Shown: positions 1 through 64,000 of the stretch, in pieces
Layout: the number at the start of each line of letters is the position of its first letter
Position numbering within the stretch: the first letter of the stretch is position 1
NCBI GenBank assembly: GCA_036253495.1
Contig: GCA_036253495.1_4125.1
DNA length: 64,000 bases
Source of the DNA: a phage
Reading direction: 5' to 3' (one strand)
Position numbers and translations under genes: made by a program
The notes under the pieces: generated by a model
The model's input: only the letters and a program-made list of their open reading frames with translations
Told to the model about the DNA's origin: nothing
The model's database searches: none

Positions 1-954
1 CCCGAATTTGATGTTCGTAATTTAGAACTATCAAAAATTTACTATTCAAACACACGTTTGAATATGTTAGATCTCATGAAAGATGAAATTCATTTTAAAA
101 ATATTCAGATTCGTGATTTACCAGTGCCCCCACTTGAGCGTGAATACGAAGCATGGAAAGAAGGTCGTCTTAAACCACGTCCAGAACTTGCAGTGGTTGA
201 AGTGCCAGCACCAATTGTTCTGACTAAAACACCAATTGATCCAGAAGATGAACGCATTGCGGATATCGAACAATGGATGGAATTTCCTGAAACTATTAAA
301 AAGGATTCTGTAAAAGTACTGGATTGGTTCGTAAACTTACCAGTATGTGCACAGGAAGTTGGTGTGAAGATTCAAAAAATTTCAGAGCGTCAATTGGACC
401 TTAATGATGCATTACATAAGCATAGTGATTATGTTAGAACATTAATGAATAACTTAACCACTGCACTTGAATCGTTATTCCCATTGAAACCAACATTTAC
501 ACAAAAACTGTTTGGTAAAGCTGATATAAAGGTTCAACAGGCCGATTTACCTAAAGTAATGAAAGCATTGAATGATGCAGTGAAATATGATACGAATAAG
601 TTTAGTGGTTTAACTTCATTGTTTAATGAAATTCGAACTGAAGTTCGTGATATTAAAGATGAATTAGAATACGGAAAAATTGGGTGTGAGTATGCTATTC
701 GTCGTTTGGATGATGCATTTGAATATGAACTGACTCTTGAACGTATCATGAAAATGAGCATTACCGCCGCAATGACTGAAGCTAGTATCGTTAATGTGAG
801 TAAACAGTATCAGATTGATATGAATAGAATGGTAGATATCCAAACTATTACTATTCCGTTGATTATCAATCGTTTACAGACACAAGTTGGAAAAGCAGTA
901 GACGCAGATACCGCCGCGATCATTCGCAACTTAGCTTACGGCGATAAAGAGTAA
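1..954 (+). CDS. hypothetical protein, 5' end truncated by window edge
   Basis: Frame 1 is open from position 1 to stop at 954; first ATG only at 64 with no RBS, so gene likely continues upstream. Confidence 0.5.
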   Translation, partial: PEFDVRNLELSKIYYSNTRLNMLDLMKDEIHFKNIQIRDLPVPPLEREYEAWKEGRLKPRPELAVVEVPAPIVLTKTPIDPEDERIADIEQWMEFPETIKKDSVKVLDWFVNLPVCAQEVGVKIQKISERQLDLNDALHKHSDYVRTLMNNLTTALESLFPLKPTFTQKLFGKADIKVQQADLPKVMKALNDAVKYDTNKFSGLTSLFNEIRTEVRDIKDELEYGKIGCEYAIRRLDDAFEYELTLERIMKMSITAAMTEASIVNVSKQYQIDMNRMVDIQTITIPLIINRLQTQVGKAVDADTAAIIRNLAYGDKE

Positions 955-963
955 AAATAGTTG

Positions 964-992
964 TTGACATAACTGTGTGTTGCTCGTATAAT
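964..992 (+). promoter_or_regulatory. sigma70-type promoter (TTGACA-17-TATAAT) with 8-bp inverted repeat flanking the -10
   Basis: TTGACA 964-969, TATAAT 987-992; inverted repeat GTGTTGCT 977-984 / AGCAACAC 1004-1011. Confidence 0.6.
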
Positions 993-1039
993 GTTTATCA
1001 CAGAGCAACACTATTTTAAATTAAATGAGGAATAACCTA

Positions 1040-2167
1040 ATGTCCGAGAAAGAAATCAATCCAAAAAAAGCAACTACCAAAACTTCTAAGCGTACTACGA
1101 CCAAAACCAAAGGTAATACTTTTGATGCGAGTGATATTTTCGACCAACAGTCTAAGACGTTACCAGTACTGAAAGATACAAAAGGTAACACTATGTCTTT
1201 AACTGTTCAGAACATTAACACCATTGGAACAACTGCTGGTGCAGGTGTCGGACGACTGGCTGATGAAATCATGTCAAAAGTGAACGTCACTGATGACAAT
1301 ACTGAATTTGGTAAATCAATTACCACAATTTTATCACTAACCCGTGCTGTTGATATTGACAGTCTACAAGATGATAAATCAATTGTAGGTTGGGTCAAAA
1401 AACTCTTTGTCAATGCAAAACAGAAAGTTGGTGATCAGTACAAGAATAGTAAAGAGCAGATTGATGAAATCATGAACACACTCCAGGTTGGTATCAATCG
1501 CCAACATAGTGAATGTGAGTGGTTGGATACTGCTTACAATGAGAATAAAGCCTATCTATTTGAATTACGCGATACGCTGGTTGAATTGGAACAAGTTACA
1601 AAAACTCAAGATGCTAAACTGGAAGAAATGCAAGCGAACCCTGATGTGGATTCTTTCGCAATCCAAGAGCAGAAGATGATTTGTGAAGCATTGTCTAAAC
1701 AGGAAGATAAGATTCGCCGTCTTATCATGATGTGTGAGCTTAGTGGCCCTCGTCTGATGAGTATGAAGAAAGTGAATCTAAACACTGTATCTAAATTTGA
1801 AGATCTGAAATCTGTTGTCATCCCTGCATGGAAATCACAACTAGCAGAACAATTGATTTCTGAACGCCAACGCAAAGATAATGAGTTGGGTAATTTGATT
1901 GATAATGAAACTAACCGTTTACTTGAAGTGAACTCCAAAATGGTAGCAACTAATATGTTAGATGCTGCTAAAGCTAATAACCGTGGTATTGTGGATATTA
2001 AAACATTGCGTAACGTACACAAAACAATGATCGATAGCATCGAAGCAGTACTGATTGAAGAGAAGAAAGGTAAGGAAGAACGTGAACGTGCTAAACATGA
2101 AATTGCACAGTTGTCCTACGAACTTGAAGAAACTCTTCGCGAAATTGCTGACAAAGCTAACAAGTAA
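1040..2167 (+). CDS. hypothetical protein, K/T-rich N-terminus, helical/coiled-coil rich
   Basis: GAGGAA RBS 8 nt upstream of ATG 1040; long ORF; function not recognised (TelA-like only a weak guess). Confidence 0.6.
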   Translation: MSEKEINPKKATTKTSKRTTTKTKGNTFDASDIFDQQSKTLPVLKDTKGNTMSLTVQNINTIGTTAGAGVGRLADEIMSKVNVTDDNTEFGKSITTILSLTRAVDIDSLQDDKSIVGWVKKLFVNAKQKVGDQYKNSKEQIDEIMNTLQVGINRQHSECEWLDTAYNENKAYLFELRDTLVELEQVTKTQDAKLEEMQANPDVDSFAIQEQKMICEALSKQEDKIRRLIMMCELSGPRLMSMKKVNLNTVSKFEDLKSVVIPAWKSQLAEQLISERQRKDNELGNLIDNETNRLLEVNSKMVATNMLDAAKANNRGIVDIKTLRNVHKTMIDSIEAVLIEEKKGKEERERAKHEIAQLSYELEETLREIADKANK

Positions 2168-2170
2168 TAG

Positions 2171-2199
2171 TTGACATATAGATGTGCCCATTGTATAAT
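2171..2199 (+). promoter_or_regulatory. sigma70-type promoter with 9-bp perfect inverted repeat embracing the -10
   Basis: TTGACA 2171-2176, TATAAT 2194-2199; inverted repeat ATGTGCCCA 2182-2190 / TGGGCACAT 2199-2207. Confidence 0.6.
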
Positions 2200-2232
2200 G
2201 GGCACATATTTTATTAATTATCTAAGGATAAT

Positions 2233-2934
2233 ATGATGGCAGATAAAGTTACACACTATGCAGTTGATATTGAATCTTTCGGAACTCCAGAACGTAGTGG
2301 TTATGATATTATCATTCCAAATTACGCAATTGTTTTAGTTCCAACTAACCCAATGAAAGATATCTCACGTTATGCATATGTTAAACTACCATTCCAAAAA
2401 CAAATTGATGCTGGTCTTAAAGTTGATGCAGGTTCAATGAACTTTTGGATGAATATGTGTCAAAATGATCATAAAGGTGCATATGAAGAAGTAGTTAGTA
2501 CACTCACGTTGTCAGAACCTGAGATTATTTCCGGTAGTCAAAACAATTTGTATAAAACAAAAAATGTACTTGATTTGTGGAATGCACTTCGTTATGATCT
2601 TAATGGAAATGAGAACAATATTGAAATTTGGGGTAATGGCTGTCACTTCGATTGTAGTATTCTTCAAGCAAACCATCGTAAAATGTTTGGTGTGGGCGAA
2701 TTGTGGAAATACAATGCACCACAGAATGCCCGAAGTGTTAAGAATCGCCTAACTGAAGATGAAAAATTTGACATGGATTCCATTGTTGATGTACAATTGA
2801 AAAAGTTTGTGGAGATGGTTGCTGATCATGGTCTTTATGGTCTAGAACTTCACCACCCATTATTCGATGCAGCACGTGAAGCTATCCAGGTTTCATATTG
2901 CTTAAATGCAATCAACGAACGCGGAAACTATTAA
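2233..2934 (+). CDS. DEDDh-type 3'-5' exonuclease (DnaQ-like; comparable to T4 DexA)
   Basis: Exo motifs: D-x-E in YAVDIES, FD in GNGCHFDCS, H-x4-D in HHPLFDAA; 233 aa. Confidence 0.7.
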   Translation: MMADKVTHYAVDIESFGTPERSGYDIIIPNYAIVLVPTNPMKDISRYAYVKLPFQKQIDAGLKVDAGSMNFWMNMCQNDHKGAYEEVVSTLTLSEPEIISGSQNNLYKTKNVLDLWNALRYDLNGNENNIEIWGNGCHFDCSILQANHRKMFGVGELWKYNAPQNARSVKNRLTEDEKFDMDSIVDVQLKKFVEMVADHGLYGLELHHPLFDAAREAIQVSYCLNAINERGNY

Positions 2935-2944
2935 AGGTAACACA

Positions 2945-4042
2945 ATGAACTTAGCAATTCTTCTAATACCAAGTTTGATAGTTGTTCTAATCATGAAGTT
3001 CAAATACCATACTGCCATAACAACAAAGGAATTGCTAATTCATACTGGAATTTGCTTTCTTGCAGCGGTGTTGGTATTGGGAACATCATACTTGATAAAC
3101 TACAGCCAACTTCGTGATGTTGAAATTCTAAATGGTCAGGTTACAGAGAAATACAGCCAACGTGAGAACTGCACATCACAATCAAGTTCTTGTAAACACT
3201 ATACTTGGCATGAGCGTTGCTGGACTACCTATGATTCTAAAGGTCGCTCACAACGTGAATGTGAATCTTATAAGGTATTCGACTATCCGTATGAGATTGA
3301 TTGGTACGTTAAAAGCACTGTTGGTAAGTTTGAGATTGAAAGGGTCAATAGACAAGGAACACAAACTCCACCACGCTGGCAAGAAGTGAAAATTGGTGAT
3401 TATGCAGCAGCAGAAAACACATACATAAATTATCTATTTGCAGATAAACACTCATTATTCAGTACTGAAGATTTGATTTCTATGTATGATAAAGAATATC
3501 TGGAATCTTTACCTGAATATCCAAGTATTAGTGATTATTATAAAACACACCACGTTATTAATAAAACTGATTACGATGTGAGTGGGTATGATGAATATTT
3601 ACGTGAAGTGTTAAAAACATTAGGTGCACAAAAGCAAGTAAACATTCAAGTACTAGTATATGATTATCATGACGTGAATTTTGTTGATGCAGTAACCTCA
3701 ATCTGGCGTGGTGGCAAGAAGAACGATGTTATTATGTTCTTTGGTATCAGTAATGATGGTGTCGTTAAATCATTCAATAGTACGTCATTCGCTAAAGGTA
3801 TGAATAATGAAGAATTGCATTCTAAAATGCGAATGGATGCGTTAAATGAAGTATTAACACTTGACTTACTTAAAGTTCAGGTTCATAATATACAGACTAA
3901 GTTTGAACGTCTGTCTAATAAAGAGTTTGAATACATGGCAGTTAAAATGGAACCACGAAAAGATGTTATGATTGCTGCATCGTTGATTCTCATTGTACTG
4001 TCGATTGTTGTTGGTCTTTATATGAAGGAAAATAATGTATGA
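2945..4042 (+). CDS. membrane protein (hydrophobic helices at both termini)
   Basis: ORF from ATG 2945 with AAAGG RBS; N- and C-terminal hydrophobic segments. Confidence 0.55.
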   Translation: MNLAILLIPSLIVVLIMKFKYHTAITTKELLIHTGICFLAAVLVLGTSYLINYSQLRDVEILNGQVTEKYSQRENCTSQSSSCKHYTWHERCWTTYDSKGRSQRECESYKVFDYPYEIDWYVKSTVGKFEIERVNRQGTQTPPRWQEVKIGDYAAAENTYINYLFADKHSLFSTEDLISMYDKEYLESLPEYPSISDYYKTHHVINKTDYDVSGYDEYLREVLKTLGAQKQVNIQVLVYDYHDVNFVDAVTSIWRGGKKNDVIMFFGISNDGVVKSFNSTSFAKGMNNEELHSKMRMDALNEVLTLDLLKVQVHNIQTKFERLSNKEFEYMAVKMEPRKDVMIAASLILIVLSIVVGLYMKENNV

Positions 4043-4593
4043 ATAAGCCTCTGATTTTGTTGGTTGGTGTGTTGGTGATTTTTGTTATTGGTGTGTTTGC
4101 AACTGTAAGTATGTATAGTTCAGCACATGATAGTGCAGTGAATTTTGAAGGTAATATTAAAAAGTACTACGATGCATCTGAAAGTCAACTGAGCAGTTAT
4201 ACACTAACTATTCAAGAAAAGGTTCAAGTATCGGACAAATATAAGGATGCATTGAAAGAGACAATCGAAGCGTACTTTAAGGGACGTGAAGGAGTTGATC
4301 AGAAATTTGTAATGTCACAGATTCAACAGCAAGTTCCAAATCTTGATCCTAAGATTTATCAAGAGTTGATGGTTACAATTGATGCAGGGCGTGAGAAGTT
4401 CAATAACTTGCAGAAAATGAAAATTGAACAATGTACTGATTATGAGAAATTCCGCAAAGGATTCTGGAACTCCAAAATCATCGATTCTAATACATTCCCA
4501 AGTAAAGATATTGAACATTTGTGTACTGTCGTTTCTGATACTCGCACTAAGAAAGCAATGGAAACTGGTATTCAGGAAGTAATTAAATTGTAA
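4039..4593 (+). CDS. membrane-anchored hypothetical protein
   Basis: ATGA start/stop overlap with upstream gene; N-terminal TM helix; LemA-like only a weak impression. Confidence 0.55.
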   Translation: MNKPLILLVGVLVIFVIGVFATVSMYSSAHDSAVNFEGNIKKYYDASESQLSSYTLTIQEKVQVSDKYKDALKETIEAYFKGREGVDQKFVMSQIQQQVPNLDPKIYQELMVTIDAGREKFNNLQKMKIEQCTDYEKFRKGFWNSKIIDSNTFPSKDIEHLCTVVSDTRTKKAMETGIQEVIKL

Positions 4594-4600
4594 GTATTTG

Positions 4601-4627
4601 GGGAGTACATTATTGTACTCCCTTTTT
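4601..4627 (+). terminator. intrinsic terminator hairpin GGGAGTACA-TTAT-TGTACTCCC plus T-run
   Basis: Perfect 9-bp stem 4601-4609/4614-4622 followed by TTTTT. Confidence 0.6.
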
Positions 4628-4644
4628 AATAGGATATATAAACT

Positions 4645-5226
4645 ATGTTTTATAATGAAACTCTTAAGTTGTTCGAGCGTATAGCAGAAATCAAAAAGCG
4701 TGCATATGATAATATAATTCTTCCTTATAGTTTTGAATCAGATACTATAATTTTTAAAATGAAACATCATGCTCGTCATTATGAATTTATTTTAGGGATA
4801 AAAGAACCTAAAATTGAATCCAATGTTCCAAATATATCATCATCTATCGCAGTTCCAAGCGGTGTAAATATTACCCACGGTCATCCAATGACAATTGCGG
4901 CAACTTCATCCAATACGATTATTGAGCGTTATATTAAAGTTTGTACAACAACAGCTATGCAAAATATCATATCAGTTGAGTGGAGTGAACTACCAAGTAA
5001 GTTCATTTACTTCACCAATAGTAATGGTACAACGCCTGAGAAAGAATATATGGGTAATAAGATTATGTCAGCTATGATTCTACATGAAAAAACGCTTATC
5101 AATGGTGAAATATATTCATTAGAAGACAATCCAGATGCATTTATTAAAGACATTGAGGGTTCCAATAAATTTAGTATTTTAGAAGTATTAAATCTTGAAA
5201 AGGATTATAAACATGCAATACGATAA
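4645..5226 (+). CDS. hypothetical protein
   Basis: ORF with ATG 4645 downstream of terminator. Confidence 0.5.
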   Translation: MFYNETLKLFERIAEIKKRAYDNIILPYSFESDTIIFKMKHHARHYEFILGIKEPKIESNVPNISSSIAVPSGVNITHGHPMTIAATSSNTIIERYIKVCTTTAMQNIISVEWSELPSKFIYFTNSNGTTPEKEYMGNKIMSAMILHEKTLINGEIYSLEDNPDAFIKDIEGSNKFSILEVLNLEKDYKHAIR

Positions 5227-5743
5227 TAAAGATCTACCATATCTCCCCGATCTGGAAAGAGGTGTTAATGAGTTCGTTCAGGTAATATCAGAGTGGGATG
5301 TATCAGTATTTTCATATAATCGTAAGAAGGATTTCGAATATAAAGGCGTTCATTTTTTTATCACGGATAATTTAATAACCCTGCAATCTAAAATAGAAAT
5401 GTTTGGATCTTTAGACCCCATATATCGTCAGCCATATTCTGATCCATACAAAGAAAATATTGCAAGAATGTTTGAAAATAGAACAAGACAATATACCCGA
5501 AATTATTTTGGCACTTTCGATTTCACTAAAAAAGGTACATTGGTTGGATATACCATATCAACAGAATCTTTCACATCTATACATAGTGTGATTCTTGGTG
5601 AGAAAAAAATGTTAGTTAATAATGAATATTGGTTAGACCGTGAAAATTTTCATGAATATGCATTTCAGCATTCTGTAGCAAATCCAAAAGAACCATTTGA
5701 TGTGTTCTTTATTTCTAATGTATTAAGAATGTTAGGAGAATAA
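5213..5743 (+). CDS. hypothetical protein
   Basis: In-frame ATG 5213 with AAAGGAT RBS; short overlap with upstream gene end. Confidence 0.5.
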   Translation: MQYDNKDLPYLPDLERGVNEFVQVISEWDVSVFSYNRKKDFEYKGVHFFITDNLITLQSKIEMFGSLDPIYRQPYSDPYKENIARMFENRTRQYTRNYFGTFDFTKKGTLVGYTISTESFTSIHSVILGEKKMLVNNEYWLDRENFHEYAFQHSVANPKEPFDVFFISNVLRMLGE

Positions 5744-5744
5744 T

Positions 5745-6098
5745 ATGTTGATTTACTTATGTGTGCTTTTGGTTTCATTGGTTGTAGCAGTATTAGTACT
5801 GAAAACTATTTCAACTATTCGTTCTAAAATTGATAAACATCAAGAAAATTCTGTTATCGATTTAGTTATGGATTTTCCTAAAATCAGTGCAGCCGTTGTT
5901 TTTGTTGTTATGTTATTTGGAACATACTGCGTAAAAGGCTACCTCTATGGTATGTATGATTGTAGCGTTCGTTCATATTCACAAGGTGTTGAAACTGACT
6001 ATAGCTGGTACTATGGTAAGTGTCGTTTTAAAAATGAACATGGTATTTGGGTAGATTTTGATAAACTACGCGGAACACCATCAGGTGATGAAGAATAA
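5745..6098 (+). CDS. small membrane protein
   Basis: AGGAGA RBS; two hydrophobic segments. Confidence 0.5.
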   Translation: MLIYLCVLLVSLVVAVLVLKTISTIRSKIDKHQENSVIDLVMDFPKISAAVVFVVMLFGTYCVKGYLYGMYDCSVRSYSQGVETDYSWYYGKCRFKNEHGIWVDFDKLRGTPSGDEE

Positions 6099-6592
6099 TG
6101 TTTGAATTTCCTGATGAACAACCAAAAAACTACATTGACTGTACTGAAGATGGATACACGCATATCAATATCTACAGTAAAGGGAAAACTAAGCTAGGGA
6201 GAGATTTATCTAATTTTTCTCCCCATAGCTTTACACTAGAACCATATGGATGGTTTCCTTCGGTTGAGTCTTTTTATTTCTGGTTCCTCACTGGACAACA
6301 GCATGAAGAACTTAGAAAGGTATCAGGAGCCGCAGCGAAAGCCGCTGCAAACAAATATATGCATGACCGTATAGAGATGACACCTGAGCGATTAAATGTA
6401 ATCCAGGATGCGATATGTGCTAAAATAATGCAGAATCCTGAACTTGCTGAACGATTGCGTAAAAGTACTCTGAAGTTTGAGCATTATTATTTGTATGGTG
6501 GTAAGATTATTGATGTTAGTGATGACCACCGTTGGTTTGTTCAGACCTTTGAGGATATCAGAACAGTACTGAAGGAGATGAATAATGGATAA
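6098..6592 (+). CDS. NADAR (YbiA-like) domain protein
   Basis: Motifs NIYSK, LSNFSP, WFPSVESFYFWF, ELRKVSGAAAKAAANKYM align to YbiA-type pattern as I recall it. Confidence 0.65.
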   Translation: MFEFPDEQPKNYIDCTEDGYTHINIYSKGKTKLGRDLSNFSPHSFTLEPYGWFPSVESFYFWFLTGQQHEELRKVSGAAAKAAANKYMHDRIEMTPERLNVIQDAICAKIMQNPELAERLRKSTLKFEHYYLYGGKIIDVSDDHRWFVQTFEDIRTVLKEMNNG

Positions 6593-6860
6593 AGTGAAAA
6601 TTTGTTGTCTTGAATGTGAGATGTTTGTCACTCCGTCTGATACAATGTTGACAATAGAGGAACAAGTCTTTCCATTAAGAGGTGGCTATATAAAATTACC
6701 AACACCATTTTATAGTACATCTTGTTCAATATGTGGTAATGAACTTGTTCTTCATGAGTTGAATTGCGTTAATATTATGGTTGTAAATGCAATTAGTTCG
6801 TATGCAAAAGAATTGGTTAGAAATGACAGTTCATTTGCACATTTATGGGGTTTCAACTGA
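6585..6860 (+). CDS. hypothetical Zn-ribbon protein (CxxC...CxxC)
   Basis: ORF with CCLEC and CSICG motifs. Confidence 0.5.
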   Translation: MDKVKICCLECEMFVTPSDTMLTIEEQVFPLRGGYIKLPTPFYSTSCSICGNELVLHELNCVNIMVVNAISSYAKELVRNDSSFAHLWGFN

Positions 6861-6861
6861 T

Positions 6862-7134
6862 ATGAATCATTCAAGAACTTGTTGGATATGTTACAATAAG
6901 GATGTAGATCATACTCTTGAACTTGAATATATGGAGATGAACTATGCAACAGACGTAAGATCATTTTCTGCTGGTCGTGTTATAATAAAAACACCACAAT
7001 ATCAGTGTTTGTGTTCAGTGTGTGGTGGGAATGGTGTATATCGCAATGAGGTTCAAATGGTAAATGATGCTATTGAGCTTTATTTTGGACAATATGTTTT
7101 GGATTTATATAAAAATGAACAAACTAACATTTGA
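6862..7134 (+). CDS. hypothetical Zn-ribbon protein
   Basis: ATG 6862; CWIC and CSVCGG motifs; likely paralog of upstream gene. Confidence 0.45.
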   Translation: MNHSRTCWICYNKDVDHTLELEYMEMNYATDVRSFSAGRVIIKTPQYQCLCSVCGGNGVYRNEVQMVNDAIELYFGQYVLDLYKNEQTNI

Positions 7135-7345
7135 TGCAACCCCAATAAATGAACTTTTAGTGCCAAGTGAAGGAAGCACTGTTAAAATGAACATGTACTG
7201 GATTGTCAAAGATGGAAACGTATTCAGACATAAAATAACAAAAGTATGGCAATGTAACAAAAATGAAAGTATTGTTAAGATGATAGCTGATACTGTAGAT
7301 GGTGCTGAAGTTGTTTTTATGCCGTATGCATATATTAAGGAATAA
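7115..7345 (+). CDS. hypothetical protein
   Basis: ORF, start uncertain. Confidence 0.4.
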   Translation: MNKLTFDATPINELLVPSEGSTVKMNMYWIVKDGNVFRHKITKVWQCNKNESIVKMIADTVDGAEVVFMPYAYIKE

Positions 7346-7510
7346 ACATGAAAAAAGAGTTGACAATATTCGTCATTCCAACTATAATGTTGATATTGGC
7401 TCTGGTGTTCCCACAATCACATGTGGTTATGCTTAACATCATAGAACTAATTTTATTGGTAATACACTGTATTGTCTGTTACTATTACATTAACAGTAAT
7501 GAGGATCGTG

Positions 7511-7933
7511 ATGAAGTATTATAAAATTCGTATCATTACCAGTTCAGGGGCATCAGCGTGGATTTTTTATGATCTTCCAGATTCATATACCATCGATGAT
7601 GTAAAAGATTTATACTACGAAGATAACAATTGGGTTTTTGATTTAGAATCCAAAAGTGTAGAGATTGATGAGATTACTGAACAAGAATACAAGATTGGCA
7701 CACAAGCTATGAAGTACTTTGAACGTAATCTTAAAATGTTACAGGAAAATGTGTTCCCTGTAAAAGAATGGGCAATTCTCCTTGCTAATTCCAATAAACC
7801 TGTTAGAATTGGTTATCCAAACTTTCATATGGTATATCGTATGAATGAAAATCGTGAATTGAGTTATCAATTTGATTACGATGCTGCTAAGTTTGGTGTT
7901 CTGAAATCGTTTGAAAAGGCATATCCAGTATGA
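7511..7933 (+). CDS. hypothetical protein
   Basis: ATG 7511 with GAGGA RBS. Confidence 0.5.
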   Translation: MKYYKIRIITSSGASAWIFYDLPDSYTIDDVKDLYYEDNNWVFDLESKSVEIDEITEQEYKIGTQAMKYFERNLKMLQENVFPVKEWAILLANSNKPVRIGYPNFHMVYRMNENRELSYQFDYDAAKFGVLKSFEKAYPV

Positions 7934-8265
7934 GTAAAGATAGCAAAGAGTTTATGTTGCGTTGTACTTGTGGTGATAAAAATGAACATTGTGTTCACAT
8001 TGCACAATTTGACTTGACAGAAGAACACGGTGATGATAAACTTGGTCAATGTACAGTCAGTATGCGTTTGAATCCTTTTCTTAAATGGTACAAGCGTGTA
8101 TGGGTTGCAGTGAAGTATGTTTTTGGTCGCAATGACTTTCATTACGTAGAAGCTGAAATTGATGTTGACATTCTTAAAGAAGTTGTGTTACAATTAGATG
8201 ATACACGAACTGATGAGGAAAAGAAAGACGCACGAGATAAACGTACTGATGTGAAGGTTTTATGA
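7930..8265 (+). CDS. hypothetical protein
   Basis: ATGA overlap with upstream gene. Confidence 0.5.
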   Translation: MSKDSKEFMLRCTCGDKNEHCVHIAQFDLTEEHGDDKLGQCTVSMRLNPFLKWYKRVWVAVKYVFGRNDFHYVEAEIDVDILKEVVLQLDDTRTDEEKKDARDKRTDVKVL

Positions 8266-8456
8266 ACGTCGAGTTGATTGAAAAAAAGTACTGTACAAAT
8301 TGCAATACAGCGTATACAATACAAGGTATGTTAGTTTGTACAACATGTCAGGCAACAGAAACAGCAACATTTTTGGTTGATGACCGATTCAGTGATTTGA
8401 AACAATTCAAAGCTAATCGCAATCTCCGTAACTTTAGTGATATGAATAAGGAATGA
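8262..8456 (+). CDS. hypothetical Zn-ribbon protein
   Basis: ATGA overlap; CTNC...CTTC motifs. Confidence 0.45.
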   Translation: MNVELIEKKYCTNCNTAYTIQGMLVCTTCQATETATFLVDDRFSDLKQFKANRNLRNFSDMNKE

Positions 8457-8458
8457 AT

Positions 8459-8890
8459 ATGAATCTTGAACAAGTAATCCGTAACAACCCATTCTTCGCA
8501 GAAAACCCTTCTCGTGTAATTGAAGCGATTAAAGTTGAAGAGCTAATGATTACCGTCAAATATAAAGAAGAAGGTGATGAAATTAGTAGCGTAGTATGTG
8601 CTCTTCGTGCACCTTTCCGTAAAGAAGCAGCTAAGAAACCAGCATATGTACTATCTATCTGCTTGGGTTGTGTAGTTAAACTGGTTGTTGATGAAAATAG
8701 TTTCAACATCAAGGTTGCACCAACTAATGATGATGAGAATGTTGATCTCAACTTTGATGGTGGGTTGCCAGAAGAAGAATTCTTCCAACAGTCACTTGTT
8801 GTAGATTTCCGTTCAGTAACTTATGACCATATCAAACTAATCAATGAAATGGTTGATATCGTCGCTAAGTTCGAAGAAGAAACCGCATAA
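8459..8890 (+). CDS. FQ-motif paralog family protein
   Basis: C-terminal PEEEFFQQSLVVDF...TYDHI module. Confidence 0.6.
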   Translation: MNLEQVIRNNPFFAENPSRVIEAIKVEELMITVKYKEEGDEISSVVCALRAPFRKEAAKKPAYVLSICLGCVVKLVVDENSFNIKVAPTNDDENVDLNFDGGLPEEEFFQQSLVVDFRSVTYDHIKLINEMVDIVAKFEEETA

Positions 8891-8903
8891 TATAAAAAGA
8901 AAT

Positions 8904-8930
8904 AAGGCTCTCAATCGGGAGCCTTATATT
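8904..8930 (+). terminator. candidate intrinsic terminator
   Basis: Stem AAGGCTC / GAGCCTT followed by T-rich tract. Confidence 0.4.
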
Positions 8931-8967
8931 CATTTGTTAAATAAGACAAAGTAAAGGAGTACTTAAT

Positions 8968-9519
8968 ATGATCGAACAAATTCAAAAATTCACGAACCAA
9001 ATTGTAAATTTCCTAGCAGATAAAGAAGGATTCAGTACTGAAGTTACACATCACGGTGTTAACCTTAACGTTACTGCACCAAGCGGTGATGTAACGTCAT
9101 ATGACATGTATGAGTTATTGCTTTATACAATGGCAGTACGCAAAATAGGTTCTGATATAGAGCTAAACATCAATACTGATGACAAAGGGAACAATATTTT
9201 TGCTATTAATACGGATGCTAAACTTGATGTAATTGCAGAAATTCAAAAAATTAACGAGTCATTTATTAATTTCCAACATGATACGATACAATCCGTTTTT
9301 ATTGGTCATCAAACATCTGAAAGTGTTTGCCCTTTTTGTGTAATGACTCTCTATAAGAATGGTAATTGGATGCGTCATGATTTGGCTAAAGCTGAAGTTC
9401 TTTATGCCATTACACATGGTATGAAACTTGAACTAGATGACAGTGCTTTTGTCTTTAAGAAACTAAGAAAATTAACACTAGATGTTCAGACTAAATTAAA
9501 AGAGCTTAATGATAAATAA
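8968..9519 (+). CDS. hypothetical protein
   Basis: AAAGGAG RBS upstream of ATG 8968. Confidence 0.55.
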   Translation: MIEQIQKFTNQIVNFLADKEGFSTEVTHHGVNLNVTAPSGDVTSYDMYELLLYTMAVRKIGSDIELNINTDDKGNNIFAINTDAKLDVIAEIQKINESFINFQHDTIQSVFIGHQTSESVCPFCVMTLYKNGNWMRHDLAKAEVLYAITHGMKLELDDSAFVFKKLRKLTLDVQTKLKELNDK

Positions 9520-9629
9520 TTATGCCAGTAATGGCTAACATATTATTATGTTATTTTTCCTCCCTTCTATAATAAAATTAATTTATTATATTTTCCATTT
9601 CTTATTGTACATTTTATATCTTTTCGTAC

Positions 9630-9652
9630 TGCCCCTCCCAGGGGCATTTTTT
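9630..9652 (+). terminator. intrinsic terminator
   Basis: Stem TGCCCC / GGGGCA followed by TTTTTT. Confidence 0.55.
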
Positions 9653-9667
9653 ATATTAGGATAAAGT

Positions 9668-10063
9668 ATGTTAGGTAGTAGAATAGGCAGCATCGTCACA
9701 ATTAAACTTTCTTATTATCTAAATGATTTTTCAAAGATCGATTTATCAAAATATCAGCAATCATCATTCTATTATGAATCATCTGAGCATAAATTTTCTA
9801 TCAGCAAAGAACCGGTAAAACTAAAGTATCAGGGGGTTGCAGAAAAGAATGAATTCGTGTATGATTATGGTATGGACAAAATTGTATTCACTGAATATAC
9901 TAAGGGTACAAGACCTACATGGAAAGCGGATTATCATAGAAAATCATTCATCAATATACATAAGTATCTTGATGAAGAGCATTACTTTCAACAGTTGCTT
10001 TTGGAGGATTTACCATTCACTATTGATGATCTAAAAACATTATTTAAGTACTATGCGATATAG
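9668..10063 (+). CDS. FQ-motif paralog family protein
   Basis: C-terminal EEHYFQQLLLEDL...TIDDL module. Confidence 0.55.
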   Translation: MLGSRIGSIVTIKLSYYLNDFSKIDLSKYQQSSFYYESSEHKFSISKEPVKLKYQGVAEKNEFVYDYGMDKIVFTEYTKGTRPTWKADYHRKSFINIHKYLDEEHYFQQLLLEDLPFTIDDLKTLFKYYAI

Positions 10064-10080
10064 TACTAAAGGAGATACAT

Positions 10081-10515
10081 ATGATTATATCATTCAAAAA
10101 AGTACTAAAATATTTCCAAAATAATAAACTTAAAGATATGAAAGTACGTGTCAATTTCTTTGCTAAAAGTGTGTGGTTTTGTACAGAGGATGAAATTAAG
10201 GTTAATGTAAGATTAACTGATTCATATGAAATAATTCGCCTGTACGCAACCATTGATGGTGTGGATACCAAGATATCATACATTTCAACTAGTGGTACGT
10301 TGATCATGAGTACGCGAGAAAATGAAACTGATACATTCAATGAAATTAAGATAGAAAACATCCATGAAATCACATCTGAAGAGATACTATTTCAACGTTC
10401 ACTTGTTGACAATGTACTAGATTTAACATATGATAATATCATACTAATTCACAAACTGCATGATGAGGCAAAAGCGTTTGCTCTAACCAAATTCGGAGAA
10501 TTGGATGATAAGTGA
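10081..10515 (+). CDS. FQ-motif paralog family protein
   Basis: AAAGGAG RBS; C-terminal SEEILFQRSLVDNVLDLTYDNI module. Confidence 0.6.
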   Translation: MIISFKKVLKYFQNNKLKDMKVRVNFFAKSVWFCTEDEIKVNVRLTDSYEIIRLYATIDGVDTKISYISTSGTLIMSTRENETDTFNEIKIENIHEITSEEILFQRSLVDNVLDLTYDNIILIHKLHDEAKAFALTKFGELDDK

Positions 10516-10930
10516 CCTGTTGAATATTGATATCACTAAACTAAAAATTACCGATTGTGGTATGTGTGTCAATGATAAACGTAAGATTGATTATGCTATA
10601 CTTACTGATGGCAATAAATCTCTTTGGTATGATAAATCTGTAGGAATTCAATTTAGACATAGTTCTAGTATTGAAAAGTATTCAGAGACATTAGATTACA
10701 TAAGTAATGGTAGTATTATCTATGTAAAATATTCAGAATCTGGAAAAATTACAAATACCATTACATTCAATGAAAAGAAGTACACTGAAGAAGAATTCTT
10801 TATGGTTAGTACTTTGTATGATTTTGGGTGTATCAGATACTGTGATTATGTTAAAACATTGGACATTTCCAATAAGATCTATTCGATACTTGAGCAATAT
10901 GAAAAGGAGATAGTAGATGACAGTAAGTAA
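10505..10930 (+). CDS. FQ-motif paralog family protein (divergent)
   Basis: C-terminal TEEEFFMVSTLYDF module. Confidence 0.5.
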   Translation: MISDLLNIDITKLKITDCGMCVNDKRKIDYAILTDGNKSLWYDKSVGIQFRHSSSIEKYSETLDYISNGSIIYVKYSESGKITNTITFNEKKYTEEEFFMVSTLYDFGCIRYCDYVKTLDISNKIYSILEQYEKEIVDDSK

Positions 10931-11327
10931 ATGTTACATTATCATTCGTGAAGACTTAGATATGCCAGTTGGGAAGCTTGCTGCTCAGGCGGGTCATGCG
11001 GTTGATTCTATCTGGTCCACGATTACCGTTGCTGGTACATCAATTCGTGGTTGTAATGCTGTTGGTGAGAACCCAAGAGATGAAGATGAAAAGATCCTGA
11101 ACGATTTCAGTACTTGGGTACAGGACGGTCGTCGCAAGATTATCTTAAAGGCTAAATCTGAAGAACAGATGCTTAATCTATTCGATAAAGTGAAAGCTGA
11201 AGGATTCACTGCAACTAAGATTCATGATTATGGATTCAACCATTTTGATGGTCTAACATTAACTGGATTCGTTGTGTTCCCGTGCACTGACGAAGTTAAA
11301 GCATTGAAAAGGGTAAGATTATGGTAG
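10917..11327 (+). CDS. peptidyl-tRNA hydrolase, PTH2 family
   Basis: AAAAGGAG RBS; motifs IIIREDLDMPVGKLAAQAGHA and C-terminal LTGFVVFPC...L resemble archaeal/eukaryotic Pth2. Confidence 0.8.
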   Translation: MTVSKCYIIIREDLDMPVGKLAAQAGHAVDSIWSTITVAGTSIRGCNAVGENPRDEDEKILNDFSTWVQDGRRKIILKAKSEEQMLNLFDKVKAEGFTATKIHDYGFNHFDGLTLTGFVVFPCTDEVKALKRVRLW

Positions 11328-11701
11328 ATGAATTGGATAGAAAAATTGATGCTTTGTATAAATCAATTGAAACCAATGAGGTTACTGTATATTATGGGAG
11401 ACAGAGTGTACAACAATCAAATTCATGTTTACGTTTAACCATAACCTTAGATTCAAGAGATAATCCATATACTTGTGTTTTCAAAGAAAGAAACACCATT
11501 GAATGGATTGGTTGGTATATAGATGACCGTCTTTCATACCTTTATGATTTTGAAAATTATGATAGTTCAGAAGTTTACTTGAATTCAACTGAAGAAGAAT
11601 TATTTCAACTATCATTAATTGAAAAACATGTAATGTCATATGACAATTTACAAAAAATCAAGTCAATAATGAATTATGCTCTATCTAAGGTAAAGCAATG
11701 A
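11321..11701 (+). CDS. FQ-motif paralog family protein
   Basis: C-terminal STEEELFQLSLIEKHVMSYDNL module. Confidence 0.6.
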   Translation: MVDELDRKIDALYKSIETNEVTVYYGRQSVQQSNSCLRLTITLDSRDNPYTCVFKERNTIEWIGWYIDDRLSYLYDFENYDSSEVYLNSTEEELFQLSLIEKHVMSYDNLQKIKSIMNYALSKVKQ

Positions 11702-12138
11702 ACATTAAATTAGTTAAAAAATATATCAGTACTTTTAATAAAATTAAATTTATCAACGATGGTTTGACTGATCCTGAAGAACAAATTAAAAATACCACAT
11801 ACGTAGGTCAGAATTGCTTTAAGATTATTATTGAAAATAATGTATTATCATTATCAGTTAATAATCTGGTATATGGTGATCAGATGTATATCGTGCACAA
11901 TGTTAATAACAATAACTTAGAAATTATGCTTCGTGATGATAATGTTATCAAAATATATCAGGTACAAAATGTAAGTGAATGCACTACTGAAGAGGGGTAT
12001 TTCCAGGAATCACTGGTTCAAACATTTAATATTGATTTCAAGGATTTAAAATATCTCATGAGTACGCTAACAAAAATGCGTTCAGCTATCTTTAACATCT
12101 TTTTTATTGATGAACAGCGACAAATGGATGTAAAATGA
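11698..12138 (+). CDS. FQ-motif paralog family protein
   Basis: ATGA overlap; C-terminal TTEEGYFQESLVQTFNIDFKDL module. Confidence 0.6.
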   Translation: MNIKLVKKYISTFNKIKFINDGLTDPEEQIKNTTYVGQNCFKIIIENNVLSLSVNNLVYGDQMYIVHNVNNNNLEIMLRDDNVIKIYQVQNVSECTTEEGYFQESLVQTFNIDFKDLKYLMSTLTKMRSAIFNIFFIDEQRQMDVK

Positions 12139-12557
12139 ACCCAAGAGATTGTTTTGATTTGTTAAAGGGAATGCCTATAGATTCACTAGTACCTGATAAT
12201 AGGTTTGAGCACAATCTTGATTTTCATGGTGAAAATTACAATGTATATATAAGCTACAGTGATGATGAGAGTGAAGAACTAACATTTGTGTTCATTTATA
12301 ATGTTTTTGAAGGTGATAAGTTGTTGGATGTTGAAATTGCATCATATACTGTCACAAATCAATACGTTATCGAAGATGATCTTCGAAACAAATTTGATAT
12401 AACACTGTACAGTACTGAAGAAGAGTTGTTTCAGTTAAGTACTATCAGTGATGTGTGCACAACTGTCGAAGAGTTAGCAGACGTTAAGAAAATCATTGAC
12501 ACTGTGTACAACAAGATATACAATACATTCCATATTGAGAAACAATTAAAAGGGTAA
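12135..12557 (+). CDS. FQ-motif paralog family protein
   Basis: ATGA overlap; C-terminal STEEELFQLSTISDV module. Confidence 0.6.
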   Translation: MNPRDCFDLLKGMPIDSLVPDNRFEHNLDFHGENYNVYISYSDDESEELTFVFIYNVFEGDKLLDVEIASYTVTNQYVIEDDLRNKFDITLYSTEEELFQLSTISDVCTTVEELADVKKIIDTVYNKIYNTFHIEKQLKG

Positions 12558-12561
12558 CAAA

Positions 12562-12822
12562 GTGACTACAGTTGTTCGTAAACGCCACATGATGAATATG
12601 GATGAATTCCGTACATTTGACAAATATCGCACTATGTTTCGTATGCTGACACAGGGGCGACCAATTGTCATTGTAACAGAAAATTACATGTCACCTGAAA
12701 TCATGTTTGGTAATTATGAAAAGGTTTTCATGTTGTATGTGAAGCGTGGATTGTTAACTATCAAGACCTTAGCAGAAGCAACTGATGAAGACATGGATGG
12801 TGATAACACATTCACTATGTGA
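12562..12822 (+). CDS. hypothetical protein
   Basis: GTG start 12562; start uncertain. Confidence 0.4.
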   Translation: MTTVVRKRHMMNMDEFRTFDKYRTMFRMLTQGRPIVIVTENYMSPEIMFGNYEKVFMLYVKRGLLTIKTLAEATDEDMDGDNTFTM

Positions 12823-12898
12823 GGAACTATGAGCGAAAAACCAAAAGAACCATTAGATCGTGATGATGATTACTACGACGAACGTTATGGTGATAAAG

Positions 12899-13150
12899 AT
12901 GAGTGAACATAATGCAGTACTAAAAAAGATTTTAAATGATTTGGGTAGTGAATTTGAAGTTTCAGACGAAGAATATGAATTTTGGAAAAAGGATTTTGAA
13001 CAACTGTCCGAGAGTGATAAAGTGTTCAATATGATTGGTGTTGTCAGTCAGTACTTACTCGGTGGTGGTCGTGCTAGTGCTTCAATCCTTGCATCGGCAA
13101 TCATCTGTACTGCCCGATGGTGTCAAGAAAAAAGTATTGACGCTTTCTAA
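12899..13150 (+). CDS. hypothetical protein
   Basis: ATG 12899; start uncertain. Confidence 0.4.
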   Translation: MSEHNAVLKKILNDLGSEFEVSDEEYEFWKKDFEQLSESDKVFNMIGVVSQYLLGGGRASASILASAIICTARWCQEKSIDAF

Positions 13151-13208
13151 ATTAGGAGATATAATGTTTGTATCAGAGAGAAAGAATGTATAAGGAATTA
13201 TATTTTGC

Positions 13209-13237
13209 TTGACAATGGAGCAATAATATTATACAAT
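13209..13237 (+). promoter_or_regulatory. sigma70-type promoter (TTGACA-17-TACAAT)
   Basis: TTGACA 13209-13214, TACAAT 13232-13237. Confidence 0.5.
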
Positions 13238-13388
13238 TAATCAATCTTATACAACGAGGAAACTCCAATTGAAATATGTAATGCTCCTTATTCCAGTGGG
13301 GTCATTCCGTGAAATTCTACCTACTGATGTACTGGATGGTCTTAAAAAGAGAAATCCACATAAGTTTTAAATAGTATTAAAAAGGACA

Positions 13389-13420
13389 ATACTGGGCGAA
13401 TATTCGTCCAGTATTTTATT
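13389..13420 (+). terminator. long hairpin plus T-run upstream of methyltransferase gene (terminator or attenuator)
   Basis: About 13-bp stem ATACTGGGCGAATA / TATTCGTCCAGTAT followed by T-rich tract. Confidence 0.5.
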
Positions 13421-13436
13421 TTATAAAGGATTATAG

Positions 13437-15335
13437 ATGGAACCGATACGTGTACTATCACTATTCAATGGGATGAGTGTTGGGTATATGGCCTTGCAAA
13501 GTGCAGGAATACCAGTTGAAAAGTACTACTCATCTGAAATTGATAAATTTGCTATAGCTGAATCCCAGGCTAACTTTCCTGATATCATCCAATTGGGTGA
13601 TGTAACTAGATGGAAAGAATGGGATATCGAATGGGACAAGATAGATCTTCTGATGGGTGGTTTTCCTTGCTTCCCAGCAGGAACCATGATCATGACAAAT
13701 GAAGGTCATAAAGATATAAAAGATATAAAAATTGGTGATATGGTTCTTACACACACTGGACAATACCAAAAAGTATTGAGTATTGGTAGCAAGATTGCAC
13801 CAACAAGAATCATCACAGGTCAGGGACATATACCAATTGAATGCACTGATAATCATCCATTTTATGCGAGAAAAATGAGCAAGAAGTGGGATAATGAAAA
13901 ACGACAATATGTTCGTGAATATACAGAACCTACATGGATCGATGCACATGAACTCACAGAAGAACATGCTATATGTAATGTTCGTTGTAATGTGAATTTT
14001 CAACATAACAAGAGTGAAAGCTTTTGGTATTTCATGGGTAGATTTATGGGTGATGGATGGACTTACAAAGTAAAACGACAAAATAGAAAAAATAGTTATC
14101 AATATCGTGTTTTTATTTGCTGTGCTCATGATGAATTTGATGAATTGGTTTCATGTTTTGATGGTATGAATATGAAATATAATTTTGTTAAAGAAAGAAC
14201 ATCTTATAAATTCTATATTTGTTCAAAAGAACTAGTTGAATTTTGTGAACAAATGGGTAAGGGTGCTTCAAATAAACAAGTACACCCCACACTTTTCACT
14301 GAAAGTATCGCTAATCAGAAAGCATTCATTGATGGTTATTTTGACGCAGATGGTCACCATGACAAGAAAGATGATTGTTTAAAATTTACATCAACATCAA
14401 AGAATGTTATTCTTGGTATACAACAACTAATTATGAATGTGTATGGTCGTCATTCTAACATAACATACTTTAAACCGTCTGAAACAAAAGTTATAGAAGA
14501 ACGTGTTGTTAATCAGAAGCCGTATTACGTATTAACATACAAAAAAGAAAAGCACCGAAAAGATGAAGCATTCTATGATGATGGGTCATATTCATGGGTA
14601 AAAGGTGTTAAATCGAACACCACAACCGGAGAATGGAAAACCGTTTACAATATTGAAGTTGCAGTAGATAACACATATACGGCGAACAATATTGTAGTTC
14701 ATAACTGCCAAGCGTGGTCAGTTGCTGGGAAACAAGGCGGTGTGAATGATCCTCGTGGTATGTTATTCCATACAATGGTTGATATTTACCAGCACATAAA
14801 AAGTCTCAATCCTAACTTGAAAGTTCTTTTTGAGAATGTTAAGATGAAGGAAGATTTCAAGGATTATATCAATGGCGTGTTGGAAATGACACCAATTTTG
14901 ATAAACTCCCAGCATTACACGCCTCACTTCAGGCAACGTTACTACTGGTACAGTACTGATAAGTTATTCATACCACCTGCAATATCCAAAGCCCCAAAGC
15001 TTCAAGATATACTTGATGATGGTTGGTACACAGACAGAACCGCTTCGTACTGTATTGATGCCAATTACTTCAAGGGTGGAGATCCGAATCAGTACTTCAA
15101 TAAGTCAAGAAGACAAATCGTTTTCAAAGACCCTGATATCAACAGGAACTTCCTGATTGAGAAGGGTAAACGAAATGTGGACTATCGACATTTGACAGTG
15201 CAAGAGTGTTGCATTTTACAGGGAGTTGATGTAAACTATTTCAAAGTGTCAAGTAACACACAAGCGTACAAAATGCTTGGTAATGGCTGGACAGCACCTG
15301 TTATAGAACATTTACTTCGTGATATATTCTTTTAA
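13437..15335 (+). CDS. DNA (cytosine-5)-methyltransferase interrupted by an in-frame intein
   Basis: N-extein ends GGFP; C-extein starts CQAWSVAG (together motif IV GGFPCQ); downstream ENV (VLFENV), RQR and LGNGWTAPV motifs. Confidence 0.85.
   Translation: MEPIRVLSLFNGMSVGYMALQSAGIPVEKYYSSEIDKFAIAESQANFPDIIQLGDVTRWKEWDIEWDKIDLLMGGFPCFPAGTMIMTNEGHKDIKDIKIGDMVLTHTGQYQKVLSIGSKIAPTRIITGQGHIPIECTDNHPFYARKMSKKWDNEKRQYVREYTEPTWIDAHELTEEHAICNVRCNVNFQHNKSESFWYFMGRFMGDGWTYKVKRQNRKNSYQYRVFICCAHDEFDELVSCFDGMNMKYNFVKERTSYKFYICSKELVEFCEQMGKGASNKQVHPTLFTESIANQKAFIDGYFDADGHHDKKDDCLKFTSTSKNVILGIQQLIMNVYGRHSNITYFKPSETKVIEERVVNQKPYYVLTYKKEKHRKDEAFYDDGSYSWVKGVKSNTTTGEWKTVYNIEVAVDNTYTANNIVVHNCQAWSVAGKQGGVNDPRGMLFHTMVDIYQHIKSLNPNLKVLFENVKMKEDFKDYINGVLEMTPILINSQHYTPHFRQRYYWYSTDKLFIPPAISKAPKLQDILDDGWYTDRTASYCIDANYFKGGDPNQYFNKSRRQIVFKDPDINRNFLIEKGKRNVDYRHLTVQECCILQGVDVNYFKVSSNTQAYKMLGNGWTAPVIEHLLRDIFF
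13668..14705 (+). other. intein (346 aa) with LAGLIDADG homing-endonuclease domain, inserted before catalytic Cys of the methyltransferase
   Basis: Starts Cys (CFPAGTMIM), ends VVHN followed by +1 Cys; internal FMGRFMGDGW and FIDGYFDADGH dodecapeptide-like motifs. Confidence 0.75.
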
Positions 15336-15350
15336 CCATTAGAGGCACAA

Positions 15351-16735
<1,385 letters not shown>

Positions 16736-16739
<4 letters not shown>

Positions 16740-17179
16740 CAGTACTGCACCAATTAAAGAAAGTTAAACATCCGGTAGTTTATAATGATTGGCTACGCCA
16801 GAAGGAGATGGGGGACTTTTACTACCCAAAGTCTAAAGTACTGGCAACGTCAAAAACTATATACCTGAAATATAACGATGAAGATTGTTTGTGTATTCAA
16901 ATGGGATTCCATCCTAAAGTTGGATTGTTTACATCAAATCAAACATTTTATAAATTTAGAATTCAAAAAGATACATTTAGTATTCACATTGAAAAGCATG
17001 ACGTAGAAGATACAATATATCGTGTGGAAAGTGAGCCTTTGAATCTTGTTGGGATTCCGTACAATAATTTAGAAGAAATGTACTTTCAGCAGTTGACAAT
17101 ACAAGAAGACTTTGGTATGATAGGACTTCAAGAGTTAGAGATGATTAAACAAATTCGTGATATCTACTTTAAGGAGTAA
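16736..17179 (+). CDS. FQ-motif paralog family protein
   Basis: ATGA overlap; C-terminal EEMYFQQLTIQEDFG module. Confidence 0.55.
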
Positions 17180-17181
17180 TT

Positions 17182-17325
17182 ATGCCAGTGCGTAACAGTA
17201 CATCACGCTTTACACTTCAACAGAAAGCAGATCTTCTGAATATGGCTAATAAAGATTCTAATTTTTACTATCTAGTACTTGGTGGTTCAGTTGAAAAGAT
17301 TGATCTACGCGAGTGTATGAAATAA
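17182..17325 (+). CDS. small hypothetical protein (47 aa)
   Basis: AAGGAG RBS; below ORF-track cutoff. Confidence 0.35.
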   Translation: MPVRNSTSRFTLQQKADLLNMANKDSNFYYLVLGGSVEKIDLRECMK

Positions 17326-17337
17326 TAAGGGGACAAA

Positions 17338-17508
17338 ATGAGTCTGAGTGAATCCTGGAAACAGTTCAAAGAAGAGATTGGTTATCGTGGTGTATCGAGT
17401 GAACCAATCAATCGTACTGAAAGCATTAAGGCCAGTACTAACGGTACTACCTATGACCGATATGACCCACGATACGGGTTACATGAAGAAGTCAAAAAAG
17501 AAGATTGA
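17338..17508 (+). CDS. small hypothetical protein (56 aa)
   Basis: AAGGGG RBS then ATG 17338; preferred over overlapping track ORF 17348..17548. Confidence 0.35.
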   Translation: MSLSESWKQFKEEIGYRGVSSEPINRTESIKASTNGTTYDRYDPRYGLHEEVKKED

Positions 17509-17571
17509 CAATATATCGAGAGTGTGTGATAATACTCTCGTCTTTTAATTAAACAAAAAGGTAAAATAAAA

Positions 17572-18138
17572 ATGGCTGGATGTGAAAAGATTTGTGAATA
17601 CTGTGATGAATACATTGGACATGAAATGTATCACCATAAACGTAACCATATTCAAGTACTATCTAAGCACAGAAAACATTTCCGTGGTAAAGAGGCAACT
17701 CTTTTTGTTTTTGAAAATGGTTTGAAAGAAGTTTGGAAATCAGGTGGTAAATCCGACGCATCATTGGAATGTGTGAATCCCAATCCTACAGAAGAGAATT
17801 GGGATAATTATGAATACTTCCGCATGTTTAAACGTACACCGTGGGGTAAATCCGAATGCTATGCTGTGTTTTTTGAAAACCTCGATGAATACAAAGCTGC
17901 ACTGAAACAGATCCAGCAACGACTGGTAATGGAATATGCATATTACCTGTATGTACCAGATGTACCAGGTAAAGTCGGTGGTATGTATCTTAACTTCTCA
18001 ACTGATCTGAGTGCAGTTAAGCGTCGTTTGCGTCGTCTGGTAGGCACACGCAATCTTAAAATCAAATACATGAAAGGTGATTTCTGCGATTTCTATAATG
18101 AACAGAAATTGGTTAGAATCGGTTCAGAGGACATGTAA
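17572..18138 (+). CDS. hypothetical protein with Cys/His-rich N-terminus
   Basis: ORF with CEKICEYCDEYIGHEMYHH; possible metal-binding. Confidence 0.55.
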   Translation: MAGCEKICEYCDEYIGHEMYHHKRNHIQVLSKHRKHFRGKEATLFVFENGLKEVWKSGGKSDASLECVNPNPTEENWDNYEYFRMFKRTPWGKSECYAVFFENLDEYKAALKQIQQRLVMEYAYYLYVPDVPGKVGGMYLNFSTDLSAVKRRLRRLVGTRNLKIKYMKGDFCDFYNEQKLVRIGSEDM

Positions 18139-18392
18139 TGGAACATCTTAAAACTATATGGGAACAAGTGAAAATCATCGTTGAATGTGTGGTATTCGCT
18201 CTTATGTCCTTAATCACAATTGTAGTTGCTTTGATTCCATCCATCATTTATCAATATAATGGTGGAACTAACACTGATATTGACTTAGCATTGCGTATAT
18301 TAGGTTTTGTGATTTGGCTCCTATTTGTTGTTTGGGTGATGAACCGTAAAAGTCCATATGAGCAAGATGAGAAATCGGATAATGAGTATTGA
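18138..18392 (+). CDS. small membrane protein
   Basis: TAATG overlap; two hydrophobic helices. Confidence 0.45.
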   Translation: MEHLKTIWEQVKIIVECVVFALMSLITIVVALIPSIIYQYNGGTNTDIDLALRILGFVIWLLFVVWVMNRKSPYEQDEKSDNEY

Positions 18393-19176
18393 AAAGATAT
18401 TAAAAGATAACTTAACAAAGTACTTGATGAATTGCGACCGTGATGTACGCCGTAAATTTAACGGGTACTTAAAACGTTATCCTTACATCATGTTTTGTCC
18501 TATTAAAATTAATAACGAGGAAGAACACGATTGTCTTCACATTGGATTCACAAATCGTGTACTGAAAAAAAGTGAATTGTCTGAATCGGACGTATGGATT
18601 GAAACAGATGCACATGAGACTAATGTTTTCTATCTGTATACTCCATATGCAGAGATTGTACATAACATATGTGATGCTGTATTCATTAGTACTGATGAGT
18701 TTCCAAAACTTTATATAAAGCCAGCACCACTTAAAGTTGCTATCAATGCACCATCTGTCGGGGAGGATGTATTTGGTACAATACAGTACTGTGTAGAAGA
18801 ACATTTGGATCGTGAGATTTCAATTGAAATGGCAGACATGCTTGCTGATGCTGTATCTGAATGTACGGCCCTTGAAAGTTACCTTATATATGATAAATCG
18901 TATTATAATTTGAATAACATTGTTGAAGGTGAAATCACAGTATGTATCAAATACAACAGTGAAGTTATTGGGTTTGTTCATTGTAAAGGGCATGATTTGT
19001 ACCGTAAAAACATATCAGTGGTTGATCTACAGAAATGGAATCAGGTGATGGATTTAATCATTGACAACAGCGGTGTAAATGATATACTCGTTAAACAATA
19101 TAGAGTAATCAACCCTAAAGATGACTGTGATTTGTACTTCCCAGTACAAGGTGTAACTGACGAGGATAAGCGATGA
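18382..19176 (+). CDS. hypothetical protein
   Basis: In-frame ATG 18382. Confidence 0.5.
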   Translation: MSIEKILKDNLTKYLMNCDRDVRRKFNGYLKRYPYIMFCPIKINNEEEHDCLHIGFTNRVLKKSELSESDVWIETDAHETNVFYLYTPYAEIVHNICDAVFISTDEFPKLYIKPAPLKVAINAPSVGEDVFGTIQYCVEEHLDREISIEMADMLADAVSECTALESYLIYDKSYYNLNNIVEGEITVCIKYNSEVIGFVHCKGHDLYRKNISVVDLQKWNQVMDLIIDNSGVNDILVKQYRVINPKDDCDLYFPVQGVTDEDKR

Positions 19177-19436
19177 AAATTTTAGAATACGTATATGGCA
19201 GTGAACATCAAAGCACTCTTTATGTTGGTAATGAATTCAGTCCAGACCCTCTGGATATGTTACAACGCATTCAAGGGTTGAAGAAAGATATCAGTACTAA
19301 GGAACCGTTTGTTAAGCGTGTTGACGTTCAATCACGCAATCCAGAAGAATATATTACCACAGATGCTGATATTAAAAAACTTCTTGCAAAGAATGGTTAT
19401 GTTGAGTATAATCCTCACATCGTCAATCTTCAATAA
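19173..19436 (+). CDS. hypothetical protein
   Basis: ATGA overlap. Confidence 0.5.
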   Translation: MKILEYVYGSEHQSTLYVGNEFSPDPLDMLQRIQGLKKDISTKEPFVKRVDVQSRNPEEYITTDADIKKLLAKNGYVEYNPHIVNLQ

Positions 19437-19446
19437 GGGAAAGCGA

Positions 19447-19722
19447 ATGACTGAATCAACAGAAGTACTGAAAGAACGCCTATCTAAACTCCGTGAAGAA
19501 CGCCGCATTGTTCGTCTGGATTGGGATATTCTTAACCGCAAGGATGAACAATCCTATGCCAACTGGAGTTCAGATAAAGTTCGTAACGAACGTTCTAAAG
19601 AAGATGCTAAACAATTTTCAGCACTGTCCAAGCGTCTATCATGTCTGAATAGTGAGATTACTGGAATTCAAAAAGAAATCACTGAGCGTTTACTATCTGA
19701 ACTGAGATCAATGTATGAATAA
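19447..19722 (+). CDS. hypothetical protein
   Basis: ATG 19447 with GGGAAAG RBS. Confidence 0.45.
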   Translation: MTESTEVLKERLSKLREERRIVRLDWDILNRKDEQSYANWSSDKVRNERSKEDAKQFSALSKRLSCLNSEITGIQKEITERLLSELRSMYE

Positions 19723-20011
19723 ACATGAAGTTCTAGTTTTTGATAATAAGTTCTATGTACCAACATGTGGAAGTACTGAATCATATTATCTAATTAATAA
19801 TATCATGTCAGCAACCCAAACGTGTTGCCGTCAACGTCCAGGTGAGTACGAGTTCAGCCAGACTATCGGGTATTACCGTTATACTGAGTTGGAAAGTTTC
19901 ACAATTGATTCTAAAAAAGTTATTGACGTTCTTATCAGTAACGGTTACAATGAACAAGAATCAAATAACACTGATTTACCTGTAGTTGAGATTGTTCTAA
20001 AAAATTCTTAA
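19715..20011 (+). CDS. hypothetical protein
   Basis: ORF overlapping upstream stop. Confidence 0.45.
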   Translation: MNKHEVLVFDNKFYVPTCGSTESYYLINNIMSATQTCCRQRPGEYEFSQTIGYYRYTELESFTIDSKKVIDVLISNGYNEQESNNTDLPVVEIVLKNS

Positions 20012-20130
20012 GAAGTTGTGGAACAATTTCGAATCCAATGATATAATGTTTTCATCGGCAGATGTTAAAATGCAAATCACTTCCTCAATGATTGAGGGTT
20101 CTATAAAAAAGAAATAAAAGGGTATTAACA

Positions 20131-20340
20131 ATGGCACAAGAAATTAAAGCACAAGTACTAGACGTAACTGATTTTGACCGCACTGTAAACTACATTCAGT
20201 TCCAAATTCACCAAGCGGAAGAAGCACTTGCTCAATTCCACGGTACTGGTGCTAAGCCAATCATGTTCGCTCATCTCATCACTTGGAAGAAAAATCTCCA
20301 AGAAGAACTACACGAACTGCGTAAAGCAAATCGTAAGTAA
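20131..20340 (+). CDS. hypothetical protein
   Basis: ORF with ATG 20131. Confidence 0.5.
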   Translation: MAQEIKAQVLDVTDFDRTVNYIQFQIHQAEEALAQFHGTGAKPIMFAHLITWKKNLQEELHELRKANRK

Positions 20341-20351
20341 TTAGGGTTTAT

Positions 20352-20378
20352 GCCCTGTCCATATGGATGGGGCTTTTT
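20352..20378 (+). terminator. intrinsic terminator
   Basis: Hairpin GCCCTGTCCATATGGATGGGGC followed by TTTTT. Confidence 0.55.
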
Positions 20379-20405
20379 AATCAAAAGTATAGAGGAAAAA
20401 AGAAA

Positions 20406-20945
20406 ATGGGTGTAGAATATTATTTTTTATTTGGATGCCTTAGTGTTCTGGTGTTGATAACAGTAGGATTAATTATTAATACATGCATAAGTGGTTCTAA
20501 ATATTTTCGTTCTTTCCAGTTTCTTATGTCAGCTATGTCATATAATAAAGAAGCTGATACAGCCATTAATCTATTACTAGATAAGACTGAAGCTGGAATA
20601 CTTATTGCGAAATTATCACCATCTGATGACACGATTATGTTTGTCAATCCAAACGATGAAGAAACAACACTTGTAGCAAATCAATATCGCACTAGTCATG
20701 CAGATCCACGTTATGTTAAAGTTCTTAATTCAGAAGGTGAAATCTGGATTGGTTCTAAATACTATGCTTATGGATACATCCATCGTTACTACGGTCAACG
20801 AAAGGAAGAATTTTATAAGAAACGTCCAAGTTTAAATACATTTAAACGTATTCTAAAACTTGAACACGAGTTAAAGAAACCAAGTTCAGAAAACGCAGCA
20901 CCAAATCATGTGCATAAGCGTGATAGTGATATCGTGGAGTTATAA
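20406..20945 (+). CDS. membrane-anchored hypothetical protein
   Basis: ATG 20406 with AGAGGAAAAAAG RBS; N-terminal TM helix. Confidence 0.5.
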   Translation: MGVEYYFLFGCLSVLVLITVGLIINTCISGSKYFRSFQFLMSAMSYNKEADTAINLLLDKTEAGILIAKLSPSDDTIMFVNPNDEETTLVANQYRTSHADPRYVKVLNSEGEIWIGSKYYAYGYIHRYYGQRKEEFYKKRPSLNTFKRILKLEHELKKPSSENAAPNHVHKRDSDIVEL

Positions 20946-21241
20946 TGTCACCAGATGAAGCAAGTAAAGTCCTCGTTGAAGTTCAAAATCGACTTCTACA
21001 CGTAATGGACGCAGTAAAAGATTTACCACAAGGATATCAGTATAAGGTTCGCGAAATGCTTTCTTGTGCTGAAACCGTAGTCTCGATGTATTGTGATGTT
21101 CAACACGGAATTATCCCTGAAGTTCTGAAGAAAGATGTAACAGAAGAACGAGAAATCCCTGAAGAAGTTCAGGTAACACAAGTTGTTAAACAAAAAACAA
21201 TCCTTGATATTAGTGATATCAATCTAGACTTAGGAGATTAA
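20945..21241 (+). CDS. hypothetical protein
   Basis: TAATG overlap. Confidence 0.5.
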   Translation: MSPDEASKVLVEVQNRLLHVMDAVKDLPQGYQYKVREMLSCAETVVSMYCDVQHGIIPEVLKKDVTEEREIPEEVQVTQVVKQKTILDISDINLDLGD

Positions 21242-21243
21242 AA

Positions 21244-21387
21244 ATGAGTTCACAGAAAGTTGATTTGGTTTTAAAACTCCAAGAGATTCAAGCACTTGCA
21301 AAAAATCTCGATGAAAAAAGTACTAAAATGGTAGACGACCTCTGTGCATCTATTTTAGTAGTGTTTGCTGAAGCAGAAAAGAAATAA
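21244..21387 (+). CDS. small hypothetical protein (47 aa)
   Basis: Short ORF between annotated genes. Confidence 0.3.
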   Translation: MSSQKVDLVLKLQEIQALAKNLDEKSTKMVDDLCASILVVFAEAEKK

Positions 21388-21394
21388 AATATAT

Positions 21395-21425
21395 TACCCA
21401 GTACTTAGATACTGGGTATTTTTTT
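21395..21425 (+). terminator. intrinsic terminator
   Basis: Stem TACCCAGT / ACTGGGTA followed by TTTTTTT. Confidence 0.6.
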
Positions 21426-21436
21426 AAGGAAAATTC

Positions 21437-21829
21437 ATGACTGATACTGACTTACAAAAACTCATTGATTACATCTATGAAATGGTTCAAGATAAAAACA
21501 ATATAAATTACATAGCTTCCGGCTCAAAACCAATTGGAAATGTAATGACATATTCTTTGTCTTTGTGGTTACATCAGTACTATAAGGTTGATTGTGTGTA
21601 TTATCGCCCAGATATCAATGCATTTTATTTTGTGAACCCAGCAGTATTGTTTGACCGAACAAAGAAGCTTCCAGATGATGAATCATTTATACCTAGTCCA
21701 TTCTATGTATCCGAATCAGACGAAGACGAGTTCCAAAAAAATACTTCTTTAGAGCGTGATGCGGGATGTATCCCTTATAAACTCAAAGATAAAATTGATT
21801 TCATTGTAGAAGTTATGAAAACATGTTGA
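21437..21829 (+). CDS. FQ-motif paralog family protein (divergent)
   Basis: C-terminal SDEDEFQKNTSLERD module. Confidence 0.5.
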   Translation: MTDTDLQKLIDYIYEMVQDKNNINYIASGSKPIGNVMTYSLSLWLHQYYKVDCVYYRPDINAFYFVNPAVLFDRTKKLPDDESFIPSPFYVSESDEDEFQKNTSLERDAGCIPYKLKDKIDFIVEVMKTC

Positions 21830-21879
21830 TAAGTACAGTGAAACTCTGATATAATACTATGACTTACTAAGGAGAACAT

Positions 21880-22449
21880 ATGAACTTTATTAAATTCAAC
21901 ACATATGAGTCAGAAGCATACTTTAATACAAATAATAAATTTAATATTATTCTTAAAGACGGAACGGTTGTTATCGGAGTATCATTGCTTTCATTTGATG
22001 GCGAAAAACTCAAAACTGTTTATAAATTCACCAATCTTGATGGTGATTACTGGGATACGTCAGATGTATCTAAAATTTGCACACATTATGTATTTGAATC
22101 TATTGAAGTTGGTGATGGCTGGGCATTGACCTGTAATGGTAATAAAGTATTTTCTGGTAACATATTTGGAGTAATTTCCAGTAAAGAAATCGTAGACCAT
22201 CATCTTCATGTTCTCAATAATAACGCCAACACTTATACACCTGATAATATCAAAATTCACGATATTGTAACATACACTGATTATAATGGTTTCAGACATA
22301 AAGCAATCGTAACTGAAGTTAAAAAACCAAAAAATTATTTCGACCACGGTTTAATTGAAGTATATATGGTAGGTGGCGAAAAACAATACTTTGATCATTT
22401 CACTTATACTGGTTGGGATAGATTCCTAACCGTTATTGAGGAATACTAA
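21880..22449 (+). CDS. hypothetical protein
   Basis: AAGGAG RBS upstream of ATG 21880. Confidence 0.55.
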   Translation: MNFIKFNTYESEAYFNTNNKFNIILKDGTVVIGVSLLSFDGEKLKTVYKFTNLDGDYWDTSDVSKICTHYVFESIEVGDGWALTCNGNKVFSGNIFGVISSKEIVDHHLHVLNNNANTYTPDNIKIHDIVTYTDYNGFRHKAIVTEVKKPKNYFDHGLIEVYMVGGEKQYFDHFTYTGWDRFLTVIEEY

Positions 22450-22450
22450 C

Positions 22451-22927
22451 ATGCCGATTCGTGGTGTGCCAGAACCATTAATTGAAGTTATTAAGCATGT
22501 CAATGTTGGAACACGAGAAGTTAATCAGCGACGTGGTAATATATATTACTTTAAAACTACAGGAATGAGTTCTATACAGGTTGTTATTGGCACATCTATT
22601 GCGGTCACGCGTGTTCTTGATGGTAGTACTGACTTCGTTGGATACAATGTACTTACTAATAAAGTAACACATACATATAAATGGAGTGGTTATAAAACCA
22701 TCACATATGAGTTTGACTTAGCTAGAACTGAAGAAGAACGATTTATGTTGAGTACTATTAATCCAGCAAACTATCCTGACCTTGATGCATTTTTGCTAAT
22801 TTTAAAATTGTATAATGAAGCAAATGAGAAAGCTAAAGAGTATGATAGAATCATGTATGAACGTAGAAAAGAACGTTCTCAAAAAAGTTATGATCTGTAT
22901 GAAAGTTACATTCATAGATCCAAATGA
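22451..22927 (+). CDS. FQ-motif paralog family protein (divergent)
   Basis: ATG 22451; C-terminal TEEERFMLSTINPANY module. Confidence 0.5.
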   Translation: MPIRGVPEPLIEVIKHVNVGTREVNQRRGNIYYFKTTGMSSIQVVIGTSIAVTRVLDGSTDFVGYNVLTNKVTHTYKWSGYKTITYEFDLARTEEERFMLSTINPANYPDLDAFLLILKLYNEANEKAKEYDRIMYERRKERSQKSYDLYESYIHRSK

Positions 22928-22965
22928 AATAAATAGTTACCTATAGATTAATCTAAGGAGTAACT

Positions 22966-23316
22966 ATGTTTAAAAGTAATCTTAAAGTAGAATTAATTAA
23001 TAACGAAGGTCAACGTTGGAAAGTTCTAGAAGATCTAGAATACGAGTATAACGGTATTAAAATTGTTGTTCCCGCAGGTTTCAAAACTGATTTTGCAAGC
23101 GTCCCACGTATTCGTGGTATATTTGAACTAGTCGGTAATATGGGTCACGCCGCAGCAACAATACATGACTACTTGTATAGTACTGGTATGCTATCCCGTA
23201 AAGATAGTGATAAGGTGCTACTACAGGCTCTACGTGCTACTGAAGTTGGTAAGCCACGTAGTATGATTATGTATGCTGGTGTTCGTGTATTCGGTTGGTT
23301 GTTTTACAAAAAATAA
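22966..23316 (+). CDS. hypothetical protein, DUF1353-like
   Basis: AAGGAG RBS; GFKTDFASVPR...IHDYLY pattern. Confidence 0.5.
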   Translation: MFKSNLKVELINNEGQRWKVLEDLEYEYNGIKIVVPAGFKTDFASVPRIRGIFELVGNMGHAAATIHDYLYSTGMLSRKDSDKVLLQALRATEVGKPRSMIMYAGVRVFGWLFYKK

Positions 23317-23324
23317 AACTATTT

Positions 23325-23358
23325 ATGAGTACTGCTTGCAGTACTCATTTTTTTTTTA
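23325..23358 (+). terminator. intrinsic terminator
   Basis: 10-bp stem ATGAGTACTG / CAGTACTCAT followed by T10. Confidence 0.65.
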
Positions 23359-23371
23359 CTCCGAGGTACAT

Positions 23372-23587
23372 ATGAAAGTTATTATTAATCCAGCATCAAA
23401 CTTTTTTGGTGAGGTTTTCGGTGCAGACATTATTGTGCATAATTTTCCACGAATTGAAATCGACGGAATTGAAGTCCAACGATATGGCAACCTGTACTAT
23501 GTAATAGATGAAAATGGTTCTATTGTACACGACAGTGCATTCTTTACCGAAGAAGAGATGAAACACTTGATAGTACTGGACAAATAA
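23372..23587 (+). CDS. hypothetical protein
   Basis: ATG 23372. Confidence 0.45.
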   Translation: MKVIINPASNFFGEVFGADIIVHNFPRIEIDGIEVQRYGNLYYVIDENGSIVHDSAFFTEEEMKHLIVLDK

Positions 23588-23588
23588 A

Positions 23589-23774
23589 ATGACACTAGAT
23601 GAATGGCATAAAAGAAACGATAAGCTGTATGAAAATGATATTTTCTTCTTCGCATTCGGTGGTCTTGGAAGTATTTTACGTGATAGTGATGATTACTTCA
23701 ATTCGATCATTAGCTATTATGATTGCTATGGGACTATGTACGCCATAGCACGAACAACGGGATGTTACAAATGA
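23589..23774 (+). CDS. MTxxEW mini-family protein (divergent member)
   Basis: Begins MTLDEWHKRNDKLY. Confidence 0.45.
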   Translation: MTLDEWHKRNDKLYENDIFFFAFGGLGSILRDSDDYFNSIISYYDCYGTMYAIARTTGCYK

Positions 23775-23950
23775 CACATCAAGAATGGTTAGATGAATTA
23801 AAATTCAAACATGATCATTTTGGCTTTGGTGTACGCCAGGGTCATTATGATATTTTAAAAGATAAGAACAAGTTTAAATCATTTATCTTGGATGATGATA
23901 GTAATCGCTGGTTCATCTATGAGCTTGCGGTTAGAGGTAAAAAAAAATGA
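23771..23950 (+). CDS. MTHEEW mini-family protein
   Basis: ATGA overlap; MTHQEWLDELKFKHDHFG...WFIYELAVRGKKK. Confidence 0.5.
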   Translation: MTHQEWLDELKFKHDHFGFGVRQGHYDILKDKNKFKSFILDDDSNRWFIYELAVRGKKK

Positions 23951-23999
23951 CTAGTACTGATATATATGCTATTCTTTTGTTTTAATCAGGAGAACAATA

Positions 24000-24499
24000 A
24001 TGCTCATTACGCATGTACCGGAAAGTATTACTGAAATTTTAAATAAAATTAATGTTAATGAGTTTGAACGAACAGTTCGAAAACAGGGCACTTATCACTA
24101 TAAGCACAAAGATGGTGAACATCGAATAAGCTTAGATCAGAATTATCAAACTTTAACAATTACAATGGTTACTCGCTGGAATTTCGTTCGTAAAGACACT
24201 ATTATCTGTGATTTTGGTAAAAATCTACTTAGAAAATGTTTCTCTGAAACAAATGGCATCTATCCAAACCCGAATAGAATTTTTACATATCGATACATCA
24301 CAGATGAAGATGTACATTTCCAAGAGAGTTTGGTATGCGATAATAAGTACTTTCCCGCATTTTCTGATAATTTGAAGTTAAAAGAACTATATAACTATTT
24401 CTTAAATGACAATATCCTGTGGGATGAAGAATTAAAAAAACGACAGATAGAACGTGAAAAGAAAAAAGTATGGACTGGCTCACATTGGATGCAACGTAA

Positions 24500-24503
<4 letters not shown>
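24000..24503 (+). CDS. FQ-motif paralog family protein
   Basis: AGGAGA RBS; C-terminal DEDVHFQESLVCDNKYF module. Confidence 0.55.
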
Positions 24504-24687
<184 letters not shown>

Positions 24688-24688
24688 G

Positions 24689-24825
<137 letters not shown>

Positions 24826-24838
24826 CGAGGAATCCAAA

Positions 24839-25036
24839 GTGACTAAAGCAGAACTTGTAGCATTATTGGAATCATATCCCGATGATGCATGTATTGAAGT
24901 TGTTCATAGTGCGAGACATTTTGACATTGAAGATGTAGTACGTTATAATGACAAAGGTGTACTCATCATGGAACTATGTATTGGTGAAATGAAAACTGTA
25001 CCCGAATCAGAAAAACGTAAAAATAGTAAACCGTAA
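24839..25036 (+). CDS. hypothetical protein
   Basis: GTG start 24839 after ACGAGG RBS. Confidence 0.45.
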   Translation: MTKAELVALLESYPDDACIEVVHSARHFDIEDVVRYNDKGVLIMELCIGEMKTVPESEKRKNSKP

Positions 25037-25046
25037 GGAAAATAAA

Positions 25047-25265
25047 ATGGAATCTACTCTATTAGAAGTTATTAACTCATTAAACGCTGGCGACAATGTT
25101 CAAGTACTCCTACAGGGATACCGTGTAAAAGGTTCAGTAGTTTTAGTTAATGACACCACTGTTGTTGTAACTGAAACTAACCCGTTTGACAGTAATGAAC
25201 TTGCTAATATCCATATTGATATTAAAAGTATTATTGGTGTTGGTGTAACTAAACCACAAGAATAA
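25047..25265 (+). CDS. hypothetical protein
   Basis: AAGGAAAA RBS upstream of ATG 25047. Confidence 0.5.
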   Translation: MESTLLEVINSLNAGDNVQVLLQGYRVKGSVVLVNDTTVVVTETNPFDSNELANIHIDIKSIIGVGVTKPQE

Positions 25266-25286
25266 CAATTGTTATTGGGGATTACT

Positions 25287-25559
25287 ATGCATTTTGAAAA
25301 ATTCAATACAAATCGTAACACACGCATTGACGTTCTTTATGAAACACAAGACTCAATAAGCATTCGTACACGTAGTGGTGATGTATATCATGACTGTACT
25401 ATTGGTTGGGAACAGGGAAGAACACGTAGTGCAGAATTCGATAACTATCGCTTCTACCAAGGGGACACCACAATCTGGCCTGAAGACGTAGAAGATATTG
25501 CGATTGAAGATGAACATAAAGATGAATTTATAAAATTTAATCCCGAAACCGAATCATAA
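25287..25559 (+). CDS. hypothetical protein
   Basis: ATG 25287. Confidence 0.45.
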   Translation: MHFEKFNTNRNTRIDVLYETQDSISIRTRSGDVYHDCTIGWEQGRTRSAEFDNYRFYQGDTTIWPEDVEDIAIEDEHKDEFIKFNPETES

Positions 25560-25599
25560 ATATTGGAACAGACTATAAAGATGTGATATAATTATTATC

Positions 25600-26018
25600 A
25601 TGATAACAAAATACATGGAACGTAAAATGTGGGGAAACGAATATAAATCAAAACAAGGAAATATTGGAGTTGCTCGTGCAATAGATTACTATGTCACAAA
25701 TGGTTATTCAGTGTCTATACCCATGAATGATACACAATCATATGACTTGATAGTTGATGATAATATTAAATTGTATAGAGTATCAGTAAAACAACATCAT
25801 ATAAAGCACCATCTGGAAATTATAATGTTCAACTAAAAAATAGTGGTGGTTCTAGCGGTAAAAGTGTTATACGAAATTTTGATAAAACATCGTGCGACAT
25901 ACTGTTTGTGTTGTGTGATAACAACGACATATATATCATCCCAATTGATGACATTGATGCACATTCAGCACTTACATTAACTGAAGAACGTAAGAAATAT
26001 ATTAGAAAATTATATTAA
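25600..26018 (+). pseudogene. PD-(D/E)xK / Hjc-like nuclease gene split by a frameshift at an A4 run (25788-25791)
   Basis: Frame 1 ends ...YDLIVDDNIKLYRVSVK; frame 0 continues TTSYKAPSGNYNVQLKNSGG...DILFVLCDNNDIYIIPIDD to stop at 26018. Confidence 0.5.
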
Positions 26019-26025
26019 AAAATAT

Positions 26026-27714
<1,689 letters not shown>

Positions 27715-27717
27715 TTC

Positions 27718-27873
<156 letters not shown>

Positions 27874-27901
27874 CAAAACGAAATGATAATAGGAAATTAA
27901 A

Positions 27902-28087
27902 ATGCAACTTTTAATTCTTTCAATATTGTATATTATTATAATGGTTCCTATATCAATACGTTTAATTATACTTGAACGATTTTTATCGAAACATGGAAAT
28001 AGATCTATGATATTTGTACCAATCGGGCTTATATTGTTTGGTATATTTGCATTTATAATGGGAATTAACGCTACATTCATTTCATAG
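27902..28087 (+). CDS. small membrane protein
   Basis: ORF with two hydrophobic helices. Confidence 0.45.
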   Translation: MQLLILSILYIIIMVPISIRLIILERFLSKHGNRSMIFVPIGLILFGIFAFIMGINATFIS

Positions 28088-28096
28088 GAAACAAAT

Positions 28097-28578
<482 letters not shown>

Positions 28579-28585
28579 AAGAACG

Positions 28586-28618
<33 letters not shown>

Positions 28619-28619
28619 C

Positions 28620-28675
<56 letters not shown>

Positions 28676-28676
28676 T

Positions 28677-28807
<131 letters not shown>

Positions 28808-28808
28808 A

Positions 28809-28883
<75 letters not shown>

Positions 28884-28926
28884 GGTTCAAGAAGAAAACT
28901 GGGGTTTTTAACCTAACGAGGTCAAT

Positions 28927-29069
<143 letters not shown>

Positions 29070-29070
29070 A

Positions 29071-29201
<131 letters not shown>

Positions 29202-29202
29202 T

Positions 29203-29631
<429 letters not shown>

Positions 29632-29639
<8 letters not shown>

Positions 29640-29994
29640 TCTAATAGTACGTATAATGCAAGATGTTCGAAAGAACCTTTATACAGGCAATTTTGACGAT
29701 TCGAACATTAAACTATTATGTTATGATGGTTTTACCTTGGTACATCCATCTGAATCAAATAATATATACATATCATATACTTCCAAAAATCAATTATATC
29801 AATTTGATATATATAGCACAATGGCTAAAATAACTTTGGACGTATCCAAGCAGCCTATTCTTATCGCTGTACCAGAATGCAATTACACTGAAGAATCACT
29901 GTTTCAGTACTCAATGATAAATGACATTGGCGACTTGACATTAGAAGAGATTAACGCTATACTAGATGTATCACGTTTGATTAATGCCTACTAA
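29632..29994 (+). CDS. FQ-motif paralog family protein
   Basis: C-terminal YTEESLFQYSMINDIGDLTLEEI module. Confidence 0.6.
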
Positions 29995-30007
29995 TTTGGA
30001 GATTAAT

Positions 30008-30199
30008 ATGTTCTGGAATTTGTTATGTCTTTTTGGTCGTACCTTTGTTCTTGCAATTATTCATACACCAGGTATTCGTAATTTTGTTTCTTATGAATTT
30101 AAGAAAAATTATCACAACAATACTGAAGTTCGTGCCACTAAAATGTGCAAAGACTTCAATGTAACAGTACCACCATTTAAGAAGTACGAGGATGAATAA
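30008..30199 (+). CDS. hypothetical protein
   Basis: ATG 30008 with GGAG RBS; start uncertain. Confidence 0.4.
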   Translation: MFWNLLCLFGRTFVLAIIHTPGIRNFVSYEFKKNYHNNTEVRATKMCKDFNVTVPPFKKYEDE

Positions 30200-30477
30200 T
30201 GGAATTCATTGTAGCTCCTGAAGAACTCAAGACCTTTAAGTTCAAAGATAATTATACGTATTCAAATCATTCCTTGAATTCAATTCATGTAATTGCAATG
30301 GTTGCATCTGAATATAAAGATAACCCGTGTATTGATTTTAAAACCACTGATGGTGAATATACATGGGTGATCCCACGAGATAAATATAGTTATCAAGGGG
30401 CAGTAGAAATTCGTGACTCGATTCTAAAACAAATCGAAGATGGACATACTCATCCTAAACTAAACATTCAGTACTGA
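30199..30477 (+). CDS. hypothetical protein
   Basis: TAATG overlap; GAGG RBS. Confidence 0.5.
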   Translation: MEFIVAPEELKTFKFKDNYTYSNHSLNSIHVIAMVASEYKDNPCIDFKTTDGEYTWVIPRDKYSYQGAVEIRDSILKQIEDGHTHPKLNIQY

Positions 30478-30727
30478 AAATGTTATACCGATAGCTTCTG
30501 GAGCAGTACTGAATCCTCCTTTTTCTTTCAGAAGCTATCACATATTTTGTCGTAAAATGGTACTGTGAGTGTTTTGTCTTTCCATTCTCTCCAGGTCCAG
30601 TACCTATCATTGTAGTTCTGGAGAGATATAACATGTATAATGTTTTTTACCTCCTGTTTATCATTATATATGTCACTAAACGAGTAATAACTACCCTCCC
30701 TCTAGGTTATTACTTTTGATTTTGGTA

Positions 30728-30756
30728 TTGACTTTCAATGCCGCAAATGTTATACT
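30728..30756 (+). promoter_or_regulatory. sigma70-type promoter (TTGACT-17-TATACT)
   Basis: TTGACT 30728-30733, TATACT 30751-30756. Confidence 0.45.
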
Positions 30757-30758
30757 TA

Positions 30759-30790
30759 AGGCTGATTCAAATTGAATCGGCCTTTTTTTC
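30759..30790 (+). terminator. strong hairpin plus T-run immediately after promoter (terminator or 5'-leader structure)
   Basis: 12-bp stem AGGCTGATTCAA / TTGAATCGGCCT followed by TTTTTTT. Confidence 0.55.
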
Positions 30791-30807
30791 TTTTTAAGGA
30801 GAACACC

Positions 30808-31203
30808 ATGAATTTGGTTGTAGAAGACGATATCTTTTCCGATGCTATTGAGTATATGTACAATCTTGTTAGACTTAATGAATTTGTACAACGTCATACA
30901 TTGACACATAAGGATGGGATTATTACTGTTGGTGCATACAATAATGGATACTTAACCGAGTTTTACAATTGTGATAACATTTTTATAACCATTGATAATA
31001 TCACTACGACTAATGACATATCCATTGATTTATTCAAAGATCATATTGAAATTGATATAGACAAGATGATTGCCATCGATATTGATCCTGTAATGTATGA
31101 GTTACAAGAAGAAATGTATGAGCAATTATGCTTTGTGTATGATTTGAGTAAAATTTCATTCTTTGACTTACGCAGAATCTGTTACGTAGTAGGTAAGTTA
31201 TGA
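30808..31203 (+). CDS. hypothetical protein
   Basis: ATG 30808 with AAGGAGAA RBS. Confidence 0.5.
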   Translation: MNLVVEDDIFSDAIEYMYNLVRLNEFVQRHTLTHKDGIITVGAYNNGYLTEFYNCDNIFITIDNITTTNDISIDLFKDHIEIDIDKMIAIDIDPVMYELQEEMYEQLCFVYDLSKISFFDLRRICYVVGKL

Positions 31204-31673
31204 CAAATATACGTGATGTATTAATGCAGTACGGTATCAGTACTGAAATGCTTTCAGTTGAAATTATTAAAAACTCTAAGATAGAATTTATGTTTAATAG
31301 ACACCGTTATCCAGGTGTTTATATTAATCGATCCTGTTCATTAATTTACTTTGAATACATGGATGAATATGTTATCATTGAAGAAATCAAACTCAATGGA
31401 TGGCACTGTACAATTGAGTTAACGAAACCAAGAACCAAGAACAAAATAGTGATTAGTATTAATATCTATTACGATATTAGTACTGAAGATGGAGCCTCAC
31501 ACTTTGTTCGAGTTTTGTCATCTGATGATAATTTAAAGTTAGATTATAAATCAGAAGAAGAATACTTTCAGGAAAGTTTAATCAATGATTTAGTTTTTGA
31601 TTATAACTTTTATAAAGAACTATCAAAAAACTTCGTTGAATGTATCAAACTATATGAGGAAGAGGACGAATGA
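31200..31673 (+). CDS. FQ-motif paralog family protein
   Basis: ATGA overlap; C-terminal KSEEEYFQESLINDLVFDYNFY module. Confidence 0.6.
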   Translation: MTNIRDVLMQYGISTEMLSVEIIKNSKIEFMFNRHRYPGVYINRSCSLIYFEYMDEYVIIEEIKLNGWHCTIELTKPRTKNKIVISINIYYDISTEDGASHFVRVLSSDDNLKLDYKSEEEYFQESLINDLVFDYNFYKELSKNFVECIKLYEEEDE

Positions 31674-32089
31674 AAAATTATAAGTTAAGTACAGAATACA
31701 ATGAAATGATCATCAATGCACTTGATAATCATGGTGAGTTTCGTTATCCAGGTGAAGGATTGAACGTTTACTTCGGAGATGAAAACTGGTGCTATCTGAA
31801 TAATGGTGTTCTGACTATCCATATTCAGGATATTAAAAGTGATGTATCATTTGGAATTCACCTAGTTCCCGGTACATTGGTTAATGACGCACGTATCAAT
31901 GTTATTGTCAATGAGAACGAATTCTTTCATGATGATTTTGAAGATGTTAAAATGGCAGCTAGTAAGTTGTATACTACTGAAGAAGAGTACTTTCAGGATA
32001 GCACTGTGAAAGATATGCGAATCCCTTATGAGTTGATGGTTTCAGTACAGAAATTTATTGAGGATTTCAGATGCGATTTGATCAAGTAG
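31670..32089 (+). CDS. FQ-motif paralog family protein
   Basis: ATGA overlap; C-terminal TTEEEYFQDSTVKDM module. Confidence 0.6.
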   Translation: MKNYKLSTEYNEMIINALDNHGEFRYPGEGLNVYFGDENWCYLNNGVLTIHIQDIKSDVSFGIHLVPGTLVNDARINVIVNENEFFHDDFEDVKMAASKLYTTEEEYFQDSTVKDMRIPYELMVSVQKFIEDFRCDLIK

Positions 32090-32538
32090 TTAATCGTGAG
32101 TACTTGGGTCGTATGGTGGGTGCTGCAATTGACATGATGGTAAAAAAGATGTGCCGTTATCATCCATCACAATGGAATGCTTCATATAGCATTGAGATAT
32201 ATGCATATAAACTTCATGGGGCTGCAACTTCATTTGAGAAAATTCACTCATTGAGGCTTCACATGTACAGGGGAACCGAACGTACATACACTGTAATTGT
32301 GAATTCCGGTGGTGTTACATTACATTTAACACCATTTAATGCTGTTAATTTGGATTTAAGTTCAGTTATTGAGAGCACAGAAATCTGTCACATTGAAGTT
32401 GGTTCTAATTATCATCCATTAACCGAAGAACAGTACTTCCAGATTCAAACACTTCATGATATCCATGACTTTACATACGAAGAAATTCGTGATTTAATAA
32501 GATTAAGTGCAATGATTCCAAATAAGGGTACAGTGTGA
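32071..32538 (+). CDS. FQ-motif paralog family protein
   Basis: C-terminal TEEQYFQIQTLHDIHDFTYEEI module. Confidence 0.6.
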   Translation: MRFDQVVNREYLGRMVGAAIDMMVKKMCRYHPSQWNASYSIEIYAYKLHGAATSFEKIHSLRLHMYRGTERTYTVIVNSGGVTLHLTPFNAVNLDLSSVIESTEICHIEVGSNYHPLTEEQYFQIQTLHDIHDFTYEEIRDLIRLSAMIPNKGTV

Positions 32539-32641
32539 ACAACCACATAACTGTCTGATTTAAATGGGTTGACATTTGAACAATGTAAAAGAATTGTTTC
32601 TATATGTAATCGAATTACATATGAGTACACGGAGATATAAA

Positions 32642-33088
32642 ATGGCATTTGGTAACATTGAAGAAGTACAACTAGTATTTGAAAACTGTGAAGTTCAAAA
32701 CTTCAAGTTCACTGACATTCTGTACATGTATGTTGGTGATGAATCGCAACGTGCATATCGTTATGCTAATGGTTTGTCAATTGAATCAGTACTGAAGAAG
32801 TTTGCTATTGTCTTTAAGAAAGACACGGAGGCTGATTTTTACAACGGAACTTCATTGGTAGATCGCCTGTCAGAGCGTGATGTTACTCATGTTGTGTTCT
32901 TCGGTGCAAATGACAAAATGGCATCATATGTCATTGACTGGGGTGAATATGATTCATGTAATATGCAGTACTCAATCAATCAGAGGTTGCAATTTACACC
33001 TGATGGACATATCATCTTCACAAGCAGTACAGAAGATATGATTAAGATTGATGCAGAAGAGATTGATTCTTTTGCGAGGTACATGTAA
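32642..33088 (+). CDS. hypothetical protein
   Basis: ATG 32642 with GGAGA RBS. Confidence 0.5.
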   Translation: MAFGNIEEVQLVFENCEVQNFKFTDILYMYVGDESQRAYRYANGLSIESVLKKFAIVFKKDTEADFYNGTSLVDRLSERDVTHVVFFGANDKMASYVIDWGEYDSCNMQYSINQRLQFTPDGHIIFTSSTEDMIKIDAEEIDSFARYM

Positions 33089-33552
33089 TGCGTCCAGTAC
33101 TGAAAGATATTAAATCCAGGAAATATTTTCCTGGGTTTATGGAGTACATCATTGGGTTAGCTGAATCCAAGACTGGACAGAAAGTTGATATCCAACTCGG
33201 TGATGTACTGATTTGTGCAAGATCTTATCGTAATAATTTCATGGACATTTTTGAAAGATCCAATTCGATTCTTGCATCTCTTGATTTAGAGGGCTATTTA
33301 AATGCTAAATTCGTATTGGATATATACAGTCATGGGTTTTCAATAAGACCTTATAATTCACATTACAATGATGATCCCAAAAACTTCTTTGTGCATGTAG
33401 AAAATGTTGACCAATTCACTGACCTTAGTGATGAAAGTTACTTTCAGATGCAGGTGGCATATGACCTACAGGACTTGACACGTCAAGAAATCAATGCTAT
33501 CCTCTATGTATGTTCTAAATTGAAAGAAAATGAGGTAAGCGGTCGTGTCTAA
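33088..33552 (+). CDS. FQ-motif paralog family protein
   Basis: TAATG overlap; C-terminal SDESYFQMQVAYDLQDLTRQEI module. Confidence 0.6.
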   Translation: MRPVLKDIKSRKYFPGFMEYIIGLAESKTGQKVDIQLGDVLICARSYRNNFMDIFERSNSILASLDLEGYLNAKFVLDIYSHGFSIRPYNSHYNDDPKNFFVHVENVDQFTDLSDESYFQMQVAYDLQDLTRQEINAILYVCSKLKENEVSGRV

Positions 33553-33973
33553 TACAGCTAAGATTAAAGTTCATTTTCGTGACACATGGAAAGATGTAGA
33601 TACTGGTAACGTACTAAATGTAGAATACAGTACAGAAACAGTTCATGCCGATGATATGGGAACGGCTAAAGCTCAAGCACAGAAACTGAAAGAAACCGAA
33701 GGTGTTGCCATTTTTGAAGGTGTTGAGCATACTCGTGAATGTATCAATGTAGATGTGATTACTGAAAATGTCACAGTACTATCAAAGGAACAGATGTTTG
33801 ATTTCATTTTAAATCACACTGTATCTATTACACCAGACAACACACTTTGGACCAAAACTGATGGCACAAAGGTACGTAATAAGTACAAAGTTATAATTGA
33901 TGGTATTAACTATCAGGGTTATGACCTGGTAGATGCAATAAATGAACATACTAGTAAGAGTAGAGGTTATTGA
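33545..33973 (+). CDS. hypothetical protein
   Basis: GTG start 33545 after GAGG RBS. Confidence 0.45.
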   Translation: MSNTAKIKVHFRDTWKDVDTGNVLNVEYSTETVHADDMGTAKAQAQKLKETEGVAIFEGVEHTRECINVDVITENVTVLSKEQMFDFILNHTVSITPDNTLWTKTDGTKVRNKYKVIIDGINYQGYDLVDAINEHTSKSRGY

Positions 33974-33975
33974 AA

Positions 33976-34299
33976 ATGTATGCTATAATTATCACTGTAA
34001 TATGTTGTGCTACTATAATCATCTGCCGTTGTATTGAAAAGAATGCACACATTCGTGGTATGGAAATTGAAAAAGAACTATATACTGAAAACATAGCAGA
34101 AAAGAAACCACAATCTCCATATAAACTTCAGAGAGATATGCATAATGAGTCAAAAACATGGGGTTATTGCATTACTCAAAATGGCAGTCGTCTAACATCA
34201 AGTTCTGGACATTATCAAATCATCCATAACATTGATGAAGCAAAAGAACTTGTTTGGGAACTAGAGGATCTTGGTGGCTATGAAAGAACGAAATTTTGA
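33976..34299 (+). CDS. hypothetical protein with N-terminal hydrophobic segment
   Basis: ATG 33976 with AGAGG RBS. Confidence 0.5.
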   Translation: MYAIIITVICCATIIICRCIEKNAHIRGMEIEKELYTENIAEKKPQSPYKLQRDMHNESKTWGYCITQNGSRLTSSSGHYQIIHNIDEAKELVWELEDLGGYERTKF

Positions 34300-34483
34300 A
34301 ATTTACAAAACAATTCAGGAATTAAACGTAAAGCATGATATAATGCTAGATGTAGACAATAAGATTGCTTACATGAAAAAAGAAACTGTTTCAATGCTTC
34401 AGAGATTTTCACAAAAAGCATTTTTAATGAAGTTCTGTGCAGATGAGCATCTCACGGGACGAAAACTCTATAACGAGGCATAA
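34280..34483 (+). CDS. hypothetical protein
   Basis: ATG 34280; start uncertain. Confidence 0.4.
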   Translation: MKERNFEIYKTIQELNVKHDIMLDVDNKIAYMKKETVSMLQRFSQKAFLMKFCADEHLTGRKLYNEA

Positions 34484-34484
34484 T

Positions 34485-34826
34485 ATGGATTTAAGCTCAA
34501 CAATTAATTTTTTGAGTGATAATTACGAAAAGGTCATATCAAGGGGTGGTATTATTATCCACCCTGTAACAAATGAAATGTTCATGGTTCGCTTTGATGC
34601 AAATTCATATGACCAAGTACTTGTAATATCACAATTTATCGATTATAATGAAGTTGTTCAATTTTGCTGTACTGAATTCGGAATCTATCTTAAAGATGCG
34701 GAAACTAATGAGATTGGTCATTACTTATATCAAACTCTGATGGTTACTCTAGATTTTGGACTTACTTTCGAAAATCTGGTACAATGTCACTATATGTTTA
34801 AAAACTTTCCCGCGTCTGGGAATTAA
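34485..34826 (+). CDS. FQ-motif paralog family protein (divergent)
   Basis: GAGG RBS; C-terminal HYLYQTLMVTLDFGLTFENL module. Confidence 0.5.
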   Translation: MDLSSTINFLSDNYEKVISRGGIIIHPVTNEMFMVRFDANSYDQVLVISQFIDYNEVVQFCCTEFGIYLKDAETNEIGHYLYQTLMVTLDFGLTFENLVQCHYMFKNFPASGN

Positions 34827-34836
34827 TGGAGTTCAA

Positions 34837-35679
34837 ATGTCAAACATTATCGTATTCAAAACTGTATCATTCAATAAAGATCTTTATTCTCATTCTTATG
34901 TGTCTTCCAATAATCTCATCATTGAGTTGACAAATGGGGCAACGTTGGCGGTAGAATTCGATTCTAGTCTTGAATCTAACGCTGCACTAAAAGAACTAGC
35001 AATGGTATTAAATGGTGAACCAGTAAACAAATCCAAACCAACTGATGGGTTGGATATGTTGGTCAATAAGATCCTAAATGGCAAATCTTCTGAAATTGTT
35101 GAACTTCTTAAAAATTGTACTGATAAAATCACTGAAACTGTTAGTACTGCAAAATCTAAGGCTGAAGATAAGCTTTATGAAGAAGCATTTAAAGTCGTGG
35201 GGGCCGCAGCAGAATATAAGTTAAATGGTATGATTAATAATCTTGACCAAGTGCTGTCTCATATGTTCACAAAAGAATATGAAACTGAAGAACCTGAATC
35301 CCAAGAACAACCTTCCAAAAAAGAAGATGTAAAATCTAAAGTGAAATCCGCATTTACTGGTGCTAAAAAGAAATTTGGTCTATCTGAAGATATCTTTGGA
35401 TATTCTGATACCACAGCACAAACCGACGATGATTCACAGTCAGATGATATTCTGATTGGTGATATGCTTGATCGTCAGTTGCGTGCTGAAATTTCAGCAT
35501 TCGTTGACAGTGTTGTTAGTTCTGAACGTGCACAAGATATGTTCGAAAGTATCAGTAAGAATTTTGGTGAAGAAGAATCGAAAGCTGCTATTGATGGATT
35601 TAAAAATCTAATTTATTCCGTTGCAGTGCAGCACCAAGATAAAACATTAGAATATGTGATTCGCAATTACTTTATGTAA
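34837..35679 (+). CDS. hypothetical acidic protein
   Basis: GGAGT RBS then ATG 34837; ends at bidirectional terminator. Confidence 0.55.
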   Translation: MSNIIVFKTVSFNKDLYSHSYVSSNNLIIELTNGATLAVEFDSSLESNAALKELAMVLNGEPVNKSKPTDGLDMLVNKILNGKSSEIVELLKNCTDKITETVSTAKSKAEDKLYEEAFKVVGAAAEYKLNGMINNLDQVLSHMFTKEYETEEPESQEQPSKKEDVKSKVKSAFTGAKKKFGLSEDIFGYSDTTAQTDDDSQSDDILIGDMLDRQLRAEISAFVDSVVSSERAQDMFESISKNFGEEESKAAIDGFKNLIYSVAVQHQDKTLEYVIRNYFM

Positions 35680-35686
35680 TGAGAAC

Positions 35687-35715
35687 GAAAAAGCCTCCAT
35701 ATGGAGGCTTTTTTT
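35687..35715. terminator. bidirectional intrinsic terminator between convergent genes
   Basis: Hairpin AGCCTCCAT / ATGGAGGCT flanked by A5 upstream and T6-7 downstream. Confidence 0.75.
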
Positions 35716-36871
35716 ATTGTTTGTCATAACCAATCACTACAATCTTAGCATCAAATGCTTCGGCAGAAGTAATTGTAACATTCTCATCATCATCAAGCTG
35801 AATTTCACATTGAACTGCATCATTGTTATTATCATATACTTGAACAAAAACAAATTCTTTTAAGTGTCCAGTACTGGATATATTAATTTCATACATTTCA
35901 CCATTGCGTGTCCATTCAGAAGAAGAGACATTTTGTACATATGGAGATGTTTGCAATGTACTACCCAATATACTTAGTTTTATAGGTGTATTATCATATA
36001 TTGTTACTGTAATATCACCAGTGGAGCTAACATTAATGCCAGCAGATACCAAATTATTATGATTATCATATACCTGAATAGCTAAGTTATTACCACGCCC
36101 ATGTACATCACCAGGGATTCTTGCACTATACACATCACCAGGCCCAGTACTGAATGTAGTTACTGATACAGTAGTGGTAAAGCCGTCATCATCACCAACA
36201 TCTAATATATTAAAATTAACGCTTTTTGTATTATAAAAATCAGACGTAAGAGTTATAGTTGCAGTTCCGGTTGACATAATTTCCGGTACTGTTATAATGA
36301 ATTCATCATTGACTATTGTACTCGTTGAATACTCGGACCCATCTGAAAATTTTACAGTAATTGTCATTCCTGTTGTGTTGATGGTTTGTCCAGCATTGAA
36401 CAGTTTACCCGATATTTCAGTATCCCCAACATGAACTGGATTAACTAAAATATTATCTATATCACGATCAATAATTGAACAAGTTGGTGTGTACATATCA
36501 AAAGTAACATCGGAGTTTCCAAATATCGTTTTGTGTAATTGGAATTTAGTTACAAACCCTGTTGGATCTGTAGGTTTCAATTGATTAGTGTATCCACGAA
36601 CAAAGAAAGTATTCTTTGCAATAACATCCAATAATTCATCATCGGATTTTTTATAGTTAAGTAAATTTCCTACCTTATCATAAGAAGTAATTTGTACGCG
36701 TCTATATATTTTGTTTGTTACAGGATCTATAATATCAAATAGTTTATAACTACGCTGTCTGTAAATTCTTATATTTTTTAATTTGGTTCCATCGATTAGT
36801 AAAGCACCATCCACGATATAACCACATTCACCGAACTTGTATTCTCCGGCATCAGCTATGGTTCTAGACAT
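35714..36871 (-). CDS. Ig-like repeat protein (possible capsid-decoration or adhesin-type)
   Basis: Only long minus-strand ORF; GAGGGG RBS; repeated V/T-rich units (VQVYDNNND, IQVYDNHNN, TVTIYDNT). Confidence 0.6.
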   Translation of the reverse strand: MSRTIADAGEYKFGECGYIVDGALLIDGTKLKNIRIYRQRSYKLFDIIDPVTNKIYRRVQITSYDKVGNLLNYKKSDDELLDVIAKNTFFVRGYTNQLKPTDPTGFVTKFQLHKTIFGNSDVTFDMYTPTCSIIDRDIDNILVNPVHVGDTEISGKLFNAGQTINTTGMTITVKFSDGSEYSTSTIVNDEFIITVPEIMSTGTATITLTSDFYNTKSVNFNILDVGDDDGFTTTVSVTTFSTGPGDVYSARIPGDVHGRGNNLAIQVYDNHNNLVSAGINVSSTGDITVTIYDNTPIKLSILGSTLQTSPYVQNVSSSEWTRNGEMYEINISSTGHLKEFVFVQVYDNNNDAVQCEIQLDDDENVTITSAEAFDAKIVVIGYDKQ

Positions 36872-36936
36872 AAAACAAACCCCTCATTGTTGAAATGCTT
36901 ATAAAATATTTATGATAAGGAGGGTGAAAATCGGCC

Positions 36937-36964
36937 TTGACAGACCTGTATTTTTGAGTATAAT
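36937..36964 (+). promoter_or_regulatory. sigma70-type promoter (TTGACA-16-TATAAT)
   Basis: TTGACA 36937-36942, TATAAT 36959-36964. Confidence 0.6.
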
Positions 36965-36992
36965 GTACATTAATAGTGAAAAGGAGTATTTT

Positions 36993-37577
36993 ATGAATGT
37001 ATTAGAAAATCGTTTAATTGTTAAAAATGGCAAGATGACTGTGAAACTATACTCTGATGAAGCAGATTCTTTCATGGCGAAGGCAATCGAAAAGTCTGAG
37101 CGATATCAAGTTCTTGCACCTGAAAACAAATCACCTTATGGGTTTAATCACGCTCATAGTCATTTTGTTGGAATGGTTTGTGAACACGCATCGTTTGTAT
37201 TGTTCTCTGAAATTGAAGCCAGTACTGGTATTAAGTTAAACATTGATCCAGCATTCCAATGTGATGGACGTGATGGTGAATGTGACATTAAAGTAAATGG
37301 GTTGCGTATAGAAGTAAAAGGTATTAAGTATAAATCATGGAAAGACTTTGGTCCATGTGTCAGTACTCGACAATTGAAAAACATTCAGAAAAAAGCTGAT
37401 GTTATTCTGTGGGTCTTGTATAATGAGAAAAAACAAGAATTTACGTTTGAGGGATTCAATTACGTAAAAGACATTAGTTCGATTCCAGTAGTATTAACAG
37501 GTGTACCAGGTCGTCCATTAATTGAGAATCACCCAGTTATTAGTATTCTTAAGCCACTACAGGAGCTACCACTATGA
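36993..37577 (+). CDS. hypothetical protein, possible PD-(D/E)xK-like nuclease
   Basis: AAAAGGAG RBS; weak D...EVK pattern (CDIKVNGLRIEVKG). Confidence 0.5.
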   Translation: MNVLENRLIVKNGKMTVKLYSDEADSFMAKAIEKSERYQVLAPENKSPYGFNHAHSHFVGMVCEHASFVLFSEIEASTGIKLNIDPAFQCDGRDGECDIKVNGLRIEVKGIKYKSWKDFGPCVSTRQLKNIQKKADVILWVLYNEKKQEFTFEGFNYVKDISSIPVVLTGVPGRPLIENHPVISILKPLQELPL

Positions 37578-37813
37578 TTAAATGTAATATTGAAGTAAAT
37601 GAATACACTACTAATCAATATAACGGTGAGAAAGAGTTTTCATTTAGTACAGTACAACATGTATTGAATTTCCCAGTACTTCCATCTATTGGTTCAGTAC
37701 TGACAATCACAAATACGTATGATACCCAGTACGAGATCCTTGATATTGAGTACAGAGCAAATCTTAGTTCCAGTGCAGATGTTGAAATCTATATCATCGT
37801 AGAAGAGGTATAA
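37574..37813 (+). CDS. hypothetical protein
   Basis: ATGA overlap. Confidence 0.5.
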   Translation: MIKCNIEVNEYTTNQYNGEKEFSFSTVQHVLNFPVLPSIGSVLTITNTYDTQYEILDIEYRANLSSSADVEIYIIVEEV

Positions 37814-38139
37814 TGATGTTCAAGAACTTCATTGCTATAGTAGCAGTACTATTCTTAACTACGTGCTTCATCAATCCAGTTTATGCTGATAAAGTGCGAT
37901 GGAAGGATGTTAAATCACCATCCTATTGTGCTGGTTATGCTAAGGTAAAGGATGAACAACACAATAAGCAGTACTATAAGGATATGTTTTCATTTTACAA
38001 TTCAATGATTTCAGAAACTGACTTGATGGCAAAGAGAGTTGATCGTGAAGATTTCCTTCAAGGCTATGACATGAATGATGATGAAAAAACATTAGAATGC
38101 GTAGAAGTTTTTAATTACATACGAGGGTTTGATGAATGA
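37813..38139 (+). CDS. secreted hypothetical protein (signal peptide)
   Basis: N-terminal hydrophobic leader ending VYA-DK. Confidence 0.55.
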   Translation: MMFKNFIAIVAVLFLTTCFINPVYADKVRWKDVKSPSYCAGYAKVKDEQHNKQYYKDMFSFYNSMISETDLMAKRVDREDFLQGYDMNDDEKTLECVEVFNYIRGFDE

Positions 38140-38600
38140 CAGCACTGATATGTATTAGTCTATTTGTTATTGTATATCAATTGATTTTTTCTATCATTGA
38201 TGATGTTGAACATATTGCATATAGTAAATCTATATCTAAGTTTGAGGGCAATCTTGCTTTTTTTAAATCATTATTTTGGACATATTTGTTACCCAAAGAA
38301 TTTTTAGTTGTGTCTTCATATTATTCATCATATAATCTAAACTATAGTATTAGTGATTTAGCAAACATTGAACTGGTTTGTCGAAATGCTATCAACAATG
38401 TTAATGGATACAAAGTTGTGATGAAAAATCCAGGGGTGATCCATTTTATAGAACCAGGTAACAGCAGTTCTGAACTAAAACTTAGTGATATGTATCTTTC
38501 ATATAACTCAATGGAAAGATTCGTTTTACCACCGTACTATATTCGTTTGATCCTAAAAGCACTACAAAATAAAACTACAGATGTTCTTGACAGGCTATAG
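38136..38600 (+). CDS. hypothetical protein with N-terminal TM helix
   Basis: ATGA overlap. Confidence 0.5.
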   Translation: MTALICISLFVIVYQLIFSIIDDVEHIAYSKSISKFEGNLAFFKSLFWTYLLPKEFLVVSSYYSSYNLNYSISDLANIELVCRNAINNVNGYKVVMKNPGVIHFIEPGNSSSELKLSDMYLSYNSMERFVLPPYYIRLILKALQNKTTDVLDRL

Positions 38601-38664
38601 GTGAAGTGATAAGATAGTACCAATGAAACACAACACTAATTTATAATCTAATGAGGAACCAATC

Positions 38665-39123
38665 ATGACAGTATTAGCTACCCAATTTAAACGAAATACA
38701 GAGCAACGTGAAGGTTACTTGAGTATCAGTGAAGTGGTTGAAGGAAACTTCAAACAATACATTTTCAATGCTTCTATTAAATTAAAAGCGACAAAATCTG
38801 ATAAAGATCGTGGCTTTACTAAGTGGGTGGCTTACTGGGAAGATTCACCTGTTGCAATTGAAATGACAGTAATGACAACAGTACTGGAAACTGGATACAT
38901 TAAAGCGACCATTGTAGATAAACAAGTACGAACCATTGATGAGATTGGTCCTTACCCAGCACGAAATTCTAAAGTATTTGGTAACTTGATTGATGGTAAG
39001 TTTATGTTGGATAAAGATGCACAAGTTTATGTGATGGATAAGGTAGAAAAAGCGGCAGCTAAAAAAGAAGTTGTAAATCAAAGTCAAATTGACTTAATCA
39101 AACAAGCATGGGGTTTAAAATGA
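38665..39123 (+). CDS. hypothetical protein
   Basis: GAGGAACC RBS. Confidence 0.55.
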   Translation: MTVLATQFKRNTEQREGYLSISEVVEGNFKQYIFNASIKLKATKSDKDRGFTKWVAYWEDSPVAIEMTVMTTVLETGYIKATIVDKQVRTIDEIGPYPARNSKVFGNLIDGKFMLDKDAQVYVMDKVEKAAAKKEVVNQSQIDLIKQAWGLK

Positions 39124-39563
39124 TTTCTATCAAATCCGTAAAATACATTTATCTTCTTGGTATTTTGTCTTGGTTTGCATTACCAGTACTGGACTTCTTT
39201 CAAGTCACAGATGGTAACAAGTACCAAACAGTAGTTTCAGTGTTTTCACTTTTATTTTTTCTTGGTGTCTTTTTTTCTAGTGCTTTTATGATCTTTAGTG
39301 ATGAAGACGATGCAAGACGTTTCTATGCAGTAGTTTTTGAATTTAAACACTATGGGTGGTATCTAACACTCCCGTTCATTCCATGTATCATTTATGCTTT
39401 CAACTATGAATACTATTCATATATGGGCATGGCAATGATTTTGTTTATTATCCTTGAACGTATGCGAACGGTTCAAAACAAGTTTGCACAGGAGTACGAA
39501 GACATGCAAACTGCGGAAGAGATACGTAGGAAGTCAATTCCAACAACAAAGGTAGATTTATAA
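39120..39563 (+). CDS. membrane protein
   Basis: ATGA overlap; several hydrophobic helices. Confidence 0.5.
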   Translation: MISIKSVKYIYLLGILSWFALPVLDFFQVTDGNKYQTVVSVFSLLFFLGVFFSSAFMIFSDEDDARRFYAVVFEFKHYGWYLTLPFIPCIIYAFNYEYYSYMGMAMILFIILERMRTVQNKFAQEYEDMQTAEEIRRKSIPTTKVDL

Positions 39564-39988
39564 TGAGAACATACTATAAACTATTACTCGCTCCCTTTTC
39601 ATTTGGTATTTTATGTCTAATCGACGTATTATGCACAAAGTATTCGATTAGTACAGTACTTAATCCAGCGTGGTTTACTATTGCTATTGTTGGATACTGT
39701 CTGTGTGCGGGTATGGCTGCTCTTATTACGTTACTAACAATTGCAATGGATAATGACGAGAAAGATAAAAACAGCTTTGCGAATGACTTTGGGTGGAAAA
39801 CGATCAGTTCAGTAACTATTGTACCATTTGCATTACTGACAGTTTATTTCATTCAAATGGGTGAGATCATTCCTGGTGTTGCATCATCAATACTTTTGTT
39901 AATGACAATAGTTGTTCGTTCACGACAAAATTCAATAATCCAAGAGTTTCTTGAACGAGAGGCAAGGGAAGGAACAAAAACATCTTGA
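39563..39988 (+). CDS. membrane protein
   Basis: TAATG overlap; several hydrophobic helices. Confidence 0.5.
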   Translation: MRTYYKLLLAPFSFGILCLIDVLCTKYSISTVLNPAWFTIAIVGYCLCAGMAALITLLTIAMDNDEKDKNSFANDFGWKTISSVTIVPFALLTVYFIQMGEIIPGVASSILLLMTIVVRSRQNSIIQEFLEREAREGTKTS

Positions 39989-40042
39989 CATAAAATGTGT
40001 TAAGGGATATAATTATTTTATCAAAACAAAGGAGGGACACAT

Positions 40043-40294
40043 ATGAATCTCGATGTGGTGAAATCATTAACTGAAGCTTTACAGAAAAATGAAGTTCAAT
40101 GTCAAGAACTACGTGACACTATTAAGGTTGAATACGCTCGACTTCAAGGTATGTTACAAGAATCAGAATGGGTAGTTACTAAAAGCATCGAAGGTATCTA
40201 CAAAGATATCGAATCAATGTTCAATAAGAAAAGTAAGATTGAATCAGATTCTTTTAACAAACGTAAAGAACTAAATGCAGTTTTAGGTATCTAA
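40043..40294 (+). CDS. hypothetical protein
   Basis: AAGGAGGG RBS. Confidence 0.5.
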   Translation: MNLDVVKSLTEALQKNEVQCQELRDTIKVEYARLQGMLQESEWVVTKSIEGIYKDIESMFNKKSKIESDSFNKRKELNAVLGI

Positions 40295-40298
40295 GTAC

Positions 40299-40327
40299 TT
40301 GACAGTACTGAAATATAGGAGTACAAT
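40299..40327 (+). promoter_or_regulatory. sigma70-type promoter (TTGACA-17-TACAAT) with -10 inside palindrome GGAGTACA-A-TGTACTCC
   Basis: TTGACA 40299-40304, TACAAT 40322-40327; palindrome 40317-40333 resembles the terminator stem at 4601. Confidence 0.5.
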
Positions 40328-40367
40328 GTACTCCTACTTTAATTGAAAACCAAAAAGGAAAAACACA

Positions 40368-40643
40368 ATGAACTCTATTCTAGTAGCAGTAAACCTAGTT
40401 GCTTCTCCGTCTTTTGATTTTAAAAAAGTTATTTCTAATAATCTTAAAAACATTTGCCCTGATACTGAACTTACTTTTTGTGTATTCGATTCTGAAAAAG
40501 TTACTAAAGTAGATCTTAATTATCTCATGAACGATGTTAAGAGTGTTCAAGGTAAAACTAATTTAGATGTAGTACGTTCTGTTGCTGACGACTACGATGA
40601 TGCTCTGATCATTTCTGAATCTTTTGAAGAGGGTGTACTGTGA
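40368..40643 (+). CDS. hypothetical protein
   Basis: AAAAGGAAAAA RBS. Confidence 0.5.
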   Translation: MNSILVAVNLVASPSFDFKKVISNNLKNICPDTELTFCVFDSEKVTKVDLNYLMNDVKSVQGKTNLDVVRSVADDYDDALIISESFEEGVL

Positions 40644-41107
40644 ATAAATTAGTTCAATGGGTAGAAAAAACTAAGGTCTATCCACCGTCTGAATTGTTTT
40701 TCCAAGCAGACTCTAAGCAAGCCAAGGCAGAAAAACGCGTTGTAGCCATTTGTGAAGACCTTTATAAACTTGAAGTACATACTCTTAGTGATATGCATAC
40801 TGCGTTCACAGTGCTTGCCAACGCAGCTAAACGCGATATTCATAACATGAAGATGAAGTACATTGAAGAACTATGCGGTGTGCTTGCATTCCATGTTGAT
40901 TATTCGGTTAATGCATTAGATGCTATGCATAAGAAAGATCCTATCCTCCAAGCTTATTACAAAGGATGGTCCGTAAAAGCTAAAGAGCTAAAGGATGAAA
41001 TCAAAGCATTACTTATTGAATCATTCCCTGATATTGATAAGGCAATGTTACTTTCGGAGATGCAGTACTATTATGATTCTGAAAAAGATAAGGTACTTTC
41101 TAAGTAA
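40640..41107 (+). CDS. hypothetical protein
   Basis: GTG start overlapping upstream stop (GTGA). Confidence 0.5.
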   Translation: MNKLVQWVEKTKVYPPSELFFQADSKQAKAEKRVVAICEDLYKLEVHTLSDMHTAFTVLANAAKRDIHNMKMKYIEELCGVLAFHVDYSVNALDAMHKKDPILQAYYKGWSVKAKELKDEIKALLIESFPDIDKAMLLSEMQYYYDSEKDKVLSK

Positions 41108-41504
41108 ACTAATTCTAAGTAAGCCCAAAGTACAAATACAAGCTCAAGAGGCTTTTGATATATACGAGGCATTGAATAATTGTAATTATGATTTACTCAA
41201 TAAGCATTGTAGATCCAAAGTAGCTGTTGATTTGATTTGTGAACAAATGACAGTTAGTAACTTTTCAAAAAATTACAACATTCACTATTTTGGATTTGAT
41301 GGTTCACCTACAAAATTTGATTATAATTATGCTTATGCAGAATTGGTTAAGAGTAAGGAAAACATCAAAATAACTGAATTCATTGCCTTGTATTTTTTCA
41401 CAAAACTTGGTATAGTAACTGGATGTAAAGATCCCTTCCCATTTGATAAGGTATTGAAAGGAAGAGAACTTGATATATATTCCGCATTCTTAGATAAGGT
41501 GTAG
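41073..41504 (+). CDS. hypothetical protein
   Basis: In-frame ATG 41073; overlaps upstream gene by 35 nt; start uncertain. Confidence 0.4.
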   Translation: MILKKIRYFLSKLILSKPKVQIQAQEAFDIYEALNNCNYDLLNKHCRSKVAVDLICEQMTVSNFSKNYNIHYFGFDGSPTKFDYNYAYAELVKSKENIKITEFIALYFFTKLGIVTGCKDPFPFDKVLKGRELDIYSAFLDKV

Positions 41505-41505
41505 A

Positions 41506-42003
41506 ATGACTACAGTATATGTTGACAAGCGTGTTGGATTATTGCTCACTGATTCACGAGTAACAACCACTACTGAGAGGTACTTTCTCGGATTATTCCC
41601 GTTAAAACCAAAAAAACAATATGGTGTAGTTACTCAAAAATCATTATACATTCATGATCGTCTGTTTAGTGCCGCAGGTTCAGTGAATGAAATCAATAAA
41701 GTATTGATGTATTTGATATATGGTGATATAGTACTGCCCAGTAGAAAAGAGAACTGCCATTGTGTCTTGTTGTCCAAAGATTATTGTATTCACTTAGGAA
41801 CAAAGAACGGGAAGTTTTTTAAGTACCTTGAGTTCATGCATGAGGAATATGTATTCTTCATGGGAAGTGGTGGAGAGTACATGGTTGATGCTGCTGTGCA
41901 TGAGAACCAAGACACACTACTTCAAAAAATATTCAGTACTTTCAAAGAGGTAAAAAACCACGATGAATATACTGACGACAATATTAATGTATACCAATTT
42001 TGA
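41506..42003 (+). CDS. hypothetical protein
   Basis: ORF with ATG 41506. Confidence 0.5.
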   Translation: MTTVYVDKRVGLLLTDSRVTTTTERYFLGLFPLKPKKQYGVVTQKSLYIHDRLFSAAGSVNEINKVLMYLIYGDIVLPSRKENCHCVLLSKDYCIHLGTKNGKFFKYLEFMHEEYVFFMGSGGEYMVDAAVHENQDTLLQKIFSTFKEVKNHDEYTDDNINVYQF

Positions 42004-42024
42004 TTTTTTCATTAGGAGAAGTAA

Positions 42025-42987
42025 GTGAAGAAACTAGACTTAAACGCAATTTCCGAAGAAGTACTGGATGAATGTTTTGCGAATGAAGAAGTCAATCCAT
42101 TGGAAGCAATTGAACCATCAGAAGTTATTGAAGATGATATTCCACATAAAGTTCGTAGTAAAAGTAACATTAGTCTCAAGCGTCCAGTAGGTGTGACTAA
42201 TGAATCCATCATCGAAGAGATTCGTGCTGGAATTAATGTAAAAAAGAACACTGACCTATTACTTCGTTATAACTATGGTATGATCGTTGATGTTGCTTCA
42301 AAGTGTACATGTTATATTCCGTTTGAAGATAAAATTGCATATGGTGTAGAAGGTTTTATGCGAGCACTTAAAACCTTTGATCTTAGTAAGAATGTCAAAT
42401 TCATTACATATGCAACAACGTCCGTTTATATGACTATGTATAATGAAAGTTCAGATGCAAATTACATGGTGTACTTACCACGTTATATGAGCGTTCATAA
42501 CATCCAAGTACGTCGATTTAATGAATCATATCAACGTGAACACGGTAAGCGACCTACACCAGAATTAATCTCTGAGAGTACTGGTATCGAGCTTCAGCAC
42601 GTTAAGAACTGTTTGTTATACCAGAATGCATATACGACTCTTGATGCACAACTGGGTTCAGATTCAGACGGAACCCTTGGGGATATTCTGAGTTCATCTG
42701 CTCGTGATTATAACCTTAATGTTGATAGCATTTGTAATCCATTACGTTATGCAATCACAGAAATCATTGACGAATTGAGTACTAAAGAACGAGAAATTAT
42801 CATGCGTGTTCATGGTCTGGGGGATTACAAAGCAGAAACCCTTCGTGAAATTTCTGATAATGGATATGTTGATGATAAAGGAAACATTGTTAAGTCCCGT
42901 TCATCTGTGCACCGAAAATATAGTGAAGCTATTCAAAAGCTTAAAAAAATAGTACTTGAAAAAGGGTACGAATACGAAGATTTCTAA
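42025..42987 (+). CDS. sigma-70 family RNA polymerase sigma factor-like protein
   Basis: AGGAGA RBS, GTG start; region-2-like LLLRYNYGMIVDVASK...FMRALKTFDLSKNVKFITYATTSVYMT; region-4-like TKEREIIMRVHGLGD...ETLREIS...KYSEAIQKLKK. Confidence 0.7.
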   Translation: MKKLDLNAISEEVLDECFANEEVNPLEAIEPSEVIEDDIPHKVRSKSNISLKRPVGVTNESIIEEIRAGINVKKNTDLLLRYNYGMIVDVASKCTCYIPFEDKIAYGVEGFMRALKTFDLSKNVKFITYATTSVYMTMYNESSDANYMVYLPRYMSVHNIQVRRFNESYQREHGKRPTPELISESTGIELQHVKNCLLYQNAYTTLDAQLGSDSDGTLGDILSSSARDYNLNVDSICNPLRYAITEIIDELSTKEREIIMRVHGLGDYKAETLREISDNGYVDDKGNIVKSRSSVHRKYSEAIQKLKKIVLEKGYEYEDF

Positions 42988-42994
42988 AGAACAA

Positions 42995-43021
42995 GGGTTG
43001 ACTTAGGTCAGCCCTTTTTTT
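42995..43021 (+). terminator. intrinsic terminator
   Basis: Stem GGGTTGAC / GTCAGCCC with loop TTAG, followed by T7. Confidence 0.7.
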
Positions 43022-43545
43022 ATGGGACAAAATGGATGTTCATGATACAATGATATTGTACAATTCTGTTGGCATGGATGACATGAACCTGATCCACTCG
43101 AAAATGTAGAGGGCAGTTGAGCAGTCCAGCAGTGCGAAGTGCAGAAGAAACCCGTCAGATGTGGGCATATTATGAACCCCTCACGGCAATGCGGCACTAT
43201 AAAGAACCACGTTAGGATGGCTGGTGGTTCCTCGATAGACATATAAGGATAACACCTTACAAATTATCTAAGGGAGAGTTATCAAATTTTGTACAGGAAA
43301 GTTGCGTCCAAAATTTGAGTACTCACATTAAGTATTTGATTGCATAGATACTTAATGAAGATACACTATGTTTAAAAGTGTAGACCGTCATATGAAACTG
43401 AAGTAGAGAGAAACAGGATGACCCGCTTTCGTACTCATTAAGAGTAATCTTCAATGCAATAGCTCTGATACCATCAGCGTCAAATTCCCCTCCCAGCGGG
43501 GGGAAGAAAAATCCCTTCCTCAAATCCCGTCAATATTAAAAGTCC

Positions 43546-43574
43546 TTGACAGTTATTAATCATTCGCGTAGAAT
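43546..43574 (+). promoter_or_regulatory. sigma70-type promoter (TTGACA-17-TAGAAT)
   Basis: TTGACA 43546-43551, TAGAAT 43569-43574. Confidence 0.5.
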
Positions 43575-43638
43575 ACGTAGTATTAGAAGCGAACAGACAT
43601 CTCGAAGAGATGGATGACTAACTATTAAGGAACATTCA

Positions 43639-43848
43639 ATGAATACTACAATCTTTTTAGTAGTTGCTCTTTCAATGCAATCCGGTGTACAAATTACCCC
43701 TATGAATTCATTAAACCAATGTTTTTCTGTACGTGATAGTACATACGAACAAGTAAACAAAAATTCTTGGATGACAGTTAGTGAAGAACAAATGTGGTGT
43801 TACAAAAGTGATATTAAAGCGAAATTTATTGTAGGACAAACTCAATGA
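43639..43848 (+). CDS. secreted hypothetical protein (signal peptide)
   Basis: N-terminal hydrophobic leader. Confidence 0.45.
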   Translation: MNTTIFLVVALSMQSGVQITPMNSLNQCFSVRDSTYEQVNKNSWMTVSEEQMWCYKSDIKAKFIVGQTQ

Positions 43849-44039
43849 TTTATCGAGTGAGGTTTGAAGTTTGTAAAATTGTTTTCAATAGCAAAGGTGA
43901 AGCCTCACTCGATGAAACTCTGCACATATATAATCTCCAATTTAGGGCAAAAACAGAAGCTGATGCATTAGTAAACATGTTTAATTTCAACCATAGGTGC
44001 GGGTATCATTTAGTAAGAGTTATAGAGGTTAAAAAGTAA
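43845..44039 (+). CDS. hypothetical protein
   Basis: ATGA overlap. Confidence 0.45.
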   Translation: MIYRVRFEVCKIVFNSKGEASLDETLHIYNLQFRAKTEADALVNMFNFNHRCGYHLVRVIEVKK

Positions 44040-44069
44040 TCACCGAATGCAGTGAAGAGGAAATCTAAA

Positions 44070-44864
44070 ATGAGTACTATCGATGAATTGATTCGACGGA
44101 ATTCAAAATATTACCAACCATCAGAAATTGTGGATAATATTACTAAATCTGAGTTTGGACCTAATACTCGCAAACTCATTCATGTAATGTCTCGTGACGG
44201 CTTTAAATGTGATTGTTGTGGTGAATCCAATGTAGTATTCACTTTACATAAGCACAGTACTAAAGAACGTTATAAATTCAGACCTTATGTACTTAAAGGG
44301 AAACGTCTTGTACGCATGACGTTAGACCATAATGTACTGGACTGTCTCCAGGGTGGTAATGATAAAGAGAACATGACTGCACTGTGTGAGGATTGTAATG
44401 CCTTACGCCAGCATAAGTTCGCAGAGTACAGCGAGTTTAAGTACTGGTATCATAATGCAGACCGTTCAATTGAGCCTAATGTAAACTACTGCTTCATTGA
44501 GTACATCAAGAATGCAAAAGATACATACATTCTTAAATCCATGTCTCCGATTACAGTGTTTCCTGAGAATCTATTCAGTACTATGGAGCGTGATTTCAAG
44601 CGTGGTATCATCAATGCATTCAAGCACTTAGACAAAGGTATCAAGCACTTTGATGTTGAATGTTTAAATTCAGGTATGAATCATTTAGTACAAATTTACA
44701 TGAAATCGTTTATAGGTATTGACAGTGCACGACTACCAGTATATAATTACTTTATTGAAAGCGTAGAAGGTGAATCACTTCGTGATTATGGTGAAAGATT
44801 TAATAAGAAAGTTTTCACTGCAATAGCAAATGAGATTCATTACTATAAACCATATGTAATTTAA
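44070..44864 (+). CDS. HNH endonuclease-like protein
   Basis: CDCCGE ... DHNVLDCLQGGNDKENMTALCEDCN pattern (Cys pairs around His/Asn). Confidence 0.55.
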   Translation: MSTIDELIRRNSKYYQPSEIVDNITKSEFGPNTRKLIHVMSRDGFKCDCCGESNVVFTLHKHSTKERYKFRPYVLKGKRLVRMTLDHNVLDCLQGGNDKENMTALCEDCNALRQHKFAEYSEFKYWYHNADRSIEPNVNYCFIEYIKNAKDTYILKSMSPITVFPENLFSTMERDFKRGIINAFKHLDKGIKHFDVECLNSGMNHLVQIYMKSFIGIDSARLPVYNYFIESVEGESLRDYGERFNKKVFTAIANEIHYYKPYVI

Positions 44865-44878
44865 TTAGAGGAACTATC

Positions 44879-45046
44879 ATGCAAATCATTATCTTAATCG
44901 TTGGTATCGGTTTGGGCATCTATGGACATTCATGGGTAACTGAGAAGTTTCCTGACACCCGTCCAGATTACTGTACAACTAAAACTGAAAGTACTGAAAG
45001 TATTGGAACTAAGATCGATAAAGTAATCGAGGTGATTAAACAATGA
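44879..45046 (+). CDS. small membrane protein (55 aa)
   Basis: Short ORF with hydrophobic N-terminus; below ORF-track cutoff. Confidence 0.35.
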   Translation: MQIIILIVGIGLGIYGHSWVTEKFPDTRPDYCTTKTESTESIGTKIDKVIEVIKQ

Positions 45047-45134
45047 TGAAACTTAATATATTTCTGGTTGTATTCACTGTCGTTGTTATCGGTATTGGTG
45101 CACTGGCATATATCCAACCTTAAAGGAAAAATAA

Positions 45135-45335
45135 ATGTTTAAATCGAATACAAATGTTGGTAAGCAGGTTCAATTACTTGAAGACGTATCCACTATGAGT
45201 GGAACCTTCACTAAAGGTCACATCATGACTATTATTGCCGAAACATCCCGTGGCTGGGACTTGGAAGATGCTGATGGTAATCGCATCCTTGAGGCTGGCT
45301 TCTATGGTCATCGTGAATATAAAATCATTGATTAA
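45135..45335 (+). CDS. hypothetical protein
   Basis: AAAGGAAAAA RBS. Confidence 0.5.
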   Translation: MFKSNTNVGKQVQLLEDVSTMSGTFTKGHIMTIIAETSRGWDLEDADGNRILEAGFYGHREYKIID

Positions 45336-45433
45336 GGATGCAAACGTGACTTTAGAGATTATCGTTGGTATTGTTAGTTTTAGTCATCTGTGTTGGTTGG
45401 TTTGGGTATATGATGATTTTTAGTGATTAATAC

Positions 45434-45461
45434 TTGACAGAAGATATCAGTACTGTATAAT
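45434..45461 (+). promoter_or_regulatory. sigma70-type promoter with GTACTG-TATAAT extended -10
   Basis: TTGACA 45434-45439, TATAAT 45456-45461. Confidence 0.6.
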
Positions 45462-45506
45462 GTTTATATCAAACGAAATCCACTTTAACAAATGATAGGA
45501 AATATT

Positions 45507-45785
45507 ATGTCTTTTACCAAAGAAGAACGTGACCTTATTAAAAAAGCAATCTGGTTTTATGCTAATGAAGGGGAGTGCGATGAAGAAAAAGCACGTGAAC
45601 TGTGTAATATCCTTGAGCAGAAACAAGAACTGAAAGTGTATCGTATCCGTGTTTTGGATGAAGGGGATCGTATTGTCCTAGCTGAAACAAAAGAAGAAGC
45701 AGAACAAATCTTCACTGATAAAAACGAAAATCCACATTGGATGGAAGAAGTCTGTGAAGTAAAAAAAGGTACTTATATCGATTGA
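45507..45785 (+). CDS. hypothetical protein
   Basis: ATG 45507 with AGGA RBS. Confidence 0.5.
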   Translation: MSFTKEERDLIKKAIWFYANEGECDEEKARELCNILEQKQELKVYRIRVLDEGDRIVLAETKEEAEQIFTDKNENPHWMEEVCEVKKGTYID

Positions 45786-45810
45786 CTGTACTGAATAATA
45801 GCAGTATAAT
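45782..45810 (+). promoter_or_regulatory. sigma70-type promoter (TTGACT-17-TATAAT)
   Basis: TTGACT 45782-45787, TATAAT 45805-45810. Confidence 0.6.
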
Positions 45811-45903
45811 GTTTATATCAAAGGGAATGCAGTGAAAGGAAAGACAGCATAATCGTACTCGTCACTGCGTTCCCGCCCTTTTAAATTAAATGAGGAATTA
45901 ACT

Positions 45904-46212
45904 ATGTTTCAAACTAACACTCAAGGTTTTGTAATCATCGATTTGAATCAAAACAGCGGTTATTGGATGAAACCTACTGACGCATGTATGCAGTTTGATT
46001 TTTTAGGTTACAGGATTAGTGTAAGTACTGGTGCTTCTGTACTGCGTGGTGGTTGTATCGTTGAACATCTGGTAACTGATCCAGAAGGTCGTGAGTATGA
46101 AATCGCAGGTTCAGTACAAGATGCCATTATGTTTGTATGTCAGCGTGAAATGAATGGTTCGAATTCAAATGCACTGACTCATGCTCTTTCTCAAGAAGTG
46201 GAGGTTCGTTAA
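45904..46212 (+). CDS. hypothetical protein
   Basis: GAGGAA RBS. Confidence 0.5.
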   Translation: MFQTNTQGFVIIDLNQNSGYWMKPTDACMQFDFLGYRISVSTGASVLRGGCIVEHLVTDPEGREYEIAGSVQDAIMFVCQREMNGSNSNALTHALSQEVEVR

Positions 46213-46457
46213 TGAAATATATTGTAGCAGTACTAATTGCTTTCCTACTCACTGCATGTGATGCTTCAACAAAAGAACGAACTGGTGAGTTTGTTTTACC
46301 AACTGAACTCAAAGAAGCAGGGTGTAAGATTTATCGTATGCAACAGGAAGGTGCAGGTGCAACTTTGTACACTGTTTACTGTCCTAATGCAAACACTACT
46401 ACGTCTTATATGAGTGGTAAAGTTCGCGTGGATACATCTGTGGTTCATGGAGAATAA
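46212..46457 (+). CDS. putative lipoprotein
   Basis: TAATG overlap; signal peptide with lipobox-like LLTAC. Confidence 0.55.
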   Translation: MKYIVAVLIAFLLTACDASTKERTGEFVLPTELKEAGCKIYRMQQEGAGATLYTVYCPNANTTTSYMSGKVRVDTSVVHGE

Positions 46458-46459
46458 CA

Positions 46460-46828
46460 ATGAGTCTTGATACTACTCGTTCGGCAAATATCTTGGAACG
46501 TTTGAATGATGAAGAATATCTTGCTAATGCAAAATATCAGCTTGAAAAACTCATTCGAAATGTAAAATATGTTGATATCACTACACAGCTTCCACTAGAT
46601 GAATATCACAAGTTAAACGAAGATATTGTATATCACCCAAATGAAATTTGGATTGAGTGGGAATCATGGACTCATTCGGTTCTCCGTATCGAAGGATATT
46701 GTGTGAAATATGAAAGTTCACCAGGTGATTTTACAAAAAAACTGTCGATATTGTGCACTGACACACATGAAATAGTTGAGGTGAATTTGAATCATATGAA
46801 GGGTTGCCGTTGGGGAGATGTTAAATGA
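46460..46828 (+). CDS. hypothetical protein
   Basis: ORF with ATG 46460. Confidence 0.5.
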   Translation: MSLDTTRSANILERLNDEEYLANAKYQLEKLIRNVKYVDITTQLPLDEYHKLNEDIVYHPNEIWIEWESWTHSVLRIEGYCVKYESSPGDFTKKLSILCTDTHEIVEVNLNHMKGCRWGDVK

Positions 46829-47100
46829 TTAAAAAACTCTTGACGGTGTTTGTTGTATTCTGTACAATGTTTCTTACAGCATGTAATGATGACGGCAGGT
46901 TCAGTGCAAAAGACTTAGTTCGTCAGGATTGTACATTCACAGGTAAGTCTTTTATTAACGAATATGAAATATGTACACAAGCAGGACGTATTTGTGGGGG
47001 TTGGGAAAAACGTCAGGAGCGTCTGTATGTATATGATTGTCCAGGACACCTCAACAAAGTACTAAGCACACACAAACTTGTTTATGATAAGGTTGAATAA
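46825..47100 (+). CDS. putative lipoprotein
   Basis: ATGA overlap; signal peptide with lipobox-like FLTAC. Confidence 0.55.
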   Translation: MIKKLLTVFVVFCTMFLTACNDDGRFSAKDLVRQDCTFTGKSFINEYEICTQAGRICGGWEKRQERLYVYDCPGHLNKVLSTHKLVYDKVE

Positions 47101-47309
47101 TGACTACCAATGAAATGATGCAGGTTATTTGGAATAAAGGTTGTGATATTAAAATCACTAGTACTGATGTTCGTGTATTCAAAACTGAATACATGGAATA
47201 CTTGGACCTTGATACTTATAATAATATTGTATCAATTGAACACAAAGGTGCAGTACTGGAAACAATTGACGTTGTTCTCAAGAAAGCAACGGATTTATTG
47301 GGAGCATAA
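47100..47309 (+). CDS. hypothetical protein
   Basis: TAATG overlap. Confidence 0.5.
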   Translation: MTTNEMMQVIWNKGCDIKITSTDVRVFKTEYMEYLDLDTYNNIVSIEHKGAVLETIDVVLKKATDLLGA

Positions 47310-47310
47310 G

Positions 47311-47457
47311 GTGAACAATAAAGAATGGGAAGAGTACCGCAAGAAGTGCCGAGAGTTTGATAAAGAACTCACTGGTACTGTGAACGCAGTAATGTGGGTA
47401 TCTGCAATAATTGCAGTACTGGGACTGTTTGCAGTTATCATTAATAAGTTTTTTTGA
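47311..47457 (+). CDS. small membrane protein (48 aa)
   Basis: GTG start after GGAG RBS; C-terminal TM helix. Confidence 0.35.
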   Translation: MNNKEWEEYRKKCREFDKELTGTVNAVMWVSAIIAVLGLFAVIINKFF

Positions 47458-47466
47458 GGAATACAC

Positions 47467-47667
47467 ATGTTTACTTTATATCTAGCCGTAGTACTAACAA
47501 ATGGTGAAATCACACGTACATTCGGTGACGGTGTATATAAAACACCTGAGCAGTGTTATTCTGCGACACACTGGCCTCGTGATGCTGGTGAAGAAACTCG
47601 TACCGAATACAAATGTATGAAGGTCAAAGGTGACTTTGTTAACCTTAAGGTCATTGAGGTGAAGTAG
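47467..47667 (+). CDS. hypothetical protein with N-terminal hydrophobic segment
   Basis: GAGGAA RBS. Confidence 0.45.
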   Translation: MFTLYLAVVLTNGEITRTFGDGVYKTPEQCYSATHWPRDAGEETRTEYKCMKVKGDFVNLKVIEVK

Positions 47668-48173
47668 TGAATCTTAGTACTGATAAGTTTGTAAAGTTCA
47701 TAGAGTTTATCAACTTCAATGAGAGCTACAATGGTACGTACAATACTATGAATATTGTATCTGATAAAGTATTTGATAGTACAATGTTCTATTTGTATGA
47801 TACAAACGGTGATAAGCTGTGTGATGTTACATTCGGTATTGGTGATCTTTTTGAATCTGCGGTTTATCTATCTAAACCAACGGTGCGTGATACATATGAA
47901 ATTCACTTTCATAATAGACCGAATCACAAAAACATTGTAGAATATGATATACCATCATCACACGAACTGTTCATTGTAGATTACAGTACTGAAGAGGGTG
48001 TATTTCAAAGTTCATTGCTATACAACTTTGAACTACACGATCCTGATATTCCTAAAGTACTGGCAATTTCCAATAAGGTATGTGAATTGCCATATAACAT
48101 ATACATGTCAGTTCCTGGTAAAAGAGTAGGTAATTTCTGTAAAGCCTTTGACATACAAGCGGATGATAAATGA
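47667..48173 (+). CDS. FQ-motif paralog family protein
   Basis: GTG start; C-terminal STEEGVFQSSLLYNFELHD module. Confidence 0.55.
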   Translation: MNLSTDKFVKFIEFINFNESYNGTYNTMNIVSDKVFDSTMFYLYDTNGDKLCDVTFGIGDLFESAVYLSKPTVRDTYEIHFHNRPNHKNIVEYDIPSSHELFIVDYSTEEGVFQSSLLYNFELHDPDIPKVLAISNKVCELPYNIYMSVPGKRVGNFCKAFDIQADDK

Positions 48174-48394
48174 ACAGATACGTGATTGAATACGTGGGTA
48201 TATCTGAATTTGATAACATTCGTGGCTATGAAAAGGTCATGAGTGAACGCACGATATATGTTAGGGGTCGCGATGAAGCCCATGTTCTCTCTTTACTGTT
48301 AAATGACCTGACAAAGTTCAATACAACAAAGACACAACGTTATATTGAAACAATTAAATCTATTAAACTTTTAGACGAGGATGATGAAGAATGA
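48170..48394 (+). CDS. hypothetical protein
   Basis: ATGA overlap. Confidence 0.5.
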   Translation: MNRYVIEYVGISEFDNIRGYEKVMSERTIYVRGRDEAHVLSLLLNDLTKFNTTKTQRYIETIKSIKLLDEDDEE

Positions 48395-48603
48395 ATTTAT
48401 ATCTAGTAGAAGGTACAGTGCAGGTTTTCCGTTTTGATGGTGATCGTGGTATGCGTTTCTCACATGTTGAAGAATTTAAATTTGTCGTACATGCAGAAGG
48501 TGAGTACGAAGCAGAGATTAAAGTATCTGAATCCTTTGATAAGAAAGAAACAGTAGATGTACAGTATCAGCAACTACAATTTAAAGTGTGGCCTACGCTT
48601 TAA
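48391..48603 (+). CDS. hypothetical protein
   Basis: ATGA overlap. Confidence 0.5.
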   Translation: MNLYLVEGTVQVFRFDGDRGMRFSHVEEFKFVVHAEGEYEAEIKVSESFDKKETVDVQYQQLQFKVWPTL

Positions 48604-48607
48604 AAAC

Positions 48608-48636
48608 TTGACACGCATGTAAAAAGCGAGTATTAT
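48608..48636 (+). promoter_or_regulatory. sigma70-type promoter (TTGACA-17-TATTAT)
   Basis: TTGACA 48608-48613, TATTAT 48631-48636. Confidence 0.5.
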
Positions 48637-48667
48637 ATCTGTATTATGAATTAACTGAGGAATACGT

Positions 48668-49333
48668 ATGCTCGCCAATTTAAGTTACATTATTAGTGAT
48701 GATATGGTACAAAGTCGTGGTATGTATCTTGAGAAAGTTCCATACGATAGCGATGGTATCAAAGGAACTTTATACGAAAGTCGTTTTGACAGAAAGCATC
48801 CATTCTGGGAAAAGGCTAATCTAACGGAAGAAGATAGTAATCGTTTATTTTGTGCTGTGCAGACGCCTACACCTGGTATATTAGCGGGTTATGGTATAGA
48901 TAAAGTCATTAACTTTATGACAGACTATGAAGTTATTAAAAGTCTGCAATATATTAATACGAACAATGGTGAGTTCTATAATTCTGATGATTTTCTTGCT
49001 ATGTGTAGTGCTTCATATGAGAGTGAATTATTGCCAAGTGGTAGACCATTCCCATTGTCAACACATTGTAATTCCCCTTACGGTGTAGCTGACAACTTAC
49101 AGCAGATCCTTAAGAAACATAAGAATGTTCTTACATCTGAAATGGAAGTTGTTATTGGATTTCATCCAGTGTACAAGGAAGATCAACCTGAACATGGTGG
49201 GTGGCGTTGGCATAAGCACGGCACATACATTGGTACTCATAAGAAAAAGCATGAGTACTTGTATGATGAAGAAGGTATTGATGTTGTTTATTGTTACGAA
49301 CTAATCCCAGTAAAGAAAAAGGAAACACTATAA
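48668..49333 (+). CDS. hypothetical protein
   Basis: GAGGAA RBS. Confidence 0.55.
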   Translation: MLANLSYIISDDMVQSRGMYLEKVPYDSDGIKGTLYESRFDRKHPFWEKANLTEEDSNRLFCAVQTPTPGILAGYGIDKVINFMTDYEVIKSLQYINTNNGEFYNSDDFLAMCSASYESELLPSGRPFPLSTHCNSPYGVADNLQQILKKHKNVLTSEMEVVIGFHPVYKEDQPEHGGWRWHKHGTYIGTHKKKHEYLYDEEGIDVVYCYELIPVKKKETL

Positions 49334-49575
49334 TGTTAATTTTATACGTTGTACTGATTTTATTAGTTAACTTTTCTCCAACTATTTTAACTTTAGTATG
49401 GGGTAAATTTTATGATGCTGTAAAAGTATTTCTCTTGAATACTGCATGGGTATTGGTAAGTCTGACTCTTTATTGGTCTACTGATTGGATGATGATTGTG
49501 AGTCATATACTACTATATATTTCATTCCTAATGTTGTTCCAAGAAAAAGAAGTACTTGACAAACTTGAAGGTTAG
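49333..49575 (+). CDS. small membrane protein
   Basis: TAATG overlap; hydrophobic helices. Confidence 0.45.
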   Translation: MLILYVVLILLVNFSPTILTLVWGKFYDAVKVFLLNTAWVLVSLTLYWSTDWMMIVSHILLYISFLMLFQEKEVLDKLEG

Positions 49576-49607
49576 ACCTATAATATCCTTCTACTAAGGG
49601 GGATATT

Positions 49608-49868
49608 ATGGCAGTAGGGTTTGGTTCACCAGATAACCACCAAGAAACGATACAAGCAACTATTGATAATGCTATTGACTTTGCTCGCTCAAATCTGTAT
49701 AGTGGTGAGTCTGAAGAGTACTGCATCGACTGTGACTGTGAGATACCAGAGAAGCGGAGGTTAGTACTGAAGGGTGTAAAACGATGTGTTCAGTGTCAAT
49801 CAAAGGTTGACAAGGTATATCAAGAGCGTTATAATAGACGTGGAAGTAAAGACAGCCAACTCCGTTAA
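49608..49868 (+). CDS. hypothetical Zn-ribbon protein
   Basis: GGGGGA RBS; CIDCDC...CVQC motifs. Confidence 0.5.
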   Translation: MAVGFGSPDNHQETIQATIDNAIDFARSNLYSGESEEYCIDCDCEIPEKRRLVLKGVKRCVQCQSKVDKVYQERYNRRGSKDSQLR

Positions 49869-49888
49869 ATTAATATGAGGAACTACTA

Positions 49889-50221
49889 ATGTTATCATTT
49901 ATTCTTTCTATCCCTTGTTTTGTTCTTCTTTTTGTATTACTTTTTGAAGCATTCCAGAAAGATGAAGAAGTTAAAAATGACCTACGTAAACTATTCAATC
50001 TGGATAGTCCAGTAGTTGGGATCTTTTATGTTTTAGTATGTGTGTATGCTGTTGTGTGGCTATTGGGCTTTTTATTACCACTATCTACTGTACTTGCATG
50101 GATTTCCGTTGTTGAAAATTTAGTAGCTATTGTATGGTTTATTCAATGTTTGTTTAGTGGTTTGGTTTCTGATTGGATTTTCTTACTTAAAGTGAAGTTT
50201 AAATCAAAATCTGATAAGTAA
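49889..50221 (+). CDS. membrane protein
   Basis: GAGGAA RBS; multiple hydrophobic helices. Confidence 0.5.
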   Translation: MLSFILSIPCFVLLFVLLFEAFQKDEEVKNDLRKLFNLDSPVVGIFYVLVCVYAVVWLLGFLLPLSTVLAWISVVENLVAIVWFIQCLFSGLVSDWIFLLKVKFKSKSDK

Positions 50222-50312
50222 TAACCAAGTACTCATATAAAATACAGAATAGTATTAAATACTTGTGTACTAGTTAAGTACGCAAGTATTTTTTTATTAT
50301 TTTGAGGTTAAT

Positions 50313-50678
50313 ATGGGAAAGCTTACAATTATAATAGCCATGATAATGGCACTTAATGTTATGCCAGTTGAAGCTAACGAGGACGTTGCGTGGTTCGATT
50401 GCATAGGAAATGATGGACAGTGGCATACGTTTTCCAGTGATCCATATAATGGTACTGATATACTAATAGATGGTGAAAATTATCGTTTTGTTAGTGAAAG
50501 TAAAATTGGCAACAAAAAGGTATCGACATTTAGAACTGATTCTGGTATAATTGCTAATGTCATACTGATAGTTGATCCTGAAAATAATACAGGGGATATA
50601 TATGTAGTGGTTTACCGTGATCATTCCAATAAAAGAAGTCTGGATCTTGATAAACTTCATTTACATTGTCAAATATAA
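50313..50678 (+). CDS. secreted hypothetical protein (signal peptide)
   Basis: GAGG RBS; likely paralog of 51064..51417 (shared IDGxxY pattern). Confidence 0.55.
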   Translation: MGKLTIIIAMIMALNVMPVEANEDVAWFDCIGNDGQWHTFSSDPYNGTDILIDGENYRFVSESKIGNKKVSTFRTDSGIIANVILIVDPENNTGDIYVVVYRDHSNKRSLDLDKLHLHCQI

Positions 50679-50692
50679 TTTAAGGTAAATCT

Positions 50693-51067
50693 ATGTTCAA
50701 TAGTATCATTGGGTTCTCATTAGTACTTCCACAAATCATTTTTGGTATTTGTTTTGTAACTTTTATGATGGGGTCAATCTATGGTATATGGTATTACATT
50801 TTAAAACAATCAGATGGAATCATTTTAAAAATAACAATGCATTTTGATGTGGATTCACCAGCATGGAATTCATCTATTATTACCAATACATTGTATTTTA
50901 TGATGATCATTTTGGAACAATTGGGATTTGTATCTAATAGTAATGTTTCTATGACCGCAGGTATGGCAAGTATTTGTTGTTTGTGGTATATTGTTTATAA
51001 GATTGATGTGTTGTATAATATGTATCGTGAAATGGTATTGAACAGAGATATGCAGAGGAAAAAATGA
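50693..51067 (+). CDS. membrane protein
   Basis: AAGG RBS; hydrophobic helices. Confidence 0.5.
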   Translation: MFNSIIGFSLVLPQIIFGICFVTFMMGSIYGIWYYILKQSDGIILKITMHFDVDSPAWNSSIITNTLYFMMIILEQLGFVSNSNVSMTAGMASICCLWYIVYKIDVLYNMYREMVLNRDMQRKK

Positions 51068-51417
51068 TGAAAGTTATATTATTTTTTATGTGTATTATTA
51101 TGTGTGGTGTCTCTTATGCTGCACCCTTAGCCGGATTGCTTTGTAAAGAGAATTCTGAACAACACATATTCCAAGGGGATTCAGATGACCTTGATATCAT
51201 TTACATCGATGGTACTGAATATACATACGTTAAAGACCATACTGTTGGTGATATCAGTTTCACTGAATATGCAAAAACAGGTGACACTGATTATAGAGCC
51301 TACCTTCAAGTGAATATGATAGAGGGTGAAGACGGAACACAAGAAGTCAAACTCGTACTTAAACGTATTGGAGATAAGGAGGCTGATTTTGGAGGTGAGT
51401 GTACATATGATGATTGA
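51064..51417 (+). CDS. secreted hypothetical protein (signal peptide)
   Basis: ATGA overlap; likely paralog of 50313..50678. Confidence 0.55.
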   Translation: MMKVILFFMCIIMCGVSYAAPLAGLLCKENSEQHIFQGDSDDLDIIYIDGTEYTYVKDHTVGDISFTEYAKTGDTDYRAYLQVNMIEGEDGTQEVKLVLKRIGDKEADFGGECTYDD

Positions 51418-51425
51418 TTAAAAAA

Positions 51426-51457
51426 GGTTGACTAACGTCAGCCTTTTTTGTTATACT
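51426..51457 (+). promoter_or_regulatory. terminator-promoter composite cassette
   Basis: Hairpin GGTTGAC-TAAC-GTCAGCC plus T6; embedded TTGACT 51428-51433 and TATACT 51452-51457. Confidence 0.55.
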
Positions 51458-51596
51458 GATCCCAATATGCTTGCATTTCTTCAAGTTGATGTATATGAAG
51501 AAAGTAATGGCGAACAGTATGTTAAACTTGTGATGATGCGTAAGGCAGCAAAACAGGCAACATTCGGTGGCTTGTGTAAATATGAGGACTAAACAT

Positions 51597-51788
51597 ATGT
51601 TGATTTATCAATGTGATAACATTCGTGTTATACAGCATCCCTACTTACAAATCTTTGATGTGCAGCAGTATATGGAAGGTGATGACCCAAGAACCTATGG
51701 TCGTAAGTATGATTACTTCACTGTAAAGCAGTGTCGTAACATCAAAGAAGTACGACAATTAGTTCAAGAACTTCAAAATAAAGGTTGA
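51597..51788 (+). CDS. hypothetical protein
   Basis: ATG 51597 after GAGGACT RBS; track start 51567 is a non-ATG codon. Confidence 0.45.
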   Translation: MLIYQCDNIRVIQHPYLQIFDVQQYMEGDDPRTYGRKYDYFTVKQCRNIKEVRQLVQELQNKG

Positions 51789-51814
51789 CTTCGGTCAGCC
51801 TTTTTTGTTATAAT
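51783..51814 (+). promoter_or_regulatory. terminator-promoter composite cassette
   Basis: Hairpin GGTTGAC-TTCG-GTCAGCC plus T6; embedded TTGACT 51785-51790 and TATAAT 51809-51814. Confidence 0.65.
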
Positions 51815-51843
51815 CATTTCATCTACTACTGGGGATTTTAATT

Positions 51844-52284
51844 ATGTATGTATATCGTTTTGAACTTAAATTCAGTTATATTGAACCTAACTTAGATCCT
51901 GCAAAAACAGTAGGACCGTTCGCACGGTACTCTTCGCGATACAGTACTAAAAATGGATTTGAACGTTTGTGTATGACTACACCTTCGCAATTCCAACCTG
52001 AGCCAACTGAAGATGGGATCTATTCAATCAAACGTGGCTGGGCATTTGGATGCCAAAGTTTAAACGACCTGTTCAGATTCTTTACAATGGACTTAGGTAA
52101 ACTTCATCGTTCAGGATTTTCTGTTTTTGTGTATGAAGTTCCTGATAACCATGTAGACATTGGACATAACCAAGTGCAGTACTATTGTGGTAGTGCAAAA
52201 CTACTTCGTATTATGTCAGTAAAGGAAGCTAAAGAAGAATTTCGTGCTACAAGATTTAATAAGGAAGAGATGGCATATGGATAA
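51844..52284 (+). CDS. hypothetical protein
   Basis: GGGGA RBS. Confidence 0.5.
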   Translation: MYVYRFELKFSYIEPNLDPAKTVGPFARYSSRYSTKNGFERLCMTTPSQFQPEPTEDGIYSIKRGWAFGCQSLNDLFRFFTMDLGKLHRSGFSVFVYEVPDNHVDIGHNQVQYYCGSAKLLRIMSVKEAKEEFRATRFNKEEMAYG

Positions 52285-52633
52285 AACATCAACACGATTT
52301 GCAAAGTTCTTGAGTTATGAGATACCACAAGATCCGTATTTCGACCAACGTGACGATGAAGATTACATAAAGTTAACTCGTGAACTACGAAATAAGTTCC
52401 AACAGATTTTAAGTTCATACACTAATACACATCCACATTTAAAGTACTTCATTAAGGCAGATATAGATTCAGATGATTCTGAACTATCATTCCTTGAATA
52501 CACAGTTGAGTGTGTTGGGTATGTACCTGATAATAGTGTAATTAATCACAACAAAATAAAGTTCGACTTGTACGTTATTTGTGTTATAATGAACTTAATT
52601 GCACAAATGAACAACTATTCAATAGGGGATTAA
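52277..52633 (+). CDS. hypothetical protein
   Basis: In-frame ATG 52277; start uncertain. Confidence 0.45.
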   Translation: MDKTSTRFAKFLSYEIPQDPYFDQRDDEDYIKLTRELRNKFQQILSSYTNTHPHLKYFIKADIDSDDSELSFLEYTVECVGYVPDNSVINHNKIKFDLYVICVIMNLIAQMNNYSIGD

Positions 52634-52897
52634 ATGAAACTGAAATTGAACTATCATGGTTTTCGTCTGCGTGATGATGTGGAGTTCCTTCGTCGCACAC
52701 CAGGTGCTGAGTTGTTTTTAACTGAAATGGGTGTCCCATTTAAAGTCGAGCACATTGGTGACAATGACTGCCTGGTATATGATAATCAACCGGATATCAA
52801 CGTTCCGTGGTATTCTGAACATATGTACATTGATATGGCGGCTCGCTACAACTGTACGTTTGAAATTACATCTAAAGGTATTGCTATTCAATTCTAA
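52634..52897 (+). CDS. hypothetical protein
   Basis: GGGGA RBS. Confidence 0.5.
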   Translation: MKLKLNYHGFRLRDDVEFLRRTPGAELFLTEMGVPFKVEHIGDNDCLVYDNQPDINVPWYSEHMYIDMAARYNCTFEITSKGIAIQF

Positions 52898-52918
52898 TAG
52901 TCTGATGGACACGAGTAA

Positions 52919-53143
52919 ATGAAATACATGCTGGTGGCATTAATGTTTGTGAGCACAATAGTACAAGCCAGAATCAAGTACTTTGTGAAGTGTACAAACG
53001 TTAGCGGTGGCTACACAGAGACATATCAGGGTAAGTCGGTTAAGATGGCAATACACAATGATAGAGGAACAGTGATTTTCCTTGTGAATGATATAATCAT
53101 TTTGTACAAACCAGATGTACCATGTGAAGTAAAAAGATATTAA
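52919..53143 (+). CDS. secreted hypothetical protein (signal peptide)
   Basis: N-terminal hydrophobic leader ending VQA-R. Confidence 0.5.
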   Translation: MKYMLVALMFVSTIVQARIKYFVKCTNVSGGYTETYQGKSVKMAIHNDRGTVIFLVNDIIILYKPDVPCEVKRY

Positions 53144-53148
53144 ACTAC

Positions 53149-53180
53149 GGGGTTGGCATAAGTCAGCCCTTTTGTATAAT
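53149..53180 (+). promoter_or_regulatory. terminator-promoter composite cassette (degenerate copy)
   Basis: Hairpin GGGTTGGC-ATAA-GTCAGCCC plus T4; TTGGCA 53153-53158 and TATAAT 53175-53180. Confidence 0.5.
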
Positions 53181-53188
53181 GGTGACTT

Positions 53189-53767
53189 ATGAACCGTAAA
53201 GGTAAGTTTAAAGTATCAAAGAAGAATAAAAGTGGAAGGTTCAATGATATATGCTTAGGTTTTATCAAAGCACACAATAAACTTTCTGCCCTGAGTAGAA
53301 AGATAGTATCTAACAAGATTGATATTAGATATATAAGTACTAACAATAGTACAGGGAAAGATGCACATCCAACTGAAAATATTATTTCAGTATCCTTCGT
53401 ATACGATGGTCTGGACATTACGATAGATGATTACAGACGATACGGTACTGGGTTTATACGTATCTATTGCAGAGATGCATCTGATAAGCCGGAACGTATT
53501 CGTATTATCGGTACATTGAGTGCTGGTATATTTGAGTGGGAGATTGTTCAACTTAAAACTATCGATGAGTACACCACAAGTTCTAATATTATTGAGTTGA
53601 ATTGCAATGTGAAAGACCTCCCAAACTTGAGCGAAGAAGAATATTTTCAAGAAAGCTTGCTAACGCCAAATTTGGATGATATAATTAAACAATATAAGAC
53701 GATGGTGTACTTCTTCAAATGTATCAAACCTAAGACTTGTTTGATGAATATTGTCCGTGATCTATAA
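53189..53767 (+). CDS. FQ-motif paralog family protein
   Basis: C-terminal LSEEEYFQESLLTPNLDDI module. Confidence 0.55.
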   Translation: MNRKGKFKVSKKNKSGRFNDICLGFIKAHNKLSALSRKIVSNKIDIRYISTNNSTGKDAHPTENIISVSFVYDGLDITIDDYRRYGTGFIRIYCRDASDKPERIRIIGTLSAGIFEWEIVQLKTIDEYTTSSNIIELNCNVKDLPNLSEEEYFQESLLTPNLDDIIKQYKTMVYFFKCIKPKTCLMNIVRDL

Positions 53768-53778
53768 CAGGAAAAAAT

Positions 53779-54210
53779 ATGTGGGTTAACGTTAATAGTA
53801 CTGAACTTAATGAAATTGATATCTTTGCATTTGTTAATCTGGAAACTGATACCTTTGTTCGTGGACGTTTGTTCATGAGTTCTTCCTGTGTTCGCAGTAT
53901 TGCAGTTATGGATGAACTCGGTCAGGTAATTGAGTGTCTACCATTACCTGCATGGGCATATAGCAGTACTGAAGAAGATGTAATGCATAAGATCTTTGAA
54001 GGTATCAATAAGCTACCTGGTGCAGATGTGAAGAATAAGATATTCAACATTGAGAATAAGAACTACAGTGCAGATGTACTGCGTCCTTTAGTTGATTCAG
54101 TACTGCAAGCTGCATTAGCTAAACCTAAGTGCATTATTTTAAAGTACATTCCAGAACTTTCCCTAACTAAAGAGGATATGAAAGGATTTATATTCTCATC
54201 GGAGTTGTGA
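53779..54210 (+). CDS. hypothetical protein
   Basis: ORF with ATG 53779. Confidence 0.5.
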   Translation: MWVNVNSTELNEIDIFAFVNLETDTFVRGRLFMSSSCVRSIAVMDELGQVIECLPLPAWAYSSTEEDVMHKIFEGINKLPGADVKNKIFNIENKNYSADVLRPLVDSVLQAALAKPKCIILKYIPELSLTKEDMKGFIFSSEL

Positions 54211-54434
54211 TGAAAAGGTATAAAATTGAATACCTACTTAAAGTAAGAGAGAAAAGTATTAGTAGTGAGAAATACACCAGTGAGATATTCGTCAGAGATG
54301 AGTATTACATTGGTGAAAATGAAGTTGAAGTACTGTTACAATGCATAGAAAATGAATTTCGAGATATGACACGTTATATGTCATTTGAGATATCGTGTGC
54401 AAAAGTTACATTCTTGAACAATACTTCATATTAA
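54210..54434 (+). CDS. hypothetical protein
   Basis: ATG 54210 overlapping upstream stop. Confidence 0.5.
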   Translation: MKRYKIEYLLKVREKSISSEKYTSEIFVRDEYYIGENEVEVLLQCIENEFRDMTRYMSFEISCAKVTFLNNTSY

Positions 54435-54438
54435 AAAA

Positions 54439-54478
54439 GGGTTGACTTTTGTTGACCCTTTTTGCTATTCTATAAATA
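54439..54478 (+). promoter_or_regulatory. terminator-promoter composite cassette with downstream TATAAATA (T4 late-promoter-like)
   Basis: Hairpin GGGTTGAC-TTTT-GTTGACCC plus T5; TTGACT 54442-54447; TATAAATA 54471-54478. Confidence 0.5.
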
Positions 54479-54524
54479 TAGACATAGAGAATATATAACA
54501 TGAAATCTATGGAGAGAAATCAAA

Positions 54525-56063
54525 ATGCCAGGTAAATTCACTGACAAAAACGGCGGCAATATGGCTGGACACTCTGATAAATGGAGTGATGAGAATCGTC
54601 GCAAAAATAGTTTCCAAGCGGGGCAAGGTTCCCGTGGCTCTCGCAACCAAGGAACGGGAGAAGCTGGGAAAGCAAACACAGTTGCATCACAGGGTCTTGA
54701 TACTTCAAACATGTCCCAGCATGAAAAATTGAAGTACTTCAATAGTCTTGGTCTTTTAAATCCGCAGCAGAAGCAACAACTTGCTGCTCTGGATAAAGCA
54801 CAAGAACAACCTAAAGCAGCACCTGAAGCACCTGCACAGCCTAAAGCGGCTAATCCGGTAAAAGAACTAAGTGATAAACTTGGGAAGATCTTTGCTAACA
54901 AACCACAACTAATTCAAGGTATCGTAAAAGCACTTCAAGCGGTTCCTAAAGAACAACTCAAGGATAAAGCACAAGCTGTTCTTGATAGTATGAAAGGGAA
55001 TACCAGTACTGAACCAACTGAAGTATTCAGTACTATCATGCGTGCACTTGAAGGTAAGCCACAGGCCGATGATGATATTGAGTTTGATGAACCTGCACAA
55101 GAAGTAGCAAATCTTGACTCAATCGTTTCTACATTTGGAAAAATTGGTGCAGAAGATAAGACTAATGCACAACAAGTTAAGAATGTACAAGCTAAGTTAC
55201 AAAATCGTCTTGAAGGTAAAGATGAAAAGATTAAACTTGCAGCAGATGCGTTGAAGAAAGCATTAGAATCATATAAACCTGGTGAGAAATCTCGCTTCAT
55301 TACTGCAATGAATGCAGTATTCGGTGCAATGAAAAAGTATGAAGCTGAACACGGTGAGAAAGTAACTCCTGATGGATATCTCCTTCGAAAAGATGAAGAA
55401 GGTGCTGTTGACCAGAAGGACGCTGAACCAGACTATGGTGATTTACCGGATACAGTTGATATGGATGGTTACATTCATCGTCCTGATATGCAAGAATTTG
55501 GTTCAGACAAAGAAGGTTTTGAACATGCTATGGCTGTGTACAAAGCATTAGTCGATAATCCACAATATGCAAATAGTTTTGTAGATGAGTTTGATAGTGC
55601 ATGGAACAACTACCAAGACAAAGGATATGATTTCCCAGCAGAAGCAGCATTCTTTGAACTAGGTAAACTTCTTGCTAAAAATGGTATTAATGTTGGTTCT
55701 AATGGTGAAGCAAACACTTCAGAAATGGACGCTGAATTGGCTAAAGATCGTGAAATGACTGATAAGTCAATTCATGAACTACAAAAGCTAATGATGTGGA
55801 TTGCTGAAATTGGTAAGAAAGCTGGTGCAGATCCTAAGAGCATTAACAGCAATATTAGTTGGATTAAACATAAGGTTGATAACAATGCCCGTAAATTACA
55901 AAAGGCATGGACCGACCTAGTGAATGGTGCAGACGATGTTGATATCGATTCACCGGAAGCATACGAGTACGCATTGAACACACTTGATAACTCTTTCCAG
56001 GATTACGAAAATGGTAACGTAACTGATTGGGAAAAGGATATCATGCATAAGTACGGTAAATGA
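54525..56063 (+). CDS. Ala/Lys/Gln-rich low-complexity protein (possible virion internal protein)
   Basis: 512-aa ORF, GC-richer codon usage than neighbours; flanked by strong terminator-promoter cassettes. Confidence 0.6.
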   Translation: MPGKFTDKNGGNMAGHSDKWSDENRRKNSFQAGQGSRGSRNQGTGEAGKANTVASQGLDTSNMSQHEKLKYFNSLGLLNPQQKQQLAALDKAQEQPKAAPEAPAQPKAANPVKELSDKLGKIFANKPQLIQGIVKALQAVPKEQLKDKAQAVLDSMKGNTSTEPTEVFSTIMRALEGKPQADDDIEFDEPAQEVANLDSIVSTFGKIGAEDKTNAQQVKNVQAKLQNRLEGKDEKIKLAADALKKALESYKPGEKSRFITAMNAVFGAMKKYEAEHGEKVTPDGYLLRKDEEGAVDQKDAEPDYGDLPDTVDMDGYIHRPDMQEFGSDKEGFEHAMAVYKALVDNPQYANSFVDEFDSAWNNYQDKGYDFPAEAAFFELGKLLAKNGINVGSNGEANTSEMDAELAKDREMTDKSIHELQKLMMWIAEIGKKAGADPKSINSNISWIKHKVDNNARKLQKAWTDLVNGADDVDIDSPEAYEYALNTLDNSFQDYENGNVTDWEKDIMHKYGK

Positions 56064-56072
56064 TAAAAAAGA

Positions 56073-56104
56073 GGTTGACTTCGGTCAGCCTTTTTTGCTA
56101 TAAT
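56073..56104 (+). promoter_or_regulatory. terminator-promoter composite cassette
   Basis: Hairpin GGTTGAC-TTCG-GTCAGCC plus T6; TTGACT 56075-56080 and TATAAT 56099-56104. Confidence 0.65.
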
Positions 56105-56131
56105 ACTCACATAACCTAAAGGAGAAACTCT

Positions 56132-56407
56132 ATGAACACATACGAACGTTTAGTTGGCTCAATGCGTTATGAAGAAATTTTAAGTGATATCGAAGAACTG
56201 AAAGACTCGAAAAGTTACATCCACTTAGATGAACTTATCGTGAAGTATGGGGAGGTTGGTGCAAAAGAATTAATTTGCTTTATGGTTCATGTTCGAAATT
56301 TAAATTACTTTGATCTTTCATCGAAGAACGGTGAACCGAATCTTTATTATCTATATTATTTGAAACATAAAGATGCATGTAATAAATTATTCTTAGAACT
56401 TTTATAA
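56132..56407 (+). CDS. hypothetical protein
   Basis: AAGGAGAA RBS. Confidence 0.5.
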   Translation: MNTYERLVGSMRYEEILSDIEELKDSKSYIHLDELIVKYGEVGAKELICFMVHVRNLNYFDLSSKNGEPNLYYLYYLKHKDACNKLFLELL

Positions 56408-56420
56408 CTGGAGATATCTA

Positions 56421-56681
56421 ATGCAAAACCCTGAATTGAAAATGTTTACACAAATCCGTCTTGCTCGTGTTGAACATGACACTAACTATGTACTGAACGA
56501 TGGTCCTCCACAACGCGTTGAAGTTGGTTATATTGACGTTGATAATTCACAATCTCTTCTGATTACCATTGGTTCTAACTCTTACAGTGTTGCTACACTG
56601 GAGAGTGTATTGTCCTTGGCACAATCCGCAAGGATTGCCCGTAACGCTCTTATGAACTGTGATGAACCTGATAATGAATGA
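56421..56681 (+). CDS. hypothetical protein
   Basis: GGAGAT RBS. Confidence 0.5.
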   Translation: MQNPELKMFTQIRLARVEHDTNYVLNDGPPQRVEVGYIDVDNSQSLLITIGSNSYSVATLESVLSLAQSARIARNALMNCDEPDNE

Positions 56682-57012
56682 TTATATGTATGAATTAAAC
56701 ATGATATCGTTTGTTTTATCGGGTATCGGATGGATGTACTATATGCTTGGGTATATTTTATTATTCTTCCGATACAATACATTCTACAAACGCTATTGGG
56801 ATGATGCACCAATTCACTTCTTCGCATTTGTATTCTTAACTATGGCAGTGGGTGAAGTACTGCTAACTGGTATCCAAAATACTGGTGGAATGATGTGCAC
56901 ACTAACAACATTCTTTGTTGTTTTTGGGACTGTAGTTTGGTTTTTCGCGTGGGGACTCTTCTCTTTGATTATGAAACTTGAGAAACTCCGAGACAAATTA
57001 CCAGAGCGTTGA
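56674..57012 (+). CDS. membrane protein
   Basis: ATG overlapping upstream stop; hydrophobic helices; start uncertain. Confidence 0.45.
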   Translation: MNDYMYELNMISFVLSGIGWMYYMLGYILLFFRYNTFYKRYWDDAPIHFFAFVFLTMAVGEVLLTGIQNTGGMMCTLTTFFVVFGTVVWFFAWGLFSLIMKLEKLRDKLPER

Positions 57013-57013
57013 T

Positions 57014-57041
57014 GAAAAGTATTTGACAAACTCAACTAGTA
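57014..57041 (+). promoter_or_regulatory. sigma70-type promoter with GTACTG-TATAAT extended -10
   Basis: TTGACA 57014-57019, TATAAT 57036-57041. Confidence 0.6.
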
Positions 57042-57097
57042 CTGTATAATGTTTATCAAGGGGATGAACTTCTCATCCCTACAATCGAGGAACTACC

Positions 57098-57652
57098 ATG
57101 ATTACTTTTAAGAAAACTGCCAACCACATCCATGAAATCTACATTAACGGTCACAAAGCTGGCCTTCTTCGTTTACTCGCCCATCATCCTGATGCTACCG
57201 TATCTGATAATGAACCTAAAGATTGGCGTGTCTTTTTCTTTGGGAAGTACAGTGATTTTCAAGTATCAAACCTGAAGAACATTCGTTCAGTATGCACGTT
57301 AACTGAAATTAAAGAAAAGTTAGCCAAAGCATTGAAAACTAATCCAGATGGTGTTCTTCCACCTGATAACTTTGTAGAGAAAGGATATGCCTTAGCTCAT
57401 TTCAAAGATGGTACTATTCAATCTATCAGTACTGAATATGAATACCAATGGACTGAGTACTTCACTTATGGCTCCCGTGATACTTTGATGGCTTCACGTA
57501 GTAAATTGGAAGAAGTACTGACTCGTATGAATGAACGCGAGCGTCAGTACTATGACAAACCAGAAATGTGGAGTTCAACTTACATTGACCGTATTGACTA
57601 TGTTATGATGACTCCAATCTTTGACACTGCTTACTATGATTCTTTGAAATAA
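57098..57652 (+). CDS. hypothetical protein
   Basis: GAGGAA RBS. Confidence 0.55.
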   Translation: MITFKKTANHIHEIYINGHKAGLLRLLAHHPDATVSDNEPKDWRVFFFGKYSDFQVSNLKNIRSVCTLTEIKEKLAKALKTNPDGVLPPDNFVEKGYALAHFKDGTIQSISTEYEYQWTEYFTYGSRDTLMASRSKLEEVLTRMNERERQYYDKPEMWSSTYIDRIDYVMMTPIFDTAYYDSLK

Positions 57653-57663
57653 GGATAACTTAT

Positions 57664-57840
57664 ATGAAACTACGTACTCGTAATCGACTGATGGATGCCC
57701 TATATCATGAACAGTGTTCATTAAATGAAGTAAAGCGTCAGTTAATGTACACATATCAGTTACCCGCTCGTGTTGCAAAACAACGTGCTAACGAATTGCT
57801 GAAAGAAGCAATCGAGTACTGGGAATCTGATTCGTACTAA
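57664..57840 (+). CDS. small hypothetical protein (58 aa)
   Basis: AAGGATAA RBS; below ORF-track cutoff. Confidence 0.4.
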   Translation: MKLRTRNRLMDALYHEQCSLNEVKRQLMYTYQLPARVAKQRANELLKEAIEYWESDSY

Positions 57841-57879
57841 TATTACGTGATATGTCACGTTAATTAAGTGAGGCGATAA

Positions 57880-58131
57880 ATGAAAATTTTATTAGTTCTA
57901 ATACTACTAATTGTTTTACCATTTACTTTAGTATCCCCTGAACTTGCATGGAATGTGTTTGTGTACTTAGTATGTACTATTGTAGTAAATGGTATCTTGT
58001 TCTTAGTTCTATTCATAAATGGAATAGGACACGGTGGAGGATGGACCAGTACTGCTGATATTGTACATAAAACCACTATGTCTTTATTTGTAGTGTGGAA
58101 TTTATTCTGGACTTGGTTTGTGTTCTTCTAA
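57880..58131 (+). CDS. small membrane protein
   Basis: GAGGCG RBS; hydrophobic helices. Confidence 0.5.
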   Translation: MKILLVLILLIVLPFTLVSPELAWNVFVYLVCTIVVNGILFLVLFINGIGHGGGWTSTADIVHKTTMSLFVVWNLFWTWFVFF

Positions 58132-58140
58132 TTAAAAAAT

Positions 58141-58512
58141 ATGAATATAGATTTGAAAGGTGCAACACGAACTGTCATACTCATTGGGGAATATGCTATC
58201 AAGATTCCAACCTTCAAAAGCTGGAAGTTATTCCTAATTGGAATGATAGCTAACCTCAATGAACGCTCATGGATGCAGTACTCCAAGCGTAGTGATAGTG
58301 GGATATGTCCTACTCTGTGGTCATCGCGAACTGGCTTAATAACAGTACAGAAACGTTGTAAGCCAGTACAACATAGGGGTTTGTTTTGGGTGGAGTTGAG
58401 TGCATTAGCATTGAATTCAGAGTTGAGTACTGACTTCTTCTATTCAGATGCGAAGCCAGAAAACTTTGGATATTTGAATGGTAAGTTAGTTAAGCTTGAT
58501 TATGGAGATTGA
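58141..58512 (+). CDS. mini protein-kinase-like ORF
   Basis: G-rich loop then AIK; later DAKPEN and LDYGD resembling catalytic-loop and DFG-type motifs; only 123 aa. Confidence 0.4.
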   Translation: MNIDLKGATRTVILIGEYAIKIPTFKSWKLFLIGMIANLNERSWMQYSKRSDSGICPTLWSSRTGLITVQKRCKPVQHRGLFWVELSALALNSELSTDFFYSDAKPENFGYLNGKLVKLDYGD

Positions 58513-58597
58513 TAAGTTTATGGAAATTGTTTTAATCGTTGCATTTGTTACATTAGTATGTACTACCATTTAATATATTTTACGAGGATAATGTGAA

Positions 58598-58927
58598 ATG
58601 AAAAAACTACTAACTATTTTAGTACTATCTGCTATTACGTTGACGGCTGGATGTACCGTTAAAAAAGATTTATTCCCTGTTGGTGGAAGTAAAGCTGATG
58701 GTGTTATTAGGCTTGGATACACATTCGACCAGCGATCTGAAATTCCATTAATTGATTTGGAACAGGGATTGTATGTAGCTACTAAACGATGCCAAAAGTG
58801 GGGATATTCAGGTGCTGAAATTTTTGGTGGCTCCACAACAATGTGTTCTGACCAACGTCCACTGGGGTGTGTTGCAACAAATGTCACATATGAATATCAA
58901 TGTACTGGTGACTTAAAAGAAAAATAA
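58598..58927 (+). CDS. putative lipoprotein
   Basis: GAGGATAA RBS; signal peptide with lipobox-like LTAGC. Confidence 0.55.
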   Translation: MKKLLTILVLSAITLTAGCTVKKDLFPVGGSKADGVIRLGYTFDQRSEIPLIDLEQGLYVATKRCQKWGYSGAEIFGGSTTMCSDQRPLGCVATNVTYEYQCTGDLKEK

Positions 58928-58937
58928 TCTTTTACAT

Positions 58938-58970
58938 GGGTTGACTTCGTTCAGCCCTTTTTGCTATAAT
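58938..58970 (+). promoter_or_regulatory. terminator-promoter composite cassette
   Basis: Hairpin GGGTTGA...TCAGCCC plus T5; TTGACT 58941-58946 and TATAAT 58965-58970. Confidence 0.65.
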
Positions 58971-58998
58971 TATTTCATCAAGACGAGAGGATGAATAC

Positions 58999-59436
58999 AT
59001 GACCCGCATTAACTTAGTACACGTTAAAGAACTTGCTGACCAACATCTGATGGCTGAATATCGTGAACTTCCACGTGTATTTGGTGCTGTACAAAAACAT
59101 GTTCAAGCACGTAAGCGTGTACGTGATTTCAAAATTAACAGTACTTATCTGTTAGGTTCAGGTCATGTAACATTCTTCTACGACAAGTTACTATACTTAC
59201 AGAAGCGTCATATTGATATTGTTAACGAATGTTTGCGTCGTGGTATGAAGATTCAAAACACTGAAGTAAACGACATTAGCGGCTTCCCTGCTGAGTTTTG
59301 TAATGACTACGTACCATCGGAGTCCGAGATTAAAACATCACGCGAGCGTTTGATTGAGAAGCTTCAGATGAAGCCTAAGTGGTATAAGTTTACTGATGTT
59401 GAGCTACCTATATATTATGTTGATATGATACAATGA
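58999..59436 (+). CDS. denV: endonuclease V (pyrimidine-dimer DNA glycosylase/AP lyase), T4 DenV homolog
   Basis: Near-identical N-terminal block MTRINL...[21 protein letters not shown] and [10 protein letters not shown] core match T4 endonuclease V as I recall it; GAGAGG RBS. Confidence 0.9.
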
Positions 59437-59660
59437 ATGATGAAGAATTCAAAAAATATGCGATTGCGAAGCTTGATTCATACAAGTCACGCGAAACGTA
59501 TAAATTTAATCCTGATAAAACAAAAGCATCTATAAGATGGATGATTAATTCACCCAAATATACATTTGACGAAAAATATTCATGGATAGTGCAATGTAGT
59601 GATTATGAGGATTTGGTATATAATATTAAACTGTGTTGGTATGAATACAACAATAAATGA
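59433..59660 (+). CDS. hypothetical protein
   Basis: ATGA overlap with denV. Confidence 0.5.
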
Positions 59661-59666
59661 TATAAG

Positions 59667-59699
59667 GGGTTGACTTCGGTCAGCCCTTTTTGCTATAAT
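59667..59699 (+). promoter_or_regulatory. terminator-promoter composite cassette
   Basis: Hairpin GGGTTGAC-TTCG-GTCAGCCC plus T5; TTGACT 59670-59675 and TATAAT 59694-59699. Confidence 0.7.
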
Positions 59700-59725
59700 C
59701 ATTTCATCAACTCAAGAGGTAATAC

Positions 59726-59965
59726 ATGAAACTATCTTTTATACGTTTAGCAGAATTCTTCGGTACTGATATAATTACTTTACAACAAATTGCAGACAAT
59801 ACTTCATTAAGCACACAAGAAGTACTTGACTTAGATGTGATAGAGTGTGATAATACTTCTATCGATTATAAAGAAGGTCTTGTCGAAAAAGATAAGATTC
59901 AGGCTAAGATTAATGGTGCTGGACGGGTTCAGTACTGGAAAGGGGTTTTAAGTAATGCGTGTTGA
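59726..59965 (+). CDS. hypothetical protein
   Basis: GAGG RBS. Confidence 0.5.
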   Translation: MKLSFIRLAEFFGTDIITLQQIADNTSLSTQEVLDLDVIECDNTSIDYKEGLVEKDKIQAKINGAGRVQYWKGVLSNAC

Positions 59966-61289
59966 TATTAAAGTACCTTTTAAATGTGAACCACTGAAAT
60001 TTGTCCAAGATTATGAAATATCTAAAACTATCGAATTTAGTGAAACCGCTTCAAAACTTGATATTAGTAGGAAAATTTTAGGTGAAAAGTATCCAGATGT
60101 AATATGGGATGATTTCAATCCATATAATATGGAAAAAGATGAAATGTGTAAAGACGAAATTATTGGCTTTGTTCGTATGGGAGTTCAAAATCTAAAATAT
60201 TATGCATATATATGTCAAAAATGCTCGACAAATTCAAAACAAAATGGTTTAGGTATATTTTTTACATTAAAAAGATATATTAAAAATAAAATTACATGTA
60301 TGTGCTCAAAAACACCACTATATACAAATTATCAACGAACTATACAACTTCATAATAAATCTATAAGTTTAGGTTATGTGTTTATTGGATATAATAAAGA
60401 AAAACAAATAACTTCGGATGCTAAAATAAAACTAGGATGTTATAATCATGGTATGTGGGATACTATAACAATAAATTCGTATAACACCAACTCACGCGGC
60501 TGTTCAAAATGTGCTGGTGTTCATTCACCATCACAGGAAGAAGCAAATGAAAAAATAAAACAAATTTGTAATGAAAATAAATTAGTATTTCAACCTTTCC
60601 TATATAAAAATAATAAAACTAAAATTTTTGTAAGATGTTTGGTATGTAATGAATCATGGGAGTCAAACTATTTTAAACTTTATACCATGAAATATGGTTG
60701 CCAACGTTGTGTAGGAACAAAAAAGTTAACTACTGAGATTTCTACAGGAATTGTATCAGATTATTGTACAAAATATAAGTTGACTTTCATTCCATTTGTG
60801 TATGATAATAATAAGATGAAAATATCTCTACGTTGTGATATTTGTTCACATGAATGGATAACACCATTCAATGGTATTACTAATAGAATGGGGTGTCCAA
60901 GATGTAATCCAACTGAAGCAATACGTATTTCTAAAGATTTAGATCCATTAATAGATGATTTTCAGCCGGAAAAGAAATTCCTTGAACTTGGAAAGATGCG
61001 ATTTGATAGATTCAGTCAACGATTAAACATTCTGTTTGAATATGATGGGGAACAACACTTTATTTCCAATAGGGTTTGGCATTCTACTACATCTAAGTTT
61101 GAATCTTCTCGTGAACGTGACAGTATAAAAACAGAATACGCAATAAAAAATGGATATAACTTCATTCGTATTGCGTATTATGAAGACCATATTGGAGCAT
61201 TGAAATCTTTCCTTAAACTCATTGAAGAGAATCCAGGAAAGCAAATCGTACAGATCTATGGTGATGTTCAAATCTTAGACAAGAAATAA
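59955..61289 (+). CDS. putative homing-type endonuclease with tandem Zn-ribbon repeats and C-terminal Vsr/DUF559-like nuclease domain
   Basis: Repeated CxxC modules (CQKC, CSKC, CQRC, CPRC) in about 45-aa repeats; C-terminal FDRFSQRLNILFEYDGEQHF...RDSIKTEYAIKNGYNFIRIAY. Confidence 0.55.
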   Translation: MRVDIKVPFKCEPLKFVQDYEISKTIEFSETASKLDISRKILGEKYPDVIWDDFNPYNMEKDEMCKDEIIGFVRMGVQNLKYYAYICQKCSTNSKQNGLGIFFTLKRYIKNKITCMCSKTPLYTNYQRTIQLHNKSISLGYVFIGYNKEKQITSDAKIKLGCYNHGMWDTITINSYNTNSRGCSKCAGVHSPSQEEANEKIKQICNENKLVFQPFLYKNNKTKIFVRCLVCNESWESNYFKLYTMKYGCQRCVGTKKLTTEISTGIVSDYCTKYKLTFIPFVYDNNKMKISLRCDICSHEWITPFNGITNRMGCPRCNPTEAIRISKDLDPLIDDFQPEKKFLELGKMRFDRFSQRLNILFEYDGEQHFISNRVWHSTTSKFESSRERDSIKTEYAIKNGYNFIRIAYYEDHIGALKSFLKLIEENPGKQIVQIYGDVQILDKK

Positions 61290-61299
61290 CAATACAAAA

Positions 61300-61332
61300 G
61301 GGTTGACTTCGGTCAGCCCTTTTTGCTATAAT
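61300..61332 (+). promoter_or_regulatory. terminator-promoter composite cassette
   Basis: Hairpin GGGTTGAC-TTCG-GTCAGCCC plus T5; TTGACT 61303-61308 and TATAAT 61327-61332. Confidence 0.7.
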
Positions 61333-61360
61333 TATTTCATCAACTGATGAGGACAACGAA

Positions 61361-62131
61361 ATGACCAGAGAAGCACGCAGCATTCAAATTCAGAAAAACT
61401 TCAACTCCATGATGGTTGCTCTTGAGTGTTTGCTCGATGATAGCAGTACTGTAAAAAGTATGGTTGTCAGCGGTGCTCCTGGTGTTGGTAAGACTTACAC
61501 CCTCTCTAAACGCCTCCAGAAAGCACATGACGCGGCAGAATGGAACGTAGCTACCATCAGTGGTAAAATGACCACTCTGGCTCTGTACGAAGTTCTGTAC
61601 AAGAATCGTCATAGCACCAACGTGTTAGTACTGGATGATATGGACAGCATCTTTGATTCAGAAGACGGTATGAACCTGCTCAAAGCAGTACTGGATAGTG
61701 GCAAGCGTACTGTTTCTTATATGACTAGCTCGAAGTATCTGAGCAGCAACGGTATCCCTAACAGCTTTGATTTTAATGGTCGCATCGTATTCATTACTAA
61801 CAAAGATTTAGCACTGAATGCTAAAGCTAAAACTAAAATGTCTGCTCACTATGCTGCTCTTATGTCTCGCTCTGTATACGTTGACTTACAGATCCAGACC
61901 AAAAGCGATATCATGATTCACATTGAGAACGTGATGAACCAGACCAACATTCTGGAATCTAAGGGTATTAACAGTAATGGTAGTAAAGCAATCCTGAACT
62001 GGATGTTGAAGCACGAAGATTCACTTCGTTCACCTTCACTGCGTATGCCACTGTTGATTTCGGCAGTATATAACAACAACCCATACGATTGGGAAGAGCA
62101 ATGTGAAAACTTGTTCCTGGAGAAAAATTAA
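61361..62131 (+). CDS. P-loop NTPase (AAA-like ATPase)
   Basis: Walker A GAPGVGKT, Walker B VLVLDDMD; GC-richer codon usage (CTG, CGT, ACC) than neighbours. Confidence 0.65.
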   Translation: MTREARSIQIQKNFNSMMVALECLLDDSSTVKSMVVSGAPGVGKTYTLSKRLQKAHDAAEWNVATISGKMTTLALYEVLYKNRHSTNVLVLDDMDSIFDSEDGMNLLKAVLDSGKRTVSYMTSSKYLSSNGIPNSFDFNGRIVFITNKDLALNAKAKTKMSAHYAALMSRSVYVDLQIQTKSDIMIHIENVMNQTNILESKGINSNGSKAILNWMLKHEDSLRSPSLRMPLLISAVYNNNPYDWEEQCENLFLEKN

Positions 62132-62158
62132 TTGATAACATATAACATCGATAAGGTC

Positions 62159-62350
62159 ATGTTATTATATGCATGTATTAACATGATTGTCGTTTTAGTT
62201 AAAGTTTATAGATGGTTTCATACACTTGATATTGATACTGAAAAGGAGTATAATCCTCAAGAAGCACCACTGGGTTTAAAAGTTATTGTTTTAATTACTG
62301 TAGTGTCTGTATACATGGTATTACTATCAACTATGATTAAGTTCACTTAA
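62159..62350 (+). CDS. small membrane protein
   Basis: ATG 62159 (track start 62132 is TTG); hydrophobic helices. Confidence 0.4.
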   Translation: MLLYACINMIVVLVKVYRWFHTLDIDTEKEYNPQEAPLGLKVIVLITVVSVYMVLLSTMIKFT

Positions 62351-62360
62351 CGAGGAACAT

Positions 62361-62693
62361 ATGATTAATTTATTTTCAACTGAGGTTATGATTAAAATTA
62401 CATTAGTATACATGTGTCTATTCGTATACTACCACGCTCTCATCGGAATCTTGTGGTTCTTTAAGAAAGGTCGTCTTCTTGAGAAATTGTACCCAGACTA
62501 TATGATATTGTATACAATTGTCCAGGGTGTAGGAATAGTACTGGGAATTCTAGTGCACTTGATATATTTGTTTGAACCACACCTTCCGTGTATTACACAA
62601 TACATTGTATTCGGAACTACTATTATGTGGCTTGTAATGATGGGTGTGTATGGTCTGTATTTGTACAGGAAACGTATAGTGGGAGATTTCTAA
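62361..62693 (+). CDS. small multi-TM membrane protein (tandem paralog array)
   Basis: GAGGAA RBS; WFFKKGRLLE motif. Confidence 0.5.
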   Translation: MINLFSTEVMIKITLVYMCLFVYYHALIGILWFFKKGRLLEKLYPDYMILYTIVQGVGIVLGILVHLIYLFEPHLPCITQYIVFGTTIMWLVMMGVYGLYLYRKRIVGDF

Positions 62694-63046
62694 TGCAAGA
62701 GATTATAAAATGGTTGACAACCAGTGATATTGCTAGTACACTGAACTATGTACTCATTATCTTATATCCGTTTTTGATGGTTCTAAACTTCATTGGATGG
62801 TATTTCAAACGTCCAATTTACTACAAGATTAATAATTCAGAGTACTATGAAAGTGTTGTAATTGCAACCTCAATCACGTATACTATGGGTGCAGTTCTTA
62901 CAGTCATAGGATTAGGTCAAGGTGATAATCTTAACTTTATGCTATGTACCTTTGTTATGATATGTATTCCAACACTAATTGTAATTCTATCGAATATTGT
63001 GTGGAAAAAAATGTTATTTGCACGCAACAAAATACCGGAGGCATAA
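62693..63046 (+). CDS. small multi-TM membrane protein (tandem paralog array)
   Basis: TAATG overlap; WYFKRPIYY motif. Confidence 0.5.
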   Translation: MQEIIKWLTTSDIASTLNYVLIILYPFLMVLNFIGWYFKRPIYYKINNSEYYESVVIATSITYTMGAVLTVIGLGQGDNLNFMLCTFVMICIPTLIVILSNIVWKKMLFARNKIPEA

Positions 63047-63381
63047 TGGAGTACTTTATCAGTTTACTACCGTGGTACTTGAAAGTAAGTACAATTTACT
63101 ACATCATTTCCGCTGGGTTTTATTTCTTGATGTGGTTCTTTAAACGTCCAATCAGTGAATTCATCGATAATAATCTGTTGGATGTTAAACTTCACTGCTG
63201 GTTTTGGACATCGACTGTGATGCCATTCATCCATTACGGAATTATCAGTACTGGTAACCGTTCTAATGGTGAAATCATTTCCTTTGGTTTTTACTGGATA
63301 TCGACTATTGTTTACATTGGTGTGCTTTTGTATCCATTTGTAGTTAAACTACGAAACTCTATCCCAGATCACAGGAAATAA
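63046..63381 (+). CDS. small multi-TM membrane protein (tandem paralog array)
   Basis: TAATG overlap; WFFKRPISE motif. Confidence 0.5.
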   Translation: MEYFISLLPWYLKVSTIYYIISAGFYFLMWFFKRPISEFIDNNLLDVKLHCWFWTSTVMPFIHYGIISTGNRSNGEIISFGFYWISTIVYIGVLLYPFVVKLRNSIPDHRK

Positions 63382-63382
63382 T

Positions 63383-63703
63383 ATGAAGATTGAATTGATT
63401 CTTTTCACAGTAAGTGCATTCTACTTTTGGGTTTGCTGGATTGGTTTTCTCTTTGCACTAAAACCATTTGACTTCTATGCAAAGCAGTGTAAAAATGCTG
63501 CTGTTGGTAATGTAGCTTTTACATTGCTTAGTACATTATGGGTAGTACTGCTTATATTCAATCCACCTGATAATGATTTGGAAATGTCATTGTGTACATT
63601 ATTTGCAGTCCTGTGTGTATTCGCAGCATTCTGTAGTTATATTGGAAAGTTATGTTCTTTGGTATCAAATTTCCATCGTAAACAAAAAGATAAGAGGGTA
63701 TAA
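63383..63703 (+). CDS. small multi-TM membrane protein
   Basis: ATG 63383; hydrophobic helices. Confidence 0.5.
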   Translation: MKIELILFTVSAFYFWVCWIGFLFALKPFDFYAKQCKNAAVGNVAFTLLSTLWVVLLIFNPPDNDLEMSLCTLFAVLCVFAAFCSYIGKLCSLVSNFHRKQKDKRV

Positions 63704-64000
63704 TGTACACAACAATATATGTTATTCTTAATATCCTAATTGCATTTCTAACAATAGGTGCATTACTATACATTGGAAAGTTCTTTTGTGTAAAGTTCGT
63801 CGAAGATGTGTATGATGATATTGAATCCGACTACGAATCTAAGTGCTTCTTCCATGTTGGATATATCATTTGCTTAGTAACCACTATCCTCACATGGATT
63901 GTATACGTATTCGGGATTGGAATCACTTCAATTGGTGAACCAGTACTGTGCATTATTGGATTAGTGTTTTCTTCAATGTTCGGGTTATTGTTCATGATTA
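63703..64000 (+). CDS. small membrane protein, 3' end truncated by window edge
   Basis: TAATG overlap; ORF runs to window end. Confidence 0.45.
   Translation, partial: MYTTIYVILNILIAFLTIGALLYIGKFFCVKFVEDVYDDIESDYESKCFFHVGYIICLVTTILTWIVYVFGIGITSIGEPVLCIIGLVFSSMFGLLFMI

Follow-up and report, generated by a model that had tools for sequence, protein, structure and literature searches.

In the stretch of phage DNA analysed here (64,000 nt, hereafter the window), a small group of strong sigma-70-type promoters carries an inverted repeat that encloses the -10 element. These sites probably (at a rough probability of 0.6) represent composite promoter/terminator, or promoter/attenuator, modules of the PeSL (promoter-early stem-loop) type in the presumed early region of an Asteriusvirus jumbo phage. 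Two signals would be superimposed since each of the intergenic gaps holding the modules, 60-85 nt in length, has to accommodate the end of the upstream transcript as well as the beginning of the next. A preliminary description of this DNA had drawn attention to three such promoters and had proposed operators for dimeric regulators, or leader hairpins, as their function. All three are genuine sigma-70-type promoters, near-consensus and located on the coding strand, and in each of them the -10 lies within a perfect inverted repeat; the view that the palindromes share an architecture while differing in sequence also holds, and their action as hairpins in nucleic acid is the most plausible one. 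They are best regarded as neither operators nor leaders, since pairing and position are kept while the arm sequences change, and since the promoters' own transcripts are predicted to lack the 5' arm.

Source of the window and its promoter set

The closest record to the window is Escherichia phage A4 of the genus Asteriusvirus (98% identity), and judging from the sequence the window originates from an Asteriusvirus jumbo phage and not from a T4-type phage of the Straboviridae. It contains about 130 ORFs, and the sites are situated where small unknown ORFs are numerous. A scan of the window for strong promoter matches (at least 11 of 12 consensus positions) returned 41 on the + strand and none on the - strand, with 2.6 expected; hairpins enclosing the -10 are a minority feature of these promoters, present at about five of the 41. 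The sites described below match the sigma-70 consensus at 11-12 of 12 positions, have 17-nt spacers and lie in the interval from a stop codon to the following Shine-Dalgarno (SD) sequence and ATG. At gathering thresholds, Rfam reported only tRNAs in the window and no match at the sites. For comparison with relatives, IMG/VR was searched with the TelA-like protein encoded downstream of site 1, both as a single sequence and as an alignment, which yielded 121Q and RaK2 only, and further relatives were then taken singly from the GenBank phage collection.

Hairpins that enclose the -10 element

The coordinates of the modules are compiled in Table 1. The inverted repeats reported at 964..1011 (site 1) and 2171..2207 (site 2), as well as the position of TACAAT within a repeat at site 3, are borne out, and in each case the arms extend further than had been recognized: at site 1 from GTGTTGCT (977-984) and AGCAACAC (1004-1011) to 9 bp, at site 2 to 11 bp and at site 3 to 9 bp. 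Site 1 precedes a TelA-like gene (ATG at 1040, Pfam TelA match), and its loop contains the -10 together with the predicted start. Site 2 precedes a gene for a 3'-5' exoribonuclease (ATG at 2236, Pfam Rv2179c-like match), and here part of the -10 is in the loop and part in the 3' arm. At site 3, the -35 is itself bordered by AGTACT, at 40294 and 40304, and the palindrome GGAGTAC/GTACTCC is reused as a plain terminator at 4602-4621, where the adjoining promoter-like match is weak (8/12). A further match, GGAGTAT...AGTACTCC at 26207, was set aside as it falls within coding sequence, and the combined pattern of a promoter and a GGAGTA hairpin had no match in the fetched loci.

Table 1. Promoters and hairpins of the modules in the window, with the sequence following each hairpin and the predicted folding energy (kcal/mol) with its z-score
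Feature	Coordinates	Strand	Elements	Tail after hairpin	Fold (z)
Site 1 promoter	964..992	+	TTGACA 964-969, 17-nt spacer, TATAAT 987-992; 12/12 match		
Site 1 hairpin	977..1011	+	arms GTGTTGCTC (977-985) / GAGCAACAC (1003-1011), 17-nt loop	TATTTTAAAT (1012-1021)	-14.3 (-3.5)
Site 2 promoter	2171..2199	+	TTGACA 2171-2176, 17-nt spacer, TATAAT 2194-2199		
Site 2 hairpin	2182..2207	+	arms ATGTGCCCATT (2182-2192) / AATGGGCACAT (2197-2207), loop GTAT	ATTTTATTAA (2208-2217)	-16.9 (-3.9)
Site 3 promoter	40299..40327	+	TTGACA 40299-40304, TACAAT 40322-40327		
Site 3 hairpin	40316..40336	+	arms TAGGAGTAC (40316-40324) / GTACTCCTA (40328-40336), loop AAT	CTTTAATTGA (to 40346)	-11.6 (-3.8)
Site 4	17505..17550	+	TTGACA 17505-17510, GATAAT 17528-17533		
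Site 4 hairpin	17517..17540	+	CGAGAGT (17517-17523) / ACTCTCG (17534-17540) around GATAAT	TCTTTTAATT	-12.8 (-4.7)
49556 variant	49556..49611	+	TTGACA 49556-49561, TATAAT 49579-49584, hairpin 49578-49611		-17.7 (-3.8) for 49556-49612; -16.7 for the hairpin alone
-35 family copy	51780..51814	+	hairpin GGGTTGAC-TTCG-GTCAGCCC, -35 in 5' arm		

Two modules are additions to the preliminary description. One is site 4, at which an indel of a single 47-aa ORF has its end. The other is the variant at 49556, in which the 5' arm coincides with the -10 region and the 3' arm with the SD and ATG (49608) of the next gene, encoding a DksA/TraR-type zinc-finger protein (Pfam zf-dskA_traR match). Inclusion of the SD and ATG in the 3' arm is confined to this variant; at sites 1-4 the SD follows 10-25 nt beyond the hairpin. 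In addition, a family of about eight near-identical copies has the hairpin at the -35 (the others start near 42993, 53149, 54434, 56066, 58934, 59663 and 61296). In this family the T-run doubles as the spacer and is followed by TGCTATAAT, and U·G wobbles in the sense of the + strand are present.

Non-random occurrence and resemblance to terminators

Perfect repeats of at least 9 bp around the -10 occur at 4/41 promoters, as compared with 0.16 when the flanks are shuffled and 0.45 at random genomic positions, and not one of 1000 shuffles reached four promoters with such repeats. When the best -10-enclosing hairpin was scored for all 41 promoters, five outliers of -11 to -16.7 kcal/mol stood apart from the rest, which were at -8.2 kcal/mol or weaker, and the fold z-scores of the hairpin sites range from -3.5 to -4.7.

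Several properties of the hairpins point to transcription termination. The four 10-nt tails comprise 24 T in 40 bases (5-7 T per tail; background frequency 0.33, P = 4e-4). Sites 2, 3 and 4 are terminator-like in a heuristic scan, and a stem of at least 5 bp with G+C and a loop of 3-8 nt was found at these three sites but not at site 1, with its 17-nt loop. On a d'Aubenton-Carafa-type formula, the -10 class is borderline (+5, +1, -13 and -13), while the same formula gives clearly positive values for the -35 family (+15 to +32) and values of +7 to +52 for stand-alone terminators. The U-tracts of the -10 class are weak and interrupted, and therefore termination at these hairpins is probably partial.

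Transcription is predicted to begin some 7 nt downstream of the -10, inside the hairpin or at its 3' edge; from this start on to the 3' end of the hairpin the distance is 0-2 nt for sites 2-4 and 12 nt for site 1. Consequently, the promoter's own transcript should lack the 5' arm, and the hairpin would form only in read-through RNA arriving from the upstream gene. The proposal that the repeats are leader hairpins of these promoters' transcripts was abandoned on this account, the 5' arm being, by prediction, untranscribed. Since a literature search found no transcriptome for the Asteriusvirus group, we infer termination from the features of the hairpins and their tails, and start sites and early timing are likewise predictions.

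Conservation of pairing among related phages

Site 1 is the most deeply conserved site, across genera and with loops of 17-25 nt. Its -35 and -10 hexamers are invariant across 10 relatives, and the pairing, including a covarying C-G/U-A pair, is kept in Asteriusvirus, RaK2, PHA46 and GAP32; EJP2 has an unrelated stem at this position. The arms occur as GTGTTGC/GCAACAC or as GTGCTGC/GCAGCAC, which amounts to a compensatory change from T-A to C-G. In the alignment, 77% pairing is obtained with the arms in register, a value that falls to 49% or less once they are shifted against each other, and the covariation score of 0.176 (0.119 in shuffles) was attained by 11/500 shuffles. In RaK2 and PHA46, the arms were misaligned by MAFFT, so that the formal pair count understates the pairing in both phages, and these arms were read directly. 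The covariation suggested by the alignment is modest evidence, as just one pair covaries clearly and the independent lineages are few. The loop is atypical for intrinsic terminators, and site 1 may have another role.

At the other sites, the sequence turns over while a hairpin is frequently retained. In other Asteriusvirus phages, site 2 is occupied by an unrelated stem of 12-16 bp followed by a run of T5-6, with the -10 in the loop, and RaK2, EJP2, PHA46 and GAP32 have a classical terminator without a promoter at the orthologous position; within the phage collection, the site 2 cassette itself was found in A4 only. Site 3 is kept in 121Q, PBECO4, UE-S1, Ecwhy_1 and CMSTMSU, with a U·G wobble (GTGCTCC) in 4/5 of them. 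Relatives have a different stem, GGAGTAT-GTATA-ATACTCC, at the position of site 4. Neither RaK2 nor fHe-Yen9-04 has a counterpart of the 49556 element in front of the homologous gene.

Proposed mode of action and alternative explanations

In the composite reading, a polymerase coming from the upstream gene would transcribe both arms, and a 7-11 bp hairpin, with a U/A-rich tail behind it, would form in the nascent RNA. The folded hairpin would terminate or attenuate read-through, possibly leaving a protective stem-loop at the 3' end of the upstream message. Host sigma-70 polymerase, recognizing the embedded TTGACA-N17-TATAAT, would start inside the hairpin or at its 3' edge, and the resulting transcript, devoid of the 5' arm, would be blind to the terminator. 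In the 49556 variant, the ribosome-binding site would be hidden only in read-through RNA. A point to be set against the terminator reading is that a terminator located 3' of the -35 leaves an incoming polymerase free to cross the promoter.

Weak AT-only repeats at other promoters, for example ATAAAAT/ATTTTAT at 39990, look like chance products, and one might suppose that all of the repeats are short palindromes arising at random in AT-rich intergenic DNA; the outcome of the shuffles, the bimodal hairpin energies and the conservation across genera effectively refute this. Occlusion of the -10 is a common design of repression, and perfect dyads whose centre falls on the -10 or beside it would suit dimeric phage or host regulators. 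We nevertheless give the operator explanation very little credence, since the five palindromes are unrelated and have spacers of 3, 4, 10, 12 and 17 nt (17, 4, 3 and 10 nt at sites 1, 2, 3 and 4, respectively), and none of them recurs elsewhere in the window apart from the site 3 stem, which at 4602 serves as a plain terminator. Moreover, orthologous sites preserve the pairing and change or replace its sequence, and the only G·T 'mismatches' that occur are in the orientation expected of G·U wobbles in + strand RNA.

The hairpins could also act in RNA without being terminators, namely as processing sites, as pause sites or as mRNA-stabilizing 3' stem-loops after cleavage in the A/U-rich tail. 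The weak and interrupted U-tracts and borderline terminator scores are in line with such functions, as are the conserved A/U-rich TTAAATTAA-like tail after each hairpin and the deeply conserved pairing of site 1 in spite of its long loop. We consider this unlikely in view of the strong T-runs of the site 2 orthologues, the canonical terminators of distant relatives at that position and the terminator-like appearance of 3/4 sites in the heuristic scan; no processing signal was identified in the analysis, and RNase III sites were rejected because the stems are far too short. It is decidedly unlikely that the hairpins are primarily an 'origin tag', which would mark read-through RNAs as distinct from promoter-initiated RNAs for different decay, translation or factor binding. 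On that assumption, a dedicated regulatory function would be most readily ascribed to site 1, whose GUGCUG/CAGCAC stem and loop are kept from Asteriusvirus to RaK2, PHA46 and GAP32 and which lacks a U-tract; here the TelA-like gene might be controlled through the binding of a protein to the RNA, or through a structure that responds to DNA topology. Finally, the repeats might act as DNA, either in cruciform-prone, supercoiling-dependent promoters or as recombination hot spots for the shuffling of cassettes. Sites 2 and 3 combine spacers of 3-4 nt with arms of 9-11 bp, the small-ORF indel ends exactly at site 4, the whole hairpin is swapped at site 2, and PeSLs have been proposed to mediate such shuffling (PMC2839356). 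Against this, the spacers of 17 and 10 nt at sites 1 and 4 disfavour cruciform extrusion, the copies of the -10 class resemble each other only in the promoter hexamers and thus are poor substrates for homologous exchange, and wobble pairs suit RNA and not DNA; DNA-level action is therefore highly unlikely to be the primary role and could be an added one.

Significance

Under the preferred reading as composite promoter/terminator modules, PeSL-type fusions would extend from T4-type phages to RaK2-like jumbo phages, and the form embracing the -10 can persist at one locus across several genera despite turnover of its sequence. The delineation of transcription units in genomes of this type, 350 kb in size, should benefit. 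Gaps of this kind are not simple promoters. With a terminator and a promoter packed into about 45 bp, the modules may also be of use in E. coli engineering as very compact, naturally occurring insulators. The compact design has already been described in T4-type phages as PeSL, and no new mechanism is opened by the present sites.

Comparison with known systems

Inverted repeats centred on the -10 region are encountered in other settings. The hairpin promoters of the N4 virion RNA polymerase have such a repeat with a 3-nt loop, and a cruciform-regulated promoter with a repeat at this position was reportedly described by Horwitz and Loeb in 1988. The sites in the window share the -10-centred repeat with both, and site 3 shares the 3-nt loop with N4, but they differ in their canonical sigma-70 hexamers, their variable loops and RNA-type wobbles, and the lack of a common hairpin sequence. 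N4-type hairpin promoters were rejected on the grounds of the hexamers and the lack of a common hairpin, and nothing suggests a hairpin-reading polymerase here. In the T4 genes e, soc and I-TevI, a hairpin hides the ribosome-binding site in long transcripts, and the promoter lies inside the hairpin. The modules resemble this arrangement in having a promoter embedded in a hairpin that could fold only in RNA initiated upstream, and the 49556 element fits it closely since its 3' arm consists of SD and ATG; the hairpins of sites 1-4, in contrast, are clear of the ribosome-binding site, and the promoters here are of the sigma-70 and not of the late type. With intrinsic terminators the modules have in common a coding-strand hairpin of 7-11 bp located 10-30 nt after a stop codon and followed by a T-rich tail. 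They depart from them in the 17-nt loop of site 1, in scores well below those of the stand-alone terminators of the window, and in the interruption of the U-tracts, which is attributed to their double use as the initial transcribed region.

The closest parallel is provided by the PeSL cassettes of the T4-type phages RB49/phi1, PST/T4 and nt-1/KVP40 (Arbiol et al., 2010, PMC2839356; Comeau et al., 2014, PMC4122927). They are defined by a sigma-70 early promoter with a stem-loop, most often between the boxes or overlapping the -10, and both promoter and terminator activities have been demonstrated by means of lacZ fusions (PMC2839356; PMC4122927); a role in the shuffling of gene cassettes via mini-circles has been proposed (PMC2839356). 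The modules described here differ in belonging to an Asteriusvirus jumbo phage and not to the T4-type Straboviridae, a criterion that is taxonomic and not mechanistic, and in being predicted from sequence. Their -10-class stems are not polyG/polyC and are mutually unrelated, which makes them unlikely drivers of homologous shuffling, and site 1 is kept across genera and is not hyperplastic. The likenesses are nonetheless extensive: in both groups, a near-consensus sigma-70 promoter with an A-rich upstream tract and an internal stable stem-loop is located between a stop codon and the next SD, in regions of many small unknown ORFs, and the published subclasses include those overlapping the -10 and those overlapping the -35. 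A scan of phi1 revealed PeSLs of like geometry, GGGGATAT-agCATA-ATATCCCC and GGGTGTAT-atCATA-ATACACCC, and the -35 family of the window (AAAAGGG...CCCTTTT) resembles the nt-1 consensus A3-4G3-loop-C3T3-4 (PMC4122927).

Promoters Enclosed by Hairpins

The preliminary description named three promoters (sites 1, 2 and 3) whose -10 element lies within a perfect inverted repeat. All three are present as described, and so are the arms it gave, although the true repeats are longer than stated. Systematic scanning revealed a fourth site and a variant (see table). Perfect -10-enclosing repeats of at least 9 bp occur at 4 of the 41 strong promoters, compared with 0.16 expected with shuffled flanks and 0.45 at random genomic positions, and none of 1000 shuffles attained four such promoters. 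Across all 41 promoters, the energy of the best -10-enclosing hairpin is bimodally distributed, with five promoters at -11 to -16.7 kcal/mol and the remainder at -8.2 or weaker, and the promoter hairpins have RNA folding z-scores of -3.5 to -4.7. Promoters embraced in this way are a minority of the window's strong promoters; that palindromes and promoters coincide here by chance is exceedingly improbable.

Strong promoters, defined as TTGACA-N16-18-TATAAT with 11 or 12 of the 12 positions matching, are confined to the + strand (41 versus none on the - strand, with 2.6 expected from a first-order Markov model). Over its first 6 kb, the window shares 98.4% identity with the 355-kb Escherichia phage A4 (genus Asteriusvirus) and about 80% with other phages of the 121Q/PBECO4 group, Klebsiella phage RaK2 being a more distant relative. 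The G+C content is 34.5%, and nearly every ORF is on the + strand. Numerous small ORFs without known function, five tRNA genes and abundant sigma-70-like promoters give the window the look of an early-type region. In the related phage CBB, RpoD-like promoters are concentrated in the small early ORF region (PMC5259590).

Coordinates of promoter-hairpin elements and other features in the window
Feature	Position	Remarks
Site 1 repeat	977-985 + 1003-1011	9 bp
Site 2 repeat	2182-2192 + 2197-2207	11 bp, GTAT loop
Site 3 repeat	40316-40324 + 40328-40336	9 bp, AAT loop
Site 4	17505-17540	found by systematic scan
Variant promoter-hairpin	49556-49611	found by systematic scan
Stand-alone terminator	4589-4623	GGGGAGTACATTATTGTACTCCCT + T-run; same GGAGTAC/GTACTCC stem as site 3
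-35-class copy	42993-43016	
-35-class copy	51780-51814	
-35-class copy	53149-53180	
-35-class copy	54434-54463	
-35-class copy	56066-56104	
-35-class copy	58934-58970	
-35-class copy	59663-59699	
-35-class copy	61296-61332	
Hairpin 3' of promoter	45825-45876	GGGAATGCAGTGA...TCACTGCGTTCCC, then GCCCTTTTAAATT
Hairpin 3' of promoter	57061-57079	GGGATGA-ACTTC-TCATCCC
Bidirectional terminator	35687-35714	GAAAAAGCCTCCATATGGAGGCTTTTTT; end of 385-aa - strand ORF
AGTACT examples	26645, 28606, 28727, 40294, 40304, 45449, 57038	

Conservation of Pairing and Position

Orthologous intergenic regions were taken from up to 13 related phages. Site 1, upstream of a TelA-like gene, has its promoter and -10-enclosing hairpin in every Asteriusvirus genome examined. 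A promoter and such a hairpin also occur in four phages whose TelA proteins share no more than 45-53% identity with that of the window: RaK2, Salmonella phage PHA46, Cronobacter phage GAP32 and Escherichia phage EJP2. The window, A4 and WPEC5 have GTGTTGC/GCAACAC as arms, and UE-S1, PBECO4 and 121Q have GTGCTGC/GCAGCAC, a two-sided change keeping the pair; JNE01, ph0011, RaK2 and PHA46 carry the GTGCTG core in shorter or extended versions, the stems are lengthened by extra pairs that differ from phage to phage, and EJP2 has the unrelated stem GGGAGTAT/ATACTCCC. By a formal count, which understates pairing because MAFFT misaligned two distant sequences, in-register pairing covers 77% of cells, and sliding the partner gives 49% at most. 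The covariation score is 0.176 versus 0.119 in shuffles (11 of 500 shuffles reach 0.176).

At site 2, between TelA and an exoribonuclease gene, the stem ATGTGCCCATT/AATGGGCACAT is found only in the window and A4; in all other Asteriusvirus phages its place is taken by an unrelated stem of 12-16 bp, GAGTGCGTTTTTCA...TGAAAACGCACTC, with TATAAT in the loop and then a run of 5-6 T. The same position in RaK2, EJP2, PHA46 and GAP32 holds a textbook terminator without a promoter. From these terminators, and from the stem and T-run elsewhere, we infer that site 2 is a conserved terminator position on which the Asteriusvirus phages have overlaid a promoter. The site 3 hairpin is conserved, its 3' arm being GTGCTCC in four relatives, which in RNA of the + strand creates a U·G wobble. 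Site 4 has CGAGAGT/ACTCTCG in the window versus GGAGTAT-GTATA-ATACTCC at the same place in relatives; a 47-aa ORF directly upstream of it in PBECO4, 121Q and G17 is missing from the window, and homology restarts inside the promoter-hairpin element (window 17465-17520 versus PBECO4 locus L015 961-1160). What is conserved at sites 1-4 is pairing and position, not sequence.

In the variant, the downstream gene codes for an 86-aa zinc-finger protein of the DksA/TraR type (49608-49868), and the Shine-Dalgarno sequence and ATG of that gene pair with the promoter's -10 region (hairpin -16.7 kcal/mol). This hairpin would hide the ribosome-binding site in read-through RNA alone. Upstream of the homologue in RaK2 and Yersinia phage fHe-Yen9-04, no such arrangement is present.

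Operators, Leaders or Terminators

The palindromes had been proposed to be operators at which dimeric regulators occlude the -10 element, or else leader hairpins. Operators would be expected to repeat their half-sites at a fixed spacing and to keep their sequence, and the data show none of this: the five palindromes are unrelated, their spacers range from 3 to 17 nt, and the sequence is replaced at orthologous sites. Furthermore, the site 3 palindrome, GGAGTAC...GTACTCC, is found again at 4602-4621, where it makes up a stand-alone terminator complete with a T-run. The operator reading is therefore not supported; it is very unlikely, and so, separately, are DNA-level roles of the repeats. Since a weak, degenerate promoter-like match (TTGTAA-17-TATTGT, 8/12) surrounds this terminator, which is annotated as such in phage UE-S1, the element may be a decayed copy of a site-3-like architecture. 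A leader hairpin, in turn, requires both arms within the transcript. Transcription starts about 7 nt past the -10 element, and this geometry, applied here by inference, places the predicted +1 12 nt before the hairpin 3' end at site 1 and 0-2 nt before that end at sites 2-4. Lying in the promoter spacer, upstream of the predicted start, the 5' arm would be missing from the promoter's own transcript, which argues against a leader; because of this location, and given these start positions, the hairpin would be formable only in RNA arriving from the upstream gene.

We favor the reading that the sites join a terminator or attenuator to a promoter, with a probability of roughly 0.6. Read-through RNA would fold the hairpin ahead of a T-rich tail, while the embedded promoter would restart transcription and yield a new RNA that, without the 5' arm, would be immune to the terminator. 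The tails of sites 1-4 have T at 24 of 40 positions (background 0.33, P = 4e-4), and sites 2, 3 and 4 independently pass a terminator heuristic. The tails are interrupted U-tracts, probably because they also serve as the beginning of the next mRNA. Terminator scores of the d'Aubenton-Carafa type are borderline (+5, +1, -13 and -13), compared with +15 to +32 for the family of promoters with the -35 element in a hairpin and +7 to +52 for stand-alone terminators, so that partial termination (attenuation) seems more likely than efficient termination. An RNA role other than termination is unlikely for the sites in general. Site 1 may have another role, for example in RNA stabilisation, processing or factor binding, since its loop is long and its conservation deep. 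Rfam gave no match at the promoter-hairpin sites, and a literature search for transcript data on this phage group found none.

Further Features of the Region

Among the side observations, the excess of the palindrome AGTACT is the most striking, with 159 occurrences in 64 kb where base composition predicts about 21. The palindrome often extends to CAGTACTG, and counting both strands there are 153 copies of AGTACTG versus 7.6 +/- 2.9 in dinucleotide shuffles. The sites are spread over all three reading frames (45, 38 and 51) and non-coding DNA, several adjoining the -10 (GTACTG-TATAAT) or flanking the -35 element. Relatives are enriched as well, RaK2 included (18 versus 3.4 in 10 kb), and 7 of 9 sites are kept in relatives of about 75-80% identity, versus about 25-30% for any hexamer. 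This suggests DNA-level selection on AGTACT; no literature on its over-representation was found. GCGC is absent (about 55 expected from composition) and GGCC depleted (17 versus 55), a scarcity that looks like restriction-site avoidance.

Many promoters share an extended motif past the -10 element, TATAATGTTTAT(AT)C (987-1001, 13160, 26652, 27061, 45456, 45805, 57045). TATAATGTTT, with at most one mismatch, has 38 matches versus 22.7 expected, all 10 exact copies lying on the + strand. Strong promoters directly precede tRNA genes in the cluster at 26026-29191 (Gly, Ser, Met, Asn, Thr; a weak sixth Rfam match at 26026-26104), for example P27039 before tRNA-Gly at 27076. Stable hairpins, which could be structured leaders or short RNAs, lie within about 20-30 nt downstream of strong promoters at 45782-45880 and 57023-57082. 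The sole sizeable - strand ORF (385 aa, 35714-36871, within the region 35687-36871) has no Pfam match and contains a 12/12 + strand promoter match at 36271.

Comparison with PeSL Cassettes

The promoter-early stem-loop (PeSL) cassettes of T4-type phages combine strong sigma-70 promoters with stem-loops, and their promoter and terminator activities have been demonstrated with lacZ fusions; there are five positional subclasses, and in the commonest the stem-loop overlaps the -10 or sits between the two boxes (PMC2839356; PMC4122927). Their logic is the same as that predicted here for the hairpin-promoter fusions. A scan of 50 kb of phi1, one of the two PeSL-defining phages, found TTGACA...GGGGATAT-agCATA-ATATCCCC and TTGACA...GGGTGTAT-atCATA-ATACACCC, which embrace the -10 in the same geometry as the window's sites. 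The window's elements have the structure that defines PeSLs (promoter, stem-loop position, intergenic setting) but lack the taxonomic trait, as their phage is not T4-type. No description of PeSL-like elements in RaK2-like jumbo phages was found in the literature; in the single paper that contains both 'PeSLs' and 'jumbo', the former word stands in the reference list alone. PeSL copies are similar in sequence, the basis of their proposed role in recombination, whereas the -10 class (sites 1-4) lacks such similarity; the indel of the 47-aa ORF nonetheless ends exactly at site 4, and at site 2 one hairpin has been swapped for another.

A second PeSL-like class in the window comprises about eight terminator-promoter fusions that are nearly identical. 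In their hairpin, GGGTTGAC-TTCG-GTCAGCCC, the loop is of the UUCG type, there is a T·G wobble, and the 5' arm contains the -35 element; the T-run serves as the 18-nt spacer, an extended -10, TGCTATAAT, follows, and the terminator scores are clearly positive. This -35 class resembles the A3-4G3-loop-C3T3-4 stem-loops of phage nt-1 (PMC4122927).

Follow-up and report, generated by a model that had tools for sequence, protein, structure and literature searches.

The locus described here raises the question of whether two small genes of a jumbo phage, one for a NADAR-like protein and one for a PTH2-type peptidyl-tRNA hydrolase, act together as a counter-defence pair, as the initial annotation had proposed. 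The DNA analysed (in the following, the window) is a stretch of 64,000 nucleotides from an Asteriusvirus jumbo phage and shares 99.3% identity with Escherichia phage A4; the genome size of this E. coli jumbo phage is 350 kb. The two genes are located as follows:

6098..6592, plus strand: NADAR-fold protein of 164 aa, belonging to the phage-rich clade phrog_652 and related to T4 gp30.3/AdfN
10917..11327, plus strand: PTH2-type peptidyl-tRNA hydrolase of 136 aa (PF01981)

Since both have many homologues, neither is a chance ORF. On balance, they are probably independent accessory genes of the phage and not a system, encoding a putative NADAR-superfamily glycohydrolase and a putative PTH2 esterase. 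This reading is built on the fold and family of the proteins, their conserved residues and distribution, and the missing linkage of the genes; the substrates and the role in infection we infer.

The surroundings were assessed using profile searches. Recognizable products among the tested ORFs of the window are TelA, an Rv2179c-like exoribonuclease, an intein-bearing Dcm, a sigma factor and tRNAs, while the remaining tested ORFs gave no assignable family. A PADLOC scan returned zero matches, also for the NADAR-like protein, PTH2 and T4 gp30.3. Thus, neither search backs the earlier description of the window as an “anti-defence toolkit”. The ORFs flanking the NADAR-like gene contain no ART and no other significant Pfam match. 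For the gene directly upstream, the K64-1 orthologue is labelled “WWE domain” in RefSeq, a potential clue to binding of ADP-ribose; this candidate was dropped because Pfam does not reproduce WWE, even at E ≤ 10.

The start codon of the NADAR-like gene overlaps the upstream stop codon as TAATG, and the ORF corresponds to A4_101 of phage A4, annotated as “hypothetical protein”. Its assignment as NADAR-type was correct, with exact coordinates, according to fold, profile-profile comparison and conserved residues. The structural model is confident and compact and has the NADAR alpha+beta fold (the fold search was run against BFVD). Curated profiles, in turn, do not reach the protein: no Pfam match was obtained at E ≤ 0.1, hence neither PF08719 nor PF08010, and TIGR02464 scored 16.1 bits versus a cut-off of 73.7, so that the protein lies below every curated sequence threshold. 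Family profiles matched the NADARs in PDB with E-values of only 1e-3 to 1e-5. Comparison with T4 gp30.3 using hhalign gave 92.9% and an E-value of 3.6e-7; phmmer with T4 gp30.3 as query matched the same domain in several clade members (best E-value 8.8e-7), the clade HMM recovered T4 gp30.3 at 4.9e-6, and two clade members matched PF08010. The clade is large, mostly phage and sister-like to T4 gp30.3/AdfN; judged by sequence comparison, it appears related to the T4-type NADARs (AdfN, PF08010) but separate from them. It is present in 533 of 50,697 phage records and almost never annotated. In other phages, the clade gene is surrounded by early or DNA-metabolism genes, e.g., HU, MazG (overlapping the gene) and topoisomerase II in SKML-39, or SSB in ST32. 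The orthologues of 121Q, RaK2 and K64-1 share 78–84% identity with the window protein and keep all clade invariants, pointing to purifying selection on a working site.

This site was examined in 70 aligned family members, which, four close orthologues excepted, have 30–46% overall identity with the window protein. The relevant codons are:

6209..6268, plus strand: Ser38 (LSNF motif) to Glu57 (FxSxE motif), both superfamily-wide NADAR residues being kept
6287..6289, plus strand: Leu64, having replaced the diphosphate-binding Lys found at Glu+7 in canonical NADARs
6338..6340, plus strand: Lys81, 70/70 in the clade, aligned with Pn K75 (alignment to 8bau)
6482..6484, plus strand: His129 (HYY motif), the third catalytic residue, conserved in 69/70 and aligned with a His of T4 gp30.3

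Glu57, His129, Lys81, Lys109, Asn39 and Gly34 show little or no variation, Glu57 (aligned with T4 E36 and Pn E43) and Asn39 each being found in 70/70 members. The third catalytic residue is known to be Glu in YbiA-type, Asp in DarG1-type and His in phage NADARs. Pn K75 has been equated with K115 of the E. coli C7 NADAR (PMC11543638). At the position of Pn R79, the window protein has Asn85, where most relatives have Lys or Arg. Leu64 aligns with T4 K43 and Pn K50, whose counterpart in E. coli C7 is K95. Neither AdfN nor the E. coli C7 NADAR can do without this Glu+7 Lys, the mutants K43A and K95A, respectively, being inactive (PMC11257639; PMC11543638). Across the 70 members, the column is occupied by L (17), K (16), G (11), S (10), T (6) and A (5). 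The alignment, by which the initial annotation would have judged its proposal on a loss of conserved catalytic residues, therefore gave a divided outcome: the Glu+7 Lys is lost and unconserved clade-wide, and Ser38, Glu57 and His129 are kept. With this Lys missing, anti-DarT activity is less certain than for canonical NADARs and, considering the inactive K43A and K95A mutants, canonical hydrolysis of guanine-ADPr may be weak or absent.

Compared with known NADARs, the window protein resembles T4 gp30.3/AdfN (PF08010) in being a stand-alone phage protein of approx. 150–165 aa with the NADAR core, an LSNF-type motif and Glu and His at equivalent positions. However, it differs by the Leu in place of the essential K43, by an extra beta-hairpin following the His (HYYVYGGK; strands 126–139 in the model) and by the clade-specific invariants H22, N24, K81 and K109, which are absent from T4. 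Unlike DarG1-type antitoxins (G. lovleyi 8BAT, E. coli C7 NADAR), it has no DarT or ART gene next to its own, is missing both the extra N-terminal elements and the Lys at Glu+7, and has His instead of Asp. Identity with E. coli YbiA and PnNADAR (PF08719) amounts to 17–19%; the third residue is His, not Glu, and the equivalents of K50 and R79 are not conserved.

Concerning function, the orphan phage NADAR T4 gp30.3/AdfN strips DNA of the ADP-ribose attached by DarT1 (PMC11257639). DarTG1 is countered by three different phage NADARs, and removal of guanine-ADPr is common to all NADAR families tested to date. The window protein would most likely cleave the N-glycosidic ribosyl linkage of an ADP-ribose adduct or derivative, and the leading candidate substrate is ADP-ribosyl-guanine on phage DNA, made by DarT1-type toxins. 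Glu57 and His129 would act around the distal ribose, while, in place of the Glu+7 Lys, other basic residues may bind the diphosphate, namely invariant Lys81, Lys86, Lys109 and Arg35. Going by helix periodicity and conservation, K81, K86 or K109 may compensate.

Alternatively, the protein may act off DNA and degrade soluble ADP-ribose- or nucleotide-derived molecules (cADPR variants and similar immune signals, further ADPr conjugates, or toxic metabolites), a reading we consider doubtful yet well within reach. It would then work within the Macro/SLOG/DUF4326/Nudix/cREC network proposed for phage NADARs by Iyer, Burroughs and Aravind (PMC9503650; PMC7824862). Fusions in the 82 multidomain clade members, comprising DUF4326 (31), YAcAr-SLOG (21), DprA-like SLOG (13), DUF488-N3a (5) and Macro (2), together with cREC and Metallophos neighbours, fit such a role at least as well as DNA repair; however, none of these partner domains adjoins the gene in the window. 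In a 952-kb contig, the clade gene is adjoined by cREC and Metallophos, in a 130-kb contig its neighbours are an IU-nucleoside hydrolase, a nucleoside deoxyribosyltransferase and Metallophos, and the overlap with MazG in SKML-39 points the same way. Although the loss of the canonical Lys suggests an altered ligand, all tested NADAR families act on base-linked ADPr in nucleic acids, no soluble NADAR substrate of this kind has been demonstrated to date, and the N-terminal motif resembles that of the G. lovleyi NADAR, identified in papers as a DarG1 antitoxin.

Four NADAR families are distinguished in the literature consulted (NADAR, YbiA, DarG1 and T4-type phage). It would be a bold and, in our view, unlikely step to treat the phrog_652 clade as in effect a fifth one, with a rewired active site (Glu and His kept, Glu+7 Lys gone, new invariants His22, Asn24, Lys81 and Lys109) and a natural substrate which may be new for NADARs, e.g., an ADPr-derived immune signal or an ADPr adduct on RNA or on a base other than guanine. 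The tested Bas32 and Bas60 NADARs have been described as resembling archaeal and non-YbiA bacterial NADARs; they probably fall outside this clade.

The second gene is preceded by an AAGGAGA Shine-Dalgarno sequence 7 nt upstream and corresponds to A4_114, annotated as “peptidyl-tRNA hydrolase” in phage A4. Here, too, the earlier family assignment and coordinates hold: PF01981 matched with 66.8 bits versus a gathering score of 23 (E-value 2.5e-18), and the PTH2 fold is present. Scores against the NCBIfam equivalogs stay below the cut-offs (NF003314, 64.9 versus 126; TIGR00283, 63 versus 82), indicating that the protein belongs to a divergent branch from phages and is no archaeal orthologue. K20, D104, T114 and T116 are invariant in this branch, for which ten sequences were compared (nine metagenomic homologues plus the window protein), and in M. 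jannaschii Pth2. In S. solfataricus Pth2, active-site roles have reportedly been assigned to K18, D86 and T90, and archaeal Pth2 is said to be able to replace E. coli Pth. Compared with archaeal Pth2 (P. horikoshii 1WN2, M. jannaschii 2ZV3), one segment stands out:

11016..11108, plus strand: phage-specific insertion of approx. 20 extra residues within residues 34–64, corresponding to gaps in archaeal Pth2

The insertion is modelled as a protruding helical hairpin (helices 18–48 and 55–69). The C-terminal KALKRVRLW tail, likewise, is common to phage homologues only. Known counterparts are the PTH2 genes of RaK2-like jumbo phages, i.e., RaK2 ORF188, K64-1 gp231 and GAP32_382. As a side observation, the ORF at 11321-11701 is one of a paralogue group; a homologue search for it returned only three close matches, and a profile built from 17 paralogues matched nothing in PDB.

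PTH2 was found in 44 phage records. It is accessory: A4 and EJP2 have it, whereas most other Asteriusviruses, including 121Q-type relatives at the same syntenic spot, do not; gene 84 of 121Q, also encoding 136 aa at this position, was considered and is not PTH2. The orthologues in GAP32 and EJP2 adjoin tRNA genes, and RaK2-type phages also encode a CCA-adding enzyme, a polynucleotide kinase and an RNA ligase. We propose that PTH2 would be an active esterase on peptidyl-tRNA or N-blocked aminoacyl-tRNA, giving back free tRNA. It would supplement the host Pth1 during heavy translation of the large phage genome and may also blunt any insult that makes such tRNAs pile up; a counter-defence role is conceivable. 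That PTH2 is primarily a specific counter-measure, which frees peptides from peptidyl-tRNAs stranded by anticodon-nuclease attack, as proposed by Iyer and Aravind (PMC7824862), or deacylates N-acetyl-aminoacyl-tRNA from GNAT toxins, seems rather improbable to us. The accessory distribution is as expected of a host-range or defence gene, RaK2-type phages carry tRNA-repair genes too, and TacT is suppressed by Pth overexpression. However, the same data are explained if tRNA recycling is enhanced in general, a conserved link with an RNA ligase, kinase or Tpt1 was not seen in the window, and our literature search gave no phage-defence role for tRNA-acetylating toxins.

There remains the question of a link between the genes. 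The 4.3 kb between them contain 13 ORFs and two terminator-like hairpins:

8902..8927, plus strand: hairpin with an 11-bp stem including 5 GC pairs
9630..9646, plus strand: hairpin with a 7-bp stem including 5 GC pairs, followed by TTTTTT

In relatives, the distance can be anything between 3.2 and 24 kb, and PTH2 is missing from 32 related Escherichia phage records that do have the NADAR-like gene. Thus, nothing ties the two genes together as a pair, and of the “counter-defence pair” the family assignments and the AdfN precedent stand, while the pairing and the toolkit fall away and the missing Glu+7 Lys weakens the remainder. A coordinated pair in an anti-defence island, with one member undoing the ADP-ribosylation of DNA by DarT and the other directed against defences that target tRNA or translation, is accordingly very unlikely. 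Both genes do belong to a run of small accessory ORFs on one strand, but to separate predicted transcription units. PTH2-carrying enterobacterial giant phages among the matches listed all carry the NADAR-like gene as well; this co-occurrence is accounted for by the shared ancestry of RaK2-like phages, and the 533 records with the NADAR-like clade contrast with the 44 with PTH2. The distant Xanthomonas phage XacN1 encodes a canonical YbiA-like NADAR, a phosphoesterase and a NUDIX protein 2.4 kb from its PTH2 gene, and Pth detoxifies TacT-acetylated tRNA; nevertheless, defence or anti-defence profiles found no match in the window. Least probable of all is that the NADAR-like protein is catalytically dead, i.e., a binder, a sponge or a relic of lost function: despite the missing Lys and the Asn at the R79 position, its model is compact, the catalytic residues are nearly invariant across 70 diverse members, and the Lys is absent clade-wide, not here alone, which marks a family trait and not decay.

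Neither finding alters current concepts. Both kinds of gene are already known in jumbo phages, and phage PTH2 has been on record since 2013. The phrog_652 clade is, nevertheless, far more widespread than the three phage NADARs shown to counter DarTG1, and a single member could tell whether the anti-DarT1 function extends to the clade or the substrate differs. For PTH2, phage A4 and the 121Q-type phages, with and without the gene at the same syntenic position, offer a natural comparison for the role of an archaeal-type hydrolase in a phage.

The 6000-11400 part of the window matches Escherichia phage A4 (genus Asteriusvirus, 355.5 kb) at 99.3% identity, and the corresponding A4 genes are almost always labelled 'hypothetical'; in 121Q, PBECO4 and other Asteriusviruses the match is restricted to window positions 7175-9600, at about 75%. 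Nearly all annotated genes of this part lie on the + strand and GC content is 31-38% throughout. Both open reading frames under study were found here, and four strong terminator-like hairpins split the region into units:

6098-6592, + strand: NADAR-like protein, 164 aa; A4 counterpart A4_101, 'hypothetical protein'
10917-11327, + strand: PTH2-type peptidyl-tRNA hydrolase, 136 aa; A4 counterpart A4_114, 'peptidyl-tRNA hydrolase'
4600-4623: terminator-like hairpin
8902-8927: terminator-like hairpin
9630-9646: terminator-like hairpin
13388-13415: terminator-like hairpin
7360-7388: promoter-like site, perfect 12/12 sigma-70 consensus (TTGACA, 17 nt spacer, TATAAT)

Sites matching 11/12 positions of this consensus number five, each on the + strand. 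The ATG of the NADAR-like gene overlaps the stop codon of the upstream gene (TAATG), and a ribosome-binding site, AAGGAGA, lies 7 nt 5' of the PTH2 gene. The product of the upstream gene (5745-6098) is small and contains hydrophobic stretches of membrane-like character. Its 55%-identical orthologue in K64-1, gp221 (1933-2295 of the K64-1 locus), carries the RefSeq label 'WWE domain-containing protein', for which no support was found in Pfam even at E<=10.

Family membership of the 6098-6592 product was assessed using profile searches. No match was obtained in Pfam at E<=0.1, the YbiA-type NCBIfam model TIGR02464 was hit at an E-value of 0.01 with 16 bits (below its cut-off of 73.7), and a PDB search with the single sequence gave no match. 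The protein belongs to PHROG 652 (5e-43), a family of unknown function. When a profile of 15 sequences was searched against PDB, the sole matches were YbiA (1e-3), the Phytophthora nicotianae NADAR PnNADAR (4e-3) and the G. lovleyi NADAR (0.26), and with a 70-sequence profile PnNADAR improved to 1.3e-5. Alignment of the family profile with AdfN (T4 gp30.3), the phage NADAR which removes DarT1-made ADP-ribose from DNA, gave a probability of 92.9% (hhalign, E 3.6e-7); gp30.3 was also recovered by the clade HMM and, as a phmmer query, matched several clade members in their NADAR-like domain. Based on these results, we conclude that the protein adopts the NADAR fold and belongs to a clade which is separate from, but related to, the T4-type phage NADAR. 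The NADAR assignment made in the initial annotation is, hence, borne out by the profile matches to NADARs of known structure and by the relationship to AdfN.

Across the NADAR superfamily a Ser, a Glu and a Lys seven residues past the catalytic Glu are conserved, this Lys being the diphosphate binder and essential in E. coli C7 NADAR (K95) and in AdfN (K43A is inactive), while a third position is Glu in the YbiA type, Asp in the DarG1 type and His in phage NADARs (PMC11543638, PMC11257639, PMC12945103). The initial annotation had stated that its reading would be refuted by loss of conserved catalytic residues on alignment, and of the three residues shared by the superfamily one is indeed lost: Ser38 and Glu57 are kept (Glu57 in 70/70 clade sequences), whereas the Lys is absent and its place taken by Leu64. 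The column is unconserved in the 70-sequence alignment (17 Leu, 16 Lys, 11 Gly, 10 Ser, six Thr, five Ala). His129, present in 69/70 sequences, aligns with the His of gp30.3. Further positions are invariant or near-invariant within the clade itself, i.e., His22, Asn24, Gly34, Asn39, Lys81 and Lys109. Lys81 aligns with K75 of PnNADAR, which has been equated with K115 of E. coli C7 NADAR, a residue required for DarT1 rescue (PMC11543638). Asn85, adjoined by Lys86, is equivalent to PnNADAR R79; in most relatives this position is Lys or Arg. Loss of the Lys is a clade-wide trait, the other conserved positions are strictly retained and identity to the 121Q, RaK2 and K64-1 orthologues is 78-84%; the protein is, therefore, more probably a functional enzyme whose ADPr pocket has been rearranged than an inactive one. 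For specialists, a very widespread and largely unannotated phage NADAR clade without the Lys on which every tested NADAR depends may be of interest.

The clade was detected by tblastn in 533 of 50,697 phage records, covering Asteriusvirus, Alcyoneusvirus, other RaK2-like giants, Ackermannviridae, Vibrio and Ralstonia phages and Chaseviridae; among the matches listed, nearly all clade genes are annotated as 'hypothetical'. Two records of 2024-25 (PQ471515.1 and PQ471516.1, Escherichia phages Turkey3 and Turkey5) name an 80-82%-identical orthologue 'NADAR domain-containing protein', and the other annotated records among the 60 matches listed read 'hypothetical protein'. An exhaustive profile search yielded 2,066 cluster representatives at E<=1e-3, many of them multidomain. 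In 82 multidomain members the commonest partners are DUF4326 (31), YAcAr-SLOG (21) and a DprA-like SLOG (13), followed by DUF488-N3a (5), Macro (2) and, once each, a canonical NADAR, Metallophos and an Rv2179c-like exoribonuclease.

The protein, which has the NADAR fold, keeps the Glu and His and is related to AdfN, would act as an N-glycosidase on an ADP-ribosyl linkage. Glu57 and His129 would orient the distal ribose and activate it, and the role of the missing diphosphate Lys may be taken over by Lys81, Lys86, Lys109 and Arg35. As substrate, DarT1-type guanine ADP-ribosylation of phage DNA, which the enzyme would reverse, is a tentative candidate. Neighbours of clade genes in phages SKML-39 (HU, MazG and topoisomerase II) and ST32 (SSB) suggest DNA metabolism. 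Soluble ADPr or nucleotide derivatives are a possible substrate of about equal probability, the likelihood of either being clearly short of even. Iyer and colleagues, who reported the same partner architectures for phage NADARs, proposed that these chiefly process soluble ADPr derivatives (PMC7824862, PMC9503650). Distant clade members lie near cREC (PF20274), SocA_Panacea and Metallophos genes on a 952-kb metagenomic scaffold and near genes for an IU-nucleoside hydrolase, a nucleoside 2-deoxyribosyltransferase, ribonucleotide reductase and Metallophos on a 130-kb contig, neighbourhoods which suggest nucleotide or ADPr processing. The remaining probability falls to other adducts or to inactivity. 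In the window itself, a Pfam profile search found no recognisable domain in the neighbours of the gene.

The second assignment, of 10917-11327 to the PTH2 family, was confirmed by family, fold and residues. Lys20, Asp104, Thr114 and Thr116 do not vary among ten phage-branch sequences (the window protein and nine metagenomic homologues) and are shared by M. jannaschii Pth2; their catalytic roles are presumably as in Fromant et al. 2005. Because the score falls below the NCBIfam equivalog thresholds, we place the protein in a divergent phage branch. This branch carries about 20 extra residues inside positions 34-64, which in the model extend helix 1 (18-48) and the next helix (55-69) into a protruding hairpin, and a conserved C-terminal KALKRVRLW tail. 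By tblastn, PTH2 occurs in 44 phage records, with jumbo phages making up nearly all of the matches listed; identity is 59% for RaK2/K64-1 and lower for GAP32, CBB, BF, Yen9-04, Munch, XacN1 and others. Among these matches only A4 and EJP2 are Escherichia phages; in 121Q synteny is kept, but the PTH2 spot is taken by an unrelated 136-aa ORF. The enzyme would cut the ester bond of peptidyl-tRNA or N-acyl-aminoacyl-tRNA, releasing free tRNA, and may supplement host Pth1 in infection. For RaK2, PTH2 was described in 2013 alongside a CCA-adding enzyme, polynucleotide kinase and RNA ligase, and Iyer et al. 2021 ascribed to jumbo-phage PTH2 peptidyl-tRNA hydrolysis in ribosome rescue after tRNA cleavage (PMC7824862). 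TacT-acetylated aminoacyl-tRNA is detoxified by Pth, and in both GAP32 and EJP2 the PTH2 gene has a tRNA gene no more than 0.6 kb away. A specific counter-defence role of PTH2 is possible but unsupported. Both proteins are of kinds already known.

The two genes had also been proposed to form a counter-defence pair, a claim which did not hold. They are separated by 13 ORFs, and the hairpins at 8902-8927 and 9630-9646 place them in different predicted transcription units. Their spacing, 4.3 kb in the window and A4, falls to 3.2-3.6 kb in RaK2/K64-1 and rises to 9.8 kb in Munch/7t3 and to 24 kb in GAP32, CBB and BF. PTH2 is missing from 32 Escherichia phage records which carry the NADAR-like gene. 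That the two genes occur together is explained by the shared descent of RaK2-like phages. In the distant Xanthomonas phage XacN1 (AP018399.1, 170084-178458), 2.4 kb separate PTH2 (ORF295) from a canonical YbiA-like NADAR (ORF289) possessing the Lys seven residues past Glu, and genes for a phosphoesterase (ORF293) and for a NUDIX hydrolase (ORF287) are nearby. PTH2 thus lies near a NADAR gene for a second time, apparently independently; the coincidence is intriguing, but one extra case is too little for claiming a link.

Likewise, the proposed anti-defence toolkit found no support, as profile searches of the window's larger ORFs gave nothing marking an anti-defence island; the region is a typical jumbo-phage block of unknown accessory genes. 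Besides a sigma factor, these searches and ARAGORN identified only:

1025-2167: TelA
2233-2934: Rv2179c-like 3'-5' exoribonuclease
13437-15335: C5 cytosine methyltransferase interrupted by an intein (Hint and LAGLIDADG homing-endonuclease domains)
27076-29191: five tRNA genes, Gly(TCC), Ser, Met, Asn and Thr
59955-61289 and 61361-62131: protein with CapR homology domain and treble-clef zinc finger, beside an AAA/STAND-like ATPase

The intein is inserted just after the GGFPC motif, and the methyltransferase orthologues in 121Q, K64-1, GAP32 and EJP2 lack it (about 860-890 nt). The A4 record (304019-307087) lists tRNAs for Ser, Ser, Met, Asn and Thr; relative to A4, the Ser, Met, Asn and Thr genes are shifted by about 1.3 kb and, therefore, at least one indel must lie between 13 and 27 kb.

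An HMM built from seven members detected a greatly expanded paralogous family in the window, comprising 18-19 + strand ORFs of about 120-170 aa:

8453-12557, + strand: paralogue family
near 15896, 16724, 22436, 26671, 29199, 29632, + strand: starts of further paralogues
near 31200, 31658, 32071, 33088, 47667, 53189, + strand: starts of further paralogues

No relative of the family was found in PDB, and its members are scattered over many separate PHROGs of unknown function. They share the C-terminal motif TEEE[YLF]FQxS[LT], in which Phe is invariant, and are found on either side of the PTH2 gene and of the tRNA cluster.

Follow-up and report, generated by a model that had tools for sequence, protein, structure and literature searches.

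The interrupted methyltransferase gene

The window analysed here is the whole 64,000-nt stretch of phage DNA. On its plus strand, where all features described below are located, an open reading frame of 632 aa plus stop (13437..15335) encodes a C5-cytosine DNA methyltransferase that is interrupted by a putative intein. The N-extein (aa 1-77, 13437..13667) contains motif I (FNGMSVG, 13464..13484) and ends with the GGFP of motif IV (aa 74-77, 13656..13667). It was delimited by a Pfam DNA_methylase match to residues 4-79, by matches to DNMT3A/B and M.HhaI and by alignment with intein-free orthologues. The adjoining insert of 346 aa (13668..14705) reaches from Cys1 (CFPAGT...) to ...VVHN and corresponds to a gap in the orthologues. 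The C-extein (aa 424-632 plus stop, 14706..15335) was assigned by a PHROG DNA methyltransferase match and by invariant columns. It starts with the +1 residue Cys424 (14706..14708), the catalytic Cys of motif IV, as part of CQAWSVAG (aa 424-431), and includes FENV with the ENV motif (aa 465-468, 14829..14840), RQR (aa 499-501, 14931..14939) and GNGW (aa 615-618, 15279..15290). The reading frame is present as claimed by the first-pass annotation, and every motif quoted there was found at its position. The product sizes of about 33 and 73 kDa given there agree with the masses computed for the spliced enzyme (33.2 kDa) and the unspliced precursor (73.7 kDa); the intein accounts for 40.5 kDa.

The window matches Escherichia phage A4, a jumbo phage of the genus Asteriusvirus with a genome of about 355 kb, at 98.8% identity across 25 kb, and its close matches all belong to Asteriusvirus or to the RaK2-like jumbo phages. 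It thus belongs to an Asteriusvirus jumbo coliphage, and the earlier premise of a T-even, hydroxymethylcytosine-type phage fails. The same applies to the suggestion that a C5-methyltransferase hints at a different DNA-modification or anti-restriction strategy. As a standard syntenic gene in Asteriusvirus and its RaK2-like relatives, its presence hints at nothing unusual. Seven flanking open reading frames (11698..13150 upstream and 15351..16739 downstream) gave PHROG matches that were all of unknown function, and no restriction endonuclease was found among them. Therefore, we regard the methyltransferase as an orphan; a restriction-modification system was ruled out for lack of a cognate nuclease among the seven tested neighbours.

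With regard to the host protein, Pfam DNA_methylase (PF00145) matched at 3.6e-29, far from a chance level, in three stretches flanking the insert. The score for TIGR00675 (95.9 bits) lies just under the cut-off of 100.65 since the insert divides the protein. Without the insert, motifs I, IV (PC), VI (ENV), VIII (RxR) and X (GN..) follow in order. The 111 intein-free homologues show no variation at P77, C78, E120, N121, V122, R153 and R155 and almost none at Q79 (insert-removed numbering). In the alignment with M.HhaI, Cys424 falls on residue 81, the known catalytic Cys of that enzyme. This alignment and the invariant Pro-Cys bear out the proposal that the +1 Cys of the extein serves as catalytic nucleophile. 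A structure model of P0042, an intein-free allele sharing 93% identity with the spliced product, reached a pLDDT of 93.6 and showed a complete DNMT3-like catalytic domain (DNMT3A/3B match at TM 0.78, E 2e-23). Moreover, dN/dS in the exteins of intein-bearing alleles was 0.02-0.12, with rough values for the pairs in which dS is saturated; accordingly, the methyltransferase is still under selection. The host protein is, by its motifs and predicted fold, an orphan DNMT3-like C5-cytosine DNA methyltransferase for which DNA methylation is predicted.

Domains and residues of the insert

The insert begins with CFPAGTMIM (aa 78-86, starting at 13668), which holds the Cys1 of block A. Its N-terminal Hint part comprises intein residues ~1-105 (13668..13982, an approximate boundary taken from the AF2 secondary structure) and includes block B (TDNH, 13845..13856). 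The LAGLIDADG homing-endonuclease domain (intein residues ~106-297, 13983..14558) contains the motifs FMGRFMGDG (aa 199-207, 14031..14057) and FIDGYFDADG (aa 297-306, 14325..14354), both with the acidic Asp kept. In the C-terminal splicing part (14559..14705), block F (VYNIEVAVDNTY, 14643..14678) is followed by block G (VVHN, aa 420-423, 14694..14705), which ends the intein at Asn346. Pfam Hint_2 (6.4e-09, 36.8 bits against a gathering cut-off of 28.4) and LAGLIDADG_3 (4.2e-08, 33.8 bits against 22.5) were both found above threshold, while Intein_splicing and Hom_end_hint gave weaker matches under their gathering cut-offs. The AF2 model of the intein (pLDDT 94.4, pTM 0.91) had as its best full-length Foldseek matches in the PDB the TliVMA intein (E 1e-17), PI-SceI, PI-PfuI and PI-PkoII, and its middle domain matched I-DmoI (E ~1e-08). 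The earlier reading of the insert as an intein and not another domain is confirmed by the two Pfam matches above cut-off and by a model that combines an intein with a homing endonuclease. A group I intron or a free-standing endonuclease gene was ruled out by the single open frame, the Hint ends and the absence of internal stops.

All residues of a class-1 intein were found, namely C78, T137/H140, H422-N423 and +1 C424 (precursor numbering). Among 42 family members, Cys1, T60, H63, Asn346 and the +1 Cys are each kept in 40-41 (Asn346 in 41), and the LAGLIDADG residues D129 and D228 in 38 and 37, respectively; the penultimate His345 is conserved in 18 only. Block F is off consensus at F:4, where Asn instead of Asp follows VY, as in 39 of the 42 members. 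At F:13 the window intein has Asn and 29/42 relatives have His. The penultimate His probably makes up for the deviation in block F. Taken together, domains, residues and model strongly support a class-1 intein with a two-motif LAGLIDADG homing endonuclease, with splicing and DNA cleavage as predicted activities.

Occurrence among sister phages and in other methyltransferases

An uninterrupted gene of 285-297 aa is present in 46 related jumbo-phage records among those listed. At the junction these genes read GGFP|CQAWS, or GGSP|CTDVS in Klebsiella phages, and the insertion-site DNA of intein-free alleles is ...GGTTTCCCA|TGCCAAGC... (the bar marks the junction). Comparison with intein-free homologues, a check suggested in the first-pass annotation, showed that the insert is in frame and exactly missing from the syntenic insert-free orthologues, whose 286 aa equal 632 minus 346. 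As these orthologues read GGFP|CQAWSVAGKQ, the claim that the insert lies directly before the catalytic Cys and that splicing would rebuild GGFPCQ also stands. The insert itself is present in only five listed records, those of A4, JNE01, TH47, UE-S1 and ph0011. The 626-632-aa products of A4, UE-S1 and ph0011 are annotated as plain DNA cytosine methyltransferases, the JNE01 gene as 'hypothetical protein', and the TH47 gene is unannotated. All five are putative intein-bearing precursors, and an intein is named neither in the GenBank records examined nor in the UE-S1 genome paper. No further intein was detected in the window when an HMM of the 42 family members was run against all 406 stop-to-stop reading frames of at least 50 aa, which matched 13437..15335 only.

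It is well established that nucleic-acid enzymes of phages can carry inteins at their catalytic residues. Among 41 relatives of the window intein found with a word index, 36 carry PF00145. We also searched a representative set of 1.8 billion proteins clustered at 50% identity and retrieved the best 149 intein relatives, metagenomic representatives of which 140 have the P|C junction, in diverse methyltransferases. The shared junctions at the motif IV site have the form xxP|CF..GT ... HN|C(Q/T)xxS. In cultured phages the same P|C site is occupied in the P1-like phage RCS47 (dmt gene), Mannheimia phage 587AP2, Erwinia jumbo phage Y3 and Lactobacillus phage Nyseid. The best 120 word-index matches of the spliced methyltransferase included no intein-bearing protein, a result which gives no estimate of occupancy. 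In the full-text literature searched, whose scope leaves out most subscription journals and InBase, no intein in any C5-methyltransferase was described. Kelley et al. listed methylase inteins in N6_N4 hosts only (PMC5050341), and the main text of Novikova 2016 does not mention methylases. The motif IV Pro|Cys of C5-methyltransferases is thus, as judged by these junctions, the insertion site of a large predicted intein family without a description in the literature searched.

Recombination around the insertion site

What is newly shown here is the homing footprint around the intein. The window and the near-isogenic intein-free genome L010 are 99.4% identical in the 3-kb flanks on both sides, and the whole L010 locus of 6,861 nt, gene and both flanks included, aligns without gaps with the intein-deleted window region. 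All 66 differences in the gene fall at nt 24-424 of the spliced coding sequence, within ~200 nt of the insertion site (p = 6e-55). At sites informative between A4 and L010, the window equals A4 at 66 consecutive positions (13460..14898) and thereafter L010 at 80 (14906..15442), with a sharp breakpoint at 14898/14906. The co-conversion tract delimited by these sites (13460..14898) comprises the intein together with at most ~210 nt of extein on its 5' side and ~190 nt on its 3' side. The N-extein and intein of the window share 100% nucleotide identity with A4, whereas the distal C-extein differs from A4 at 75/437 nt and there equals the intein-free genome.

A similar picture was found for the intein-bearing JNE01 and the intein-free Turkey5. 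Here, 36/861 extein nucleotides differ, and 29 of the 36 lie at nt 228-333, adjoining the junction at 231/232 (binomial p = 1e-20). Of the codons that differ in this pair, 21 are synonymous and 6 nonsynonymous. Selection instead of gene conversion as the main cause of the tract was ruled out, since differing codons were mostly synonymous (21 versus 6; 31 versus 19). Six amino-acid changes around the catalytic loop always go along with the intein. In addition, dS between JNE01 and TH47 was 0.16 in the endonuclease domain versus 1.0-1.35 in the exteins; therefore, the intein is younger than the alleles carrying it.

In each of three independent backgrounds, recombination clusters closely around the insertion site. 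These sequence footprints prove recombination centred on this site; that the break was made by the window intein's own endonuclease, and that this nuclease would still be active, is beyond what they prove and is what we infer. The intein is probably mobile and, judged by the sister phages, has spread recently. As a side aspect, each homing event would swap about 100-200 nt coding for the catalytic loop.

Proposed mechanism and alternative explanations

We favour, with a probability of roughly 0.87, a class-1 LAGLIDADG intein that separates the motif IV Pro from the catalytic Cys and would be both self-splicing and homing. Splicing would follow the four steps of the established intein pathway. 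Translation would yield the 73.7-kDa precursor, in which an N-S acyl shift occurs at Cys78 (intein Cys1). The N-extein would then be transferred onto the thiol of Cys424 (+1), and Asn423 would cyclise with the aid of His422 and free the 40.5-kDa intein. A final S-N shift would produce the 33.2-kDa enzyme, in which the catalytic loop GGFP-CQAWS is whole again. Since the insert splits this loop, no methyltransferase activity is expected of the precursor. For homing, the freed intein or the precursor may cut intein-free alleles in co-infecting related phages, and recombinational repair would copy the intein plus adjacent extein DNA. The +1 residue doubles as splice-junction nucleophile and catalytic thiol of the methyltransferase.

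The intein might instead be splicing-competent with a homing endonuclease that is now dead, a fixed or decaying passenger which persists only since precise loss is rare; the mosaicism would then stem from ordinary recombination or past homing. Turnover or decay of the endonuclease does occur among relatives, as the strongly divergent variant of UE-S1 and ph0011 has an endonuclease core with 39% amino-acid identity and a dN/dS of 0.66, and P0003 has a 264-aa intein that lacks the first LAGLIDADG region. Mini-inteins of 149-153 aa are found in P0039 and P0040. In the window intein, however, both LAGLIDADG Asp residues are intact, and dN/dS of the endonuclease domain is ~0.1 against variant 2 and 0.11 for JNE01 versus TH47; dS is unsaturated in the latter pair, and values from saturated pairs are unusable or rough. 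Moreover, an intein identical to that of A4, sitting in an extein that is chimeric and changes over at a sharp boundary, points to a very recent transfer, and the centring of recombination on the site in three backgrounds also argues against a dead nuclease, which we therefore consider unlikely. A second possibility is that the insert does not splice at all, and that the gene encodes either a methyltransferase that has been inactivated or a fusion whose Hint-LAGLIDADG module acts as a permanent nuclease or DNA-binding domain. Splicing is predicted here from sequence, block F is non-canonical, and GenBank annotators as well as the authors of the UE-S1 paper treated the 626-632-aa products as plain methyltransferases. 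Yet the residues for all four splicing steps are present and conserved in the family (the penultimate His in 18/42), and the insert splits a Pro-Cys dipeptide that all 111 homologues share. Methylation by an unspliced product is hardly conceivable, and the strong purifying selection seen on both exteins of intein-bearing alleles would therefore vanish. Of the best 149 representative clusters, 140 show this architecture across diverse methyltransferases. A non-splicing insert is highly improbable.

Splicing which is conditional rather than constitutive would make the intein a post-translational switch of methylation, in which redox state or DNA binding gates maturation via the shared thiols. 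The pair of Cys1 and +1 Cys is present and kept in 40-41/42 family members, and alleles with the intein always show the six changes around the catalytic loop. In other inteins, splicing has been shown to respond to substrate or stress (PMC5238726). Most sister phages, on the other hand, lack the intein, and regulation is therefore not needed; the accompanying changes include many synonymous ones, as predicted by co-conversion and not by adaptation. We consider such a switch quite unlikely. Equally doubtful is the broader idea that the role of the intein goes beyond parasitism, whether by gating methyltransferase maturation (redox, DNA) or by diversifying catalytic-loop alleles. If true, gating or diversification would affect how these jumbo phages deal with restriction by the host, McrBC and other 5mC-dependent nucleases included.

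Comparison with known inteins and implications

Like PI-SceI of yeast VMA1, TliVMA, PI-PfuI and PI-PkoII, the window intein has a two-motif LAGLIDADG endonuclease nested in Hint. It shares with them Cys1, the C-terminal His-Asn, the +1 Cys and insertion at a conserved catalytic site. The predicted fold matches solved intein structures at E 1e-17 to 3e-09, at a sequence identity of just 10-18%. With 346 aa the window intein is smaller than solved LAGLIDADG inteins (about 430-540 aa), and its host is a DNA C5-methyltransferase instead of a V-ATPase, ribonucleotide reductase or polymerase. The inteins with solved structures are bifunctional; for the window intein both activities are predicted.

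LAGLIDADG-type inteins have likewise been described in orphan phage DNA methyltransferases, by Kelley et al. for mycobacteriophage DNMT-1/2 (PMC5050341) and by Gosselin et al. for an actinophage methylase (PMC9957025). In both studies methylase inteins were patchy, with signs of horizontal transfer and of recombination inside the gene. The window intein is ~26% identical to inteins in mycobacteriophage genes annotated as DNA methylase. However, the DNMT-1/2 hosts belong to the N6_N4_Mtase family, in contrast to the PF00145 C5-cytosine enzyme of the window; the actinophage paper contains neither cytosine, adenine nor N6_N4 in its text, so that its host methylase class is not given. The present case is set apart by the motif IV Pro|Cys site and the jumbo coliphage host. 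Other inteins at this P|C site share ~24-55% identity with the window intein and reside in different methyltransferase subfamilies and hosts. The records examined label none of them as inteins, and some are mini-inteins or have a degenerate endonuclease. The closest counterpart is gene A4_120 of phage A4 (USL83787.1), which has the same genome context and an identical N-extein and intein but differs in the distal C-extein; it is annotated as DNA-cytosine-methyltransferase only.

The element is of an expected, known kind and involves no new mechanism, and the gain is incremental. For annotation it means that five phage genes recorded as methyltransferase, as hypothetical or not at all are putative intein precursors. 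Furthermore, the window, A4 and the intein-free genome are near-isogenic and form a natural experiment with a sharply bounded co-conversion tract. Therefore, culturable coliphages could be used to measure homing, tract length and fitness cost in crosses.

A predicted intein at the catalytic cysteine

The precursor is encoded by a single ORF of 632 aa (13437..15335, plus strand), as the first-pass annotation had claimed, and all motifs quoted there were found in their places. In Pfam, the C5-cytosine DNA methylase family PF00145 matched with an E-value of 3.6e-29 in three stretches split around residues 78-423 (13668..14705). Within these residues both Hint_2 and LAGLIDADG_3 exceeded their curated cut-offs, and weaker matches to Intein_splicing and Hom_end_hint inside the break lay under theirs. 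NCBIfam returned the dcm superfamily together with weak matches to known intein-bearing proteins. Judged by its sequence and predicted fold, the insert is a genuine LAGLIDADG intein of class 1, and the gene that it interrupts at the catalytic cysteine encodes an orphan C5-methyltransferase of DNMT3-like type in an Asteriusvirus.

Its precise absence in orthologues, its catalytic residues, its predicted structure and its endonuclease motifs all agree with the earlier reading of the insert as an intein. Insert-free orthologues of Escherichia phages comprise exactly 286 aa, which equals 632 minus 346, and their site reads GGFP/CQAWSVAGKQ (slashes mark junctions). The ORF carries the splicing residues Cys1 (C78), the block B motif TDNH (T137/H140), the C-terminal pair H422-N423 and C424 as the +1 Cys. 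When 42 members of the family were aligned, C1, T60, H63, N346 and C+1 were each present in 40-41. Block F deviates twice, with an Asn instead of Asp after VY, common to 39/42 relatives, and another Asn where 29/42 have His. The penultimate His is retained by nearly all relatives without the block F His, and by this intein too. In the same alignment the block F His was kept in 22 of 23 relatives whose terminal Asn is preceded by Phe or Tyr, and the penultimate His in 11 of the 12 members lacking the block F His, this intein included. Such covariation hints that, in the cyclisation of Asn, either histidine makes up for the loss of the other.

An AlphaFold2 model of the intein, built from the 42-sequence alignment, reached a pLDDT of 94.4 and a pTM of 0.91. 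In Foldseek searches of the PDB it matched the TliVMA intein (E 1e-17), PI-SceI, PI-PfuI and PI-PkoII over the full intein length, and its central domain matched I-DmoI. The acidic Asp is intact in both LAGLIDADG motifs, FMGRFMGDG and FIDGYFDADG. The intein mechanism is as expected, of interest to the specialist and no surprise. The GC content of the intein, 32.9% (31.3% in the endonuclease core), is below that of the exteins with 39-40% and also below the 34.5% of the window as a whole.

Host enzyme and phage context

The proposed insertion directly before the catalytic cysteine was borne out, since Cys424 aligned with residue 81 of M.HhaI in a sequence search of the PDB, and P77 and C78 were invariant, and Q79 nearly so, among 111 intein-free homologues. 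Residue 81 is Cys81, the known nucleophile. By reasonable inference, the precursor would be inactive and methyltransferase activity would depend on splicing. The intein-free allele P0042, 93% identical to the spliced product, gave a model with a pLDDT of 93.6 whose compact fold forms a whole DNMT3-like catalytic domain (TM 0.78, E 2e-23 to DNMT3A/3B). The sole low-confidence part is the flexible loop that follows the Cys, where pLDDT is 56 over residues 81-90 and 78 over 91-100. Six amino acid differences that always accompany the intein (spliced residues 90-105) begin in this loop and extend into the next helix.

The region shares 97% identity with Escherichia phage A4, a jumbo phage (355 kb) of the genus Asteriusvirus; for the initial 25 kb of the window the identity is 98.8%. 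All remaining close matches were Asteriusvirus or RaK2-like jumbo phages, and in this group the methyltransferase gene is standard and syntenic. The remark of the first-pass annotation that such an enzyme is unusual for hydroxymethylcytosine-type T-even phages therefore does not apply, but its core intein interpretation stands. Using the conceptually spliced protein as tblastn query we found the uninterrupted gene (285-297 aa) in 46 listed records, including 121Q, PBECO4, slurp01, Turkey3/5, GAP32, CBB and RaK2. The seven flanking ORFs tested matched solely phage families to which no function is assigned. A restriction enzyme was not found among them and the methyltransferase is therefore an orphan. 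The 286-nt gap 5' of the gene contains a strong sigma-70-like site (TTGACA-17-TACAAT, 13209..13237), what may be a short ORF (~33 codons, ~13270..13370) and a terminator-like hairpin (13388..13415; 12-bp stem and T-run) about 20 nt ahead of the start codon.

Distribution and probable mobility of the intein

An intein at this site was found in only five phage records and, with the copy of the window included, falls into three variants. The first (346 aa) is shared by the window and A4 with 100% identity, the second (343 aa; JNE01 and TH47) is about 76% identical to the intein of the window, and the third (340 aa; UE-S1 and ph0011, 2016-3896 in both) occupies the same site with about 53% overall identity. 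In this third variant identity to the window is about 85% at the splicing ends and only 39% in the LAGLIDADG core, with a dN/dS of about 0.66, which suggests that the endonuclease module was exchanged or evolved fast within a conserved splicing scaffold.

The stretch just 3' of the site is common to every intein-bearing allele (..NDPRGMLFHTMVDIY..) and differs in all intein-free alleles (..DIRGQLFLVMV.IF..), regardless of the rest of the gene. The extein coding sequences of JNE01, with the intein, and Turkey5, without it, differ at 36 of 861 nt; 29 of these differences lie at nt 228-333, adjoining the junction 231/232 (binomial p = 1e-20), and the differing codons comprise 21 synonymous and 6 nonsynonymous ones. 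The near-isogenic intein-free genome L010 (assembly GCA_011911785.2) is 99.4% identical to the window across the 3-kb flanks on each side. Within the gene all 66 differences fall at nt 24-424 of the spliced CDS, and the remainder, from nt 425 up to the stop, is free of them (p = 6e-55). Of the positions that distinguish A4 from L010, 66 in a row (13460..14898) have the A4 base in the window and the next 80 in a row (14906..15442) that of L010. The gene of the window is thus a chimera, with a block of about 1.44 kb, intein and adjacent extein DNA, within an otherwise L010-like gene.

Between JNE01 and TH47 synonymous divergence was 0.16 in the endonuclease domain and 1.0-1.35 in the exteins, by which measure the intein is much younger than its carrier alleles. 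The dN/dS was about 0.1 for the endonuclease and 0.02-0.12 for the exteins; the methyltransferase is therefore still under selection in intein-bearing alleles. Patchy presence, shared tracts, a chimera, a young intein and selection are together classical signatures of homing with co-conversion. They indicate an intein that is probably mobile now or was so recently and are no proof of present-day endonuclease activity in the copy of the window. This evidence of mobility extends beyond the first-pass finding.

Besides, A4 and the window share only 64% nucleotide identity over 40 codons of the C-extein (14937-15056, precursor codons 501-540), compared with 93-94% in the rest of it. This patch of A4 resembles Klebsiella RaK2-type sequence and is a second, separate recombination mosaic in the same gene. 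Shorter inteins were also observed. In P0003, an Asteriusvirus-like methyltransferase of 551 aa from a Logan assembly, the intein at this site is down to 264 aa and its first LAGLIDADG region is gone, and P0039 and P0040, other methyltransferases, carry mini-inteins of 149-153 aa. Such forms resemble steps in the decay of the endonuclease during the homing cycle.

The wider family

A word-index search with the intein only returned 41 proteins, 36 of them with PF00145. Scanning 1.84 billion representative proteins exhaustively with phmmer, we obtained 719 matches at E <= 1e-30; among the best 149 of these a Pro/Cys N-junction was present in 140 and an HN/C(Q/T)xxS C-junction in most. Cultured phages from other groups also have an insert here, namely P1-like RCS47 (in its dmt gene), Mannheimia phage 587AP2, Erwinia jumbo phage Y3 and Lactobacillus phage Nyseid, and Pseudomonas phage Lana has the variant junction SPD/C; intein annotation is absent from these records. 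The UE-S1 genome paper names the gene simply methyltransferase. Inteins have been reported in mycobacteriophage methylases, which are N6_N4-type enzymes (PMC5050341) in contrast to the C5-cytosine type described here, and in an actinophage methylase family (PMC9957025). A full-text literature search of incomplete coverage found no description of a C5-methyltransferase intein, and we claim no priority. The intein of the window is a new and previously unannotated case of a known kind of element, and the site family to which it belongs is large and seems not to have been described before.

Among P1-like phages, RCS47, vB_EcoM-Ro157c2YLVW and a single P1 record have a dmt with a 341-aa intein in the same motif IV form, GGTP/C ... 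HN/CQAFS, located in RCS47 at 1501-2523; the annotation in these records is only Dmt. In Mannheimia phage vB_MhS_587AP2 (964-2800) the frame with the same motif IV intein stops about 20 codons past the HN/CQ junction. The record lists the C-extein as an overlapping CDS of its own, and an HNH homing endonuclease gene comes next. The methyltransferase gene may be frameshifted or broken here, or the sequence may contain an error.

Follow-up and report, generated by a model that had tools for sequence, protein, structure and literature searches.

The window is a 64,000-nucleotide stretch of a phage contig. Over the 3.5 kb that were tested, it shares 99.7% identity with Escherichia phage A4, a 355-kb Asteriusvirus with E. 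coli LF82 as its host (ON286972). From the left end of the window to position 34500, the coordinate offset between the two shifts by about 1.3 kb, which indicates that the window carries an indel relative to A4. Among the minus-strand open reading frames (ORFs) of at least 100 amino acids in the 64-kb window, 35714..36871 is the only one that does not lie inside a longer plus-strand ORF, in agreement with an earlier note on this DNA that had singled it out as the lone convincing minus-strand gene. It begins with ATG and encodes 385 amino acids plus a stop codon. In the independent annotation of phage A4, the corresponding gene, A4_168, is likewise the single opposite-strand coding sequence of about 143 (A4_91 to A4_234); it is named "structural protein", and its product is 99.5% identical to the protein of the window. 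An identical protein is recorded on a 359-kb contig (P0001) filed under E. coli. The protein is rich in threonine (11.4%), valine (8.6%) and serine (7.5%), as the note had remarked, and no paralog of it was detected by tblastn within the 64-kb window, its paralogs being located elsewhere in the genome. The following elements lie in and around the gene:

35687..35714, both strands, two-way intrinsic terminator of 11-12 base pairs with a 4-nt loop, GC-rich, with a U-run on each strand
36271..36298, plus strand, perfect sigma-70 promoter TTGACA-16-TATAAT with an extended -10 (TG), internal to the gene and in antisense orientation, at codons about 192-201
36880..36885, minus strand, ribosome-binding site GAGGGG read from the sequence, 8 nt before the ATG
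36899..36914, minus strand, late-promoter-like motif cATAAATAttttataa, 35 nt upstream of the ATG
36937..36964, plus strand, divergent perfect sigma-70 promoter TTGACA-16-TATAAT, by sequence match

The ORF is a real gene. The supposition that the frame is open by chance, or that the gene has decayed, and that its orientation is meaningless, deserves practically no credence and was rejected: 385 codons are open in DNA of 34.5% G+C, the frame is conserved at full length in 61 phage records at identities down to 34%, peptides of two orthologs have been recovered, the fold is predicted with confidence, and the orientation, the promoter and the terminator are each conserved, with no point found in favour of chance. 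The equivalent ribosome-binding sites of the orthologs are GGAGGG or GGGAG.

By its sequence, the 385-aa protein is clearly a member of PHROG 10468 ("virion structural protein"), the profile of which matches residues 1-382 at positions 1-383 of 384 (hmmscan, E = 5.4e-125). With tblastn, 61 records were matched at 80% coverage or more, 60 other jumbo-phage records being 33-53% identical; the hosts of the homologs are Escherichia, Salmonella, Erwinia, Yersinia, Cronobacter, Pectobacterium, Serratia, Klebsiella and Xanthomonas. Orthologs include A4_168, 121Q gp155 (annotated "structural protein, Ig-domain"), phAPEC6 gp077, CBB_496, GAP32_475 and fHe-Yen9-04 g482c (annotated as a possible surface protein with a cell adhesion domain). 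In comparison with the other members of this Rak2-like family, homology is full-length, and length, position, late motif and placement of the terminator are the same, with no substantive difference; the A4 sub-lineage alone has a perfect antisense sigma-70 promoter within the gene.

Two of the orthologs have been detected by mass spectrometry (MS) in purified virions, CBB_496 by 4 peptides with 17.5% coverage (PMC5259590) and phAPEC6 gp077 by 10 peptides with 37.8% coverage (PMC7247149). The proposal that the gene encodes a virion protein is supported through the presence of these two orthologs in particles. Because the family annotation, the MS data for orthologs and the conserved lone orientation are on record, the core of this finding is not new: publications and databases already document the gene, the association of its product with virions and the late motif, and novelty is low.

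The symmetric terminator that the note had placed at the convergence with the upstream plus-strand gene is a hairpin with U-runs on both strands, common to the minus-strand gene and the convergent plus-strand gene 34837..35679, and its plus-strand U-run adjoins the stop codon of the minus-strand gene. On each strand it has the form of an intrinsic terminator, a stable GC-rich hairpin followed by a U-run, with folding energies of -17.7 kcal/mol (plus strand) and -16.3 kcal/mol (minus strand) and z-scores of -4.8 and -6.1 relative to 200 shuffled sequences, none of which folds as well. A GC-rich hairpin of differing sequence is found directly 3' of the stop codon in all orthologs examined (121Q, phAPEC6, Yen9-04, CBB and others), and the lone opposite-strand position in the early region is kept along with the hairpin in A4, 121Q, Yen9-04, phAPEC6, CBB and a further contig (P0002). 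The convergent neighbour, 34837..35679 on the plus strand, matches PHROG 14991 ("virion structural protein"); it lies on the early strand with no ATAAATA nearby, and its orthologs have been detected in virions by MS (phAPEC6 gp078c, 4 peptides, PMC7247149; CBB_494, 1 peptide, PMC5259590).

Sigma-70 promoters, counted as matches to at least 11 of the 12 consensus positions, number 41 in the window, 14 of them perfect; all are on the plus strand and none on the minus strand, compared with about 2.2 per strand in shuffled sequences, and the same polarity is seen in five other loci. This polarity fits the early region, which in phage CBB has been defined as CBB_390-546 (PMC5259590). The 41 near-consensus sites constitute an unusually dense array of strong early promoters. 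The region also contains a cluster of five tRNA genes at 27076..29191 on the plus strand (Gly-tcc, Ser-gct, Met-cat, Asn-gtt and Thr-tgt) and, 5 kb downstream of the inverted gene, a gene for a sigma-70 family sigma factor with regions 2, 3 and 4 (42025..42987, plus strand; PHROG 351; A4_181, 121Q gp167); a second, short sigma-like coding sequence, A4_187, is annotated in A4.

Two of the perfect sigma-70 promoters bear directly on the inverted gene. The divergent one at 36937..36964, the -35 box of which reads GTCAAG on the gene strand and is shared by all five of the phages compared, is predicted to restart plus-strand early transcription past the inverted gene. The other, at 36271..36298, points at the 5' end of the gene and at the plus-strand genes downstream; a perfect site would occur by chance in 1158 nt with a probability of about 1.5e-3, as estimated from base composition, and its position is kept in A4 and in a 79%-identical gene (L013), though spacer and flanks differ. 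This promoter may drive early antisense transcription or transcriptional interference, and in the A4 sub-lineage it may silence the gene early in infection. As a feature of the whole clade it was rejected, being present only in A4 and its relatives and absent from 121Q, phAPEC6, Yen9-04 and CBB.

The element upstream of the minus-strand gene had been taken for only a partial match to a late promoter, a reading that must be revised: CATAAATA, at 36907..36914 on the minus strand, is a full match to the proposed ATAAATA late motif of this phage group, not to the TATAAATA of T4. The extended pattern ATAAATANNNTAYAA has its sole occurrence in the window upstream of this gene. ATAAATA followed by A or T has been proposed as the late motif of CBB and GAP32, and the copy upstream of the CBB ortholog, ATAAATACTTTATA, is listed as Porf_496 in Table S7 (PMC5259590); its counterpart in the window is ATAAATATTTTATA. 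ATAAATA is located 25-35 nt upstream in all orthologs examined (A4, the P0002 contig, 121Q, phAPEC6, Yen9-04 and CBB), and the gene has what characterizes a Rak2-like late promoter, a conserved ATAAATA 25-40 nt upstream with no -35 box. The T4-type late promoter that is read by gp55 is also an A/T-rich element of the -10 type that lacks a -35 box and precedes structural genes, but the clade consensus differs from it in that the first position is C, A or G in place of T. A gp55-like sigma factor (CBB_244) has been reported for CBB, for which no homologs of gp33 or gp45 were reported (PMC5259590).

In the window as a whole, ATAAATA occurs 11 times (twice on the minus strand) against 37.8 +/- 5.5 expected, a depletion of about 3.4-fold, as would be expected if misplaced late promoters were selected against in an early region. 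Two other copies are found just upstream of an ORF, both on the plus strand and at distances of 30-46 nt, and the genes that they precede are probably further late genes among the early ones:

22966..23316, plus strand, gene of 116 aa in the DUF1353 / PHROG 1158 "tail assembly chaperone" family, ATAAATA upstream (site to gene, 22929..23316)
54525..56063, plus strand, gene of 512 aa in PHROG 20398 ("virion structural protein"), ATAAATA upstream (site to gene, 54472..56063)

In L006, a distant large phage, (A/G)TAAATA lies 33-40 nt upstream of each of the three minority-strand genes, and the bulk strand is devoid of ATAAATA; this minority-strand set includes a gene that encodes the N-terminal domain described below followed by five Big_2 domains, and that is situated among NAMPT, NUDIX, SIR2, dCMP deaminase and ClpP genes. 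The late timing that the earlier note had suggested as a possibility is well supported by this motif logic, and late expression of the minus-strand gene may be inferred. A search of the literature on Asteriusvirus and Rak2-like phages found no transcriptome that maps the transcripts of this gene. The result is a testable early/late promoter map of the region, with sigma-70 promoters confined to one strand and ATAAATA depleted except before virion-related genes.

An AlphaFold2 (AF2) model built from an alignment of 16 sequences, with a mean pLDDT of 82.4, predicts an N-terminal domain followed by three seven-stranded beta-sandwiches, each with pLDDT around 90:

36467..36871, minus strand, N-terminal domain (N-domain), aa 1-135 with a core at about 17-120, SH3-like small beta-barrel with one helix/extension
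36194..36466, minus strand, Ig-like beta-sandwich 1 (Ig1), aa 136-226, prealbumin/CarboxypepD_reg-like, AF2 strands at 140-223, pLDDT about 90
35954..36193, minus strand, Ig-like beta-sandwich 2 (Ig2), aa 227-306, from the AF2 model, containing IQVYDNHNNLV and ITVTIYDNT
35717..35953, minus strand, Ig-like beta-sandwich 3 (Ig3), aa 307-385, distal, AF2 pLDDT above 90, containing VQVYDNNNDAV

The Ig-like character that had been surmised from the sequence agrees with this prediction of three sandwiches of Ig-like form, and with the structural matches found by Foldseek in the PDB, which are tandem Ig/FN3 arrays (filamin Ig3-5, titin, Bap and the Sap S-layer protein among them). Of the three strings that had been read as repeated beta-strand units, VQVYDNNNDAV (residue 343) and IQVYDNHNNLV (residue 265) form equivalent strands of Ig3 and Ig2, which are 27% identical over 62 aa (E = 7e-7) and, on this alignment, are a true duplication. 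The third, ITVTIYDNT (residue 287), is placed elsewhere in Ig2. The window protein has no Pfam match with E below 0.01, and none to the classical phage Ig families Big_2, I-set and FN3; a search of PDB sequences with the family profile gave noise alone (E at least 0.15). PF13620 (CarboxypepD_reg) matches Ig1 in four of the 16 orthologs at residues about 148-224, one match being just at the Pfam cut-off and three below it, and residues 274-385 of the window protein have a weak match to PHROG 1162 ("tail fiber protein"). Conservation is highest in the N-domain and drops steadily to the C-terminal tip, identity across the clade being 50% for the N-domain, 36% for Ig1, 35% for Ig2 and 28% for Ig3, the least conserved.

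What is new here is the recognition of the N-domain as a portable N-terminal module that occurs in front of a variety of Ig arrays. When 1.84 billion cluster representatives were searched exhaustively with the profile, 134 matches were obtained, roughly 86 of which cover profile positions 1 to about 122 and start at residues 1-11 of the matched protein. These roughly 86 proteins range from 102 to 1859 aa, and the domain is always N-terminal in them (residues 1 to about 121), followed in the sampled examples by five to seven Big_2 domains, by Invasin_D3/Big_1, by HYDIN-type Ig domains, or by nothing. The N-domain is of the PHROG 33171 type, for which there is neither a Pfam family nor a solved structure, and comparison with solved anchor domains gave no detectable fold match.

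Every Rak2-like phage possesses a second gene with an N-domain. In CBB it is CBB_112, which consists of the N-domain plus Big_2 and has been found in virions (4 peptides, PMC5259590). In phAPEC6 it is gp347, a protein of 125 aa that consists of the N-domain alone, as judged from its homology (hhalign probability 98.8%, E = 7e-17; BLASTP identity 37%, E = 1e-16), and its coverage in the virion proteome, 75.2% with 8 peptides, is the highest in the table, next to 74.9% for the major capsid protein (PMC7247149). As gp347 has no Ig arm and is nevertheless found in virions, the N-domain evidently enters particles without one. Together with the varied arrays behind it, this suggests that the N-domain is a docking module that bears a variable Ig arm.

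The gp347 gene (L015, 3498..3875; about 94676..95017 in the A4 record) is itself a lone opposite-strand gene, in a metabolic region with Sir2, NUDIX and ClpP genes that is syntenic with the position of the N-domain plus Big_2 genes in CBB (CBB_112), L006 and L009. No ATAAATA was found within 80 nt of the start codons of phAPEC6 gp347 and P0043, which counts against the reading preferred below. In the set formed by RaK2, K64-1, XaC1 and L014 (CBB_112), several records call the N-domain plus Big_2 paralog "major tail protein" or "putative major capsid protein"; these labels are probably an annotation carry-over from Big_2 domain matches and not evidence of location.

The product of the inverted gene is fairly likely to be a late-expressed surface component of the Rak2-like jumbo phage virion. 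Early in infection, host sigma-70 RNA polymerase would read the plus strand alone from its dense consensus promoters, and the minus-strand gene, having no sigma-70 promoter, would be read later from the ATAAATA late promoter, presumably by a polymerase to which the phage's own late sigma factor, akin to T4 gp55, is bound, while the shared hairpin terminator would insulate it from the convergent early transcript. The SH3-like N-domain, about 120 aa, would then dock the protein onto the assembled particle, from which the three Ig-like domains would extend in a short arm, roughly 10-12 nm long and probably flexible, that ends in the most variable of them. The arm would most likely make weak, reversible carbohydrate contacts on cells or mucus and so help adsorption. 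Docking through the N-domain, exposure at the surface and an adhesive role are all inferred, the last from analogy with phage Ig-like decorations and from the way in which variability rises toward the tip.

Several surface features of phAPEC6 and 121Q that are visible by cryo-EM have no assigned protein: a fibre at the centre of each hexamer, an elongated second-layer capsid protein that bridges the local two-fold axes, elongated decorations, twelve at the collar and twelve more at the distal tail, and tail hairs. It is plausible that this protein and gp347 account for some of them, and proteins of the gp077 and gp347 types are offered as two candidates for the interpretation of these densities. 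No high-resolution structure of an Asteriusvirus or Rak2-like phage to which this protein has been assigned was found in the literature. A site on the capsid lattice is preferred, although this preference is weakly held: the MS coverage of gp347 leans toward a capsid site of many copies but does not prove one, because coverage is not copy number.

Decoration of the tail or neck is a rather unlikely alternative that finds a counterpart in the phAPEC6 tail map, where elongated decorations and fibres await assignment; the protein might form, for example, the base of the tail hairs or the twelve elongated proteins seen both at the collar and at the distal end of the tail, and its Ig arm would then aid contact with the host surface near the baseplate. 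The Ig2-Ig3 pair leans in this direction, for it recurs in a paralog of about 290 aa (P0037, CBB_227, 121Q gp572), likewise detected in virions, whose gene belongs to the tail-fibre module, with a tail protein gene on one side and that of the proximal subunit of the long tail fibre on the other; the weak PHROG 1162 match of residues 274-385 points the same way. However, what the two proteins have in common is the distal Ig pair and not the putative anchor, the N-terminus of the paralog being tail-fibre-like and different from the N-domain. The anchor-only gp347, moreover, equals the major capsid protein in MS coverage, suggesting many copies, and the 37.8% coverage of gp077 exceeds the 21.1% of the portal, which is present in 12 copies.

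It is considerably less probable that the protein is a structural cement or assembly component that braces the lattice of the capsid or tail and has no adhesive or host-directed role. Ig-like and prealbumin-like domains can be purely structural, and the elongated second-layer protein that bridges the two-fold axes of phAPEC6 and 121Q would be a possible place for such a component, but conservation falls steadily toward the C-terminal tip, and relatives exchange from none to many Ig domains behind one anchor. Domains appended in such variable numbers could hardly be accommodated in a lattice of fixed geometry, but they would be expected of an arm exposed to solvent.

A more far-reaching proposal, which combines these observations and is put forward tentatively as a possibility that may well prove wrong, is that the N-domain is a new portable virion-docking module of large myophages, that bare and Ig-armed anchors share sites on the capsid lattice, and that the antisense promoter of the A4 sub-lineage may in addition silence the gene early in infection. 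If it were true, each virion would carry at least two N-domain proteins (gp347 as the bare form, and this gene or CBB_112 as the Ig-armed form), the hexamer-centre or cement densities of 121Q and phAPEC6 would be identified, and evolution would tune surface display by exchanging Ig arrays behind a fixed anchor. The modest value added by the present analysis lies in the domain map and in the evidence that the first 120 residues are a reusable docking module that enters virions alone; should the docking site be confirmed, foreign domains could also be displayed on jumbo-phage particles by means of this module.

By analogy, the protein resembles T4 Hoc and T5 pb10 in function, as an anchor with Ig domains on the virion surface. 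T4 Hoc, a protein of 376 aa with a C-terminal capsid anchor, is similar in size, and the window protein is predicted to share with it three Ig-like domains, a single non-Ig attachment domain, expression from a late gene and an apparently non-essential role as a surface decoration. In contrast to Hoc, the AF2 model places the non-Ig residues first (1-135) and the Ig-like domains last (136-385). Membership in the Hoc family was rejected on account of this reversed order and the lack of sequence similarity: no Hoc family was found among the Pfam or PHROG matches of the window protein, and there was no PDB sequence match. The hexamer-centre density of 121Q and phAPEC6 is at the position of Hoc, but nothing ties that density to this protein. 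T5 pb10 has an N-terminal capsid-binding domain followed by one or more solvent-exposed C-terminal Ig-like domains, and its polarity, anchor first and Ig-like domains second, is the same as that of the window protein.

Ig-like domains of phages have been classed as Big_2, I-set and FN3 (Fraser et al. 2006, as cited in PMC5259590). Phage proteins of these classes are, like this one, beta-sandwich arrays on virion proteins, and distant relatives that share its anchor carry true Big_2 domains, whereas its own domains belong to none of the three classes, Ig1 resembling CarboxypepD_reg/prealbumin folds in some orthologs.
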